Shown here one piece after another: positions 1-55,428 of a stretch of DNA of 55,428 bases. Every line of letters starts with the position of its first letter. Within the stretch, counting starts at the first letter, position 1. The notes beneath the pieces are model-generated. The model saw only the letters and a program-made list of their open reading frames with translations, searched no databases and had not been told where the DNA came from. A program made the position numbers and the translations under genes. Source of the DNA: Actinomycetes bacterium (GTDB taxonomy: Bacteria; Actinomycetota; Actinomycetes; Mycobacteriales; Micromonosporaceae); contig JAJYSW010000001.1 of NCBI GenBank assembly GCA_021793335.1, positions 1 to 55,428 on the forward strand, in the 5' to 3' direction.

Positions 1-38
1 GCGAACGCCACGAACGCGGCGATGATGACTGCTCTCAC
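1..38 (-). CDS. mraY: Phospho-N-acetylmuramoyl-pentapeptide transferase, 5' fragment (runs off window)
   Basis: GTG at 38 overlaps the murF stop (GTGA) and reads MRAVIIAAFVAF. This hydrophobic start and its position after murF match actinobacterial mraY. Confidence 0.75.
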   Translation of the reverse strand, partial: MRAVIIAAFVAF

Positions 39-1441
39 TGGTCGTTGTCCTCCTTGGGGCGCAGGTGGTCGGCGACGTCCCAGGTGCGGTGGCGGGAGCC
101 TTTCACCAGGACGGTGTCGCCGGAACGCAGCCGATGCCGCAGCAGTTCGATGGCCGCGGTCTGGTCGGGTACGTGGGTTGCGGTGACGCCGTCGGCGGCG
201 CCGGGGTGGTGTGCGGGGTCGGTTCCGGCCACGCCTTCGATGATGGGTTCGGTGCCTTCGCCGATCGCGATGAGTTCGTCGACGCCGGCTTCGGCGGCCT
301 GCTCGCCCACGCGGCGGTGGCACTCGTCGCTGAGCGCTTCGAGGTCGGCCATGAGACCGAGGACCGCGATGCGGCGCCCGGTGGTGGGGAGCTGGCCGAG
401 TGCGCGGATGGCCGCGCCCATCGAGGCCGGGTTGGCGTTGTAGGAGTCGTCGATGACGGTGGTGCCGTCGGGGAGGGTGAAGACGTCCATCCTTCGCTCG
501 GATCGGCGTCCGGCTTCGGAGAGCTGATCGGCGATGTGCTCGGGGTCCGCTCCGAGCCGCCAGGCGACGGCGGCGGCGGCGAGCGCGTTGTGGACGTGGT
601 GTCCGCCCCACAGCCGGAGCCGGACCGGGGCGTCGCCGTCGGGCGTGCGGAGGGTGAAGTGGTGGCGGCCGTCGCCGGGGTCGAGGTCGAGGGCGGCGAT
701 GTCGGCGGGTTCGGTGACGCCGAAGGTCACGACTTGGGCGCGGGCGCGTTCGGCCATGGCGGCGACGCGCGGGTCGTCGGCGTTCAGGACGGCGGTGCCT
801 TCGGGGGCGAGGAAGCGCGGCAGTTCGCTCTTGGCCTCGGCGGTGGTCTCGATCGAGCCGAATCCGTCGAGGTGGGAGATGCCGACGTTGAGCACGACTC
901 CGATGTCCGGCGGGGCGATCTCGCACAGTTGGGTGATGTGCCCGATGCCGCGGGCGGCCAGTTCGAGCACGAGGTGTCGGGTGTCCGGTTCGACGCGGCA
1001 GACGGTGTAGGGGTGGCCCAGTTCGTTGTTGAAGTTGCCTTCGGTGGCCACGGTGGGGCCGAGGCTCGCGCACAGTTGGCCGATGAGGTCTTTGGTGGAG
1101 GTCTTGCCGTTGGAGCCGGTGACGCCCACGACGGTGGCCGAGCTGCGGCGGGCCACGGAGCGGGCCAGGGCGGCGAGGGCGCGCAGGCCGTCTTCGACAT
1201 GGATCGCGGGCGCGTCGACCGGGCGGCTCGCGAGGGTCGCGACCGCGCCTCGGGCGGCGGCGGTCGGGACGAAGTCGTGTCCGTCGACCTTCGCGCCGGG
1301 GAGGGCCAGGAACAGCCCGCCGGGGCCGATCTTGCGGGAGTCGTGCTCGATCCCGCCGGTGACGATGGCCTCCGGGTCCGCCGTATCGCTCAGTCGGCCT
1401 TCGACGGCGGCGGCGACCTCGGCCAGGCTCATGGGGATCAC
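35..1441 (-). CDS. murF: UDP-N-acetylmuramoyl-tripeptide--D-Ala-D-Ala ligase
   Basis: C-terminal half of the 905-aa ORF. GTG at 1441 follows AGGAGG. Motifs DSRKI, GVTGSNGKTSTK, GNFNNELG, IDDSYNANP, VLVKGSR. Confidence 0.96.
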   Translation of the reverse strand: MIPMSLAEVAAAVEGRLSDTADPEAIVTGGIEHDSRKIGPGGLFLALPGAKVDGHDFVPTAAARGAVATLASRPVDAPAIHVEDGLRALAALARSVARRSSATVVGVTGSNGKTSTKDLIGQLCASLGPTVATEGNFNNELGHPYTVCRVEPDTRHLVLELAARGIGHITQLCEIAPPDIGVVLNVGISHLDGFGSIETTAEAKSELPRFLAPEGTAVLNADDPRVAAMAERARAQVVTFGVTEPADIAALDLDPGDGRHHFTLRTPDGDAPVRLRLWGGHHVHNALAAAAVAWRLGADPEHIADQLSEAGRRSERRMDVFTLPDGTTVIDDSYNANPASMGAAIRALGQLPTTGRRIAVLGLMADLEALSDECHRRVGEQAAEAGVDELIAIGEGTEPIIEGVAGTDPAHHPGAADGVTATHVPDQTAAIELLRHRLRSGDTVLVKGSRHRTWDVADHLRPKEDNDQ

Positions 1442-1473
1442 GCGGCGGCTCCTCCTGTTCGATTTGGTGAGTG

Positions 1474-2964
1474 CTATGCGGGCGACTCGACCCAGCCGAC
1501 TTCGCGCAGCGCTGCGGACAGCAGTTCGCGGTCGTCGCTTTCCACCGGGCCGTCGGCGGTCTCGATGACCGTCTCGTGCCCCTTGCCGAGCAAGGCGATG
1601 GTGTCGCCGGGAGCGGCCAGGCTCGCGGCCTCGCGTACGGCGCGCTCCCGCCCCGGAATAGTACGGCAGGGCACGCCCCGCACGGCGGCGGCCACCTCGT
1701 CGCGGATGCGCGCGGGGTCCTCGGTGCGCGGATTGTCGTCGGTGACGATGACGGTGTCGGCGCCGCCGGCCGCCGCGGCTCCCATGAGCGGGCGTTTGGA
1801 GCGGTCGCGGTCGCCGCCCGCACCGAGGATCGCGATGACCCGGCCGGGGGTCGATTCCCGGAGCGAGCCGAGGACGGCGGCGATCGCCTCGGGTTTGTGG
1901 GCGTAGTCGACCACGCCGCGGACGGGGGCCGATCCGGAGACCAGTTCCATGCGGCCGGGCACGCCGCGGCAGGCGGCGATGCCGTCGAGGCCGGTGGCGA
2001 GGTCGACGCCGACCGCTTCGAGCAGGGCCGCGGCGAGTGCGGCGTTGGCCACGTTGTGACGTCCGGGCATGTTGACTCGTCCGGGGAAGTCGCCGGTGGG
2101 GCCGTGGAGGACGAAGTTCTGGGTGAACCCGTCGGCGGCGATGTCCGAGGCTCGGTAGTCGGCGCTCGGGTCTTCCAGGGAGAAGGCCAGACTCCGGGGG
2201 CCGGCGAGGGCGGCGACGCGCGCGTCGTCGGCGTTGAGGATCGCGGTCTCGGCGCGGCCGTCGAACAGCATGGCCTTGGCGTTGAAGTAGTCGTCGAGGT
2301 CGGCGTGGAAGTCGAGGTGGTCGGTTCCGAACATGGTGTAGCCGGCGACGGCGAAACGGCAACCGGCGACCCTGCCGAGCGCGAGGGCGTGGCTGGAGAC
2401 CTCCATGACCACGTCGGTGACGCCGTGTTCGAGCGCTGAGGCCAGGAGCGCCTGTAGTTCGGGGGCTTCGGGGGTGGTGCGTTCGGAGCGGACGACCTGG
2501 TCGGCGATGCGGGTTTCGACGGTGCCGATGATGCCGGTGGTGCGCCCGGCGTGGGCGAGACCGGCTTCGACGAGGTAGGCGGTGGAGGTCTTGCCGTTGG
2601 TGCCGGTGATGCCGATCAGGTTGAGGTGCCGGGACGGTTCGCCCCAGATTCGGGCGGCGATGGGGCCGGTGAGCGCACGGGGGTCGTCCACGACCAGGAC
2701 GGGCAGGCGGTCCGCGACGATTTCGGCGCCTCGGGCGTCGGTGAGGACGCACACTGCGCCGCGTTCGGCGGCCTGCTCGGTGAACTCGGCGCCGTGGCGG
2801 CGGGCTCCGGGCAGGGCGGCGAAGAGGTCGCCGGGCTCGACGAGGGCGGCGGCGAGGCTCACGCCGGTGACGGTGAGCTCGGATGCCTTCGCCGCGGGGA
2901 CCAGGTCGTCGAGATCGGCGACCCGGTAGGGCCTGGTGCCCTCGGGTCGCGGAAAGGTTGACAC
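1474..2964 (-). CDS. murE: UDP-N-acetylmuramoyl-dipeptide--diamino acid ligase
   Basis: Motifs GITGTNGKTST, TTPEA, MEVSSHAL, DHLDFH, VVDYAHKP, DDNPRTE (DNPR indicates DAP preference), GKGHE. Confidence 0.96.
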   Translation of the reverse strand: MSTFPRPEGTRPYRVADLDDLVPAAKASELTVTGVSLAAALVEPGDLFAALPGARRHGAEFTEQAAERGAVCVLTDARGAEIVADRLPVLVVDDPRALTGPIAARIWGEPSRHLNLIGITGTNGKTSTAYLVEAGLAHAGRTTGIIGTVETRIADQVVRSERTTPEAPELQALLASALEHGVTDVVMEVSSHALALGRVAGCRFAVAGYTMFGTDHLDFHADLDDYFNAKAMLFDGRAETAILNADDARVAALAGPRSLAFSLEDPSADYRASDIAADGFTQNFVLHGPTGDFPGRVNMPGRHNVANAALAAALLEAVGVDLATGLDGIAACRGVPGRMELVSGSAPVRGVVDYAHKPEAIAAVLGSLRESTPGRVIAILGAGGDRDRSKRPLMGAAAAGGADTVIVTDDNPRTEDPARIRDEVAAAVRGVPCRTIPGRERAVREAASLAAPGDTIALLGKGHETVIETADGPVESDDRELLSAALREVGWVESPA

Positions 2965-3020
2965 GGCCTGACCCTACACCGGTGCGGCGGACCGGGAAAT
3001 GATCACTGCGACTTGTCCGG

Positions 3021-3494
3021 TCAGGTGATGTCGTCGAGGTTGCCCGACCATGTGGCGAGTAGTTCGGCGAGTTGTGACGCCTGTTCGCAGTCGATGGCGT
3101 CGAGGAATACCTTGCGCACGAGCGAGAGGATGCACGGGGCGGCCGCCTCCAGTCGCTCGCGTCCGGTTTCGGTGAGGGTGACCCAGGTGGCGCGGTTGTC
3201 CCGCTCGCATTTGTGCGGGTCGACCAGGCCCATGTCGGCGAGTTTCCTGACCTGGTATGTGACGGCGCTCTTGGCGGTGACGATGCGGTCGGCCAGTTCG
3301 CTCATGCGCAGGCGGTGGCCCTCGGCGTCGGCGAGGCGCACGAGGATCTCGTATTGGGTGTGGGAAATGCCGTGGTGGTCTTGGAGGCGCCGGTCGATCT
3401 GCTGCTCCAGCCGGTGGGTGACGGTCAGGAACTGCGTCCAGACGGCGTTCGCGCCCGGTGAGAGCCACCGGCTCTCGAAGTCTCCCGCGCTCAT
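3021..3494 (-). CDS. MarR-family transcriptional regulator
   Basis: GISHTQYEILVRL...LRMSELAD...VTYQVRKL...DNRATWVTLTETG winged-helix pattern. Confidence 0.9.
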   Translation of the reverse strand: MSAGDFESRWLSPGANAVWTQFLTVTHRLEQQIDRRLQDHHGISHTQYEILVRLADAEGHRLRMSELADRIVTAKSAVTYQVRKLADMGLVDPHKCERDNRATWVTLTETGRERLEAAAPCILSLVRKVFLDAIDCEQASQLAELLATWSGNLDDIT

Positions 3495-3735
3495 TCCCGG
3501 CCTCCCCTCTCGCCCCGGCCCATAGGCGGTTCAATTTCGAACCATCTTACCTCTCGATGCGGCCCGTCCGGGCGTCCGCGCAGGCGGGGTCACGGGGGAG
3601 CGCCGAGGCGACGGAGCGGGCCCTCTGTGAGGCGCGGGCCCGTTCACGACCCCACCGAAAATGAACAACATTCGCGTCCTACGCTGTACGCCGATACGTC
3701 CACTCGGCCTCGAACACCCGAAGGACCCTCCCGCT

Positions 3736-4752
3736 TTGAACGGTACCGCCGCGCACACCGCCGACGCGCCTTCGGCCCGGCGCCTGCTCTCCTTCCCCGT
3801 CATCGCCCTCGCCGCCGTCGTCCTCCTGATCGCCCCCGCCTCGCAGACGTCCGCGCAGGAAGAGGGGGCCTCCGCGGGGCTGAGCCAGGCCATCGAGGAC
3901 TACCTCGACGCCCAGGACGAACTGGCCGCGCTCGAACAGGAGCAAGAAGACCTCGAAACGGAGCTGGCGGACTCCGAGGCCGAGGTCGAAGCGCTCACCG
4001 AGGAACTCGACGAATACGCCTACATCGCGTACACCAGCTCCGATTTCCAGTCGACGGCGGCGATCATGGCCTCGGGCGACCCGACCCAGGCGCTCGACGC
4101 GATGACCATGCTCGAATTCCTCGGCGAGTCGCGCGCCGACCGATTGAACGGCCTCATCGACCGCCTCGCCGAGATCGAGGCGACACAGCAGACCCTCGAC
4201 GACAACATCGCCGAGCAGGAGCAGGTCACCGCGGACATGGAGGCCGCCCGCGACGCGGCCGCCCGCGAGATGGCCGCCTCCGGCGGCGACAGCGCCACGG
4301 GCCCCTCCCCCGGCGACTTCCCCACTCCCGAGAGCGTGCCGCGCAACGCCGACGGGACGCTTCCCTACGAGGGCTGCACCGAGAACGACCCCACCACCAA
4401 CGGCTGCGTGAGCCCGCGCACGCTCCACGCCCTGGAACAGTCCCAGATCGCGGGCTTCACCCGATTCGTCAGCTGCTACCGGCCCGGCTCCTCGGGCGAG
4501 CACCCCAAGGGCCGGGCCTGCGACTTCTCGGCGCAGGCCGGCGGCTTCGGGGGCCACGCCTCCGGCGCGGACCGGACCTACGGCGACAACCTGGCGGCAT
4601 GGCTGGTCGAGAACTCCAGCGAGCTCGGAGTGCAGTACGTCATCTGGTACCGGCAGATCTGGTTCCCCTCCAGCGGGTGGAGGACCTACTCGGGCGCGTA
4701 CGGCGACCCGTCCTCGGACCACACCAACCACGTCCACTTGAGCGTCCGATGA
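3736..4752 (+). CDS. Secreted coiled-coil protein with C-terminal M15/LAS-like Zn-peptidase domain (putative peptidoglycan hydrolase)
   Basis: TTG at 3736 follows GAAGGA. Signal peptide ends ..SAQ, then a long acidic coiled coil. C-terminal EHPKGRACD and HTNHVH give H-x6-D and HxH Zn ligands. Confidence 0.75.
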   Translation: MNGTAAHTADAPSARRLLSFPVIALAAVVLLIAPASQTSAQEEGASAGLSQAIEDYLDAQDELAALEQEQEDLETELADSEAEVEALTEELDEYAYIAYTSSDFQSTAAIMASGDPTQALDAMTMLEFLGESRADRLNGLIDRLAEIEATQQTLDDNIAEQEQVTADMEAARDAAAREMAASGGDSATGPSPGDFPTPESVPRNADGTLPYEGCTENDPTTNGCVSPRTLHALEQSQIAGFTRFVSCYRPGSSGEHPKGRACDFSAQAGGFGGHASGADRTYGDNLAAWLVENSSELGVQYVIWYRQIWFPSSGWRTYSGAYGDPSSDHTNHVHLSVR

Positions 4753-4810
4753 GACCTCATTCACCGAACGACACCAGATGAGGCTCGCTCATACTGTGTA
4801 CTGTGGTTGC

Positions 4811-6043
4811 ATGACGATCGGACGCTCCTCCATCACCAGGCGCGGCGCTCTGACCGCAGGGATCGCAGCGGTCGGTCTGGCCGCCTGCTCGGACGAGACC
4901 GGGATCATCGGCTCCGGCGAAGCGGAAGAGGAAACCCCCGTCAGCGCCGCGAAGGTCACCCTCACCCCGGGCGACGGCGCCACCGATGCCACGGCCGCCA
5001 CCGAGTTCGCCTGGACCGTCGAGGACGGCACCTTCACCGAATTCACGCTGACCGATGCCGCGGGCAACGCGGTCGAAGGCGAGATGCACCCCGACGGCGC
5101 CACCTGGATCCCGGCCGCGCCGCTCGCGTGGGAGACCGCCTACACCGCCGCGGTCAGCGCCGAGGACGCGGACGGCGTCCCCGTCACCGTCGAATCGACG
5201 TTCACCACCATCGCCTCTCCGGCCGACCGCGTCACACTGGAGAACTACCTGCCCGGCGAGGGCTCCGTCGTCGGCCAGGCCGCAGTACTGGCCTTCCGCT
5301 TCGTCGACTACGAGATCCCCGAGGACCTGCGCCGAGCGGTCGAGCGACGCCTGTTCGTCAGCTCCGAGCCGGCCCAGGAGGGCTCGTGGCACTGGATCAC
5401 CGGCCGCGCGCTCGAATACCGGCCCAAGGAATACTGGCAGCCGAACACGCAGGTCAGCGTGCGGCTCGCGCTCGGCGGCCTCCCGCTCGGCGACGGCCGG
5501 TACGGCGAATACGACGTGGAGACGGTCTTCGACGTCGACGCCGAGGCCCGGATGCTCGAAGCCGACGACGCCACCAAGCAGCTGCGCGCCTACCAGGACG
5601 GCACGATCGTCCAGACCATCCCGATCGCGCTGGGCGCCGACGAGATCGACGGCCATGACGCGCGCTCCTTCGAAGGCCACATGATCATCATGAGCCGCGA
5701 AGAGGAATCGACGTTCGTCTCCGACCTCTACGACTACGAGACCGACGTCAAATGGGCGATGCGGCTGACCTTCAGCGGCCAGTACGTCCACGGCGCGCCG
5801 TGGGCCGAGAACGCGCTCGGCAAGGAGAACATCTCCCACGGGTGCATCAACGTCACCGACGAGATGGGCGAGTGGCTCTACAACTTCGTCCGCTGGGGCG
5901 ACCCGGTCGTGGTGCTGGGCACCGGGCGCGCACTGCCGCAGGGCGACGGGTTCACCAGCTGGGACCTCGACTGGGAGACCCTCGTGGCCGGCTCGTATCT
6001 CGAACCGGAGACCGACGCGGAGAGCTCCGGCGAGGACGGCTGA
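4811..6043 (+). CDS. L,D-transpeptidase lipoprotein (Ig-like + YkuD domains)
   Basis: TRRGAL twin-arginine and LAAC lipobox; YRPKEYW; catalytic VHGAPW...SHGCIN. Confidence 0.93.
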   Translation: MTIGRSSITRRGALTAGIAAVGLAACSDETGIIGSGEAEEETPVSAAKVTLTPGDGATDATAATEFAWTVEDGTFTEFTLTDAAGNAVEGEMHPDGATWIPAAPLAWETAYTAAVSAEDADGVPVTVESTFTTIASPADRVTLENYLPGEGSVVGQAAVLAFRFVDYEIPEDLRRAVERRLFVSSEPAQEGSWHWITGRALEYRPKEYWQPNTQVSVRLALGGLPLGDGRYGEYDVETVFDVDAEARMLEADDATKQLRAYQDGTIVQTIPIALGADEIDGHDARSFEGHMIIMSREEESTFVSDLYDYETDVKWAMRLTFSGQYVHGAPWAENALGKENISHGCINVTDEMGEWLYNFVRWGDPVVVLGTGRALPQGDGFTSWDLDWETLVAGSYLEPETDAESSGEDG

Positions 6044-6059
6044 GCCGGGCGCGAACCGC

Positions 6060-6401
6060 TCAGCTCACGGATTCGCCGACCTTCGGGTCCGCGGCCTGGG
6101 GGTGCTCCTCCAGGATGCGCCGGTGCGCCCAGCGCTCGATGAAGAACGAGCCGACCGGGACGGTGCCGCCCAGCAGCAGCCCCACGGTGTGGGGCCAGAA
6201 ACTCCAACCGGCCTGTTGTGCCAGGTGGAAACCGAGCACCAGGTAGACCATGTAGCACAGGCCGTGGATCGGGCTGATGACCGACACGAGCAGGTCATTG
6301 TCCGCGAAATACTTCATCGGCATCGCCACGAACACGAGCCCGATGAGGAACGTGCCCACGATCCAGGCGACGATGCGGAATCGCTTCAAAGCGGCGTTCA
6401 T
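6060..6401 (-). CDS. DUF3817-type membrane protein
   Basis: Three TM segments; FRIVAWIVG..., PIHGLCYMVYL, GTVPVGSFFIER. Confidence 0.8.
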   Translation of the reverse strand: MNAALKRFRIVAWIVGTFLIGLVFVAMPMKYFADNDLLVSVISPIHGLCYMVYLVLGFHLAQQAGWSFWPHTVGLLLGGTVPVGSFFIERWAHRRILEEHPQAADPKVGESVS

Positions 6402-6757
6402 GCGGTTCTCTCCCGGTTCGGATCGGATAGGGGCCGCCCGGATCCCGGATCGGCCTCGGCGTCGTTCCGCCGAGCCCGCAGGATCGCATCCTCGAACGGC
6501 GAAGTGATCGGCGGCGGTTCATTGCGGCGGCGCCGTGCCTCGGGGTCGTCCTTGCGCAGCTCCAGTCGCATCTGCCGTATCCACAGCGAGACGGTGAACA
6601 ACGCGAACAGCGGCCATTCGAAGGCGTACCCCCAACTGATGGCGCTTCCGCCCTGGGCCCGGCTGAGCTGCCACCAGCCGAGCAGCACGAAACCCGTCGT
6701 CAGCACCACGGCGAAGAAGTGGAGGACGAGCCACGGGGGCGTCAGCAGGCGGCGCAC
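6398..6757 (-). CDS. Small membrane protein (SURF1-like N-terminus), coupled to the DUF3817 gene
   Basis: LLTPPW...LGWWQLSRA...GYAFEWPLFA; ATGA overlap with the next gene. Confidence 0.75.
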   Translation of the reverse strand: MRRLLTPPWLVLHFFAVVLTTGFVLLGWWQLSRAQGGSAISWGYAFEWPLFALFTVSLWIRQMRLELRKDDPEARRRRNEPPPITSPFEDAILRARRNDAEADPGSGRPLSDPNRERTA

Positions 6758-6822
6758 ACAGCCAGACTATGGCGGTCCGACCGGAGTTGCCACACGGGGG
6801 CGGCCCGTGGTGACATAGGCCG

Positions 6823-7749
6823 GTGACCGATGATCTACCGCCGGCAGGCGCCGTCCCGCCCCTGCCGAAGCCCGACCCCGAACGAGTGCGGGAACTCCTC
6901 CTCGACTGGTGCGGCGCCGATCCCGAGGACGCGCTCGCCGCCGCCGAGGCCGTCAGCGGCCTCGACGGGGAACTGCTCGCGCTCGCGGGCCGAATGCACC
7001 ATTCGATCGCCGAGGACATGGGCGGGAGGCTGTGGCGGCGCTGGCCGAAGCCCTCCCCCGACAGCCCGGACCCCGAGCGGCTCCTCGGGCTCTACCCGTT
7101 GCTGGCCGCCGTGCCGCTCATGCTCGACTTCCACCGCGGCATCGGCGTGGACGAGGACGGTTCCCGTCTCGTGCTCCAGGACATCGGCGAGAAACTGCGG
7201 CTCAACCGCGAACTCTACGGACGCCCCGGGCTCGACGTGGCGTTCTGGTTCACCGCTCACGTGCGCGGCACGATCTATCAGCTGGGCAGACTCCAGTTCT
7301 GCATGGAGGGGACGACCGCGAAGCCGCGGATCGGCCTGCACATCCGCGGCGAAGGCGGCCCGCTCACACCCGAGGCGGTCCGGTCCTCGGTGGAGCAGGC
7401 GCTCGAATTCTTCCCGGCGAAATTCCCCGACCTGTTCCCCTCGGGGCGGTCGATGTCGTTCATGTGCTCCTCGTGGCTGCTCGACCCGCAACTGCGCGAT
7501 TGGCTGCCGGAGCGGTCCAATATCCTCAAGTTCGGCGCGCTGTTCGACCTGGTCGGACCGGCGACGTACGCGAACGCGAACCGACGCGACGACATCTGGC
7601 GTTTCGTGTTCGCCAGGACGCCGGACACACCGCTGGAGGAACTGCCGATGGAGCACACCCTCCAACGGTCGGTGCTGGCCGGGATCAAGGCGGGCGTGGA
7701 CTTCCAGACTCGCCTGGGGGACCTGAAGCGCGAGCGCCTCGGCCTGTGA
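6823..7749 (+). CDS. Acyltransferase of the teicoplanin Orf11*/Dbv8-like (NAT_N/GNAT_C, DUF5596) family
   Basis: Family-typical YQLGRLQF, LHI..GGPL, CSSWLLDPQL, SNILKF, TLQR motifs. Confidence 0.7.
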   Translation: MTDDLPPAGAVPPLPKPDPERVRELLLDWCGADPEDALAAAEAVSGLDGELLALAGRMHHSIAEDMGGRLWRRWPKPSPDSPDPERLLGLYPLLAAVPLMLDFHRGIGVDEDGSRLVLQDIGEKLRLNRELYGRPGLDVAFWFTAHVRGTIYQLGRLQFCMEGTTAKPRIGLHIRGEGGPLTPEAVRSSVEQALEFFPAKFPDLFPSGRSMSFMCSSWLLDPQLRDWLPERSNILKFGALFDLVGPATYANANRRDDIWRFVFARTPDTPLEELPMEHTLQRSVLAGIKAGVDFQTRLGDLKRERLGL

Positions 7750-7835
7750 GCCGGGGCGACCCCGCCGCATTCGTGTCCGCGACCCGGTGCCGGTATGGCG
7801 CACGCCGTCCGTCCCGCAGGCCATAAGGTGGGCTC

Positions 7836-8714
7836 ATGCGGATCGTCATGGCCGGATCGAGCGGTTATCTCGGGAGCGCGCTGCGGCGCGCATTGGAAGG
7901 CAGCGACATCGTGCGGCTGGTGCGCCGCACGCCCGGCGACGGCGACGAGATCCAGTGGGACCCCTACCGCGGCCCGCTCGACACCGCCATCCTGGACGGC
8001 GTCGACGCGGTGGTGAACCTGTGCGGGGCCTCCATCGGGGGCCGGCGCTGGAACACCGCCTATAAGCGGCGTCTTCGCGCCAGCCGCGTCATCCCCACGA
8101 AGGTCCTGTCCGAGGCCGTCGCCCGTGCCGGGGTGCCGCTCCTGATCAACGCCTCGGCGGTCGGCTGGTACGGCGACCGGGCCGACGTGCCGGTCGACGA
8201 GCGCACGCCCGCGGCGGCCGATTTCCTCGGGAAGACGGCGCTGGCGTGGGAGACGGCCACGGACCCGGCCCGAGAGGCCGGGGCGCGGGTGGTCAAGCTG
8301 CGCACCGGCCACGTTCTGGGTCCGGGCAGCGAACTGCTGGGCAGGCTGGTACCGACCTATAAGTGGTTCCTCGGCGGACGGTTCGGGAACGGCCGCCAAT
8401 TCGTCCCGTGGATCTCCCTGCGCGACTGGGTCCGGGCCGTCGAATTCCTCATGGACGGGGAGGTGGACGGACCGGTCAACCTGGTCGGCCCGACGCCGGT
8501 GCGGAACCGGGAGTTCACCCGGGCGATCGCCGCGGTGCTGCACCGGCCCGCGCCGTGGATCATTCCCGGCTGGGCGGCGCGGCTGGTCGCGGGCGAGGCG
8601 GCCGTCGAGATGCTGCGCGGCGCCGATGTCAGGCCGAAGGTTCTGGAGTCCTCGGGCTTCGAATACCGTGACCGGTCCGTTCTCGACGCCTTGCAGTGGG
8701 CGCTCGATCGATGA
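7836..8714 (+). CDS. TIGR01777-family NAD-dependent epimerase/oxidoreductase
   Basis: AGSSGYLG, VVNLCGASI..RRW, ASAVGWYG, GNGRQFVPWI, GPVNLVGP. Confidence 0.92.
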   Translation: MRIVMAGSSGYLGSALRRALEGSDIVRLVRRTPGDGDEIQWDPYRGPLDTAILDGVDAVVNLCGASIGGRRWNTAYKRRLRASRVIPTKVLSEAVARAGVPLLINASAVGWYGDRADVPVDERTPAAADFLGKTALAWETATDPAREAGARVVKLRTGHVLGPGSELLGRLVPTYKWFLGGRFGNGRQFVPWISLRDWVRAVEFLMDGEVDGPVNLVGPTPVRNREFTRAIAAVLHRPAPWIIPGWAARLVAGEAAVEMLRGADVRPKVLESSGFEYRDRSVLDALQWALDR

Positions 8715-8741
8715 GCGCCCGGCCGGGCCCTTCGCGATCGG

Positions 8742-9815
8742 CTACTTCGGGTCGCGGTTCGAGACGGCCGGCGCAGCGCGGACGGGGCGCACGCCGGTCC
8801 CCGGCGGCGTGTTGAGCGTCTCGCCGAGCGCCGCGATGTTGTCGCGCACGGCTTCGGGATCACCGAGACCCTCGACGAACAGGAGCTGGCGGGCCACGCC
8901 GGTCGCCTCGGCGGAGACGGCCAGCCGCTCGGCGACGCGCTCGGCCGATCCGGCCGCGTGCCGGTCGATCATCCAGTCCACATAGGCGGCGTGGTCGCGT
9001 TCGGCACGGCCCGGTCTGAGGCTCACGTACTGGCCGACGCCGCGATTCAGCAGCTCGCTCAGCGTCCGCCGCAGCCGGTCGATGTCCGTCGAGGCCCCGA
9101 TCTGCGCCAGGTGGGTCGATACGTGCTCGGCCCCTTCGGGGTCGCAACCGTGCGCCTCGGCTTCACGCCGCCACGCGCCGATGAGGGCCGCGTGGTCCTC
9201 GTCGGGGGCGTGCATGCCGAGCAGCAGCGGCAGGCCGAGCCGGCCAGCCAGGCGGGCCGTTTCCTCGCTCGTCGCCGCGACCCACACCGGTCGGCCGTTG
9301 CCCGGCGGCATGACGCGCACCGGCAGCACATCGAAGAACTCCCCCGTATGGGAGACCTCCTCTTCGCCGGACAGCCAGTGCACCAGTAGCCGCAGTCCCT
9401 CCTCGAATCCGTGCTCGTACCGGCTCAGGCCGGTGCCGAAGACGTCGAGGTCGATCCACGGGCCGCCGCGTCCGACGCCGAGGCGGAACCTGCCGGGGGC
9501 CAGGGCCTCCAGCATCGCGGTCTCCTCGCCGAGTGCGACCGGGTGCCGGTTGGACAGGACCGCGACCGCGGTCCCCACCTGGATTCGCTCGGTGGCGGCG
9601 AGCAGGTGCGCGGCCATGAGCGTGGCCGAGGGGTTCGCGCCGTATTCGATGAAATGGTGCTCGGCGACCCAGACCCCGCCGAATCCGCCGGTCTCGGCGG
9701 CCTTGGCGTGGCCGACCAGGCGCCGCAGGGTCTCGCCGGGGCTGACGCCGGGGAACACGCCGCCGAGCAGGAACAGGTCATGTGCGGTCACGGGGGACTC
9801 CGTCGAACGTGCCAT
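8742..9815 (-). CDS. LLM-class flavin-dependent oxidoreductase
   Basis: VWVAEHHF, GTAVAVL..HPV..GE, RLGVGRG, VWVAATS. Start taken at ATG 9815. Confidence 0.88.
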   Translation of the reverse strand: MARSTESPVTAHDLFLLGGVFPGVSPGETLRRLVGHAKAAETGGFGGVWVAEHHFIEYGANPSATLMAAHLLAATERIQVGTAVAVLSNRHPVALGEETAMLEALAPGRFRLGVGRGGPWIDLDVFGTGLSRYEHGFEEGLRLLVHWLSGEEEVSHTGEFFDVLPVRVMPPGNGRPVWVAATSEETARLAGRLGLPLLLGMHAPDEDHAALIGAWRREAEAHGCDPEGAEHVSTHLAQIGASTDIDRLRRTLSELLNRGVGQYVSLRPGRAERDHAAYVDWMIDRHAAGSAERVAERLAVSAEATGVARQLLFVEGLGDPEAVRDNIAALGETLNTPPGTGVRPVRAAPAVSNRDPK

Positions 9816-9921
9816 GGCGGCGGGAGCGCCGCGCCGCCGGTCCGGGGCGTCGCTCGCGCCCCGTGCCCCCACGGTTCCATACCGGACCGCAGCGGGCAAG
9901 CACCAGTGTGGCGCACGCTGC

Positions 9922-9951
9922 AAGGGGCGCTCCCGGTCGGGAGCGCCCCTT
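9922..9951. terminator. Stem-loop downstream of the DAHP synthase gene
   Basis: aaggggcgctccc-ggtc-gggagcgcccctt, a perfect 13-bp stem. Confidence 0.65.
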
Positions 9952-9979
9952 TCGGCGATGTCGGTCGTCGGACCGGTCG

Positions 9980-11371
<1,392 letters not shown>

Positions 11372-11531
11372 CTACTTGGGGATCTCGGGCGTGTACAAAG
11401 CCGTTTCGGCCGTCTCAGTGAGTGAGCCCAGGCACGCGAGGAGTATTCGCCTTCAGGGAAGTCGCACGCGACACGCCACAACCGGACGGTCACGGACATC
11501 CCACCTTTCGGAACACGTCTACGCTGAGCCG

Positions 11532-12155
11532 GTGCGCAAAACGACGATTGAAGACTGGCTGACCGACCTCGCCTCGGAGCTTCCCGCCCCCGGCGGCGGC
11601 GCGGCGGCGGGCATGAGCGCGGCGACCGGCGCGGCCCTGGTGTCGATGGTGTGCAACCTGACGGTGGGGAAGCCGAAGTTCGCCGAACACGAGGAGGTCA
11701 TGCGCGAGGCGCTGGCCGAGGCCGAACGGCTCCGCGTCGAGGCGCTGGGCCTCGCCGAGGACGACGCGGAGGCCTTCTCGGGCGTGATGGCGGCCTATAA
11801 GCTCCCGAAGGGCACCGAGGAGGAGCGGGCCGCCCGCACCGCGGCGATCCAGGCCGGACTGGCCGAGGCCGCCGCAGTGCCGCTCGCCGTGGCGAAGGTC
11901 GCGGCACAGGTCGTCCGCGTCTCGGGCCGCATCCTCGACGGCTCGAACCCGAACGTGCTCTCGGACGTGGCCGTGGCCGCGTCGAGCGCGAAGTCGGCCC
12001 TGGAATCGGCGGCGCTGAACGTCGACATCAACCTGGCGTCGATCAAGGACGCCGAGGTGCGCGAACGGCTGGCGAGCGAGCTCAACGAGGCGCTCCAGGC
12101 GAAAGTGCAGGCCGAGGCGATCATGCAGGCCGTGGCGAAGAGGATCAGATCATGA
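11532..12155 (+). CDS. fchA: Cyclodeaminase/cyclohydrolase family (FTCD_C; methenyl-THF cyclohydrolase FchA-like)
   Basis: PAPGGGAAA, MVCNLTVGK, AYKLPK..EE...R, NPNVLSDV, LNVDINL. GTG at 11532 is preceded by TACGCT-N6. Confidence 0.88.
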   Translation: MRKTTIEDWLTDLASELPAPGGGAAAGMSAATGAALVSMVCNLTVGKPKFAEHEEVMREALAEAERLRVEALGLAEDDAEAFSGVMAAYKLPKGTEEERAARTAAIQAGLAEAAAVPLAVAKVAAQVVRVSGRILDGSNPNVLSDVAVAASSAKSALESAALNVDINLASIKDAEVRERLASELNEALQAKVQAEAIMQAVAKRIRS

Positions 12156-13006
12156 GAGAAATCGACGGGCGCGCGGCCGCGAAGGCGCTGCGCGAAGAGG
12201 TCGGCGAAGCGGCCGGGCGGCTCCGGGAGGCGGGTGTCGTGCCGACGCTCGCGGTCGTGGTGCCGACCGACGACGAGGGCACCGCCTGGTACGTGCGCTC
12301 CATCGCGAAGACCGCCGACAAGGTCGGGCTGCGGTGCCGCATCGAGCGCCTGGAGCAGCCGGGACGGGACGACATCGTCGCGAAGCTCCAAGAGCTCTCG
12401 GCCGACCCGGAGGTACACGGCGTCATCTGCCAGACGCCGCTGCCGGAGGGCGTGCAGCTGGCCGACCTGGGCGGCCACATCGACCCGCGCAAGGACATCG
12501 ACGGCGCGAACCCGCAGAGCCTCGGGCGGCTGGCGGCCGGACTGCGGACATGGGCCCCGGCGACGTCGGCGGCGGTGTTGGAGCTGCTGCGCCGCCAGGG
12601 CGTGGCGCTCAACGGCGCCCGCGCGGTGGTGGTCGGCCGCTCGACCGTGGTCGGCAAGCCCGCGGCGCTGCTGCTGCTGGCCGAATCGGCGACGGTCACG
12701 GTGTGCCACTCGCGCACCAAGGACCTCGCGGCGGTGTGCCGGGAGGCGGACGTGCTGGTGGCGGCGGTGGGACGCGCACGGATGATCGGCGCAGAGTTCG
12801 TCAGGCCCGGCGCGGTCGTGATCGACGTCGGCACGAACCCGACGCCGGACGGCGGTCTGGTCGGCGACGTCGACTATGAGACGGTGGCGCCGCTCGCAGG
12901 CGCGATCACCCCGGTCCCCGGCGGGGTCGGGCCGGTGACGACGATGCTGCTGCTGCGGAACACGGTCGAGGCCGCCGAGCTCGCGACGGCGGTCGGCAGC
13001 CCTTGA
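12152..13006 (+). CDS. folD: Methylene-THF dehydrogenase/cyclohydrolase family protein (YxxxK Lys replaced by Ile)
   Basis: QTPLP, KDIDG, VVGRSTVVGKP, TVTVCHSRT, VIDVGTN, ITPVPGGVGPVT. ATGA overlap with fchA. Confidence 0.93.
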   Translation: MREIDGRAAAKALREEVGEAAGRLREAGVVPTLAVVVPTDDEGTAWYVRSIAKTADKVGLRCRIERLEQPGRDDIVAKLQELSADPEVHGVICQTPLPEGVQLADLGGHIDPRKDIDGANPQSLGRLAAGLRTWAPATSAAVLELLRRQGVALNGARAVVVGRSTVVGKPAALLLLAESATVTVCHSRTKDLAAVCREADVLVAAVGRARMIGAEFVRPGAVVIDVGTNPTPDGGLVGDVDYETVAPLAGAITPVPGGVGPVTTMLLLRNTVEAAELATAVGSP

Positions 13007-13267
13007 GCGGCCGCGCGGGACTTCGGACCGATCGGGGCGAGGAGCGAACACTTCACCGAAGTGACGGATACCCGACAGACGGGATCGGCTACTCAGCGTA
13101 ATCTCAAAGATCCGCGGCGCTGATGCGATCCGGCCGAGGCCGGGACGACCGCGGTGCCCGGCCGAAAGCGCGCTGCGCCGGGCGGCCGGCCTTGAGCCGC
13201 CGGGGAGCTGATCGCGATGAACGTGAGGTCGGCAGGCTGCGGGAGCCCGCCGACGCCCCTGGAAAAG

Positions 13268-13308
13268 CCGTTGGCGCGCCCGGTCCGTCAGACCGGGCGC
13301 GCCAATGG
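13268..13308. terminator. Stem-loop between convergent folD and pfk
   Basis: ccgttggcgcgcccggtc-cgtca-gaccgggcgcgccaatgg, an 18-bp stem with one G-T pair. Confidence 0.7.
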
Positions 13309-13354
13309 TGTGTCTTGAGCGCGGCCGGCCCCGGCGGGACCGGCCCGTCGGGGC

Positions 13355-14383
13355 TCACACCCCGAAGAAGACCTCGGCGTCACGGTAGCGTTCGACCGGG
13401 ACGACCTTGAGCACATCGGTGCCCTCGTGGATCGGGATGCGGACGATGTTCGTGCCCTGGAGCGCCATCATCTTGCCGAAGTCGCCGTCGTTCACGGCGG
13501 CGGCGGCCTCCAGACCGAGGCGGGTCGCCAGGACCCGGTCGAACGCGGTCGGCGTGCCGCCGCGCTGGAGGTGGCCCAGAACGATCGCGCGGGTCTCCGA
13601 ACCGGTGCGCTTCTTGATCTCGTCGGCGACCCAGTCGCCCACGCCGCCGAGCTTGACGTGGCCGAACGCGTCGACCTCGCCGTCTTTGAGCTGCATCTCG
13701 CCGCCCTTGGCGATGGCGCCCTCGGAGACGGCGACGATGGTCGACTTGCCGGCGTCCATGCGGTCCTTGACGAAGTCGGACACCCGCTGCATGTCGAACT
13801 CGACCTCGGGGATGAGCACCACGTTGGCGCCGCCGGCGATGCCGGCGTGCAGGGTCATCCAACCGGCGTGTCGGCCCATGACCTCGACGACGATGCAGCG
13901 GTCGTGCGACTCGGCGGTGGTCCACAGCCGGTCGATCGCCTCGGTGGCGATGTTGACGGCGGTGTCGAAGCCGAAGGTGTAATCGGTGCCCGACAGGTCG
14001 TTGTCGATGGTCTTCGGGACGCCAACGCAGTTGACGCCGTCGGCGGTCAGCTTCGTGGCCACGCCCAGGGTGTCCTCGCCGCCGATGGCGATCAGCGCGT
14101 CGACGCCCAGGTCCGCCATGTTCTTCTTGATCGCCTCGACCGCACCCTCCATCTTGTAGGGGTTGGTGCGGGAGGAGTGGAGGATCGTGCCGCCCTTGTC
14201 GAGGATGCCTTCGACGGTGTCCCAGTCCAACGGCTGCGTGATGCCTTCGATCGGGCCCCTCCAGCCGTAGCGGAAGCCCACGAACTCGTGACCGTATTCC
14301 TTGGTTCCTTTGCGGACCGCGGCGCGGATGACCGCGTTGAGACCGGGGCAGTCGCCGCCGCCGGTGAGCACGCCAATGCGCAT
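13355..14383 (-). CDS. pfkA: 6-phosphofructokinase (group III, ATP/PPi)
   Basis: TGGGDCPGLN, GGTILHSSR, IGGEDT, PKTIDND, EVMGRHAGW, LGHLQRGG. Confidence 0.95.
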   Translation of the reverse strand: MRIGVLTGGGDCPGLNAVIRAAVRKGTKEYGHEFVGFRYGWRGPIEGITQPLDWDTVEGILDKGGTILHSSRTNPYKMEGAVEAIKKNMADLGVDALIAIGGEDTLGVATKLTADGVNCVGVPKTIDNDLSGTDYTFGFDTAVNIATEAIDRLWTTAESHDRCIVVEVMGRHAGWMTLHAGIAGGANVVLIPEVEFDMQRVSDFVKDRMDAGKSTIVAVSEGAIAKGGEMQLKDGEVDAFGHVKLGGVGDWVADEIKKRTGSETRAIVLGHLQRGGTPTAFDRVLATRLGLEAAAAVNDGDFGKMMALQGTNIVRIPIHEGTDVLKVVPVERYRDAEVFFGV

Positions 14384-14523
14384 GCGTCGTACTCCCTAGA
14401 GTGAGATCTGTCAACTGGGCGGCTTCATTGCCGAAACTGCACTCAGCCTATCTCGGCACTTCGCGGCGGAGGGGCGGGGCCGTGGAAGCCGTGGCGCATC
14501 GGCCGGGGCGGCTTCGGGTCCGG

Positions 14524-15066
14524 TCAGCGCCGACCGAGCACGGGACGTTCCCTGCGAGCGGCCTCCAGGCACTGCCAGCGGGCGAGGTTGAGCTTGGCGT
14601 CGGTCAGTGCGTCGTGGAGATCGGCGTCGGGAGCGACGGGCAGTTCCGGTCGGTTCAGATCGTCCCAGCGCTGGCGCAGGTCCTTGGTCATTCGCGGCAG
14701 AGCGCGCGGCAGTTCCGGCATGGCGCCCCACAGCTGCGCGAACACCACGTGATCGTAGGCCCCGTACCAGGCCCACAGCTCGATGCGCTCCCCCGGGTGC
14801 GAACCGGTCTTCTTGCGCACCGGCGAGACCAGGAATTCGTATAGCTCGTCGCGGATGGTCGCGCGGTCCTTCCATAGCGGACTGGCCGGCCCGGGGAGCT
14901 TATCGAGTACATTGCGCCGCACCCACTCTATGGCCCTGGAGGGATCGAATTCCGTGGAGACGGCGTAATACTCGCGACCGAGTTCGTCCACGACGCCGAT
15001 GGAGACCAGGTCGATGGTGCGCCCGTCCTCGATGAACTCGCAGTCGTAGAAGTATCGATACGCCAC
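14524..15066 (-). CDS. Polyadenylate-specific 3'-exoribonuclease AS (DEDDh)
   Basis: YFYDCEFIEDGRTIDLVSIG, WAWYGAYDHV, HDALTDA. GTG at 15066. Confidence 0.9.
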   Translation of the reverse strand: MAYRYFYDCEFIEDGRTIDLVSIGVVDELGREYYAVSTEFDPSRAIEWVRRNVLDKLPGPASPLWKDRATIRDELYEFLVSPVRKKTGSHPGERIELWAWYGAYDHVVFAQLWGAMPELPRALPRMTKDLRQRWDDLNRPELPVAPDADLHDALTDAKLNLARWQCLEAARRERPVLGRR

Positions 15067-15391
15067 GCATCGGCCTTTCATAGGATCTCGGGCGGCGGCT
15101 GCAGACCTCGGTGGCCCTCGCCCGTATGTCGCCGGACTCGGGTCGACGCTACGCCATACGATCTTATAGCCGATATCTGACCTCCCGAGCCGACCACGAG
15201 CCATCCGGTATCGGACATTACATGATAAAACACCCATATATGTTCGCACATTCGGTCGAGCGACAATCGTTCCATCTGAACACACGCCCCAACGGAGAGT
15301 GAAGTTTCATGCAATAGGCCCTGTACAACGACGGAAAAGACAGCGATCATCGGAGGGAACCCGGACCGGTCCCACCGAAAGGGGAAGAACC

Positions 15392-16084
15392 ATGGGTGTC
15401 AACCCATCTGAAGACCCGCTAGCAGGCGTCGCCATGTTCGCCGGCCTCGACCCGCAGGCCCGGCGCAAGATCGCCGACGTGGCGGTACCCCGCCACTATC
15501 GTCGAGGGCGCCTGCTGTTCTTCGAAGGCGAGGCAGGCGAGTCTTTGATCATGATCCGTTCGGGGGCGGTGAGCGTCTTCCGCACCGCCGCGACCGGCGA
15601 GCGGGCGATGCTGCACGTCGCGCGCGCTCCCGAGGTCCTCGGTGAGGTGTCGCTACTGGACGGATCGCCGCGTTCGGCCTCGGCGGAGGCGCTGGAGGAG
15701 ACCTCGGCACTGGCGCTGGCCCGCTCATCGTTCCTGGAACTGGTCCACGGCAGCCCCAAGATGCTGGACGCGGTGCTGCGATCGATGGGCATGATCGTCC
15801 GCCGCCTCACCGAGCAGTCCTCGGACCACGTGTTCCTCGATCTTCCAGGGCGGGTGGCGAAGACACTGGTGCGGCTGGCCGAGCAGCACTCCTCCCCCAT
15901 GACGACCATCGAGCTGAACCAGACACAACTGGCCGAGATGGCCGGCGGCTCACGCCAGAGCGTCAACCAGGCGATCGGGATCTTCGCCAACCGCGGCTGG
16001 CTGCGGACCGAGGGACGCAAGATCGTCGTCGTGGACCTGGCCGCACTGCGTCGCAGGGCGGGCTTCGGCGGGGGCGAAGGATGA
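15392..16084 (+). CDS. Crp/Fnr-family transcriptional regulator
   Basis: cNMP motif GEVSLLDGSPRSASA; DLPGRVAK; HTH QTQLAEMAGGSRQSVNQ. Confidence 0.93.
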   Translation: MGVNPSEDPLAGVAMFAGLDPQARRKIADVAVPRHYRRGRLLFFEGEAGESLIMIRSGAVSVFRTAATGERAMLHVARAPEVLGEVSLLDGSPRSASAEALEETSALALARSSFLELVHGSPKMLDAVLRSMGMIVRRLTEQSSDHVFLDLPGRVAKTLVRLAEQHSSPMTTIELNQTQLAEMAGGSRQSVNQAIGIFANRGWLRTEGRKIVVVDLAALRRRAGFGGGEG

Positions 16085-16176
16085 GTCGCGACGGCGTGCG
16101 CCGAGGGACCGACCCGGCGATGCGGCTCAACGCTCCACGAGAATGACGGAGACGAGAAGGGCACGCCCGTCCGGGT

Positions 16177-16857
16177 TCAGGCGTCCTGGCCCTTCTTCTT
16201 GATCTTCGCGGCGTACTCGTCGACGTAGTCCTGACCCGACAGCTCACGGAGCGCGTCCATGATCTCGTCGGTCACCGCCCGCTCGACGGTCCGGTCCCCC
16301 ACCAGACCCGAGTAGCGGCCGAAGTGCAGCGGCGGCCCGATCTTGATGCGGGCCCGCCCCAAACGCGGCAATCGCTTCCCGATCGGTTGCAGCTCACCGG
16401 TGTTCATCATGGCCACCGGCACCACCGGAGCGCCGGTCTCCAGCGCCAGGCGCGCCACACCCGTCTTCCCGCGGTACAGCCGCCCATCGGGAGAGCGCGT
16501 CCCCTCAGGGTAGATCCCGAACAGGTCCCCTCCCGAGAGCACACGTTTGCCGGTACCGAGGGAGGCCTGTGCGGCGTCGCCGCCCGCCCGGTCCACCGGG
16601 ATCGCACCCACCGCGCCCATGAACACGCGCGTGAGCCGGCCTTTGAACCCGCGTCCGGTGAAGTAGTCCGATTTCGCGATGAAGGTGATGTGGCGTTTGA
16701 CCACCAGCGGCAGGAAGACGGAGTCGAACACCGCCAGATGATTGCTCGCCAGGATGGCGGGCCCCGATTCGGGCACGTGGCGGAGCCCTTCGACCTGAGG
16801 ACGCCAGATCGCCCATATGAGCGGGCCCAGCACCGCTTTCAACACCCGATAGATCAC
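16177..16857 (-). CDS. plsC: 1-acyl-sn-glycerol-3-phosphate acyltransferase
   Basis: ASNHLAVFD (HxxxxD), FIAKSDYF, YPEGTRSPDGRL. GTG at 16857. Confidence 0.92.
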   Translation of the reverse strand: MIYRVLKAVLGPLIWAIWRPQVEGLRHVPESGPAILASNHLAVFDSVFLPLVVKRHITFIAKSDYFTGRGFKGRLTRVFMGAVGAIPVDRAGGDAAQASLGTGKRVLSGGDLFGIYPEGTRSPDGRLYRGKTGVARLALETGAPVVPVAMMNTGELQPIGKRLPRLGRARIKIGPPLHFGRYSGLVGDRTVERAVTDEIMDALRELSGQDYVDEYAAKIKKKGQDA

Positions 16858-17002
16858 GGAATCAAGCGTATAGCCACCGATCAATCGCAGACCGACCCGC
16901 GTCCACACCGGCCCGGGGCGCGTCCGCGCGGTGGCCGCCCTGGTCCGGTCCGTGCGAGAATGGGCGAGCGGTACGAAACGGGACCAGACGCTGGGAGGCG
17001 GA

Positions 17003-17773
17003 GTGTCAACCGAATCCGAGGCGTTCACGTTCGACGTCGGCCCGGACGCCGAGGCCACGATGCTGCTCTGCCACGGCTTCACCGGGAACCCGTCGAGCCT
17101 GCGCCCCTGGGGCGAGCATCTTCGCGACGCGGGGTACAACGTCATCTGTCCGCTCCTTCCCGGGCACGGGCTGCCCTGGCGCGAGCTGGCCAAGACCCGC
17201 TGGCCCGACTGGTACGGCGCGATCGACCGGAGTCTGGACGCGGCGCTCGACCTCGGTCGGCCCGTCTTCGCGGGCGGCCTGTCGATGGGCGGCACCCTGG
17301 CGCTGCGTCTCGCCGAGCACCGCGGGGCCGAACTCAGCGGCCTGGTGCTGGTCAACCCGGCCATCTACGACGACAAGCCGCACGGCTTCTTGGCCCCCGT
17401 GCTGCGCCATATCGTTCCCAGTGTCGGAGCGATCGGCTCCGACCTGGCCAAACCGGACACGCGCGAGCAGACGAGCGACCGGACGCCGCTGGCGGCCTTC
17501 GCGTCGCTGCGGCGGCTGTGGCGGGACACCCGCGCGGGGCTGCCGCGCGTCACCGTTCCGGTCCGTATCTTCACCAGCGCCGTGGACCACGTCGTCCACC
17601 CGCGCAACAGCGCCGTCGTCCGTGCCGGGATCCGCTCCAAGGACGTCGAGTCGACCATCCTGCCTCGCAGCTACCATGTGGCTACCCTCGACTACGACGC
17701 GGAGACCGTCTTCTCCGGAACCGTCGAGTTCATGACCAGGCAGTTGGCCGAGACCCGAGGTGTCCATGACTGA
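17003..17773 (+). CDS. Carboxylesterase/monoacylglycerol lipase (alpha/beta hydrolase)
   Basis: HGFTG, LPGHG, GLSMGG, DHVV, SYHVATLD triad motifs. GTG at 17003 follows GGAGG. Confidence 0.92.
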   Translation: MSTESEAFTFDVGPDAEATMLLCHGFTGNPSSLRPWGEHLRDAGYNVICPLLPGHGLPWRELAKTRWPDWYGAIDRSLDAALDLGRPVFAGGLSMGGTLALRLAEHRGAELSGLVLVNPAIYDDKPHGFLAPVLRHIVPSVGAIGSDLAKPDTREQTSDRTPLAAFASLRRLWRDTRAGLPRVTVPVRIFTSAVDHVVHPRNSAVVRAGIRSKDVESTILPRSYHVATLDYDAETVFSGTVEFMTRQLAETRGVHD

Positions 17774-18227
17774 TCGCGAAGAACCCGAGTCGGGCGGCGA
17801 GATGCGGCCCGAGGACGTCGACCGGCGGTTCAACGAGCTCATCCGCGACCTCGACACCGACACCGCGGCCGAGGAGGACCAGCCGGAGCCCGAACCGGCG
17901 GCGCAGCCGCCGCCTCTTCCCGAGGAGGAGGACGAGCCGACGCTGCTGGAGTTGTGGGACGCCGAGCTGCCGGAGGACGAGGACGAAGAGGACTACATTC
18001 CGCCCGACCCGCCGCCGATGCCGTGGCCGAGCCTGCCGGCGATCGGCGGCGTCCTGTGCGTCCTCGGAGGTCTGCTGCTGCTGGTGCGGCCGGGCATCGC
18101 CCCGCTGGGGACGAACCCGGGCCGGCTGATCGGGTTCATGGCGTTCGTGTTCGGGGTGTGGCTGCTGGTCAACCGGCTTCGAGACGATCCTTCGGAGGAC
18201 GATCGGGACAACGGTGCCGTCGTTTAG
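17766..18227 (+). CDS. Conserved actinobacterial membrane protein
   Basis: Acidic N-terminus, YIPPDPPP, two TM helices, C-terminal DNGAVV. Confidence 0.8.
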   Translation: MTDREEPESGGEMRPEDVDRRFNELIRDLDTDTAAEEDQPEPEPAAQPPPLPEEEDEPTLLELWDAELPEDEDEEDYIPPDPPPMPWPSLPAIGGVLCVLGGLLLLVRPGIAPLGTNPGRLIGFMAFVFGVWLLVNRLRDDPSEDDRDNGAVV

Positions 18228-18396
18228 GGCCCGTTCAAGCGCCCGGCACGGGCGCCGCCCGAACCGCTCGCCGCGTTGTCGGGCCTCCTGAATCCGATAC
18301 CGGGGCCGGGAGGCCCTCCGTCTTTCGAGCGGGTACCTGGGCGGGGACACCACCTCGCCCCGAGTCCTGCAACCGGCTCCAGCCTCAGAGACTCGG

Positions 18397-19026
18397 TCAG
18401 TCCCTGTTGCCGAGCCAGGACAGGATCGCGTCCAGCAACCCTTCGGCGCCGGGCCCGGTGAAGACGCCCGCGGCGTCGCCGGCGAACGTCAACGGCGCGA
18501 CACCATAGGCACCGGCGACCGCCTGTGTCGCTTTGGACTGGGCGTCGGCCTCGCCGACGGCCAGGAGCACTCTCGGAGCGCCGACCGGTTTCGGTGGCTG
18601 CTTCGGCATCTGCCGCGGCGCGACCAGGACCAGCGCGGCGGCCGGGTAGCGGGCCGCCGCCAGAGCGGCCCAGGCCGCTCCGCGGCCGTGTCCGACCAGG
18701 ACGGCCTGGCGGGGAAGCCCGGTCGCGGCTTGGACGACGTCGTGAGCGCAGGCGTCCGGACCGCCGGGGGCGGCCGGCGTATTGCCCTGGCCTCGGACGC
18801 TGACGGCGGCGGCATGGCGACCCGAACCGGCGATGCGCTTGAGCCACAGCGCATTGAAAGCGGACGCGCCGGCGCTCTCGCCGGTGCAGCACAGGACCGG
18901 GGAGGCTTCGGGATCATCGCTGATCTCGGCGTCGAGCAGATCCATGGGCTCGATGACGATGACCTCGCGCTCGACGGGGGCGGGCTCGGGGGTGCGGGTG
19001 CGCCGGACCCAGGCTTGCAGGCTCAC
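18397..19026 (-). CDS. Degenerate alpha/beta-hydrolase-fold protein
   Basis: AVSVRGQG, HDVVQAA, VLVGHGRG (elbow without Ser), LVLVAP. GTGA-coupled to the FMO. Confidence 0.7.
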   Translation of the reverse strand: MSLQAWVRRTRTPEPAPVEREVIVIEPMDLLDAEISDDPEASPVLCCTGESAGASAFNALWLKRIAGSGRHAAAVSVRGQGNTPAAPGGPDACAHDVVQAATGLPRQAVLVGHGRGAAWAALAAARYPAAALVLVAPRQMPKQPPKPVGAPRVLLAVGEADAQSKATQAVAGAYGVAPLTFAGDAAGVFTGPGAEGLLDAILSWLGNRD

Positions 19027-20378
19027 TGCGCGGGCTCCTGTTCGAGTGTGTCGATGATGCGGCCCAGGCCGGCGAGGTATTCCTCGGCGTCGACGGCCAG
19101 GCGGTGGCGGGAGGAGACCCCGGTCGACTCGACGGCGTACTGAGCCGATTCCGCGACGACCTGCTGACGGAAATTCACGGCCCGTTCGGGGTCGCCCTTG
19201 CGGATGTGCAACCAGTGGGCGATCGCGTGGGTCTGCCAGTGCATGATCGGGAGCGTGCCGACGCCCGGTTCGACGAGTCCGGCGACGGCGAGGGTCTCCA
19301 CATGCGGGGAGAACATGCGGGCATGCAGCCTGGGGTAGGGGTCCTCGCCCTCGATGCCGAGGAGTTTCGGCGGGCAGCAGGCGATCTGAGGCCGGTATCC
19401 GGTGGCGAAGACGACGACGTCGGGGCGCGTGGCGGTGCCGTCGGTGAAGAACACTTCGCCGCCCTCGAATCGGGCGATTTCGGGACGGCGGTCGATGGCG
19501 CCGTCGCCGACGTGTTCGAGGTAGCGGCCGTTGCGAACGGGCTCTTCATCAGCGTGCCCGTGGTCGGGCGGTGTTATGCCCATGCGGTCGGCCAGTGCTC
19601 GCGGGCCCTTGAGGAGGCGGTCGACGAGGAGACCGCGCAGCCAACGCGGGCGGCGGCGCAGTCGCGCGAGGGCGTAGTCGGAGGGCTCGCCACCGAGGTA
19701 TTTCGGCAGGTGCCAGTAGCCGCGGCGCACGGAGTGGACGCAGGAGGCGGCGTTCACGGCGGCTTCGCAGGCGATGTCGACACCGGAGTTGCCGCTGCCG
19801 ACGACGAGGACCTTCTTGCCACGCAGGCGGGAACCGTCTCCCAATCTGGAGGAGTGCAGGACGGTGCCGCCGAACAGGTCCTGCCCGGGATAGGAAGGCA
19901 GGTTCGGGGCCCAGTGGTGACCGGTGGCGATGATGACCGCGCCGTATCGCAGGCGGCGGGCGGCCGATCCGGCGGCGGGTTTGACGACGACTTCGAAGCG
20001 GGAGCCTTCGACGGGTTCGATGTGTGAGATCTCGGAGCCGTACCAGATGTGCTCGGCCAGCCCGAAGTGGGCGGCGTAGCGCTTGAGGTAATCGAGCATC
20101 TGCACGGACGAGGGGTAGTCGGGCCAGTCGTCGGGCATCGGGAAGTCGGGGATCTCGGTCTGGGAGCGGGAGGTCACCAGGTGCGTATTGGGGTAGAGGG
20201 GGCTGTGCTGGTTCTCGGGGTTCCATAGGCCGCCGAGAACGGTGTCGCGTTCGTAGCAGTCCACTTCGAAGCCGTTCTCGCGGAGGTTCTTGACCGCGAT
20301 CAGGCCCGCGGCTCCGGCTCCGATGACACAGACGGCCTCGCCACGGTCGTAGGCGGCTTGGGAGGAGTACTCCTGCAA
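19023..20378 (-). CDS. Flavin-containing monooxygenase (class B)
   Basis: VIGAGAAG, GGLW, FGGTVLHS, VVGSGNSGVDIA, FATGY. TTG start follows AAGGAG. Confidence 0.92.
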   Translation of the reverse strand: MQEYSSQAAYDRGEAVCVIGAGAAGLIAVKNLRENGFEVDCYERDTVLGGLWNPENQHSPLYPNTHLVTSRSQTEIPDFPMPDDWPDYPSSVQMLDYLKRYAAHFGLAEHIWYGSEISHIEPVEGSRFEVVVKPAAGSAARRLRYGAVIIATGHHWAPNLPSYPGQDLFGGTVLHSSRLGDGSRLRGKKVLVVGSGNSGVDIACEAAVNAASCVHSVRRGYWHLPKYLGGEPSDYALARLRRRPRWLRGLLVDRLLKGPRALADRMGITPPDHGHADEEPVRNGRYLEHVGDGAIDRRPEIARFEGGEVFFTDGTATRPDVVVFATGYRPQIACCPPKLLGIEGEDPYPRLHARMFSPHVETLAVAGLVEPGVGTLPIMHWQTHAIAHWLHIRKGDPERAVNFRQQVVAESAQYAVESTGVSSRHRLAVDAEEYLAGLGRIIDTLEQEPAQ

Positions 20379-20761
20379 GGGGCTTGCTCCTTCTGCTGGG
20401 GCGACGGATCGAGACCGGGTCGGCGCTTCCCCGCGTACGTCAGGCCAGCGAGGCGGCGCCGAGAGACTGAGAGCAGATTACCGTGAAGGAGGTTCGCACC
20501 TGCGAGGGAGGTGGGCTGCGCGCGTACTGTTCGAGCTGTGGAAACATCCCTCGGGTGCGGCCGCCGTGTTCCATGGGGAAGGACAGGCCGCGGTGGACTC
20601 GCATCGGCCGGCGAAGGAGGTCCTCCCCCCGGCGGGTGGCGGATTCTCGTCGGCGAACGCGCGGGGCACGGTCACACCGCTGCCGGCGGCGATCCCGCTG
20701 GCGCTGACACGGCATCGACACCCTCCGCCCTTAGTTTACTGTGGACGCCGAGGAGGGGGTT

Positions 20762-20785
20762 GAGGATCGCTTCGGCGGTTTTCTT
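20762..20785 (+). terminator. C(UUCG)G hairpin with U-rich tail, no annotated + strand gene upstream
   Basis: GAGGATCGC-TTCG-GCGGTTTTC-TT. All 9 pairs form on the + strand, three of them G-U. Confidence 0.45.
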
Positions 20786-21114
20786 CCACACGGACGGGCG
20801 GGGTCGGCATTCCACCGGCCGGTCCGGGATCGAAGGACGGCTTCGAGGGCTTGGACCGCCCTGCGGGAGTTGCGTTGGGGCATGTGGGCGGTGCGGCAGG
20901 CGAACCGGCGTTCGTCCTGGTCGATCCGGGGAGAGCCGATCCCGGTGCGGCCGGCGGCGGCCCGGGTCGAAGGCGTGAGCGCGGGGCGCACCGGTATCCG
21001 AGCAGCCGGTCGGTGCGGATGGAGGCCGAGGCGGTCGAAGGGCCGGTGGGCGTCGATGGACGCAGGCACAGGGCCTGGGGCCCCGCGCCCTCTCCCCCGC
21101 TCGGCTCTCGCCGT

Positions 21115-21435
21115 TCAGATACCGGTCACGGTGGTGAGGATGAACGCCGAGTCCTCAAGCGCGGTCACTCCGTGCCGTTCGTGCGGAATGGAGGCGAACT
21201 GGTGCTCGCCCAATTCGACATCGCCGCCGGCGGCCGTGATCCTCACGCGGCCTCGCAGGACCAGGACGGCCGCCGCAGGGGGAGGCTCGTGGTCGTCCAG
21301 CTTGAAACCTTCGGCGAGAACGATGAGGTTCTGCCGCAACGGCCCATCGTGCAGCAGTTGTTCGCTGCTGCGGCCGTGCTTGGACTCCCTGGCCTTGCCG
21401 AGATGCTCGTCGAGCAACTGAGCGAGATCATTCAT
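21115..21435 (-). CDS. Small cupin-domain protein
   Basis: LRQNLIVL..G..LDDHEPP...VLVLRGRV...IPHERHGVTALEDS. RBS GAGGAG. Confidence 0.85.
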   Translation of the reverse strand: MNDLAQLLDEHLGKARESKHGRSSEQLLHDGPLRQNLIVLAEGFKLDDHEPPPAAAVLVLRGRVRITAAGGDVELGEHQFASIPHERHGVTALEDSAFILTTVTGI

Positions 21436-22035
21436 GACAACTCCTCACATGCGGCGGGTGCCGGAGGGCTCCAGATCGATTCGCCCCGCCGAACCGGAGT
21501 ATATGGCCGCCTACAGCTTCAGTCGGGCATTCGGTGCACTCGATTCGCTCGCGGCTCAGCACGGCGATCGGCCGCTGAAAACGAGCCGTTCGGCATCGGC
21601 GTAGCGGAAGACCCCCGGAGGTGAGCACTTCCGCACCTCGGGAATCCGGCCGAGGCGATACCGCGCGAGACGAGGGCTGCGAACCTCAAGGCGGTGTGGC
21701 CGAGAGCGCCCGGGCCCGCCCCGGCCACGAGGAGGGACGGGCACCCCGATCCCGCGGCCGACTCGCGTGCGGCCCCGCCCTCCCCTCCCATCGGGACGAG
21801 GAGGACCCGGCTCCTTCGAACCGGAGCACCGGCGGTGCGGTCCAAGGCCGCAGCGAGGACCCAGTCCAGTTGCGACAGCGGCGTCCAGGCACGCCTCGGT
21901 GTCCCACGTCGCATCTCGACCACACCACGAGACGCCCTATGATCGGCACTCATATCCCTTGGGGCCTCATATGACCGAGACGGGTCGGACGCCGATCCTC
22001 CGTCCGGTTCTTGCACTTTGAACGGCCTGGAGCCC

Positions 22036-22064
22036 TTGACAAAAACCGCCATCGGCGTCAGACT
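22036..22064 (+). promoter_or_regulatory. Housekeeping-sigma promoter of the MFS gene
   Basis: TTGACA-N17-CAGACT, followed by a 9-bp inverted repeat at 22075-22098. Confidence 0.6.
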
Positions 22065-22133
22065 GGTGACACTTGCGGCAATCGCGGAGGATTGCCGCTT
22101 AGCCCCACCTTCAGGCTTCTCTAGGAAGGCCCC

Positions 22134-23471
22134 GTGTCGCACCAGAACCCCGAGTCGCCCGACACCGGTGCGCCCGAGGACCCGGCCCCCGAACGCAAAC
22201 CCACATTCGGGGACATCTTCGGCAACCGGGAGGCCTCCGCCTTCCTCACCGCCTTCTGTCTCTCCAGCGCCGGCGCCATGCTCAACCGCGTCGCCGTCAC
22301 CTTCCTGGTCTGGAGCAACACCAACTCCGCGGCCCTCGCCGCGGCCTCGTTCGCGATCAGCTTCGCGCCGTATCTCGGGCTCGCCCAGATCCTCGGGACC
22401 ATCGTCGACCGCTACGCCTACCGCAACGTGATGATCCTGTGCGATCTCCTGCGCGCGGGACTGGTCGCGCTGCTGCTCATCCCCGGGATGTCCGTCCCGG
22501 CAATGATGATCGTCGTCTTCGCCATCGCCGCGGTCCAACCGGCCTACAACGCGGCCCGCACCTCCACCCTCGCCCAGATCGTCACCGGCGAGGCCCTCTC
22601 GGTCGCCATCGCGCTCAATCTCAGCGCCTCGGGCGCGGCCCAGATCATGGGCTATCTCGCCGGCGGCCTGCTCGCGGCCCTCGATCCGCATACGGCCCTG
22701 GCCGTCAACGCCGCCATGTTCGCCCTCAGCGCGCTCGCGGTGTTCCTGCTCGTCGAGCACCGCCCGTCGGTCAACAGGAGAGAAGAGCGCCGGCCCGTGC
22801 TGGTCGAGACCGCCGCGGGCCTGAAGATGCTGCGCGACAACCGGGTCCTGCGCACCGTGTCCTTCTCCATCTGGGGGCTGTACGCATTGGCGGCCGTCCC
22901 CGAGGGCGTGGCGGTGCTGTGGGCAGTCCACCTCGACGGCGGCTCGGTCACACAGGGCTCGATCATGGCCGTCGACGCCGCCGCCGCCATCGTCGGGATG
23001 CTGCTGTTCACCAGGCTCGTCACTCCCTCGCTGCGCGATAAGCTGATCCGGCCGCTCTCCTTCGCCGCACCGCTGGTACTGGCCACCGCGCTGTTCGACC
23101 CGCCGCTGATCGGGGTCTTCCTCATCGCGATCGGCATCGGGCTGTCCACGGCCATCATGGCGCCGCTGAACGGCACGCTCGCCCAGTGCATCCCCGACGG
23201 CTGGCGCGGCAGGATCGTCTCCACGGTGAACGGCGGCCTCCAGCTCAGTCAGGGCGCGGCCATCGCCGGCGTCGGATTCGTGGCCGAGCTGGGCGTGCCC
23301 GTCCCCTATGCGGTCGGCGTCTGGGGCCTATTGGGACTGGGCATCATGGCGCTGGTGACGCGCAATTGGCCCGACACCGATGAAATCCGCGCCGCCAAGG
23401 AGGCCGCTGCTCCCACTCCGCCCCAGGACGCCACAGTTCCCGAATCAGGGGCTAGGCTCGAATCGTCCTGA
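22134..23471 (+). CDS. MFS transporter
   Basis: About 12 hydrophobic segments; motif A GTIVDRYAYRNVMILCDLLR; PDGWRGR in the second half. Confidence 0.9.
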   Translation: MSHQNPESPDTGAPEDPAPERKPTFGDIFGNREASAFLTAFCLSSAGAMLNRVAVTFLVWSNTNSAALAAASFAISFAPYLGLAQILGTIVDRYAYRNVMILCDLLRAGLVALLLIPGMSVPAMMIVVFAIAAVQPAYNAARTSTLAQIVTGEALSVAIALNLSASGAAQIMGYLAGGLLAALDPHTALAVNAAMFALSALAVFLLVEHRPSVNRREERRPVLVETAAGLKMLRDNRVLRTVSFSIWGLYALAAVPEGVAVLWAVHLDGGSVTQGSIMAVDAAAAIVGMLLFTRLVTPSLRDKLIRPLSFAAPLVLATALFDPPLIGVFLIAIGIGLSTAIMAPLNGTLAQCIPDGWRGRIVSTVNGGLQLSQGAAIAGVGFVAELGVPVPYAVGVWGLLGLGIMALVTRNWPDTDEIRAAKEAAAPTPPQDATVPESGARLESS

Positions 23472-23493
23472 CCGGGTATCACAGGAGTATGTC

Positions 23494-24738
23494 GTGGAAC
23501 ACAGCAAGACCGTCGAGCTGCGCGGGCACCTCATCGACCAGGGCGTCTTCGCCCGTGTGATGGACGACGTCCTCGAATACTCGGGGGCCTATTCGATCGA
23601 CCGTTTCGACGTCGGACGGCATCACACCGACGAGTCCTACGTCCAGCTGACGGTCTCGGCCGAGACCTCCGAGCTGGTGGAGCGCATCGTCATGCGCCTC
23701 CAGACGCACGGCGCCAACCCGATCGATCCGGGTGTCGCGACGGTCAGGCCGGCTCCGAGCGACGGCGTCTTCCCCGAAGACTTCTATTCGACGACGAACT
23801 TCGACACCCTCATCCGCCTGGACGAGGGCTGGATCGAGGTCGAGAACTCGGAGATGGACTGCGGCATCATCGTCTCCGCCGACCGTCGCGCGGCCCGTAC
23901 GCTCCCGGTCGCGGACGTGCGAGCCGGCGAGCTGGTCGTCTGCGGCGGCGAGGGCGTCAAGGTCCTGCCGCTGCCCGAGCCCGAACGGGAGGACCCCGAG
24001 TCCTCGAACTTCGAGTTCATGTCCTCGGGCGTCTCCTCGGAGCGTCCGCAGGCCCTCCAGGTGCGCCGGATCGCCGAGATGATGCGCGAGGTCAAGGACC
24101 GCGGCGAGAAGATCCTGTGGGTCGGCGGCCCCGCGATCGTCCACACCGGCGCGGGCAAGGCCATGGAGGCGCTCATCGACGAGGGCTATGTCGACATCCT
24201 CTTCGCGGGCAACGCGCTCGCCGCCCATGACATCGAGTCCTCGCTGTTCGGCACCTCGCTGGGCGTCGACCTCGACAAGGGCCACGGCGTGCCGCACGGC
24301 CACGAGCACCACATCCGTGCGATCAACAAGATCCGCGCCTCCGGATCGATCGCCGCCGCCGTGGCCGACGGCGTGCTGCGCCGCGGCATCATGCATTCGA
24401 TGGTCGAGAACGGCAAGCAGTACGTGCTGGTCGGTTCGGTCCGCGACGACGGACCGCTGCCGGATGTCTACACCGACGTCATCGACGGCCAGCGGGCCAT
24501 GCGCTCGCAACTGCCGGGCGTCGGCTTCGCGATCATGGTGGCGACCATGCTGCACTCGATCGCCACCGGGAACCTGCTGCCCGCCACGGTGCCGCTGGTC
24601 AGCGTCGACATCAACCCCGCGACGGTCACGAAGCTGGCCGACCGCGGCTCGGCCCAGGCGATCGGCGTCATCACCGACATCGGCCTGTTCTGCGAGCAGC
24701 TCGCCGGGGAGCTCGTCGTCGGATACAAGCAGGACTGA
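23494..24738 (+). CDS. TIGR00300-family protein (putative ornithine cyclodeaminase, ArgZ/AgrE C-terminal-like)
   Basis: LRGHLID, DGVFPEDFYSTTN, EMDC, FEFMSSGVSSE, GGPAIVHTG, GSVRDDGPLPD, KLADRGS. Confidence 0.85.
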   Translation: MEHSKTVELRGHLIDQGVFARVMDDVLEYSGAYSIDRFDVGRHHTDESYVQLTVSAETSELVERIVMRLQTHGANPIDPGVATVRPAPSDGVFPEDFYSTTNFDTLIRLDEGWIEVENSEMDCGIIVSADRRAARTLPVADVRAGELVVCGGEGVKVLPLPEPEREDPESSNFEFMSSGVSSERPQALQVRRIAEMMREVKDRGEKILWVGGPAIVHTGAGKAMEALIDEGYVDILFAGNALAAHDIESSLFGTSLGVDLDKGHGVPHGHEHHIRAINKIRASGSIAAAVADGVLRRGIMHSMVENGKQYVLVGSVRDDGPLPDVYTDVIDGQRAMRSQLPGVGFAIMVATMLHSIATGNLLPATVPLVSVDINPATVTKLADRGSAQAIGVITDIGLFCEQLAGELVVGYKQD

Positions 24739-24861
24739 GCCCGTCGCCGCGTCCTCGGGGTCGATGCATCCACCACCGCAAGGCGTTCACCGAGGCAGGG
24801 CCGCGGCGCACCTGCCGCCGCTTGAACCGAGGACGCGGTGTCGGGACTGATCACGATCAGC

Positions 24862-24904
24862 CACAAAGGCCGGTCCGCTCACATCGAGCGGACCGGCCTT
24901 TGTG
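24862..24904. terminator. Intrinsic terminator hairpin
   Basis: cacaaaggccggtccgctc-acatc-gagcggaccggcctttgtg, a perfect 19-bp stem. Confidence 0.8.
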
Positions 24905-24935
24905 ATCGCGGCTGGTGGTTTATCGTGGACATTGA

Positions 24936-24980
24936 TTGACATCACATCGATAATTGTTTATATTTGGTCGAACGACCAAA
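24936..24980 (+). promoter_or_regulatory. GH74 promoter with overlapping palindromic operator
   Basis: TTGACA(24936)-N17-TATATT(24959). TTTGGTCG-AA-CGACCAAA at 24963-24980. Confidence 0.65.
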
Positions 24981-25042
24981 CCAGGTGCCCCGGCCACGGT
25001 TGGGGGCGACAGCCGCGGGCGCCGCCGCTCGAAAGCAGATCG

Positions 25043-27781
25043 ATGAAACAGAGCAGACTCCTCGGGCTCTTGACCGTGGGCGCGGTGACCGCGGCCACCG
25101 CGGCATTCGTCCAGGTGACCGCCCATTCCCAGACCACCGAGCCACAACAGACCGAGACCTACACCTGGAGCAACGCCGCCATCGCGGGCGGCGGCTTCGT
25201 GCCCGGCATCGTGTTCAACGAGACCGAGGCCGACCTGATCTACGCCCGCACCGACATCGGGGGCCTCTACCGCTGGCAGGAGTCCTCACAGACCTGGAAG
25301 CCCCTGCTCGACTGGATCGGCTGGGACGAATGGGGCTACACCGGCGTCGTCTCCGTCGCCACCGACCCGGTCGAGCCGAACCGCGTCTACGCCGCGGTCG
25401 GCACCTATACCAACGACTGGGACCCCAACAACGGCGCCGTCCTCTACTCCGACGACCGCGGCGAGACCTGGGGCGTGGCCGAACTCCCCTTCAAACAGGG
25501 CGGCAACATGCCCGGCCGGGGCATGGGCGAACGCCTCGCCATCGACCCCACCGACAACTCGACGCTGTATCTGGGCACCCCCGGCGGCAATGGACTGTGG
25601 AAGTCCACCGATTACGGCCGCACCTGGGCCGAAGTCGCGAACTTCCCCAACCCCGGCGACTTCGCGGCCACGCCCGGCGACCCCTACCTCGGCGACAACC
25701 AGGGCGTCGTCTGGATCGAATTCGACCCCGATGACGGCACCGCCTATGTCGGCGTCGCCGACCCCGAGGACCCCGTCTACGTCTCCGAGGACGACGGCGC
25801 GACCTGGACGCCCCTGGCCGGCGCCGCGCAGATCGGCACCGTCGACGGCTACCCCAACATCCCCAAACAGGCCGCCATCGACCCGGTGAACGACCACCTC
25901 TACATCATCACCTCCTGGGACCCGGGCCCCTACAACGGACCGCCCAACGAAGAGGGCGATGAACGCGGCGGCTCGGTATGGCGCCACGACATCACCGACG
26001 GCACCTGGACCGAGATCCACCCCGGCCCCAACGGCACCGACTACCAGGGCTTCGGTTTCGGCGGCCTGACACTCGACCGGCAGAGCCCCGGCACGCTGAT
26101 GGTCTCCAGCATCAACGCCTGGTGGCCCGACGAGACCACGTACCGCTCCACCGACTCCGGCGAGACCTGGACCCAGTCGTGGACACTGGACGGCTGGCCC
26201 AACCGCGTCAACCGCTACGAGATCGACCACTCCTCAGTGCCCTGGCTCGACTGGGGCGTCACCGCCACCGAACCCGAACAGAACCCCAAATGGGGTTGGA
26301 TGATCGACGCGATGGCGATCGACCCGCACGACTCCGACCGGGTCATGTGGGGCACCGGCGCGACCATCTACGGCTCGGAGGACCTCACCAACTGGGACGC
26401 CGACCGGACCTTCCACGTCGCCCCGATGGTCCACGGCATCGAGGAGACCGCCGTCAACGACCTCGCCGCCCCGCCCTCGGGCCCCGAGCTGTACAGCGCG
26501 CTGCTCGACATCGGCGGCTTCGTCCACACCGACCTCGACACCGTGCCCGACTCCTTCTACCAGACCCCGCACCACGGCGCCACCAACTCGATCGACTTCG
26601 CCGAACTCGACCCGGGCGTCGTCGTCCGCGTCGGCGACGGCGAGGAGGGACCGGGCATCGGCTTCTCGTCCAACTCGGGCGGCTCCTGGTGGTCCGGGCA
26701 GACGCCGAGCGGCGCCACCGCTGCCGGAACCGTCGCCGTGACCGCGGACGCCGCGGCGGTCGTGTGGGCGCCCGAGGGCCTCGCCCCGCAGCGCTCGACC
26801 GATTACGGCTCGTCCTGGACGGCCGTGAGCGGCCTGCCCGAAGCCGCGCGGGTCGAGTCCGACCGGGCCGACGCCGACCGCGTCTACGGCTTCGCCGACG
26901 GACGGTTCTACTACAGCGCCGACGGCGGCGCGAGCTTCACCGCCTCGTCGTACGCGGACTTCCCGACCTCGGGCAACATCCGCTTCGGCGCCGTCCCCGG
27001 CAACACCGGGCACGTGTGGCTCGCCGGCGGCGAGGACGAGGGCGTCTACGGCATGTGGCGCTCGACCGACGGCGGCGAGAACTGGACGCGGGTCACCGGG
27101 TTCGACGCGGCCGACACCGTCGGTTTCGGGGCCCCGGCCCCCGGCCAGGATTACCCGGCCGTCTACGCCAGCGCCTCCTACGACGGCGAGCGCGGCATCT
27201 GGCGCTCGGTCGACGAGGGGGCCACTTGGAAGCGCATCAACGACGACGCCAACCAGTGGGCGTGGACCGGCGGCGCCATCACCGGCGACCCGAACGTGTT
27301 CGGACGCGTCTACGTCGGCACCAACGGCCGCGGCGTCATCGTCGGCGAGTCGAGCGACTACGTGCCGGAGGAGCCGAGCCAGACGCCCTCGCAGACGCCG
27401 AGCGAGGACCCCACCGAGGAACCGACCGAAGACCCGAGCGAGGACCCGACCGAAGACCCGACCACCGAGCCGCCGACCGGCGACTGCGTCGTGGACTGGG
27501 CGGCGACCAACACCTGGTCGGGCGGGTACCAGGGCAACATCACGGTCACCAACGGGACCGGGGCCGCCGCCGAAGGGTGGACCGTCCAGTGGACGTTCGC
27601 CGGTGACGATCAGGTCGCGAACCTGTGGGGCGGCGAGTGGAGCCAGGAGGGCGACACCGTCACCGTGACCAACGCCGACTGGAACGGGGCCGTCGCCGAC
27701 GGCGCCTCGGTCGAGATCGGCTACACCGCCTCGAACAGCGGCACACCGGGTGTCGCCGAGGCGAGCTGCTCACTGAGCTGA
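25043..27781 (+). CDS. Secreted GH74 xyloglucanase with C-terminal CBM2
   Basis: Signal peptide; GGGFVPG, YARTDIGG and LLDIGGF catalytic Asp motifs; Asp-box SxDxGxTW repeats; PT/ED linker; Cys-bounded CBM2 (WSGGYQG...W...WNG). Confidence 0.95.
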   Translation: MKQSRLLGLLTVGAVTAATAAFVQVTAHSQTTEPQQTETYTWSNAAIAGGGFVPGIVFNETEADLIYARTDIGGLYRWQESSQTWKPLLDWIGWDEWGYTGVVSVATDPVEPNRVYAAVGTYTNDWDPNNGAVLYSDDRGETWGVAELPFKQGGNMPGRGMGERLAIDPTDNSTLYLGTPGGNGLWKSTDYGRTWAEVANFPNPGDFAATPGDPYLGDNQGVVWIEFDPDDGTAYVGVADPEDPVYVSEDDGATWTPLAGAAQIGTVDGYPNIPKQAAIDPVNDHLYIITSWDPGPYNGPPNEEGDERGGSVWRHDITDGTWTEIHPGPNGTDYQGFGFGGLTLDRQSPGTLMVSSINAWWPDETTYRSTDSGETWTQSWTLDGWPNRVNRYEIDHSSVPWLDWGVTATEPEQNPKWGWMIDAMAIDPHDSDRVMWGTGATIYGSEDLTNWDADRTFHVAPMVHGIEETAVNDLAAPPSGPELYSALLDIGGFVHTDLDTVPDSFYQTPHHGATNSIDFAELDPGVVVRVGDGEEGPGIGFSSNSGGSWWSGQTPSGATAAGTVAVTADAAAVVWAPEGLAPQRSTDYGSSWTAVSGLPEAARVESDRADADRVYGFADGRFYYSADGGASFTASSYADFPTSGNIRFGAVPGNTGHVWLAGGEDEGVYGMWRSTDGGENWTRVTGFDAADTVGFGAPAPGQDYPAVYASASYDGERGIWRSVDEGATWKRINDDANQWAWTGGAITGDPNVFGRVYVGTNGRGVIVGESSDYVPEEPSQTPSQTPSEDPTEEPTEDPSEDPTEDPTTEPPTGDCVVDWAATNTWSGGYQGNITVTNGTGAAAEGWTVQWTFAGDDQVANLWGGEWSQEGDTVTVTNADWNGAVADGASVEIGYTASNSGTPGVAEASCSLS

Positions 27782-27786
27782 CACGG

Positions 27787-27823
27787 GCGGCGCCGGGACC
27801 GTGCGGCCCCGGCGCCGCTCTTT
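27787..27823 (+). terminator. Stem-loop after GH74
   Basis: gcggcgccggg...cccggcgccgc followed by tcttt. Confidence 0.55.
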
Positions 27824-27941
27824 CCGCGGCGTCCGCCTCCGGGCGGGCCCGGACCCCAGGCCCACAACTGCATATCGACGAAATCGACGACCCCGAATGC
27901 CAACTGCATGAGAAGCGAGTCCAACGAACGAGAGAAGCGAA

Positions 27942-29099
27942 ATGATACGAATACTCAGACGGAAGACCGCCGTGCTCGGCGCGGCGGCTCTGGCCGCCGC
28001 GATGGCGCTGGCGTCCTTCGTCCTCATCACACAGTCCGCGGGAGCCGAGACGGCGGCCCCGGACGACGCCGCCGCGGCCCAGTCCTGCGGCGGAGGCGAT
28101 GCGGTCGTGACCGGAAGCCAGTCCTCGGGCTTCACCACCACCTACCGCGGTCAGACCGTCTATCAAGGCGATCTCTATATCACCGCGATCTGGGAGGCGA
28201 TCGGTGCGCTCGATCCGAACCGCACCGCTCAAGAGAAGGTCTCGGTCATGGCCAGCGCCTGGATCGGCGACAATGCCATCGACCTGCCCAGCCACACCGC
28301 GTTCGAGGTCTGCGGCACCATGGACGTGGGCCACGCCGCCGGCAAGGGGGCGGTGCAGGCCATCGGGGCGAGCGACGTGTCGATCCCGCACATGAACATG
28401 ACGGGGAATCCCTACTTCGGCATGCGGTTCGCCGACGTCCACGGCCTGCACTTGGGCGATATCGACATGAACCTGAGCGGCGGGCTCGGCATCCGCTTCG
28501 AGCGGGACCTGCCCGGCAGCACGGACGTGACCATGGACGACGTCTTCGTCTCGGGTGCCGGAAGCCATGCCGTGGAGACCTGGAACATCGACGGGTTCGA
28601 CATCGGCAGGGTCACCGCCCGCGACGTCGGCGAGTCGGGCCTGCTGATCCAGAATTCGACGAACGGCTGGGTCGGCACCGTCGACGGCGACAACGTCGGC
28701 GCCGGCACCGGCTATGCGACTTTCCGCATGGCCAACAACAACGGCCAGAACGCCAACGGCAATTACAACACCAATATCTGGGTCGACAACGTCATCTCGC
28801 GCGGCGGCGGCCGGGGCGTCTTCTGCGTCTCGCAGTCCGGCGGCGTCGTCATCGAGAACGTCGATCTGGCCGGCAACGGCAACAACGCGATCCTGATCGA
28901 GAACTGCTATAACGTCTCGATCCGGGGCGGTTCGGTCGACGGCGGCGGCGAGGTCCGCGTGGCCGCCCGAGACGAGTTCCCCAACACCAGGGACGTGTGG
29001 ATCACCCTGGAAGTGAACAACACCTCGGTACGCGAGTCCCCCTGCGGCGACAACATCAACTGGACCCTCTCGGGCAACGCGTCCGTGAACGTCTGCTGA
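27942..29099 (+). CDS. Secreted right-handed beta-helix (pectin-lyase-fold-like) protein, uncharacterised
   Basis: Signal peptide; Asn/Gly/Val/Ile-rich beta repeats; HAVETWNIDG, GTGYATFR, RGGGRGVFCVSQSGG. Confidence 0.75.
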   Translation: MIRILRRKTAVLGAAALAAAMALASFVLITQSAGAETAAPDDAAAAQSCGGGDAVVTGSQSSGFTTTYRGQTVYQGDLYITAIWEAIGALDPNRTAQEKVSVMASAWIGDNAIDLPSHTAFEVCGTMDVGHAAGKGAVQAIGASDVSIPHMNMTGNPYFGMRFADVHGLHLGDIDMNLSGGLGIRFERDLPGSTDVTMDDVFVSGAGSHAVETWNIDGFDIGRVTARDVGESGLLIQNSTNGWVGTVDGDNVGAGTGYATFRMANNNGQNANGNYNTNIWVDNVISRGGGRGVFCVSQSGGVVIENVDLAGNGNNAILIENCYNVSIRGGSVDGGGEVRVAARDEFPNTRDVWITLEVNNTSVRESPCGDNINWTLSGNASVNVC

Positions 29100-29100
29100 C
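28933..29100 (+). repeat. 168-bp exact direct repeat, copy 1 (3' end of beta-helix gene A)
   Basis: cggtcgacggcggcggcgagg...gtctgctgac is identical to 30637-30804. Confidence 0.92.
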
Positions 29101-29106
29101 GCCCAC

Positions 29107-29216
29107 TGAAACGTTCCAAAACAAAACGTCCTTATCGGAGGTGATAGGTCCGAGATGTCGAACCGGAGCGGCGGCATCCCCCGACGTCGGTGCTCCGGTT
29201 CGTTTTAATCGTTTCA
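29107..29216. promoter_or_regulatory. Two LacI-type operator-like sites flanking an 11-bp inverted repeat
   Basis: TGAAACGTTCCA (29107) and TTAATCGTTTCA (29205); cgaaccggagc/gctccggttcg at 29159-29202. Confidence 0.5.
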
Positions 29217-29246
29217 TTCTCCTGCTCGAACAAAAGGAATCACGCC

Positions 29247-30803
29247 ATGACCCGAGTGATCAAAGGAAGATTCACCCTCCTCACCGCCGTCCTCACCGCC
29301 GCTCTCACCGGCATCACCATCGTGTTCTTCGCAGTGCCGCAGGCCGGGGCGGTGGAGACCGGCACGTGGTACAAGCTCATCAGCCGCCACTCCGGCCTGG
29401 CCCTCGACGTCCTCGACATCGACACCGAACCCGGCGCCGAACTCATCCAGTGGCACGACACCGGAACGCACAACCAGCAATTCCGCTTCATCGACGCCGG
29501 CAACGGCTACCACCGCATCCAGGCCCGCCATTCCGGCCACGTCATCGAAGTCTTCGAGTGGAACCCCGACAACGGCGCCATCATCGCCCAATGGACCGAT
29601 CGCAACGGCGCCAACCAGCAATGGCGGGTCCAAGAGGACGACGGCCACGCCACCCTCGTCAATCGCTTCTCCGGCAAAGCCCTCGACGTCTGGGAGCACT
29701 CCACCGCTCCCGGCGACCGCATCTCCCAATACGACCCCACCGGAGCCTGGAACCAGCAATGGCGGCTGGTCCCCGTCAGCGGAGACGGAGGCGGCGGTTG
29801 CGGTTCGGGCAGTCCCGAGGCGACCGTGACCGGTTCGAGCGGCGCTTATACCGCCAGCAACCGCGGCAGCACCGTCTACTCCGGCGGCGACTACCGCGCC
29901 GCGATCCAGGCCGCCGTCGACTCGACCGGCAACGGCGAGCGGACCTCCGTCATGGCCTCGGGCTCGATCGGCGCGAACACGATCGCCATCCCCAGCGGCC
30001 GGGTCTTCGAAGGCTGCGGGACGATCGACGTCGGCAACCGGTCCGGGCGCGGCGCGATCGAATCGCTGAACACCTCCAATGTGTCCATCCCGTATCTGCG
30101 CCTGACCGGCAGTCCTTACTTCGGGATGCGCTTCTACGGCAACAGCAACCTGCATCTGGGAGTGATCAACCTCGACCTGAGCGGCGGCCACGGCCTCCGC
30201 TTCGAGCGCGATCACCCCGGGAGCACGAACGTGACCATCGACTACGTCCACGTCTCGGGCACCGACAACCACGGCGTGGAGACCTGGAACATCGACGGTC
30301 TGGAGATCGGCGCCGTCATCGCCCGTGACGTCGCCTACGCCGGTCTGCTGCTCAACAACACGCGGAACGCGCACATCGGCCTGGTCGACGGCGACGACGT
30401 CGCCGCCGGGACCGGCTACGCGACCTTCCGCACCGCCAACACCGCCGGACGGCTCTCGGACGGGTCCTACGGCACGAACATCTACGTCGACCAGGTCGTC
30501 TCGCGCGGCGGCGGCCGGGGCGTTTTCTGCGTCTCGCAGTCCGGCGGCGTCCGCATCGGCCACGTCGATCTGGCCGGCAACGGCAACAACGCGATCCTGA
30601 TCGAGAACTGCTACAACTACACGATCGCCTCGGGCACGGTCGACGGCGGCGGCGAGGTCCGCGTGGCCGCCCGAGACGAGTTCCCCAACACCAGGGACGT
30701 GTGGATCACCCTGGAAGTGAACAACACCTCGGTACGCGAGTCCCCCTGCGGCGACAACATCAACTGGACCCTCTCGGGCAACGCGTCCGTGAACGTCTGC
30801 TGA
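29247..30803 (+). CDS. Secreted ricin-B lectin (CBM13) + beta-helix protein, paralog of the upstream gene
   Basis: Signal peptide; three NQQ[FW]R repeats; Gly linker; the same HGVETWNIDG and RGGGRGVFCVSQSGG domain. RBS AAAGGA. Confidence 0.82.
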   Translation: MTRVIKGRFTLLTAVLTAALTGITIVFFAVPQAGAVETGTWYKLISRHSGLALDVLDIDTEPGAELIQWHDTGTHNQQFRFIDAGNGYHRIQARHSGHVIEVFEWNPDNGAIIAQWTDRNGANQQWRVQEDDGHATLVNRFSGKALDVWEHSTAPGDRISQYDPTGAWNQQWRLVPVSGDGGGGCGSGSPEATVTGSSGAYTASNRGSTVYSGGDYRAAIQAAVDSTGNGERTSVMASGSIGANTIAIPSGRVFEGCGTIDVGNRSGRGAIESLNTSNVSIPYLRLTGSPYFGMRFYGNSNLHLGVINLDLSGGHGLRFERDHPGSTNVTIDYVHVSGTDNHGVETWNIDGLEIGAVIARDVAYAGLLLNNTRNAHIGLVDGDDVAAGTGYATFRTANTAGRLSDGSYGTNIYVDQVVSRGGGRGVFCVSQSGGVRIGHVDLAGNGNNAILIENCYNYTIASGTVDGGGEVRVAARDEFPNTRDVWITLEVNNTSVRESPCGDNINWTLSGNASVNVC

Positions 30804-30804
30804 C
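30637..30804 (+). repeat. 168-bp exact direct repeat, copy 2
   Basis: Identical to 28933-29100 (offset 1704 bp). Confidence 0.92.
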
Positions 30805-30854
30805 ACGCGAGGCGAGGGGCCGGGGACGAGTCCGGCTCCTCGTTCACGCTCGGC

Positions 30855-31802
30855 TCAGGTCAGGTGGCGGGCCAGGTCGGCCGCGCCGATGACGCCGGCC
30901 TTCGAGCCGAGTGTCGCGGCCTTGATCTCGGCGACCGGCAGGTCGACGCGCTCGGCCAGCGCTTTGGCGTAGTGCTTGCGGACGGGGTCGAGCAGCACGT
31001 CCCCGGCGTCCACGACGCCGCCGGCGATGATGACGACACCGGGGTCGATCAGCTGCACCAGGTCGGCCGCGGAGTTGCCGAGGTAGTAGCCGATGGTGTC
31101 GAAGGCGGCCAGAGCGACCGCATCGCCCTGTTGGGCGGCCCCGGTGATCTCCTTGCCGGTGATGGCGTCGGGGTCGCCCCCGGCGAGGTCGAGCAGGAGC
31201 GCGGCCTTATCGGGCTCGGCCTTGGCGCCCTCTCGGGCGGCCTGGGTGAGCGCGCGGCCGGAGGCGTACTGCTCCAGGCAGCCTTTGCGGCCGCAGCCGC
31301 AGACGCGGCCTTCGGGGACCGCGCGCATGTGGCCGATCTCGGCGGCGACGCCGTTAGTGCCGCGCAGCAGCCCGTCCTTGACGACGATGCCGCCGCCGAT
31401 GCCGGTGCCGACGGTGTAGAGCACGGAGGAGCGGAATCCTTGGGCGGCGCCGAAGCGATGCTCGCCCCAGATGGCGACGTTGGCGTCGTTCTCGACGACG
31501 ACGGGCAGTCCGATGGCGGCGGCGACCTTGTCGCGCAGCGGCTCGTTCCGCCATGAGAGGTTGGGGGCGAGCATGACCGTGGAGCGGTCGGCGGAGATCC
31601 ACCCGGCCGCGCCGATGCCGACGGCTTCGATCTCGTGTTCGCCGCGCAGCTCTTCGACGACTTCGGACACGGCCTGGATGACGCCGGAGGTGTCGTCCGC
31701 CGGAGTGGGGCGAAGAGCCGTGGCGTGAATCCGGCCGTCCTCGTCGACGAGTCCACCGCCGACCTTGGTCCCGCCGATGTCGACCCCGATTGTCAGACTC
31801 AC
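30855..31802 (-). CDS. glkA: ROK-family glucokinase
   Basis: GVDIGGTK, VVENDAN, VGTGIGGG, AEIGH, CGCGRKGCLEQYASG. GTG at 31802 follows GGAGG. Confidence 0.93.
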   Translation of the reverse strand: MSLTIGVDIGGTKVGGGLVDEDGRIHATALRPTPADDTSGVIQAVSEVVEELRGEHEIEAVGIGAAGWISADRSTVMLAPNLSWRNEPLRDKVAAAIGLPVVVENDANVAIWGEHRFGAAQGFRSSVLYTVGTGIGGGIVVKDGLLRGTNGVAAEIGHMRAVPEGRVCGCGRKGCLEQYASGRALTQAAREGAKAEPDKAALLLDLAGGDPDAITGKEITGAAQQGDAVALAAFDTIGYYLGNSAADLVQLIDPGVVIIAGGVVDAGDVLLDPVRKHYAKALAERVDLPVAEIKAATLGSKAGVIGAADLARHLT

Positions 31803-32110
31803 TGCTGTCCCTCCAGCGATGTTCGAGAGCGTTGCCGTTGGATTCTCCGCGACGCTGCGGGCCACCGACAGACTTTACGCGATGTTAATAGCCGAGGACT
31901 CGCGCCCTTTTTTCTACCGCTTTCGGAAGATGACGACAAGAATGCGAGCGCCGCTTTCGAGCACTATTCGACTTCGGCGACAACCGGAGCGGACAGGCGT
32001 TCGGGAACGGCCGAGGGGATCGGCCCGCTCGAAGGCGCCACCGACGACCCGAGGCGAGGCGGTGACCACTATTATCATGTTTCAGCTCACAGTCCCGCCG
32101 CGCGGAGATA

Positions 32111-32126
32111 GTGACCCATCGGTAAC
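32111..32126. promoter_or_regulatory. GTGAC-N6-GTAAC operator-like site upstream of the acyl-CoA ligase
   Basis: gtgacccatcggtaac, a near-palindrome of GTTAC-N6-GTAAC. Confidence 0.4.
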
Positions 32127-32182
32127 ATGTGCGTCAGCCGATTACAACGCCGTGAAACCGGCTACACGAACGGAGCCTGCCC

Positions 32183-34021
32183 ATGCGCGAGTTCGCCGTC
32201 CCCCCTGTGGTGACAGTGCCAGACGACGACAACGCCCTCACCTCTCTTTGGGACGCCGCCGACAACCACGCCGGCGCCGTGCTGTACTCCCGCACCTTCG
32301 ACGACGGCCTCACCTGGGAGGACGTGACCGCCGCCGAGTTTCGCGACCAGGTCGTGAGCGTGGCCAAGGGCCTGGGCGCCGCCGGCATCCAACCGGGTGA
32401 CCGAGTGGCCCTGATGTCGCGGACCAGATACGAATGGACCCTGTTCGACTACGCGATCTGGGCCGCCGGCGCGGTGACCGTGCCGGTCTACGAGACCTCC
32501 TCGACCGAGCAGGCCGAGTGGATTCTGGCCGACTCCGGCGCAGTGGCCGTGATCGTCGAGACCCCCGAATACCGCGAACTCATCGAAGGACTGCCCGAAC
32601 CGGTCGAACGCATCTGGACCATCGACGAGGGCGCGGTGGACGAACTGACCGAGTCCGGCGCGGACGCCGATGTCGACATCGAGGAGCGGCGCGCCTCCCG
32701 CAAGGCCGATGACCTGGCCACGATCATCTACACCTCGGGTACCACCGGCCGGTCCAAAGGCTGCATGCTCACCCACCGGAACCTGACGGCGAACATCCGC
32801 AACATCATCCCCGAAGTCCCCGACGTGCTCTACGAGGGCGCGAGGATGCTCATGTTCCTGCCGCTGGCGCACGTGCTCGCCCGAATCCTCCAGATCGCCG
32901 GGGTCGAATCGCGCACGACGCTCGCGCACTTCTCCGACCGCGGCAAACTCGCCGAGATCATGCCCGTGGTCAAACCGACGACGCTGCTGGCGATCCCGCG
33001 CGTATTCGAGAAGGTCTACAACAACGCCTACCAGACGGCCGTCGACAGCGGCAAGACCAAGCTGTTCGTCAGAGCCGCGGCCACTGCCAAGGAGTACAGC
33101 CGCGCCCTGGACACCCCGGCCGGCCCGGGACTGGCCCTCAAACTGCGCCACAGACTGTGGGACGCCTTGGTGTACAAGAAGCTGCGGGCCGCGCTCGGCG
33201 GCGAGTGCACCTCGGCCGTCTCCGGTGGAGCCGCGCTCGGCGGCGAGCTGGGGCACTTCTTCCGCGGCGTCGGCGTCCAGATCTTCGAGGGCTACGGACT
33301 CACCGAGACCTCCCCGGTCCTGGCGCTCAACATGCAGACCGCGACCAAGATCGGCTCGGTCGGCCGCCCCATTCCGAGCACCGCGCTCCGCGTCGCCGAC
33401 GACGGCGAGCTACAGGCGAAGGGCCCGCAGGTATTCAGCGGCTATTGGAACAACGACGCCGCCACCGCCGAGGTGCTCGACGCCGAAGGCTGGTTCTCGA
33501 CCGGCGACATCGCCGAGATCGACGACGACGGCTACGTGACCATCACCGGCCGCAAGAAGGACATCATCGTGACCTCCGGGGGCAAGAACGTGGCCCCCTC
33601 GCCGCTGGAGAAGGTCCTGGACGCCCACCCGCTCATCGCCTACGCGATGGTCGTCGGCGAAGGCCGCCCGTACATCGGGGCGCTGATCTCGGTGGACGGC
33701 GATATGCTGCCGGACTGGCTACAGCGCCGCGGCAAGGATCCGGAGTCCCCGATCAGCGCCGTCTCCGAGGACCCCGAGCTGCTCGCCGAGCTGCAATCGC
33801 AGGTCGATCTGGCGAACTCGACGGTCTCCAGAGCCGAACAGATCAAGCGATTCAGGGTCATACCGGTTGAATTGACCGAAGATGCCGGAGAAATCACCCC
33901 CTCAACCAAGGTCAAACGTCACGTAGTCATGAAAAAATACTCAGACGAGATCAACGCACTGTACGACGAGAAGACAAAACACTCAGACGAGATCAATACA
34001 CTGCACGAGGAACACGGTTAG
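32183..34021 (+). CDS. fadD: Long-chain fatty acid--CoA ligase (FadD15-like)
   Basis: IYTSGTTGRSKG, FLPLAHV, EGYGLTET, WFSTGD, ITGRKKD, GGKNVAP. Confidence 0.93.
   Translation: MREFAVPPVVTVPDDDNALTSLWDAADNHAGAVLYSRTFDDGLTWEDVTAAEFRDQVVSVAKGLGAAGIQPGDRVALMSRTRYEWTLFDYAIWAAGAVTVPVYETSSTEQAEWILADSGAVAVIVETPEYRELIEGLPEPVERIWTIDEGAVDELTESGADADVDIEERRASRKADDLATIIYTSGTTGRSKGCMLTHRNLTANIRNIIPEVPDVLYEGARMLMFLPLAHVLARILQIAGVESRTTLAHFSDRGKLAEIMPVVKPTTLLAIPRVFEKVYNNAYQTAVDSGKTKLFVRAAATAKEYSRALDTPAGPGLALKLRHRLWDALVYKKLRAALGGECTSAVSGGAALGGELGHFFRGVGVQIFEGYGLTETSPVLALNMQTATKIGSVGRPIPSTALRVADDGELQAKGPQVFSGYWNNDAATAEVLDAEGWFSTGDIAEIDDDGYVTITGRKKDIIVTSGGKNVAPSPLEKVLDAHPLIAYAMVVGEGRPYIGALISVDGDMLPDWLQRRGKDPESPISAVSEDPELLAELQSQVDLANSTVSRAEQIKRFRVIPVELTEDAGEITPSTKVKRHVVMKKYSDEINALYDEKTKHSDEINTLHEEHG
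33934..34011 (+). repeat. Imperfect 42-bp-period tandem duplication at the fadD 3' end
   Basis: aaaatactcagacgagatcaacgcactgtacgacga vs aaaacactcagacgagatcaatacactgcacgagga (31/36 identical). Confidence 0.85.
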
Positions 34022-34030
34022 CGAGGCTGC

Positions 34031-35806
34031 ATGAGCGAGGAGGCCGTCCTGGAGCGGCAATGGCGCCTACCGGCCGTGGCCCTGCGGGCGGTGCTCTTCG
34101 CACTGGTCACGGCATTCGGGTGGGCGGCGGTCGACTTCACCGACACCGCCACCTGGTGCGGCATCCTCGCCCTGGCGGCGTTGCCGGGCATCGTCCTGCC
34201 CCGCCACCGCGTACTCGCCCCGGCGGGACGCCTGGCCGAGGTCGTGGTCGTCGTGCTCGGCACCCTCGCCACCGGCGGGCTCCCGGCCTGGATGCTCCCT
34301 TACCTGATCGCGCCGTTCTCGGCCGCCGCGTTCGACGCGGCGGCCCCCGGCGAGCCCGCGAAGTACGCCTGGCTGCGCACCTGGGGGCCCCCGACGCTGC
34401 TGGCGGTCGCCGCCATCGGCCTGATCGCCCAGACTCCGCGACTGCCGACGTTCGACCGCGGCACCTACGTCACCACGGTGGCCGTCGCTCTGGCCTTCGG
34501 CATGGCCTCGGCGGTCGGGGCGTGGTGGCTGCGCCGCTCCAGACGCAGCGATCTGAGCCATTCGCAGCTGCCGTACGCCGAGGCCGCGGCCCTGCTGACA
34601 CAGCTGCGGGTCGTCGCCCGCCAACTGCCCGGCTCCACGCTCGACCCCGGCGGCATCGCCACCGAACTGCTCGACACCGTCATCCGCGTGCCGGGGGCCG
34701 AGCGGGCCGCCGTCCTCGCCGCCTCCTCCGGCCGGCGGCTCGTGGTCCTGGCCCAGCATGCCGACGAACGGGTCGACTGGGAGACCTCCCCGCAGATGAA
34801 CGTGCTCCTGGCCGACGCCTGGGCGGGACAGAAACCGCAGGCCGGGCAATTGCCACTGTCGCGCTCCACGCAGGGACCGGTGGCCTCGCTGGTCGTACCG
34901 CTGATCGCCGAGGGCCGCACCGTCGGCCTGGTGGCGATCGAATCGGACGATCCGAGCGCGTTCGACGCCGAGGCCATCACCGCCGCCGAGGAGCGGACCA
35001 AGGGCGCTGCGCTGCGTCTGGAGACGGCGCTGCTGTTCGAGGACGTCAGGTCCATGGCGACCACCGAGGAGCGCCAGCGCCTGGCCCGCGAGATCCACGA
35101 CGGCATCGCCCAGGAGCTCGCGATGCTCGGCTACGGCATCGACAACGCGATGGCGGTCCTACCGGAGGACGCCGGCGAGGCGTCGACCGAACTGGAGGAT
35201 CTGCGCAGCGAGGTGACCCGTCTGGTGACCGAGCTGCGCTTCTCGCTGTTCGAACTGCGTTCGAACGTCGACCGTCAGGGCGGACTGGCATCCGCGATCG
35301 CGGACTATGCTCGTACCGTGGGCGCCTCCGCAGGACTGCGGGTCCACCTGTCGCTCGACGAGGGCGGCGCACGGCTCCCGGCGAGCACCGAGGCGGAGCT
35401 GCTGCGAATAGCGCAGGAGGCGATCACCAATGCCCGGAAGCACGCCCGGGCAGAGAACCTGTGGGTCACCTGTGAAGTGGATCCGCCGTACACGCGGATC
35501 GAGGTGACCGACGACGGCCAGGGTCTGGCCGGCGAAGCCTCCGAGGGGCGGTACGGACTGGCGATCATGAGCGAACGCGCCGAACGGATCCGGGGGTCGC
35601 TGGAGATCCGGCCGCACCAGCCGCACGGCACCACCGTGGCGGTGGTGCTCAACGCCTCCGCGCGTCCGACCCCGAAGGCGGCGCCCGCGCACCCGGGAGC
35701 CGAGAAGTGGGCGGCGGACCGCACGGCCGCAACCGAAGACAGCACTACCGCGCCCATCGGCCCCCCGGGGTCCGAGGTAGCCAATGAGGAGAGAGACGAA
35801 CGATGA
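34031..35806 (+). CDS. Membrane GAF-domain sensor histidine kinase (HisKA_3)
   Basis: N-terminal TM segments, GAF (LVVPLIAEGRTVGLV), ERQRLAREIHDGIAQ, QEAITNARKH, DDGQG, GLAIMSERA. Confidence 0.92.
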   Translation: MSEEAVLERQWRLPAVALRAVLFALVTAFGWAAVDFTDTATWCGILALAALPGIVLPRHRVLAPAGRLAEVVVVVLGTLATGGLPAWMLPYLIAPFSAAAFDAAAPGEPAKYAWLRTWGPPTLLAVAAIGLIAQTPRLPTFDRGTYVTTVAVALAFGMASAVGAWWLRRSRRSDLSHSQLPYAEAAALLTQLRVVARQLPGSTLDPGGIATELLDTVIRVPGAERAAVLAASSGRRLVVLAQHADERVDWETSPQMNVLLADAWAGQKPQAGQLPLSRSTQGPVASLVVPLIAEGRTVGLVAIESDDPSAFDAEAITAAEERTKGAALRLETALLFEDVRSMATTEERQRLAREIHDGIAQELAMLGYGIDNAMAVLPEDAGEASTELEDLRSEVTRLVTELRFSLFELRSNVDRQGGLASAIADYARTVGASAGLRVHLSLDEGGARLPASTEAELLRIAQEAITNARKHARAENLWVTCEVDPPYTRIEVTDDGQGLAGEASEGRYGLAIMSERAERIRGSLEIRPHQPHGTTVAVVLNASARPTPKAAPAHPGAEKWAADRTAATEDSTTAPIGPPGSEVANEERDER

Positions 35807-36474
35807 ACGCTGACGCGCCTGAATCGACCAGTCAGACGACGGTCCTGATCGTCGACGACCACGATCTGATCCGCAAGGGCCTTCGGCACGCCTTCGACCG
35901 CGACCCCGAGTTCGAGGTCGTGGGCGAGGCCGACACGGCCGGCGACGCCCTGCGCCAGGCCACCTCGCTGATGCCCAGCGTCGTCATCATGGACCTGCGT
36001 CTCCCCGACGGCTCCGGCCTGGACGCGACGCGGAAGCTCCGCAAGGCGCACCCGCACATGGGCATCGTCGTGCTGACCATGTACGCGGGCGACGATCAAC
36101 TGTTCGGGGCCCTGGACGCGGGCGCGAGCGCGTTCGTGCCGAAGAGCGCCCCGGCGAACGACGTGGTCTCGGCGGCGCGCCACGCGGCGGCGAACCCGAC
36201 GGCGTTCAGCGCCGCGGATCTGGCCGAGGCGATGCAGCGCCGCCTGACGCCGACGGGACCGCAGCTCTCGCCTCGGGAATCGCAGGTGCTCAAACTGCTC
36301 GCGGACGGTCTGTCGGTGGCCGGCATCGCCAAGCAGCTGTACGTCTCGGAGTCGACCGCCAAGACGCACATCTCGAAGCTGTACGAGAAGCTCGGTGCGG
36401 GCAACCGGGCGCAGGCGCTGATGACGGCCCTGAAACTGGGGCTGCTGGAGGCGCCGGACCAACCGAAGTTCTGA
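35803..36474 (+). CDS. NarL/LuxR-family response regulator
   Basis: IVDDH, MDLRLPDGSG, FVPK, LSPRESQVL...IAKQLYVSESTAKTH. ATGA-coupled to the kinase. Confidence 0.95.
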   Translation: MNADAPESTSQTTVLIVDDHDLIRKGLRHAFDRDPEFEVVGEADTAGDALRQATSLMPSVVIMDLRLPDGSGLDATRKLRKAHPHMGIVVLTMYAGDDQLFGALDAGASAFVPKSAPANDVVSAARHAAANPTAFSAADLAEAMQRRLTPTGPQLSPRESQVLKLLADGLSVAGIAKQLYVSESTAKTHISKLYEKLGAGNRAQALMTALKLGLLEAPDQPKF

Positions 36475-36548
36475 GAGTCGCGCGGTATCCGGTCCGTACC
36501 GGGGCCGGATGCCGCGCGTTCACGGGGGCCGACCGCCCGCTTCGGGTC

Positions 36549-37688
36549 TCAGACGGTCTCGCCGTAGAGCATGGCTTCGAGGCGTCCGGCTTGACGTTCC
36601 CACGTCCACTCGCTGCAGGCCCAGTCCCGGCTGGCCGCGCCGAACTTATCGGCCAGCGGACGGTCGGTGAGCACCTGCGTGAGCCGGGAGGCGATCTGGT
36701 CGACGTCCCGGCCGTCGACCACCCACCCCGACTGATCGTGCAGCACCGTGTCGGGCGCACCGCCCGAGTCGCCCGCGATGACCGGCATGCCGCACGCGGC
36801 GGCCTCCAGGAACACCGCGCCCAGGCCCTCGACGTCGAGGCCGCCGCGGCGCGTCCGGCACGGCATCGCGAAGACGTCCCCGGCCGCGAAATGCCGGGCG
36901 AGTTCGGCTTCGGGCACCGCACCGGTGAACGTGACCGCTCGTTCCATCCGGTGGTGACGGGTCAGTGCGCGCAGCCGGCCCTCGTCGGGGCCCTGGCCGA
37001 CGACGAGCAGCCGCACGTCCTCGCCGACCCGCTCGCGCACTCGCGGGAGGGCCGCGATCAGCTTGTCCTGGCCTTTGCGCGGCACCAGCCGCGAGACGCA
37101 CACGATCACCGGCCGCCCCTCCAGGCCGTGACGCTCGCGAACCGGTGTGCCGTCGACCTGCGGGTGGAAGGTCTCGGTGTCGATGCCGAAGGTCAGCTGT
37201 TCGAGCCGGGTCAGGGGTTCGACGACCGGGGCGAGGCGCCGGTAGGTGTAGCCGCCCAGATAGGTCATGACGTCGAGTGAGCCGGCGATGCGCCGCAGCG
37301 CCTGCCGGGTGCCGGGCATCATCGCCCAGCCGACCTCGTGACCGTGGGTGAGCGCGATGGCCCGCTCGACGCCGGTATCGCGCAGGAGCCGCGACGCGAG
37401 GAGGCCGAGCGGGGCTGCGGCACCGAACCAGACGCGGTCGCAGCGGTGCTCTCGGGCGATCGCGGTGACGGCGCGGGCCACGCGCGGCGTGGGCAGGAGC
37501 ATCGCGGCCCGGTCGCGGACCACGGTGAACGGTTGGACGGCGTCGAAATCGGCATGGCCGGGGGAAGCAGAGGTGTAGACGACCAGGCCATCGGACGGCA
37601 GCCGCAGCGCCATGCCGTGTACGAAGGTCTGAATACCGCCCCTACGAGGCGGAAAATCGTTCGTCACCAGCAGTGTTCGGCTCATCAT
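36549..37688 (-). CDS. GT4 glycosyltransferase (PimB-like phosphatidylinositol mannosyltransferase)
   Basis: LVTNDFPPRRGGIQ, WFGAAAPLGL, THGHEVGW, SRLVPRKGQD, EGLGAVFLEA. Confidence 0.9.
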   Translation of the reverse strand: MMSRTLLVTNDFPPRRGGIQTFVHGMALRLPSDGLVVYTSASPGHADFDAVQPFTVVRDRAAMLLPTPRVARAVTAIAREHRCDRVWFGAAAPLGLLASRLLRDTGVERAIALTHGHEVGWAMMPGTRQALRRIAGSLDVMTYLGGYTYRRLAPVVEPLTRLEQLTFGIDTETFHPQVDGTPVRERHGLEGRPVIVCVSRLVPRKGQDKLIAALPRVRERVGEDVRLLVVGQGPDEGRLRALTRHHRMERAVTFTGAVPEAELARHFAAGDVFAMPCRTRRGGLDVEGLGAVFLEAAACGMPVIAGDSGGAPDTVLHDQSGWVVDGRDVDQIASRLTQVLTDRPLADKFGAASRDWACSEWTWERQAGRLEAMLYGETV

Positions 37689-37846
37689 GCCCCCTCCATG
37701 ACTGCTCCAGTCTGTCACGCGGGATCGGATGCCGAAGGAATCCGAGGCGTCCGGTGGAGGTCCGCTCGTACCCGGTCTCGACTCACGGGCCGGGCGCCTC
37801 GACATGCGAGCGGTGCGGACACCATCGTCGGTGGCACACTGGTGCC

Positions 37847-39184
37847 ATGACGAGCGGCGACGACGGTCAAGAGCCCACAGGGCGAGTCGAGCATGCACCG
37901 GCGGTCTTCCTGAGCGAGCCGGTACGCCGCCGAACCGCCGAGATCGCTGCCGCGGCCCTGCCCGGGCTGCCGCCCGCGAAAGTGCCGTCGAAGCTGCGCC
38001 GGTACCTCAAGTTCAACCCGTCCAAGCGGGCCAAGCTGGCTCGCGCCGACATCGCCGCCGAGCTGAGCCGTGGGGACGAGTTCCGGGCGGGGGTGGGCCA
38101 GGTCCTCGGTTCGACCGATGCGCCGCTGGTCCGGGCGATCAACGACGGCGAGGCCGTCTCGGCCATGACCGACCCGGTCGAGGTGGCGGCCCTGGCCTAC
38201 CTGCTGCGGCCCGAAGGATGGCGGGAGCTGGTGGCGAGCGCGGCCGAGGCCGCCCGCGCGGCGCCCGAGGCGGCTGCGGCCGCGCCGGTCGACGAGGAGG
38301 TCCGGCGGCGACTGGCCGCGGTCGACAAGGAGAACCGGAGGCTGCGCGGCGCACTGGAGGACCAGCGGTCCGCGGCGACCCGTTTGCAGGAGGACCTGCG
38401 CCGGGCGCGCAGGGGTCTGCGTGAGGCCGAGGACCGGGCCGCGAAGACGGCCGCCGACCTGGCCGCCGAGCGGGGCCGCATCAAGCAGTCGGACTCGGAG
38501 CGCCGCGCCGAGCGGCGGCGCCTGGAGAACGAAGTGGCCTCGTTGCGGGCGCAGCTCGAAGAGGTCCGGCGGGCCGGACGCGAGGCGGACCGGCTCGCGG
38601 ACTCGCGGCTGTGGCTGCTGATGGAGACGCTCTCGGGCACCGCGAACGGGCTGCGGCGCGAACTGGGGCTCGAACCGGTCGCCGATCGACCGGCCGACCA
38701 CATCGCCGATGAGCGCTGCGCCGAGCCCGAGGCGAGGGAGACCGAGGGCTCTCGGGGCCTGGAGCAGACCGACCCTCAGCGGCTCGACCACCTGCTGTCG
38801 CTGCCGAACCCGCACCTGATCGTCGACGGCTATAACGTCACCATCAGCGCGTGGGGCGAGACGCTGACATTGGAGCAGCAGCGCAATCGGCTCGTTCGGG
38901 GCCTGGGTGCGCTCGCGGCGCAGACGAACGCCGAGATCACGGTGGTCTTCGACGGGGCCGATCCGATCTTCGGGGCGAAACCGAGCGCGCGTGGAGTGCG
39001 GGTGCTGTTCAGCGCCAAAGGCGAGATCGCCGACGATGTCGTGGTGGATCTGACCCGGGCCGAGCCGCAGGGCCGGCCGGTCATCGTGGTGTCCTCGGAC
39101 CGGGAGGTCGCCGACCGGGTGCGGCGGCACGACGCCTATGCGGTGCCCTCGCCGCTGCTGGTGCGGCGGATGCAGCATGGTTGA
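37847..39184 (+). CDS. Coiled-coil + NYN (YacP-like) domain protein
   Basis: DPVEVAALAYLLRPEGW, coiled coil, LIVDGYNV, VVFDG, ADD, VVSSDREV. Confidence 0.88.
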   Translation: MTSGDDGQEPTGRVEHAPAVFLSEPVRRRTAEIAAAALPGLPPAKVPSKLRRYLKFNPSKRAKLARADIAAELSRGDEFRAGVGQVLGSTDAPLVRAINDGEAVSAMTDPVEVAALAYLLRPEGWRELVASAAEAARAAPEAAAAAPVDEEVRRRLAAVDKENRRLRGALEDQRSAATRLQEDLRRARRGLREAEDRAAKTAADLAAERGRIKQSDSERRAERRRLENEVASLRAQLEEVRRAGREADRLADSRLWLLMETLSGTANGLRRELGLEPVADRPADHIADERCAEPEARETEGSRGLEQTDPQRLDHLLSLPNPHLIVDGYNVTISAWGETLTLEQQRNRLVRGLGALAAQTNAEITVVFDGADPIFGAKPSARGVRVLFSAKGEIADDVVVDLTRAEPQGRPVIVVSSDREVADRVRRHDAYAVPSPLLVRRMQHG

Positions 39185-39197
39185 CCGGCTCGCGGCC

Positions 39198-39620
39198 TTA
39201 TTTGGCCTTGAGCATCACCGAGCCGGCTGCCCGGTCGTGCAGCCCGCGATGGTAGGGGTCGGCCAGAGCCGTGAGCGCGGGAAGGACCAGCGACAGCAGC
39301 ACCGCCCGTACCAGGGCTCGCGGGAATCCGATCCGGCCGCCGGTATCGGCCGAGACGCAGGCGATCCGCATGATCGCCATGCCCGCGCTCTGGGTGCCGA
39401 TGGTCATGCAGCAGGTGTAATACACGATGAACAGGCCCGGGGTGAGCAGGTTCACGCCGAACGCCTCGGGCGACCACAGGCCGAGCCAGCCCAGGAGGTA
39501 GGTGAAGATCAGGCACGCGATCCAGTCGATGAACAGCCCGGTGACGCGCTCGCCGAGGCCGGCGAGGTCCTGCCCGGCGGTGTCGGCTCCGGTGGCTGCA
39601 CCGCCGCGTTCGCTCGTCAT
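39198..39620 (-). CDS. RDD-family membrane protein
   Basis: ER..GLFIDW, TQSAGM, RGLHDRAAGS. Divergent from glnA, as is usual in actinobacteria. Confidence 0.88.
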   Translation of the reverse strand: MTSERGGAATGADTAGQDLAGLGERVTGLFIDWIACLIFTYLLGWLGLWSPEAFGVNLLTPGLFIVYYTCCMTIGTQSAGMAIMRIACVSADTGGRIGFPRALVRAVLLSLVLPALTALADPYHRGLHDRAAGSVMLKAK

Positions 39621-39710
39621 GGCGCGAGTGTACGGGCCGCCTCTCCGGCCGTCGTCTCCAGTGCGGCTCGCCGTGGGCTCGATCAACCGGTGGCGACATA
39701 GCTCTTGTGA

Positions 39711-39748
39711 GTAACAAGCGCGAAACATTTGATTTACGCTGAGGCAAT
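39711..39748 (+). promoter_or_regulatory. GlnR box upstream of glnA
   Basis: GTAAC-N6-GAAAC-N6-TTTAC-N6-GCAAT matches the GlnR a/b-site tandem consensus. Confidence 0.85.
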
Positions 39749-39865
39749 CGATCGCCGATAGCGTTTCGCCTGATACTCGCGGTGCCGACAGCGACGTCGG
39801 CGCCACCCGTGGCGAAGCCCGCCGGTCTTGGTTCCAGCTTCGCGCCTACCGAGAGGAACACCTTC

Positions 39866-41290
39866 GTGTTTGCCAGCCCAGAAGAGCTCCTCGGATACAT
39901 CCGCGACAACGACGTGAAGTTCATCGACATCCGCTTCTGCGATCTTCCCGGCGTCATGCAGCACTTCAACCTCCCGGCCGAGGCTTTCGACGCCGAGCTG
40001 CTGGAGGAGGGCCTCGCGTTCGACGGCTCCGCGATCCGCGGTTTCCAGGAGATCCACGAATCGGACATGCTCCTGCTCCCCGATGTCGCGACCGCGTTCA
40101 TCGACCCGTTCCGTGAGCGGAAGACTCTCGCGCTCAACTTCTTCATCCACGACCCCTTCACACGCGAGGCGTACAGCCGCGATCCGCGCAACGTCGCCAA
40201 GAAGGCCGAGCAGTATCTGACCGGGAGCGGTGTAGCGGACACGGCCTATTTCGGCGCCGAGGCCGAGTTCTACATCTTCGATTCGATCCGCTTCGACCAG
40301 ACGTGCAACCAGGCTTTTTACCACATCGATTCGATCGAGGGCGCGTGGAACACCGGCGCGGAGGAGCCCGGTGGGAATCTGGGCTATAAGCCGCGCCAGA
40401 AGGGCGGGTACTTCCCCGTCGGGCCCGTCGACCATTTCGCCGATCTGCGCGACACGATGACCGCGAACCTCATCGAGGCCGGTCTGACGGTCGAGCGGGC
40501 CCACCACGAGGTCGGGACCGCCGGTCAGGCCGAGATCAACTACCGTTTCTCGACGCTGCTGCATTCGGGCGACGATGTCCAGAAGTTCAAGTACATCGTC
40601 AAGAACACCGCCACACAGGCGGGCAAGACGGTGACGTTCATGCCCAAGCCCCTGTTCGGGGACAACGGTTCGGGCATGCACACTCACCAGTCGCTGTGGG
40701 CTGCGGGCGAACCGCTGTTCTATGACGAGACCGGGTATGCCGGCCTGTCGGATACCGCCCGGTACTACATCGGCGGGCTGCTCAAGCACGCTCCGAGCCT
40801 CTTGGCGTTCACCAACCCGAGCGTGAACTCTTACCGCCGTCTGGTGCCGGGCTTCGATGCCCCGGTGAATCTGGTGTATTCGCAGCGCAACCGCTCGGCC
40901 TGCACGCGCATCCCGGTGACCGGTTCGAACGCGAAGGCCAAGCGCGTCGAGTTCCGCGTGCCGGACCCGTCCTCGAACCCGTATCTGGCGTTCTCGGCGA
41001 TGCTCATGGCCGGTCTCGATGGCATCAAGAACAAGATCGAGCCGCCGGCGCCGGTCGACAAGGACCTGTACGAGCTGGGCCCCGAGGAGTACGACGACAT
41101 CACGCAGACACCCGACTCGCTCGATAAGGTGCTCGACAATCTCGAAGCCGATCACGATTTCCTCACCGAAGGCGGCGTGTTCACCCCCGACCTCATCGAG
41201 ACGTGGATCCGGTACAAGCGCGAGCATGAGATCGCCCCGATCCGGCTGCGTCCGACGCCGCACGAGTTTGATCTGTACTACGAAGTATGA
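39866..41290 (+). CDS. glnA: Type I glutamine synthetase (GSI-beta)
   Basis: [45 protein letters not shown], adenylylation motif [10 protein letters not shown] at 39866 follows GAGGA. Confidence 0.98.
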
Positions 41291-41402
41291 GTAGTACGTG
41301 AAGTACAGCTACGAAGTATGAGCAGTACGTGCAGCACGGCCACGAAGTATGAGCAGTGCATGCAGCACGGCCACGAAGTATGAGCAGTGCATGCAGTACG
41401 GC
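41279..41402 (+). repeat. Four 31-bp tandem repeats beginning in the glnA last codons (MIRU/VNTR-like)
   Basis: Units at 41279, 41310, 41341 and 41372, consensus yACGAAGTATGAGcAGTryrTGcAGyACgGC. Confidence 0.93.
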
Positions 41403-41442
41403 CGTGGAGCACGGCTGCGAGGTTCGCAGGGTTTCGCCTCCG

Positions 41443-41478
41443 AGGGCGTGGCCGGTCGGCCGCCGGCCGCGCCCTTTC
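41443..41478 (+). terminator. glnA terminator hairpin
   Basis: agggcgtggccgg-loop-ccggccgcgccct followed by tt. Confidence 0.6.
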
Positions 41479-41517
41479 GTCTGCGGCCCGGATTCACGGC
41501 GGCGGTAGATTGTCCGG

Positions 41518-42210
41518 GTGCGTTCACGACTCCTTCGCGCGATCGGCCCCGGGCTGTTGCGCGACATCTCAGCGCTCGCGGCGGGCATCCTGATCGTCGG
41601 CCTCTCGTTCGGGGCGATCGCCGCCGCCGAGGGCGTCCCGTGGTGGCAGGCGTCGGCGATGTCGGCGCTGGTGTTCGCCGGAGCCTCGCAGTTCGCGACG
41701 CTGGGGATCATGACCGCCGGCGGTGGTCTGCTCGCCGGGGTCGCGGCCGGGCTGGTGCTCAACATGCGGCATATCCCCTACGGCATGGCCATCGGCGACG
41801 TCTATTGGACCGGCCTGCGCTCCAAACTGCTCGGCACGCACCTGCTCATCGACCAGTCCACGGCGTTCGCCCTCGCCGCCGGGAAGGATCTGCGCAGGGC
41901 CAGGGTCGCCTTCTGGACGGCCGGGGTCGTCCTGTTCGTGGTCTGGAACGTCGGCACCGTGGCCGGGGCCCTGGCAGGCGGGTTCATCGCCGACCCTGCG
42001 GCGCTGGGGCTCGACGCGGCGCTCCCGGCGATCCTGCTCGCCCTGGTGCTGCCGGGGCTGCGCGACAAGGCCACGCTGCTGGCCGGGATCGTGGGTACGG
42101 TGATCGCCCTGGTCGCCGGCCCGTTCCTGCCTGCGGGCGTCCCGGTGCTGCTGGCGTTGCTCGGGCTCGCGGTCATGTGGCGCGGTACCGGGACGAAGGC
42201 GGCGGCATGA
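41518..42210 (+). CDS. azlC: AzlC-family branched-chain amino-acid exporter permease
   Basis: GLSFGAIA, MSALVFAGASQF, LNMRHIPYG, DQSTAFA, GLDAALPA. Confidence 0.9.
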   Translation: MRSRLLRAIGPGLLRDISALAAGILIVGLSFGAIAAAEGVPWWQASAMSALVFAGASQFATLGIMTAGGGLLAGVAAGLVLNMRHIPYGMAIGDVYWTGLRSKLLGTHLLIDQSTAFALAAGKDLRRARVAFWTAGVVLFVVWNVGTVAGALAGGFIADPAALGLDAALPAILLALVLPGLRDKATLLAGIVGTVIALVAGPFLPAGVPVLLALLGLAVMWRGTGTKAAA

Positions 42211-42518
42211 TGATGCTCGCGGCGATCCTCGCGCTCGCGGTCGGCACGTTCCTCATCCGGCTCGCCGGTCCCCTGCTGCGCAAGCGGCTCACTTTGTCCG
42301 AGCGCGTCGAGACGATCCTGAAGGCCGGGGCGACCGTCGTGCTCTTGGCGCTGGCGGTGACCTCGGCGCTCATGGTGGAAGGCGAGTTCGCGGGCTGGGC
42401 GCTCCCTGCCGGGGTGCTGGTCGGCGGTGTGCTGGCGTGGCGGCGGCTGCCGCTCGCGGTGGTCGTCGTCGCCGCTGCGGCCACGACGGCGCTGCTGCGT
42501 CTTGCGGGGATCGCCTGA
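42207..42518 (+). CDS. azlD: AzlD-family membrane protein
   Basis: LAVGTFLIRLAG..., three TM segments. ATGA overlap with azlC. Confidence 0.87.
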   Translation: MMMLAAILALAVGTFLIRLAGPLLRKRLTLSERVETILKAGATVVLLALAVTSALMVEGEFAGWALPAGVLVGGVLAWRRLPLAVVVVAAAATTALLRLAGIA

Positions 42519-42535
42519 GGTGTTGGGGACGTGAA

Positions 42536-42566
42536 AGGGGCCGCGCAGTCGAGCTGCGCGGCCCCT
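42536..42566. terminator. Hairpin between convergent azlD and the LPXTG gene
   Basis: aggggccgcgcag-tcgag-ctgcgcggcccct, a perfect 13-bp stem. Confidence 0.7.
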
Positions 42567-42610
42567 CTGTTCAGTTCGGCTGGACGCCGTGTCCCGCAGG
42601 CGGGATCGGT

Positions 42611-43708
42611 CTACCAGTCAGCGGCCGCGCGGCGGCGACGCGCGACGAAGAACAGCACGGCGGCGGCGGCCACGAGGGCGGCGGCGGCGCTGATCATGAT
42701 GGTCATCGAGGAGCCGGTGACCGGCAGCTGCGCGGCGGGCGTGGTCGGCGCCTCCGACGGCGGGACCTCGTCGCAGTCCTCGGGCTTCTCCCACGGGACT
42801 TCGCCTTCGTAGAAGTTCTTGCCGTCATCGATGATGTAGGAGACGGTGAGCTCGTCACCGGTGGCGGTGAAGGTCACGGTCTTCGTCTCGCCGGGGGCGA
42901 CGGTCTCGACGACCTCCTCACCTTCACTCGGGGTGAAGGAGAAGGTGGTCTCGGTGCCGTCCTCGGGGATCGACAGCTCGAATTCCAGGCCCTCACAAGT
43001 GTCGTAGATGTAGCCCCACTCGCAGTTGCCCGGGCTGTCCCACTCGAACACGGCGACCTCTTCACCGTCGGCGGTCACGGTGACGGTGAGGCCCGCCTCG
43101 TAGTCCTCGATGGCGAAGTAGTAACCGAAGTCCTCGCCGACCTCCGGCGTGCGGGTGACGGGCTCACCGGTGCTCGGAGTGAAGGCGAACTCGGCCAGCG
43201 ACTCCTCGCTGTTGTTGTTCGCGACGACGTAGATGCCGAAGCAGTCGCTGAGGGAGTGGACGCTGATCTCGGGATCCGGCTCGGCCGGGGGCTCCTCGTT
43301 GCAGGTGCCGTCGAAGGTCACGCGGCCAGTGGCGCTCTTGACGACCTTGCCCCACTTGCTCTTGTTCTTGCTCCAGACGGCCGTGACGTCGAGTTCGGCC
43401 TCGGTGGCCGAGGAGTCGTAGATCTGCGTTCCGGTGAGGACCTCACCGGGTCCGGCCGTCGCGCCGATCTGGAGGGCGCCGTCGATCTCGGGCTCGGCGG
43501 GGTTGATCTCGGTGATCTCGCCGTCTCTGCCGGGCGGGGCGACGAGCTTGACCTCCCAGCTGACTTCCCAGCCGTCGTCGACGCAGACGGCGGTGCCGGT
43601 GACCTCGGGGTGGTGTGCCTGGGCGGCCGATGCGAACGTGAGCGCACCGGTAACGCCGAGGGCGACGCTTCCGGCCAGTCCCAGCACCCGTTTGAGGGTA
43701 CGGTTCAT
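42611..43708 (-). CDS. Secreted sortase-anchored (LPXTG) surface protein
   Basis: Signal peptide ending AQA; acidic beta-rich body; C-terminal LPVTG + TM + RRRR. Confidence 0.88.
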   Translation of the reverse strand: MNRTLKRVLGLAGSVALGVTGALTFASAAQAHHPEVTGTAVCVDDGWEVSWEVKLVAPPGRDGEITEINPAEPEIDGALQIGATAGPGEVLTGTQIYDSSATEAELDVTAVWSKNKSKWGKVVKSATGRVTFDGTCNEEPPAEPDPEISVHSLSDCFGIYVVANNNSEESLAEFAFTPSTGEPVTRTPEVGEDFGYYFAIEDYEAGLTVTVTADGEEVAVFEWDSPGNCEWGYIYDTCEGLEFELSIPEDGTETTFSFTPSEGEEVVETVAPGETKTVTFTATGDELTVSYIIDDGKNFYEGEVPWEKPEDCDEVPPSEAPTTPAAQLPVTGSSMTIMISAAAALVAAAAVLFFVARRRRAAADW

Positions 43709-43881
43709 GTTTCTCCTAAATGATGACTTTTCTCAATGGGGTGGTCACGGAGCCTCATGCGGCCGCGGGCAGAGATCCGGCCATCGCAAGCTCCGTACCA
43801 ACTAGACACGCCACAAGTTGAAGAAAGGTCGCATAACAATGAAGTAACGGTGGCTCGGCACCTGTGTTGTGGCTGAAGCGA

Positions 43882-45162
43882 TCACGGCCCGCAGTCGAGG
43901 ACTCCCGCGCGACGCAGCAATTGTCCCTTTTCACGTGAGTTGCCGGTCAACGCTGCGGCACGCTCGAACGCCTCTCGCGCCTCCGCGTCGCGGCCCATGC
44001 GCTCCAACATCTCGCCACGCACCGCCGAGACGAGGTGGTAGCCCTTCAGCGCGGGCAGCTCGGCGATCTCGTCGACCAGTTCGAGCCCTCGCCCGGGGCC
44101 GAAGGCCATCCCGAAGGCCACCGCTCGGTTGAGCGCGACGACCGGCGAGGGCTCCACGGTCAGCAACCGGGAGTACAGTCCCGCGATTCGCACCCAATCG
44201 GTCTCCTCGGCCCTGGCCGCGCGGGCATGGCAGGCCGCGATCGCCGCCTGGAGCACGTAGGTCCCGGCGTCCTCACCCCAGGCTCCGGCACGGTGGAGGG
44301 CCGCCAGGCCGCGCCGTATCAGCAACCGGTCCCACTTCGCGCGGTCCTGTTCGGGCAACGGCACCGGTTCGCCCCCGGCATCGGTGCGAGCCCGGGAACG
44401 AGACGCCTGGAAATCGAGCAGCGCGGCCAGGCCGAGGACTTCGGGCCGGTCGGGCAGCAGGGCCGCGAGCCGTTGCGCGAGCCGCATCGCGTCCCGACAC
44501 AGTTGCGGACGCATGAGGTCGTCACCGGCGGTGGCGGTGTAGCCCTCGTTGAAAATGAGGTAGACGACCTCCAGTACCGCATCCAGTCGTTCTTCGAGTT
44601 CGGCGGCGGGAGGCGCTTCGAAGGCCACGCCCGCTGAAGCGAGTTTGCGTTTGGCGCGCACGATGCGCTGGGCGACGGTGGACTCGCCGGTGAGGTAGGC
44701 CCGGGCGATCTCGCCGGTGGTGAGGCCGGCGGCGGCCTTGAGGGTCAGGGCGGTGCGCGCCTCGACCGAGAGGACGGGGTGACAGGCGCAGAAGATGACG
44801 CGCAGCAGTTCATCGCCGATGTCGTCATCGAGTTCGGCTTCGGCTCGGGCGATCGGGTCCTCGACCTGCCCGGCCGCTTCGAGCCGCCCGGCGAGCTGCG
44901 CGTATTTGCGTTTGAGGTTCTGATCGCGCCGGATGCGGTCGACCGCACGCCGTTTGGCGGTGACCATGAGCCAGGCTGCGGGCCGCTCGGGCACGCCCTC
45001 GGCGGGCCACTGCTCCAAAGCGGCGACGACGGCGTCGGAGGCGAGTTCCTCGGCGAGGCCGACGTCGTTCACGATGCGGGCGAGGACGGCGATGATCTTG
45101 GCGGATTCCAGCCGCCACACCGCCTCGACCGTCCGCCGAACGACATCGGCCTCACCGATCAT
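43882..45162 (-). CDS. ECF sigma factor with long C-terminal TPR-like extension (ECF42-type)
   Basis: [65 protein letters not shown] gene upstream. Confidence 0.88.
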
Positions 45163-45171
45163 GCCGCGATG

Positions 45172-45534
45172 CTACTCCTCGTCGAGGATTCTTCGGACCT
45201 CGTGGACGAGCTCCATGCCCGGCGCGTGCTCACGGTGGAGTTCCGCCGAGCGCCTGGCGATCGCGACGGCCTCCTCCTGGGCGCGGCACTGCACGATGAA
45301 ATACCCGCCCACCCATTCCTTGGCCTCGGCGAAGGGGCCGTCGACGATCTTGACCTCGCCGCCGCGCAGATCGACCCGAGTGCCGCGCTCGGTCGGCTCC
45401 AAGCCGGCGGCGTCGACGAGGATGCCATCGGCGGCCAGTTCCGAGACGAAGGCGCCCATCGCCTCGTACATCTGGGAAGGAACGTCCGCCTCGGCGACGG
45501 GACGATCGTGGACGACGTTGATGAGGTATCGCAT
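45172..45534 (-). CDS. YciI/DGPF-family protein
   Basis: VDGPFAEAKEWVGGY. ATG at 45534 follows AAGGAG. Confidence 0.9.
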   Translation of the reverse strand: MRYLINVVHDRPVAEADVPSQMYEAMGAFVSELAADGILVDAAGLEPTERGTRVDLRGGEVKIVDGPFAEAKEWVGGYFIVQCRAQEEAVAIARRSAELHREHAPGMELVHEVRRILDEE

Positions 45535-45638
45535 GGGCTTGCTCCTTCGGATCGCTTTTGACCTCGATATCACTCAGTCGATCGGCCGGGCGTCGTTTCG
45601 ACGCTCCGGCCGAGCGATCTCGAAGTTCTTCGAACGGA

Positions 45639-46757
45639 TCAGAACTCCTGGGGTTCTTCGGCCTCGTCGACCTGCTCGATGGTGAGGTACTCGCTGTCGA
45701 CCAGCTCCTCCTCCCAGTTGTCCTTGTCGATGCTCACCGGCTCCAGCAGGTAGGCCGGCACGAATTTGAAACCGTTGTAGTAGGTCCCGAGGTCGTTGAT
45801 CTGCGGCTTGTCGCCGCCCACGATGCTCTTGACCATGCCCGAGGCGACCGCCGCGAGATCACGGGTGTCCTTGAAGACGGTCTGGCTCTGGCCCTGGCCG
45901 TCCCTGATGAACTGGACCGAGATGGCTTCGGCGTCCTGGCCGGTGACCACCGGGAACTCCTCGGTGCCGGGTTCGAGTCCGAAGTCCTCAAGGGCGTAGA
46001 TGACGCCGCGGCTGATGCCGTCGTAGGGTGCGAGCACCGCGTGGAGCCGCCGTTCTCCGTCGCTGTAGTACTCCTCCAGCAGCTCGGTCATGCGCTCCAT
46101 GGCGATCGCGCCGCTCCAGCGGAGGGTGGAGGTCGGTTCCTGCTCGGTCTGCTCGGAGGGGATCTGGATGGTCCCCGAGTAGGTGTAGCGTTCGAGCGTG
46201 TCGAGACCGCCCTGGAAGAAGTACTGGGAGTTGCTGTCGTCGGGGGAGCCGGAGAAGAGCTCGATGTTGAACGGGCCCGCGCCCGGTTCATCGGCTCCGA
46301 GCTGGTCGAGAATGTGCTTGGCCTGGAGGACGCCCACCTCGTAGTTGTCGAACGAGGCGTAGTAGTCGACGTCGGGAGTGTCGAGGATCAGACGGTCGTA
46401 GGAGATGATCGTCACGTCCTGGTCCTTCGCCGTGGCGAGGACCTCGCCGAGCGAGCGGTTGTCGATCGCGCCGATGATAAGGAACTCGACCCCTCGATCG
46501 ATCATTCCCCTGATCTGCTTGATCTGCTTTTCGGGATCGTCGTCCCCGTATTCGAGGATGGTCTCGTAGCCGGCGTCCTTGAGCTGCTGCTCCAGGACAC
46601 CGCCTTCGAACACCCAGCGGTCGGAGGTCTGCGTGGGCATGGAGATGCCGGTGAAACCGGTCAGAGCGGCGGACTTCTCGCCGGTCGAGCATCCGGCCGC
46701 TGCCACTGCGGCGACACCTGCCGATCCATACAACAGGCGACGGCGACTGAGGTGCAT
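45639..46757 (-). CDS. ChvE-like monosaccharide-binding lipoprotein
   Basis: SRRRLL Tat motif and AAGC lipobox; MPTQTSDRW, ISYDRLI, YYASFDN..VG..Q, VTGQDAE, TVFKDTR. Confidence 0.88.
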   Translation of the reverse strand: MHLSRRRLLYGSAGVAAVAAAGCSTGEKSAALTGFTGISMPTQTSDRWVFEGGVLEQQLKDAGYETILEYGDDDPEKQIKQIRGMIDRGVEFLIIGAIDNRSLGEVLATAKDQDVTIISYDRLILDTPDVDYYASFDNYEVGVLQAKHILDQLGADEPGAGPFNIELFSGSPDDSNSQYFFQGGLDTLERYTYSGTIQIPSEQTEQEPTSTLRWSGAIAMERMTELLEEYYSDGERRLHAVLAPYDGISRGVIYALEDFGLEPGTEEFPVVTGQDAEAISVQFIRDGQGQSQTVFKDTRDLAAVASGMVKSIVGGDKPQINDLGTYYNGFKFVPAYLLEPVSIDKDNWEEELVDSEYLTIEQVDEAEEPQEF

Positions 46758-47024
46758 GAGGGCGATACTCCTTCGAACAGAAAAAGGGGTGACAATTCAC
46801 CAGAAAATTTACACGAGCCGATTTTGCCGAAAGCAACACATTCCGTGATCGAATCGTTGTCGAAAATCATGACGAACGAGATGAAGTCGACACCGCCGAC
46901 AACGGAGGTGCGGCACCGTACCCGACGGTAGAGCCTCATGCGATCCCCTTCGTACCGGCCCCGTCGAACTGAGAGGCATCGCTCGCGAGCGGCGAAGGCA
47001 CGGTGACCGAATATCATTGCGCTC

Positions 47025-47984
47025 ATGGGCGACCGCTGGGTGGAGCTGGCAGACCGGGTGTGGGTGCGGCGATGCGAGGAGCTGGACCTCTCGCTCGGGC
47101 TGGTCGTCGGCGACGACTCCTGCCTGGTGATCGACACCGGCGTCAGCGCCGAGCACGGATACGAGTTCGCCACCGCCGTCCGCGAGCTCACGCCGCTGCC
47201 GTGGCAGATCGCCTACACCCATGACCACTTCGATCACTGGTTCGGGACCGCCGCGTTCGGCGAGTCCGCCGTCTGGGCCGTGGCCGACGGCGCGCGCTTC
47301 CTCAGCGTCGGCGACGTGCAGCGCAGGCGCTGGGCCGCGAAGTACCGGCTCCAGCGACGCGAAGAGGCCGCCAGAGCCATCGGTCGTTCCCGCCTGGTGC
47401 CGCCGAACTGCCGCGTGAACGGGGCGATCGGCCTGGATCTGGGCGGCCGGACCGTGGTGCTGCGCCAGGCCGGTCTCGCGCACACCGATAACGACATGGT
47501 GGTGGAGGTGCCCGATGCCGGGGTGCTGTTCGCCGGCGACCTGTTGGAGAACGGCGCGCCACCGTCCTACGGCGACGCCTTCCCTCACCATTGGCCGCAG
47601 GTCGTGGAGCACCTGCTGAGCTGGAGACCGCGGACGGTCGTTCCCGGCCATGGCGATCCGGTCGACTACTGGTGGGCCAGGAATCAGGCGCGTGACATGG
47701 CCGAGGTGTCACGGCTGTGCGCGGAGGTGGCTCGGGGCCTGGTGTCGGCCGAAGAGGCCGCCGCGCACGCCCCGTTCGGTCCCGAGACGATGCGGATCGC
47801 CCTTGAACGCACTCGGCTGCCGGCTCCGCCCGTGCCGCGGGCGGGCGTCGCCGCACCGGAGGCGGCCCGAACGGCGGGCGTCGCCCTCGACGCGGCCCTG
47901 TGGGCTCAGGTCGGTGTATACGAGGACCCCGACTGCGGCGTCGAACCGATGCAGGGCTCCGACGAAGGGCAGCCGCCCTCCTGA
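47025..47984 (+). CDS. MBL-fold metallo-hydrolase
   Basis: LVIDTG, THDHFDH, AHTDND, LFAGDL, VVPGHG. Confidence 0.9.
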   Translation: MGDRWVELADRVWVRRCEELDLSLGLVVGDDSCLVIDTGVSAEHGYEFATAVRELTPLPWQIAYTHDHFDHWFGTAAFGESAVWAVADGARFLSVGDVQRRRWAAKYRLQRREEAARAIGRSRLVPPNCRVNGAIGLDLGGRTVVLRQAGLAHTDNDMVVEVPDAGVLFAGDLLENGAPPSYGDAFPHHWPQVVEHLLSWRPRTVVPGHGDPVDYWWARNQARDMAEVSRLCAEVARGLVSAEEAAAHAPFGPETMRIALERTRLPAPPVPRAGVAAPEAARTAGVALDAALWAQVGVYEDPDCGVEPMQGSDEGQPPS

Positions 47985-48282
47985 AAGGAAGCACGCACGC
48001 GAGCCCTGGTCGATCTCGGTGGTCCGGCCGAAGAGAATCGTCTCTTGAGCATCGCGTCCTGCACTCGGCGATCGGCACCGCCTCGACGCGCCGGCGCCCG
48101 GGAGCGAAGCGCCATCCGGAGGAGGCCGGGACTCGACCGATTGCACGGCGGGCCCGAGAGGCTCGCCGCACCGGAACTCGACGGGCCCGAGGCGGTGTTG
48201 CGGCAGGCGAGCGCAGGTCGCTGGGGGCCGGTTCGCGGCACAGGGCCTGAGCACCGCCCCGCCTCGGGCGCTCCGGGCGGGG

Positions 48283-48789
48283 TCAGGCGAACGGCTGGTC
48301 CTCGAACGCGACGTGGAGTTTTCGCAGCAGCGCGTCGAGTCGGCGGCGTTCTTCGGCGTTCAGGGCCGCGAGCAGTCGGTCCTGGATGTCGAGCCCGGCG
48401 CCGACTGCGGCGTCGATGACCCTTCGGCCCTCGTCGGTCATCTTGACTTTGAGGCCGCGGCGGTCATCGGGGTCGGGGAGCCGCTCGATGTATCCGGCGC
48501 TCTCCAGTTTATCGAGGCGGCCGGTGAGGCCGCCCGAGGAGAGCATGAGGGTGGCGCTGATCTGTTTCGGCGAGAGGATGAACGGCTCGCCGGAGCGGCG
48601 GATACTGGCCATGACGTCGAATTCACCGCGGCCGAGGCCGTACTCGGTTCGGGCGTGGCCGAGTACGGCGCCGAGCTTTTTCGAGATGCGGTGTATGCGG
48701 CCGAAGACGGCCATGGATTCGAGTTCGAGGTCGGGTCGTTCCCGGTGCCACTGCTCGATGATGCGGTCGACCGCGTCTGGTTCAGCCAT
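48283..48789 (-). CDS. pecS: PecS-like (UrtR-type) MarR regulator
   Basis: DAVDRIIEQWHRERPDL N-terminal helix, GEFDVMASIRRSG, SGGLTGRLDKLE, DDRRG. Divergent from pecM. Confidence 0.8.
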   Translation of the reverse strand: MAEPDAVDRIIEQWHRERPDLELESMAVFGRIHRISKKLGAVLGHARTEYGLGRGEFDVMASIRRSGEPFILSPKQISATLMLSSGGLTGRLDKLESAGYIERLPDPDDRRGLKVKMTDEGRRVIDAAVGAGLDIQDRLLAALNAEERRRLDALLRKLHVAFEDQPFA

Positions 48790-48827
48790 GGGGACATTCT
48801 CACCTACCGGCCGAGACGGGACAGAAG

Positions 48828-48905
48828 TATCTCACGGTGATGCAACTCAAACACAAGTATCTTGACGAAAACTAGCTTGTAACTAAGATAGTTGGAACCA
48901 AGCTA
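48828..48905. promoter_or_regulatory. Array of PecS-type 18-bp operator palindromes
   Basis: AT-rich; five 18-mers at a 15-bp period resembling TAkCTTG-N4-CAAGmTA. Confidence 0.6.
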
Positions 48906-48920
48906 TTTTGGAGGCGAGCA

Positions 48921-49826
48921 GTGCCCACCCGCACCCGCGATATCGTCCTGACCGCCCTGGCTCCCGTCATGTGGGGCACCACCTACCTGGTGACCACCGA
49001 ATTCCTGCCGCCCGACCGACCGATGCTCACCTCGCTGATACGAGCGCTCCCGGCCGGGCTGCTGCTCGTCCTCATCGCGCGCAGGCTCCCCAAAGGCGCA
49101 TGGTGGTGGAAGGCGAGCGTGATCGGCGCCCTCAACATCGCCGCGTTCTTCGCGCTGCTGTTCCTGGCCGCCTACCGGCTGCCCGGCGGCGTCGCTGCCG
49201 TGACCACGGCGGTCGGGCCGATAGCGACGGCGGGAGCGACGATCCTCATCCTGCGCCAGAAGGTGCGGCCGCGGACATGGCTGCTCGGCATCACCGGGGT
49301 CACGGGCATCGCGATGGTGGTGCTGACCGCCGAAGCTCGACTCGATCCGATCGGAGCCCTCGCGGGCGTCGGCGGTGCGATGGCGATGGCCACGGCGGTG
49401 GTGCTGACCAAACGATGGGGGCTGCCGCCGCACGCCGGGCCGGCGGCACTGGCCGGCTGGCAGTTGACGGCGGGCGGTCTGCTCCTGATCCCGGTGGCGT
49501 TCGCGCTCGAAGGCGGCCTACCGGAGTTCACCGCGGTGAACGTGGCCGGATACGTGTACCTGGGGCTGGTGAACACGGCGCTGGGCTACTGGCTGTGGTT
49601 CCGAGGCATCGGCAGGCTCTCGGTAGTGCCGCTGAGCTTCCTGGGCCTGTTCTCGCCGCTGACGGCCGCGATCCTCGGCTGGGCGGCGCTGGGTGAAACG
49701 TTCACCTTCTGGCAGAGCACCGGATTCGCCATCGCCTTGGCGGCGACGCTCGCGAGCCAACTCCACGCCCGCCCGAAGTCCGCGCCGATCGAGGCACCCG
49801 AAATCCCTGAACCCGCCAAGATCTGA
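48921..49826 (+). CDS. pecM: PecM-like EamA/DMT exporter
   Basis: TALAPVMWGTTYLVTTEFLPP, RALPAG, AYRLPGGVAA, YWLWFRGI. Confidence 0.85.
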   Translation: MPTRTRDIVLTALAPVMWGTTYLVTTEFLPPDRPMLTSLIRALPAGLLLVLIARRLPKGAWWWKASVIGALNIAAFFALLFLAAYRLPGGVAAVTTAVGPIATAGATILILRQKVRPRTWLLGITGVTGIAMVVLTAEARLDPIGALAGVGGAMAMATAVVLTKRWGLPPHAGPAALAGWQLTAGGLLLIPVAFALEGGLPEFTAVNVAGYVYLGLVNTALGYWLWFRGIGRLSVVPLSFLGLFSPLTAAILGWAALGETFTFWQSTGFAIALAATLASQLHARPKSAPIEAPEIPEPAKI

Positions 49827-49844
49827 ACGAAAGGAACGCTGAGC

Positions 49845-50486
49845 ATGCGCATCACAGTATTGGGAGCCGCCGGCAACGTCGGCGGCCGCACCGTGGCCGA
49901 AGCGGTGAACAGAGGACACGAGGTGACGGCCGTCGTGCGGGCCCCGGGCCGGGCCGCCGCGCTCCCCTCGGCCGCCGAGATCCGCATCGGCGATGTGGCC
50001 GACACGGCGGCGGTGGAGGCGTTGAGCGCTGAAGCCGACGTGGTGATCAGCGCCGTGCGCCCCGAACCGGGCCTGGAGCACCGGCAGGCGGCGATCACGA
50101 AGGCGCTGCTCGACGGCGTCGCGCCGACCGGCGTGCGGCTCCTGATCGTGGGCGGAGCGGCGACGCTCACGGTGCCGGGAAGCGGCGGGCTCGCGCTCGA
50201 CGACCCGCGATACGTGCAACCGGCCTGGCGGGCGATCGCAGCGGCCAGCGCCGAACAGCACGAGGTGTGCCGAGGCGAGGCCCGAGTGGACTGGGTCTAT
50301 GTGAGCCCGCCGGCAAGCCTGCTTCCTGGCGAGCGCACCGGCCGGTACCGGCTCGGCGGCGACGAGCTGCTGATCGACGAACGGGGCGAATCACGGATCT
50401 CCTTGGAGGACTTCGCGGTGGCCCTGGTCGACGAGGCGGAGTCGCCACGGCACACCCGCACCCGCTTCACCGTCGCCGCCGCCTGA
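49845..50486 (+). CDS. NAD(P)-dependent oxidoreductase (flavin-reductase/YwnB-like)
   Basis: VLGAAGNVG, IVGGAATL, DWVYVSP, GERTGRYRLG, ISLEDFA. Confidence 0.88.
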   Translation: MRITVLGAAGNVGGRTVAEAVNRGHEVTAVVRAPGRAAALPSAAEIRIGDVADTAAVEALSAEADVVISAVRPEPGLEHRQAAITKALLDGVAPTGVRLLIVGGAATLTVPGSGGLALDDPRYVQPAWRAIAAASAEQHEVCRGEARVDWVYVSPPASLLPGERTGRYRLGGDELLIDERGESRISLEDFAVALVDEAESPRHTRTRFTVAAA

Positions 50487-50598
50487 CTCGGGCGGGTGGG
50501 GACGGCGGCATCTGCCTGCGGCCCCCGGACCGGCGGCTCCGCTCGCTTCAGCCGTGCACGGCGAGCGCCTGGTGCGACCGCCGCCGAGCCCCCTCGGG

Positions 50599-50649
50599 AC
50601 GGCTGCGGCCGTGCAGCGACGGATACCGTCGCTGCACGGCCGCAGCCGT
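50599..50649. terminator. Perfect 24-bp-stem hairpin between convergent operons
   Basis: acggctgcggccgtgcagcgacgg-ata-ccgtcgctgcacggccgcagccgt. Confidence 0.75.
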
Positions 50650-50828
50650 TCGCATGTCGCCCGGTCGATGCCTCTCGGAGTTCGCTCCTCGGCCCGTCCG
50701 TCGCGTGAAGGATCGAGGGCCTCTGCATCGCCGCTCGGCTTTCTTCTCGTCGAATGATCGCGGCACGACCAGTATTGACACGCCCCGTCATCGACGCCGA
50801 GCGTTGGCGCCGGTGTGCCGTCGGAGAG

Positions 50829-51635
50829 TCAGACCATTCTCTTCTTATAGGCGCGCATGGCCAGCGGGGCCGTGACCGCGAAGATCACCACCGCCCAGAC
50901 GGCGGTCCACATCAGGGGCTCGACGATCGGACCGGCGGAGAGCAGGCCGCGCATGGCGTCGGCCAGGTGCGTCACCGGGTTGACTTGCGCCCAGGCTCCC
51001 AGTACGCCCGGCATTGTGGAGGTGTCCACGAAGGCGCTGGAGGAGAATGTCAGCGGCATGATCACCACGAAGGCGTAGATCTGCACCTTCTCCTCGGAGT
51101 CGGCCAGTACTCCCATCAGGACTGAGATCCAGGAGATCGCCAACGCGAACACCACGACCACCACCGTCGCCAGGAGCGCGCCGCCCACGCTGCGCAGTTC
51201 GAAGCCCATGAGCAGCCCGAGGAGCAGCATGACCGCCACGGACCACACTTGTTTGAACAGGTCGGCGAAGATCTTCCCCGCCAGGGGCGCCGAGCGGGCG
51301 ATCGGCAGCGATCGGAAACGGTCGTAGACGCCTTTGCGGAGGTCGGCGTTGATGCCGGTGCCGGTGTACATGGTCAGGAAGATCGCGTTCTGCGCGATGA
51401 GACCGCCCAGGACGTATTGCAGGTAGTCCGCGCTGGAACCGGCCATCTGCCCGCCGAAGACGTAGACGAACAGCAGCAGGAACATGATCGGGCTCAAGGA
51501 CAGGTCCACGAGCTCGAAAGGATTGTGCTTGATGCGGACCATCTGACGCCAGGCCATCGAGGTGATCTGGCTCGCGGTCTCGCGCAGGTTCGGTCGGCCG
51601 GCGGCGGCCGGAGTGTCCAGAGTCGCGGCCGTCAT
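50829..51635 (-). CDS. ABC-2 type exporter permease (DrrB-like)
   Basis: PIMFLLLFVYVFGG, GVYDRFRSLPI, FSSSAFV, VNPVTHLADAMR. Confidence 0.9.
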   Translation of the reverse strand: MTAATLDTPAAAGRPNLRETASQITSMAWRQMVRIKHNPFELVDLSLSPIMFLLLFVYVFGGQMAGSSADYLQYVLGGLIAQNAIFLTMYTGTGINADLRKGVYDRFRSLPIARSAPLAGKIFADLFKQVWSVAVMLLLGLLMGFELRSVGGALLATVVVVVFALAISWISVLMGVLADSEEKVQIYAFVVIMPLTFSSSAFVDTSTMPGVLGAWAQVNPVTHLADAMRGLLSAGPIVEPLMWTAVWAVVIFAVTAPLAMRAYKKRMV

Positions 51636-52612
51636 CGCTCGGTCTCGCTTTCGGTCTCGTTCGTCTCGCCGGGTTCGGCCCGGTGGCCGGTCAAGGTCAG
51701 GAACACTTCGTCGAGGCTGGAGAGTCCGAGGTGGAAGTCGGTGAGGACGATGCCATGTTCGCGCAGGTCCGCGGCGAGCACGGGCATGACCGCGTCGTCG
51801 TTGACACCGACGGTGACCGTGCCTCCCTCGGTCAGCGGATCGAGTTCGGGGAACCGCCCTGCGACGATCGCGCCGATGGCTTCGAGTTGGGTCGGGTCCT
51901 CGGGCTGTATGCGCAGGGTCCGCCCGCCGATCTTGGCCTTGAGCTGCGTGGGGGTGCCGGTGGCGATGACGGTGCCGTGGTCGATGACCGCGATGTCATC
52001 GGCCAGCTGATCGGCCTCCTCCAGGTACTGGGTGGTCAGCAGGACGGTGGTGCCGTCGGCGACGAGCCCGCGGACGAGATTCCACAGTTCGCCGCGGGCC
52101 CGGGGGTCGAGACCGGTCGTGGGTTCGTCGAGGAAGAGGAGGCGGGGCCGCCCGACGAGGCTCGCGGCCAGGTCGAGGCGGCGGCGCATGCCGCCCGAGT
52201 AGGTCTTGGCGGCCTTGTCGGCGGCGTCCGAGAGGTTGAACTGGCCGAGCAGCTCGCGGGCCCTGGCACGGGCCTCGCGTTTCGGCATCCCGAGGAGCCG
52301 GCCGATGAACAGCAGGTTCTCCTCGCCGGTGAGCAGTTCGTCGACGCCGGCGAACTGGCCGGTCAGTCCGATGAGCGAGCGTACGCGGGCGGCGTCGCGC
52401 ACGATGTCGAATCCGCCGACGCGGGCGGTCCCGGCGGTGGGTTCGGAGAGGGTGGCGAGCATTCGGACGATCGTGGTCTTCCCTGCTCCATTGGGGCCCA
52501 GAACGCCGAGGACCGTGCCGGCCCTGGCGCCGAGGTCGACGTTGTCGACGGCGATCAGCTCGCCGAAGCGCTTCGTCAGCCCCTCCGTTTGTATGGCGTT
52601 GTCATGCGACAC
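51632..52612 (-). CDS. ABC exporter ATP-binding protein (DrrA-like)
   Basis: GPNGAGKTT, YSGGMRRRLDLA, FLDEPTTGLDP, LTTQYLEEAD, SLDEVFLTLTG. Confidence 0.93.
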   Translation of the reverse strand: MSHDNAIQTEGLTKRFGELIAVDNVDLGARAGTVLGVLGPNGAGKTTIVRMLATLSEPTAGTARVGGFDIVRDAARVRSLIGLTGQFAGVDELLTGEENLLFIGRLLGMPKREARARARELLGQFNLSDAADKAAKTYSGGMRRRLDLAASLVGRPRLLFLDEPTTGLDPRARGELWNLVRGLVADGTTVLLTTQYLEEADQLADDIAVIDHGTVIATGTPTQLKAKIGGRTLRIQPEDPTQLEAIGAIVAGRFPELDPLTEGGTVTVGVNDDAVMPVLAADLREHGIVLTDFHLGLSSLDEVFLTLTGHRAEPGETNETESETER

Positions 52613-52674
52613 GTCGTTCTCCTTACTCGGATGCGTCCGCAGTGTCGGTTCGGGTGATGGGCTTCCAGCTTGAA

Positions 52675-52724
52675 GACATCATTATTACATCACTATGACA
52701 TCGCGCAAGCGGCAGGTGATGTCA
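52675..52724. promoter_or_regulatory. Phased ACATC repeats upstream of the ABC exporter
   Basis: GACATCATTAT/TACATCACTAT/GACATCGCGCA at an 11-bp period, plus inverted GTGATGTCA at 52716. Confidence 0.6.
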
Positions 52725-52889
52725 AATTTCGTCAGCAGGTGGAGCGACCTCCGGCCGGCGCGGCTCGGCCATGCCCTCCGGGCCCGATAAAAGCGGGTGC
52801 TCCACCTCCGGAGGTACCCGCCGATAATGATGTGAACGCTCACTTGATGTGATCTCGGGCAGTCGCAGACGGCAACGGGAACGCGCGCT

Positions 52890-52916
52890 CCAGGGGAAGG
52901 CCGAGCCTCCCCCTGG
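52890..52916 (-). terminator. hrpA terminator hairpin
   Basis: On the minus strand ccagggggagg-ctcgg-ccttcccctgg, 11 bp with one G-U, just after the stop. Confidence 0.55.
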
Positions 52917-52923
52917 AACACGC

Positions 52924-55428
52924 TCACAGGGACTGGAGGAGTTTCCGGACGCGCTTCTCGCTCACCTGGTAGCGGGTGCCGAGCTGCTGCGCGAAGAAGC
53001 TGATGCGCAACTCCTCGATCATCCAGCGCAGCTCTTGGCCCTCGGCGGTCCGCATCGCCGCCGGACGGGCGCGGGCCAGCGCGTCGCGCTCGGCCTGGAG
53101 ACCGTGCACGATGTCCATCTTGGTCTTGTCCCCCGCGATGTCGTCCTTGACTCGCCGGGCGCGGTGAACGATGCCCTTCACATAGCGGGTCAGGTCGTCC
53201 AGACGCCACCAACCGGTCGCGCCCACGAAACCGTCGGCGCCGACCAGGGCATCGAGCTGGGCGCGCATGTCGCTCATGGCCGCGAGCATCGAGAAGTCGA
53301 ACTTGCCTTCGAGCAGCCGGGAGGCTTCGCGGGCCTCGGTCAGCGCCGCCGCGGCCTTGCGGGCCACCACGACCGACTCCCCGGCCACCTCGGGCCGGGC
53401 GCGCTTCAGCAGCGACTCGAAGCCCTCGCGGTCCCAGGCCGGTCCGCCGCCCTCGATGAGGACCTTGTCCAGCACCGTGCGCACGCAGTCGTCGAGCAGC
53501 GATCCGACGGACCGGTACGGCCCGGTGGCGAGGACCAGCTGCTCATTGCGGGTGAGCGCTTCTTTGAGGCGAGGGTCGGGGACGTTCAGCTTGATGAGGC
53601 GCCGGGTCCCCGCCCACATGTTCGCCGCCTGCGCGCCGGGATCGGCGAACGCCTTGACGCCGACGCTGCTCCCTTCGTCGAACAGGGCGGGGTAGGCCTT
53701 GGCGACGTAGCCCTTGCGCGGGGTCTCCTGGAGTTTCGGCAGGGTGTCGAAGTCCCATGCGGTCAGGCCGGTGCGTTCGAGTTCCGGCGCGGCCTCGGCG
53801 GCCGCCGCCTGAGTCTTGGGCGCCAGCTGCCGCTGGAGCGCGCCCAGTTCCTTGCCTTGGGCCAGGATCGCGCCGTCCTCGTCCTTGACCTGGAACGTCA
53901 CGAGCAGGTGGCCGGGGATCTTGGTGAGGTCGAAGGCGTCCTCGGGGACGTTCACTCCGGTCATGGCGCGGAGTGTCTCGGCCAGCACCGCCGTCATGGG
54001 CCGGGCTTCGCCGCCCTCGCCCGCGGGGCCGGCCAGGCGGGCGACGGCGGCCTTGGCGAAGTCGGGAGCGGGCACGAAGTTGCGGCGCAGGGTCTTGGGC
54101 AGGCTCTTGATGAGCGATTCGGCGAAATCGGCCCGCAGACCGGGCACCTGCCAAGTGAAGGCGTTCTCATTGAGCTGTTGGAGCACGGCGAGCGGCACTT
54201 CGACGGTGACGCCGTCATCGGCCGAACCGGGCTCGAACTCGTAGTCGAGGTCGAGGTCGACGCCCTCGGAGGTCCACACCTCGGGGTAGGCCGAGGCGCT
54301 GACGTCCTCGGCGCGGTCGCCGAGCAGGAGCGCCTCATCGAAGTCGAGCGCGTGCTTGTCCTTCTGCTTCTTCCACCAGGAGTCGAAATGGCGTCCTGAG
54401 ACGATCGTCGCGGGCAGGCGCTCGTCGTAGAAGTCGAACAGGGTCTGCTCGTCGGCGAGTAGGCCCCGCTGCCTGATGCGGTTCTCCAGGTCCTCGACTT
54501 CGGCGATCTTGTCGCGGTTGCGCTGGAAGAAGGGATGGTGGGTGTCCCATTCCCCTTGGACGAGGGCGTGCCGGATGAACAGTTCGCGGCTCGTGGCCGG
54601 GTCGATGCGCCCGAAGTTGACCTGACGGCGGGGCACGATCGGGACGCCGTAGAGCGTCACGCGTTCGAAGGCGAGGACGGCTCCAGAGCGTTTGGACCAA
54701 TGAGGTTCGGAATAGGTGCGTTTGACGAGGTGCTCGGCGAGCGGTTCGACCCATTCGGGCTCGATCTTGGCGCAGATGCGGCCCCACAGGCGGGAGGTCT
54801 CAACCAGTTCCCCGGCGACGATCCAGCGCGGCTGTTTCTTGAACAGTCCCGACCCGGGGAAGATGGCGAATTTCGCGTTCCTGCCGCCGAGGTATTCGCG
54901 CTTATCGGCCTCTTTGACGCCGATGTGGGAGAGGAGTCCGGCCAGAAGAGCGGTGTGGATGCGGCGGTTGTCGGGGGCGGGCGTCGTCGGAGCGGTGGAG
55001 ATCTTGAGACCTTTGAGGACGCTGGTGATCTGGCGGACCAGGTCCTGCCATTCGCGGATGCGCAGGTAGTGGAGGTATTCCTGCTTGCACATTCGCCGGA
55101 AGGCGCTGGAGGAGCGGGCGCGCCGCTGCTCTTCGAGGTATTTCCACAGATTGAGGTAGGTGGCGAAGTCCGATTCGGGGTCGTTGAAGCGGGCGTGGGC
55201 CTGGTCGGACTGGGCCTTCTTGTCGGCCGGCCGCTCACGGGGGTCCTGGATGGAGAGCGCGGCGGCGATGACGGCGACCTCGTGGACGCATCCCTCCTCT
55301 TTGGCCTGAAGGATCATCCGGGCCAGGCGCGGGTCGATCGGCAGGCGTGCCAGTTCCCGGCCGGTGCGCGTCAGCCGCGGTGTTCCGCCGCGTTCCTGTT
55401 CCAGAGCGCCGAGCTCGACCAGGAGGTC
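52924..55428 (-). CDS. hrpA: ATP-dependent RNA helicase HrpA, 3' part (5' end outside window)
   Basis: LPIDPRLARMI, LSIQDPRERP, YLRIREW, IFPGS, ELVETSRLWGR, WQVPGLR, RWMIEELRISFFAQ. Confidence 0.95.
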   Translation of the reverse strand, partial: DLLVELGALEQERGGTPRLTRTGRELARLPIDPRLARMILQAKEEGCVHEVAVIAAALSIQDPRERPADKKAQSDQAHARFNDPESDFATYLNLWKYLEEQRRARSSSAFRRMCKQEYLHYLRIREWQDLVRQITSVLKGLKISTAPTTPAPDNRRIHTALLAGLLSHIGVKEADKREYLGGRNAKFAIFPGSGLFKKQPRWIVAGELVETSRLWGRICAKIEPEWVEPLAEHLVKRTYSEPHWSKRSGAVLAFERVTLYGVPIVPRRQVNFGRIDPATSRELFIRHALVQGEWDTHHPFFQRNRDKIAEVEDLENRIRQRGLLADEQTLFDFYDERLPATIVSGRHFDSWWKKQKDKHALDFDEALLLGDRAEDVSASAYPEVWTSEGVDLDLDYEFEPGSADDGVTVEVPLAVLQQLNENAFTWQVPGLRADFAESLIKSLPKTLRRNFVPAPDFAKAAVARLAGPAGEGGEARPMTAVLAETLRAMTGVNVPEDAFDLTKIPGHLLVTFQVKDEDGAILAQGKELGALQRQLAPKTQAAAAEAAPELERTGLTAWDFDTLPKLQETPRKGYVAKAYPALFDEGSSVGVKAFADPGAQAANMWAGTRRLIKLNVPDPRLKEALTRNEQLVLATGPYRSVGSLLDDCVRTVLDKVLIEGGGPAWDREGFESLLKRARPEVAGESVVVARKAAAALTEAREASRLLEGKFDFSMLAAMSDMRAQLDALVGADGFVGATGWWRLDDLTRYVKGIVHRARRVKDDIAGDKTKMDIVHGLQAERDALARARPAAMRTAEGQELRWMIEELRISFFAQQLGTRYQVSEKRVRKLLQSL

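Follow-up and report, generated by a model that had tools for sequence, protein, structure and literature searches.

In bifunctional FolD, a conserved Lys acts as acid/base in cyclohydrolysis, a Gln positions this Lys and an Asp binds the pterin, as described in the available part of PMC3338484. The E. coli K54N enzyme is reported to keep about 19% of its dehydrogenase activity while cyclohydrolase activity is undetectable, and the mutant grows slowly and is insensitive to carolacton, whose binding to FolD requires K54 (PMC5688156, in part). A split between FolD and cyclohydrolase is known from clostridia and acetogens. Reportedly, FolD of the C. perfringens trio studied by Aluri et al. in 2016 is monofunctional and has neither the Lys nor the Gln. 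A monofunctional FolD with a separate cyclohydrolase is likewise reported for Clostridium formicoaceticum and Acetobacterium woodii (PMC9124964, in part), and in such systems fchA lies directly before folD (consecutive locus tags, PMC9618320), the two steps being divided (PMC3584212). In C. autoethanogenum, the abundance of FchA is about 2-3 times that of FolD (308 vs 114 and 221 vs 103; excerpt of PMC9040625), which does not point to a fixed 1:1 partnership in that organism.

An actinomycete pair has also been listed. According to the accessible text of McTaggart et al. 2015 (PMC5023230), Arthrobacter sp. 31Y carries a second FolD (FolD2) beside a non-homologous cyclohydrolase (Mch). The initial annotation of the locus analysed here knew of no such pairing in actinomycetes, a claim that does not survive the Arthrobacter example or the textbook status of the split in acetogens (PMC9124964). 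Judged by its gene content, FolD2 would belong to the same clade as the FolD described below. As far as the accessible text goes, the pair in Arthrobacter 31Y is an extra, catabolic copy in addition to a normal FolD, and the Lys goes unmentioned, whereas in Glycomyces it contains the sole folD and lies between aroH and pfk. A report tying loss of the Lys to fchA linkage in actinomycetes was not found in the open-access literature.

The window (the whole stretch of DNA that was analysed, 55,428 nucleotides) contains an overlapping fchA-folD pair whose nearest named relatives are those of Glycomyces species. As outlined in Table 1, the ATGA junction is where the initial annotation had placed the overlap of folD with an FTCD_C-family gene. 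Both genes have coding-type GC3 values (0.92-0.93), and they are flanked by genes for a class II DAHP synthase (aroH) and a phosphofructokinase (pfk) on the other strand; all 32 Glycomyces-like loci show the pair between aroH and pfk. The upstream motif and the TANNNT box (11495-11525) sit in a 169-bp gap shared with the divergent aroH. Since a TANNNT box occurs 5-8 nt before the GTG start in 32/32 orthologous loci (background in the window 0.4%), a leaderless two-gene transcript is suggested, and we consider this likely from the sequence. An Rfam search over 9000-16000 found no riboswitch and no match to the upstream motif, and a sigma-70/terminator scan gave no hit.

Table 1. Features of the fchA-folD locus (positions in the window).
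Feature	Position	Strand	Remarks
Conserved motif, putative -35 region or operator	11495..11508	+	Seen by eye in most of 32 orthologous upstream regions
TANNNT, -10 box	11520..11525	+	6 nt ahead of the GTG start; transcript of both genes likely leaderless
fchA	11532..12155	+	GTG start; stand-alone FTCD_C protein, 207 aa, predicted methenyl-THF cyclohydrolase
AAGAGGA, Shine-Dalgarno-like, for folD	12138..12144	+	Putative, read from sequence; within the 3' end of fchA
ATGA stop/start overlap of fchA and folD	12152..12155	+	Likely translational coupling
folD	12152..13006	+	284 aa, predicted monofunctional methylene-THF dehydrogenase; PF00763 and PF02882
Y47-x-x-x-I51, YxxxK motif with Lys replaced by Ile	12290..12304	+	Y47 and I51 invariant in 40 clade members
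Q94 (E. coli Q98)	12431..12433	+	Kept in the window's clade; Leu/Phe in other Lys-less groups
KDIDG including D117 (E. coli D121, pterin binding)	12491..12505	+	Role as given in the available part of PMC3338484
G162-R163-S164, cofactor site	12635..12643	+	Invariant in 40 clade members

Alignment with the fetched E. coli K-12 sequence (BLASTP, 38% identity) was gapless over the motif segment, bearing out the gapless alignment of the initial annotation. Y47, I51, Q94 and D117 of the window's FolD match Y50, K54, Q98 and D121 of the E. coli enzyme. Codon 51 is ATC (12302-12304), so that Ile indeed stands at the position of the YxxxK Lys, as does the residue in 25/25 Glycomyces loci; the KDIDG and GRSTVVGKP dehydrogenase motifs, also named at the outset, were both found. 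The retained partner Gln goes beyond what had been noticed before. The AlphaFold model (pLDDT 94) reached a TM score of up to 0.94 to solved FolDs. Thus the window's FolD shares with bifunctional E. coli FolD (1B0A/5O22) the fold, the PF00763 and PF02882 domains and the equivalents of Y50, Q98 and D121, but has Ile in place of K54; it is a FolD-family protein with intact dehydrogenase residues and no catalytic Lys. With the NCBIfam FolD models the best score was 294.8 bits against a cut-off of 421, and all 25 matches listed were below cut-off. R163-S164 would be equivalent to the Arg-Ser pair that PMC6443876, in its accessible part, includes in the NADP site of the silkworm enzyme, and the window's FolD may prefer NADP. 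Sequencing error or chance was rejected as an explanation of Ile51, which was present in all 25 Glycomyces loci read. A pseudogene was likewise rejected: the active-site columns are invariant in 40 clade members and Ile51 is genus-wide.

The fchA product matched PF04961 (FTCD_C) at 211.6 bits and is encoded by a stand-alone gene linked to folD. Its best solved relative was 7VG4, a methenyltetrahydrofolate cyclohydrolase (154 bits, residues 4-201), compared with 100 bits for bifunctional FTCD. The 7VG4/7VG5 protein presumably comes from Methylobacterium extorquens. Its partner is MtdA rather than a FolD (PMC9618320). The NCBIfam FchA equivalog NF045657 scored 209.4 bits over residues 4-206 of 207, below its cut-off of 275; the protein is predicted to work like FchA by context while lying outside this equivalog. 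PGGG, D78, N139, D145 and N167 are invariant. Because folD-linked and formiminotransferase-linked FTCD_C proteins have the same invariant columns, the cyclohydrolase call rests on context. In the FTCD_C tree, the window's FchA groups with folD-linked homologues. An FchA-FolD fusion was not seen among 13 longer FchA homologues, all of them formiminotransferase fusions, which is a weak negative, and tblastn with FchA against the plasmid collection gave no match.

The genome of the window (92.9% complete) yielded a single match each for folD and FTCD_C, while a profile search of it gave no match to Fhs or formiminotransferase. PurN, Fmt, GlyA and a GcvT-like gene are present, and there was no PurU-level match. 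In 25/25 Glycomyces genomes, a single folD lies behind and adjacent to a single fchA, the only FTCD_C gene, and Ile51 together with Gln94 was found in all 25 loci read. Fhs (PF01268) and the FTCD_N formiminotransferase domain (PF07837) were both absent from 31/31 genomes of the genus. Since folD and FTCD_C are single and Fhs is missing from the genus genomes, no route to 10-formyl-THF other than fchA-folD is visible. A Wood-Ljungdahl role was rejected on the same absence of Fhs. Compared with the clostridial and acetogen systems, Glycomyces is an aerobic actinomycete without fhs or Wood-Ljungdahl context; its FolD retains the counterpart of Gln98 and carries Ile instead of the Lys, and the flux would run in the oxidative direction. 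Elsewhere in the window's genome there are two dihydropteroate-synthase-like genes (contig C103, 12699-13484, and C106, 6501-7298), and purN and purH lie about 2 kb apart, with small genes inserted between them and no folD after purH (C11, 14062-18206).

We examined how loss of the Lys is distributed in the family and the phylum. FTCD_C was above cut-off in 20/81 family genomes. In these same 20, FTCD_C adjoins a FolD that shares 60% or more identity with that of the window, and all 20 FolDs are Lys-less (19 loci read, plus the window's genome); ten have no other folD match and ten have another, so that both FolD types coexist in the latter. Of the remaining family folD copies, 10 were read, and these 10 have the Lys. 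No match to the folD query was obtained in G027, G032, G043, G053 and G095 (94-98% complete), which applies to this query only. The phylum sample contained FTCD_C in 145/401 genomes; 110 of the 144 positives besides the window's genome (30 top-scoring loci and 80 chosen genomes) and 80 of 256 negatives were examined. The residue count leaves out unpublished genomes and one fragment; raw tallies include the unpublished genomes G031, G041, G088, G127, G159, G431 and G437, and the claims are independent of these. The initial annotation had asked whether YxxxK loss goes with an adjacent fchA, and such an association was found: all 60 folD copies adjacent to FTCD_C are Lys-less, and the Lys is present in 68/68 copies from 62 FTCD_C-negative genomes (13 further negatives with a folD match were left unread and 3 had no match). 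Away from FTCD_C in positive genomes, 51 copies have the Lys and 4 do not (the place of FTCD_C is unlisted for 4 of the 51). Those FTCD_C genes examined that lie away from folD accompany a formiminotransferase at 8 loci and fhs at 4, and stand alone at 3.

Five Lys-less copies lack an adjacent fch (G402, G122, G181, G427 and locus L164). In G402 (L316, L317) and G122 (L318, L319), the only folD is of the window's clade with Leu at the Lys position, and fch is on another contig; here the cassette has come apart. In G181 (L314, C46:21500-26500) and G427 (L315, C222:9500-14500), the Lys-less FolD directly follows ligA with no dedicated fch. The sole FTCD_C found in these two genomes is formiminotransferase-linked and might double as cyclohydrolase. 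Four loci (L325, L326, L330, L331) carry a distinct FTCD_C subgroup after fhs, two of them near sarcosine-oxidase-like or aminomethyltransferase genes, and the folD copies read there keep the Lys. A very divergent second FolD with a long tree branch (L284, G044:C57:25116-26089) has Gln for the motif Tyr and retains the Lys.

Lys-less FolDs formed three supported groups with two changes on the FastTree phylogeny. Gln94 is kept in 111/172 Lys-less rows, nearly all in the window's clade, and the other groups have Leu or Phe. Tree tests rejected neither a single origin of Lys-less FolDs (p-AU 0.72) nor a sister relation between the window's clade and the housekeeping FolDs of actinomycetes (p-AU 0.27). 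An independent-pairs test had one supported pair, placing significance out of reach, and the correlation between Lys and fch amounts to 1-2 independent events. We therefore rejected the wording 'repeated co-evolution': with a single independent pair and a tree compatible with shared origin, one origin is compatible with the data, and the pattern is one of co-inheritance of a cassette. The FolD and Fch trees track each other in the window's clade (Mantel r 0.85, 0/2000 permutations; 20/37 splits shared). In G336, a relative from the family without any FTCD_C, a folD with the Lys lies immediately upstream of mdh; in the window's genome, no folD precedes mdh. The pair has likely displaced the ordinary actinomycete folD in Glycomyces.

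The two genes are passed on together as a cassette. Outside Glycomyces it is present as an additional copy, frequently within clusters for betaine/dimethylglycine catabolism. Among 80 named loci selected for the similarity of their FolD to that of the window (32 Glycomyces-like and 48 others), every FolD is Lys-less and fch lies upstream in 79, L164 being the exception; two MAG copies of fch are frameshifted. The junction is ATGA in 54 of the 80 and GTGA in 13. The 48 others come from Arthrobacter, Rhodococcus, Geodermatophilus, Microlunatus, Streptomyces and others. A DAO plus aminomethyltransferase gene, an architecture that we take to be dimethylglycine oxidase, lies within 4 kb in 25/48, and purU within 4 kb in 26/48. 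At such loci the pair would oxidize methylene-THF derived from betaine demethylation, yielding formate. In Streptomyces sp. NBC_00727 (L138:761-4819), genes for a cytochrome P450 and a condensation-domain protein precede fch-folD, and this pair perhaps supplies formyl-THF to a biosynthetic cluster.

With good confidence, we read the locus as a Lys-less, monofunctional methylene-THF dehydrogenase together with a stand-alone cyclohydrolase that would supply 10-formyl-THF. GlyA and glycine cleavage would provide 5,10-methylene-THF, which the Lys-less FolD would convert to 5,10-methenyl-THF; FchA would hydrolyse this to 10-formyl-THF for PurN, PurH and Fmt. Most probably, methenyl-THF passes by diffusion from one enzyme to the other; the two would be separate proteins translated from a single coupled and probably leaderless mRNA. 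Replacement of bifunctional FolD by two genes, as proposed in the initial annotation, is upheld by the sole folD, the lost Lys, the overlapping fchA, the lack of a formiminotransferase and the near-perfect co-occurrence. A more elaborate version, which we regard as improbable, has FolD and FchA form a complex with channelling between unrelated folds, encoded on a mobile cassette of soil actinomycetes, with the canonical folD displaced partly through escape from carolacton. Because carolacton binding needs K54 (PMC5688156, in part), a Lys-less FolD would escape natural products of this kind. Channelling gains no support from the fusion search or from G402 and G122, which carry the window's clade with the two genes far apart. 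A 1:1 complex prediction for FolD and FchA (40-row alignments, run without controls) scored 0.01 in both runs, a value that counts neither for nor against binding.

It seems to us very improbable that the window's FolD has stayed bifunctional through an alternative mechanism (with Gln94, water or some other base), FchA being mere extra capacity. The retained Q94 in 111/172 Lys-less rows would fit such a route, as would L164 and G181, where a Lys-less FolD has no dedicated fch nearby, and the silkworm K53A enzyme, for which the accessible text of PMC6443876 reports near-normal cyclohydrolase kcat/Km (0.097 vs 0.13) at very low absolute rates. Yet E. coli K54N has Q98 and shows no cyclohydrolase activity in the account of PMC5688156, which, in the part available, also states that methenyl-THF hydrolysis can proceed spontaneously; this could account for the fch-less exceptions. 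Moreover, the 40-row alignment revealed no new invariant Lys near the site, position 53 being variable, and Lys-less folD was found in 0/62 FTCD_C-negative genomes read.

More doubtful still is a function of the FTCD_C protein as formimino-THF cyclodeaminase, or in some other folate role, with its place beside folD being incidental. The family and invariant residues shared with formiminotransferase-linked proteins and the score below the FchA equivalog cut-off would allow it, but with the formiminotransferase domain absent from the genus genomes there is no known supply of substrate for a cyclodeaminase, and the best PDB relative, a cyclohydrolase, the tree grouping, the fixed overlap and the matching gene trees speak against it. 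We give least credence to a FolD that is also dehydrogenase-dead, being folate-binding or decayed, with Glycomyces making formyl-THF otherwise. The Lys has been proposed to aid hydride transfer in the dehydrogenase step (PMC3368264, in part), and its replacement in K54N costs E. coli about 80% of this activity (PMC5688156, in part); against this, the gene is the only folD in 25/25 genomes that have no Fhs, the cofactor- and pterin-binding residues are invariant, and an intact fold is predicted.

The preferred reading of a dehydrogenase paired with a separate cyclohydrolase is of modest significance and involves no new chemistry. What is new is a Gln-retaining actinomycete clade, often found in betaine-catabolic clusters elsewhere, that serves genus-wide as a housekeeping enzyme in Glycomyces, together with a simple annotation rule. 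The compact, oxygen-tolerant dehydrogenase/cyclohydrolase pair is a candidate for one-carbon pathway engineering. With one residue and one neighbour, bifunctional and dehydrogenase-only FolDs of actinobacteria can apparently be told apart, and the labels 'bifunctional FolD' and 'cyclodeaminase' would therefore misannotate members of this clade in metabolic models. Glycomyces provides a clean case of an aerobic genus in which a two-gene cassette has likely taken the place of a housekeeping enzyme.
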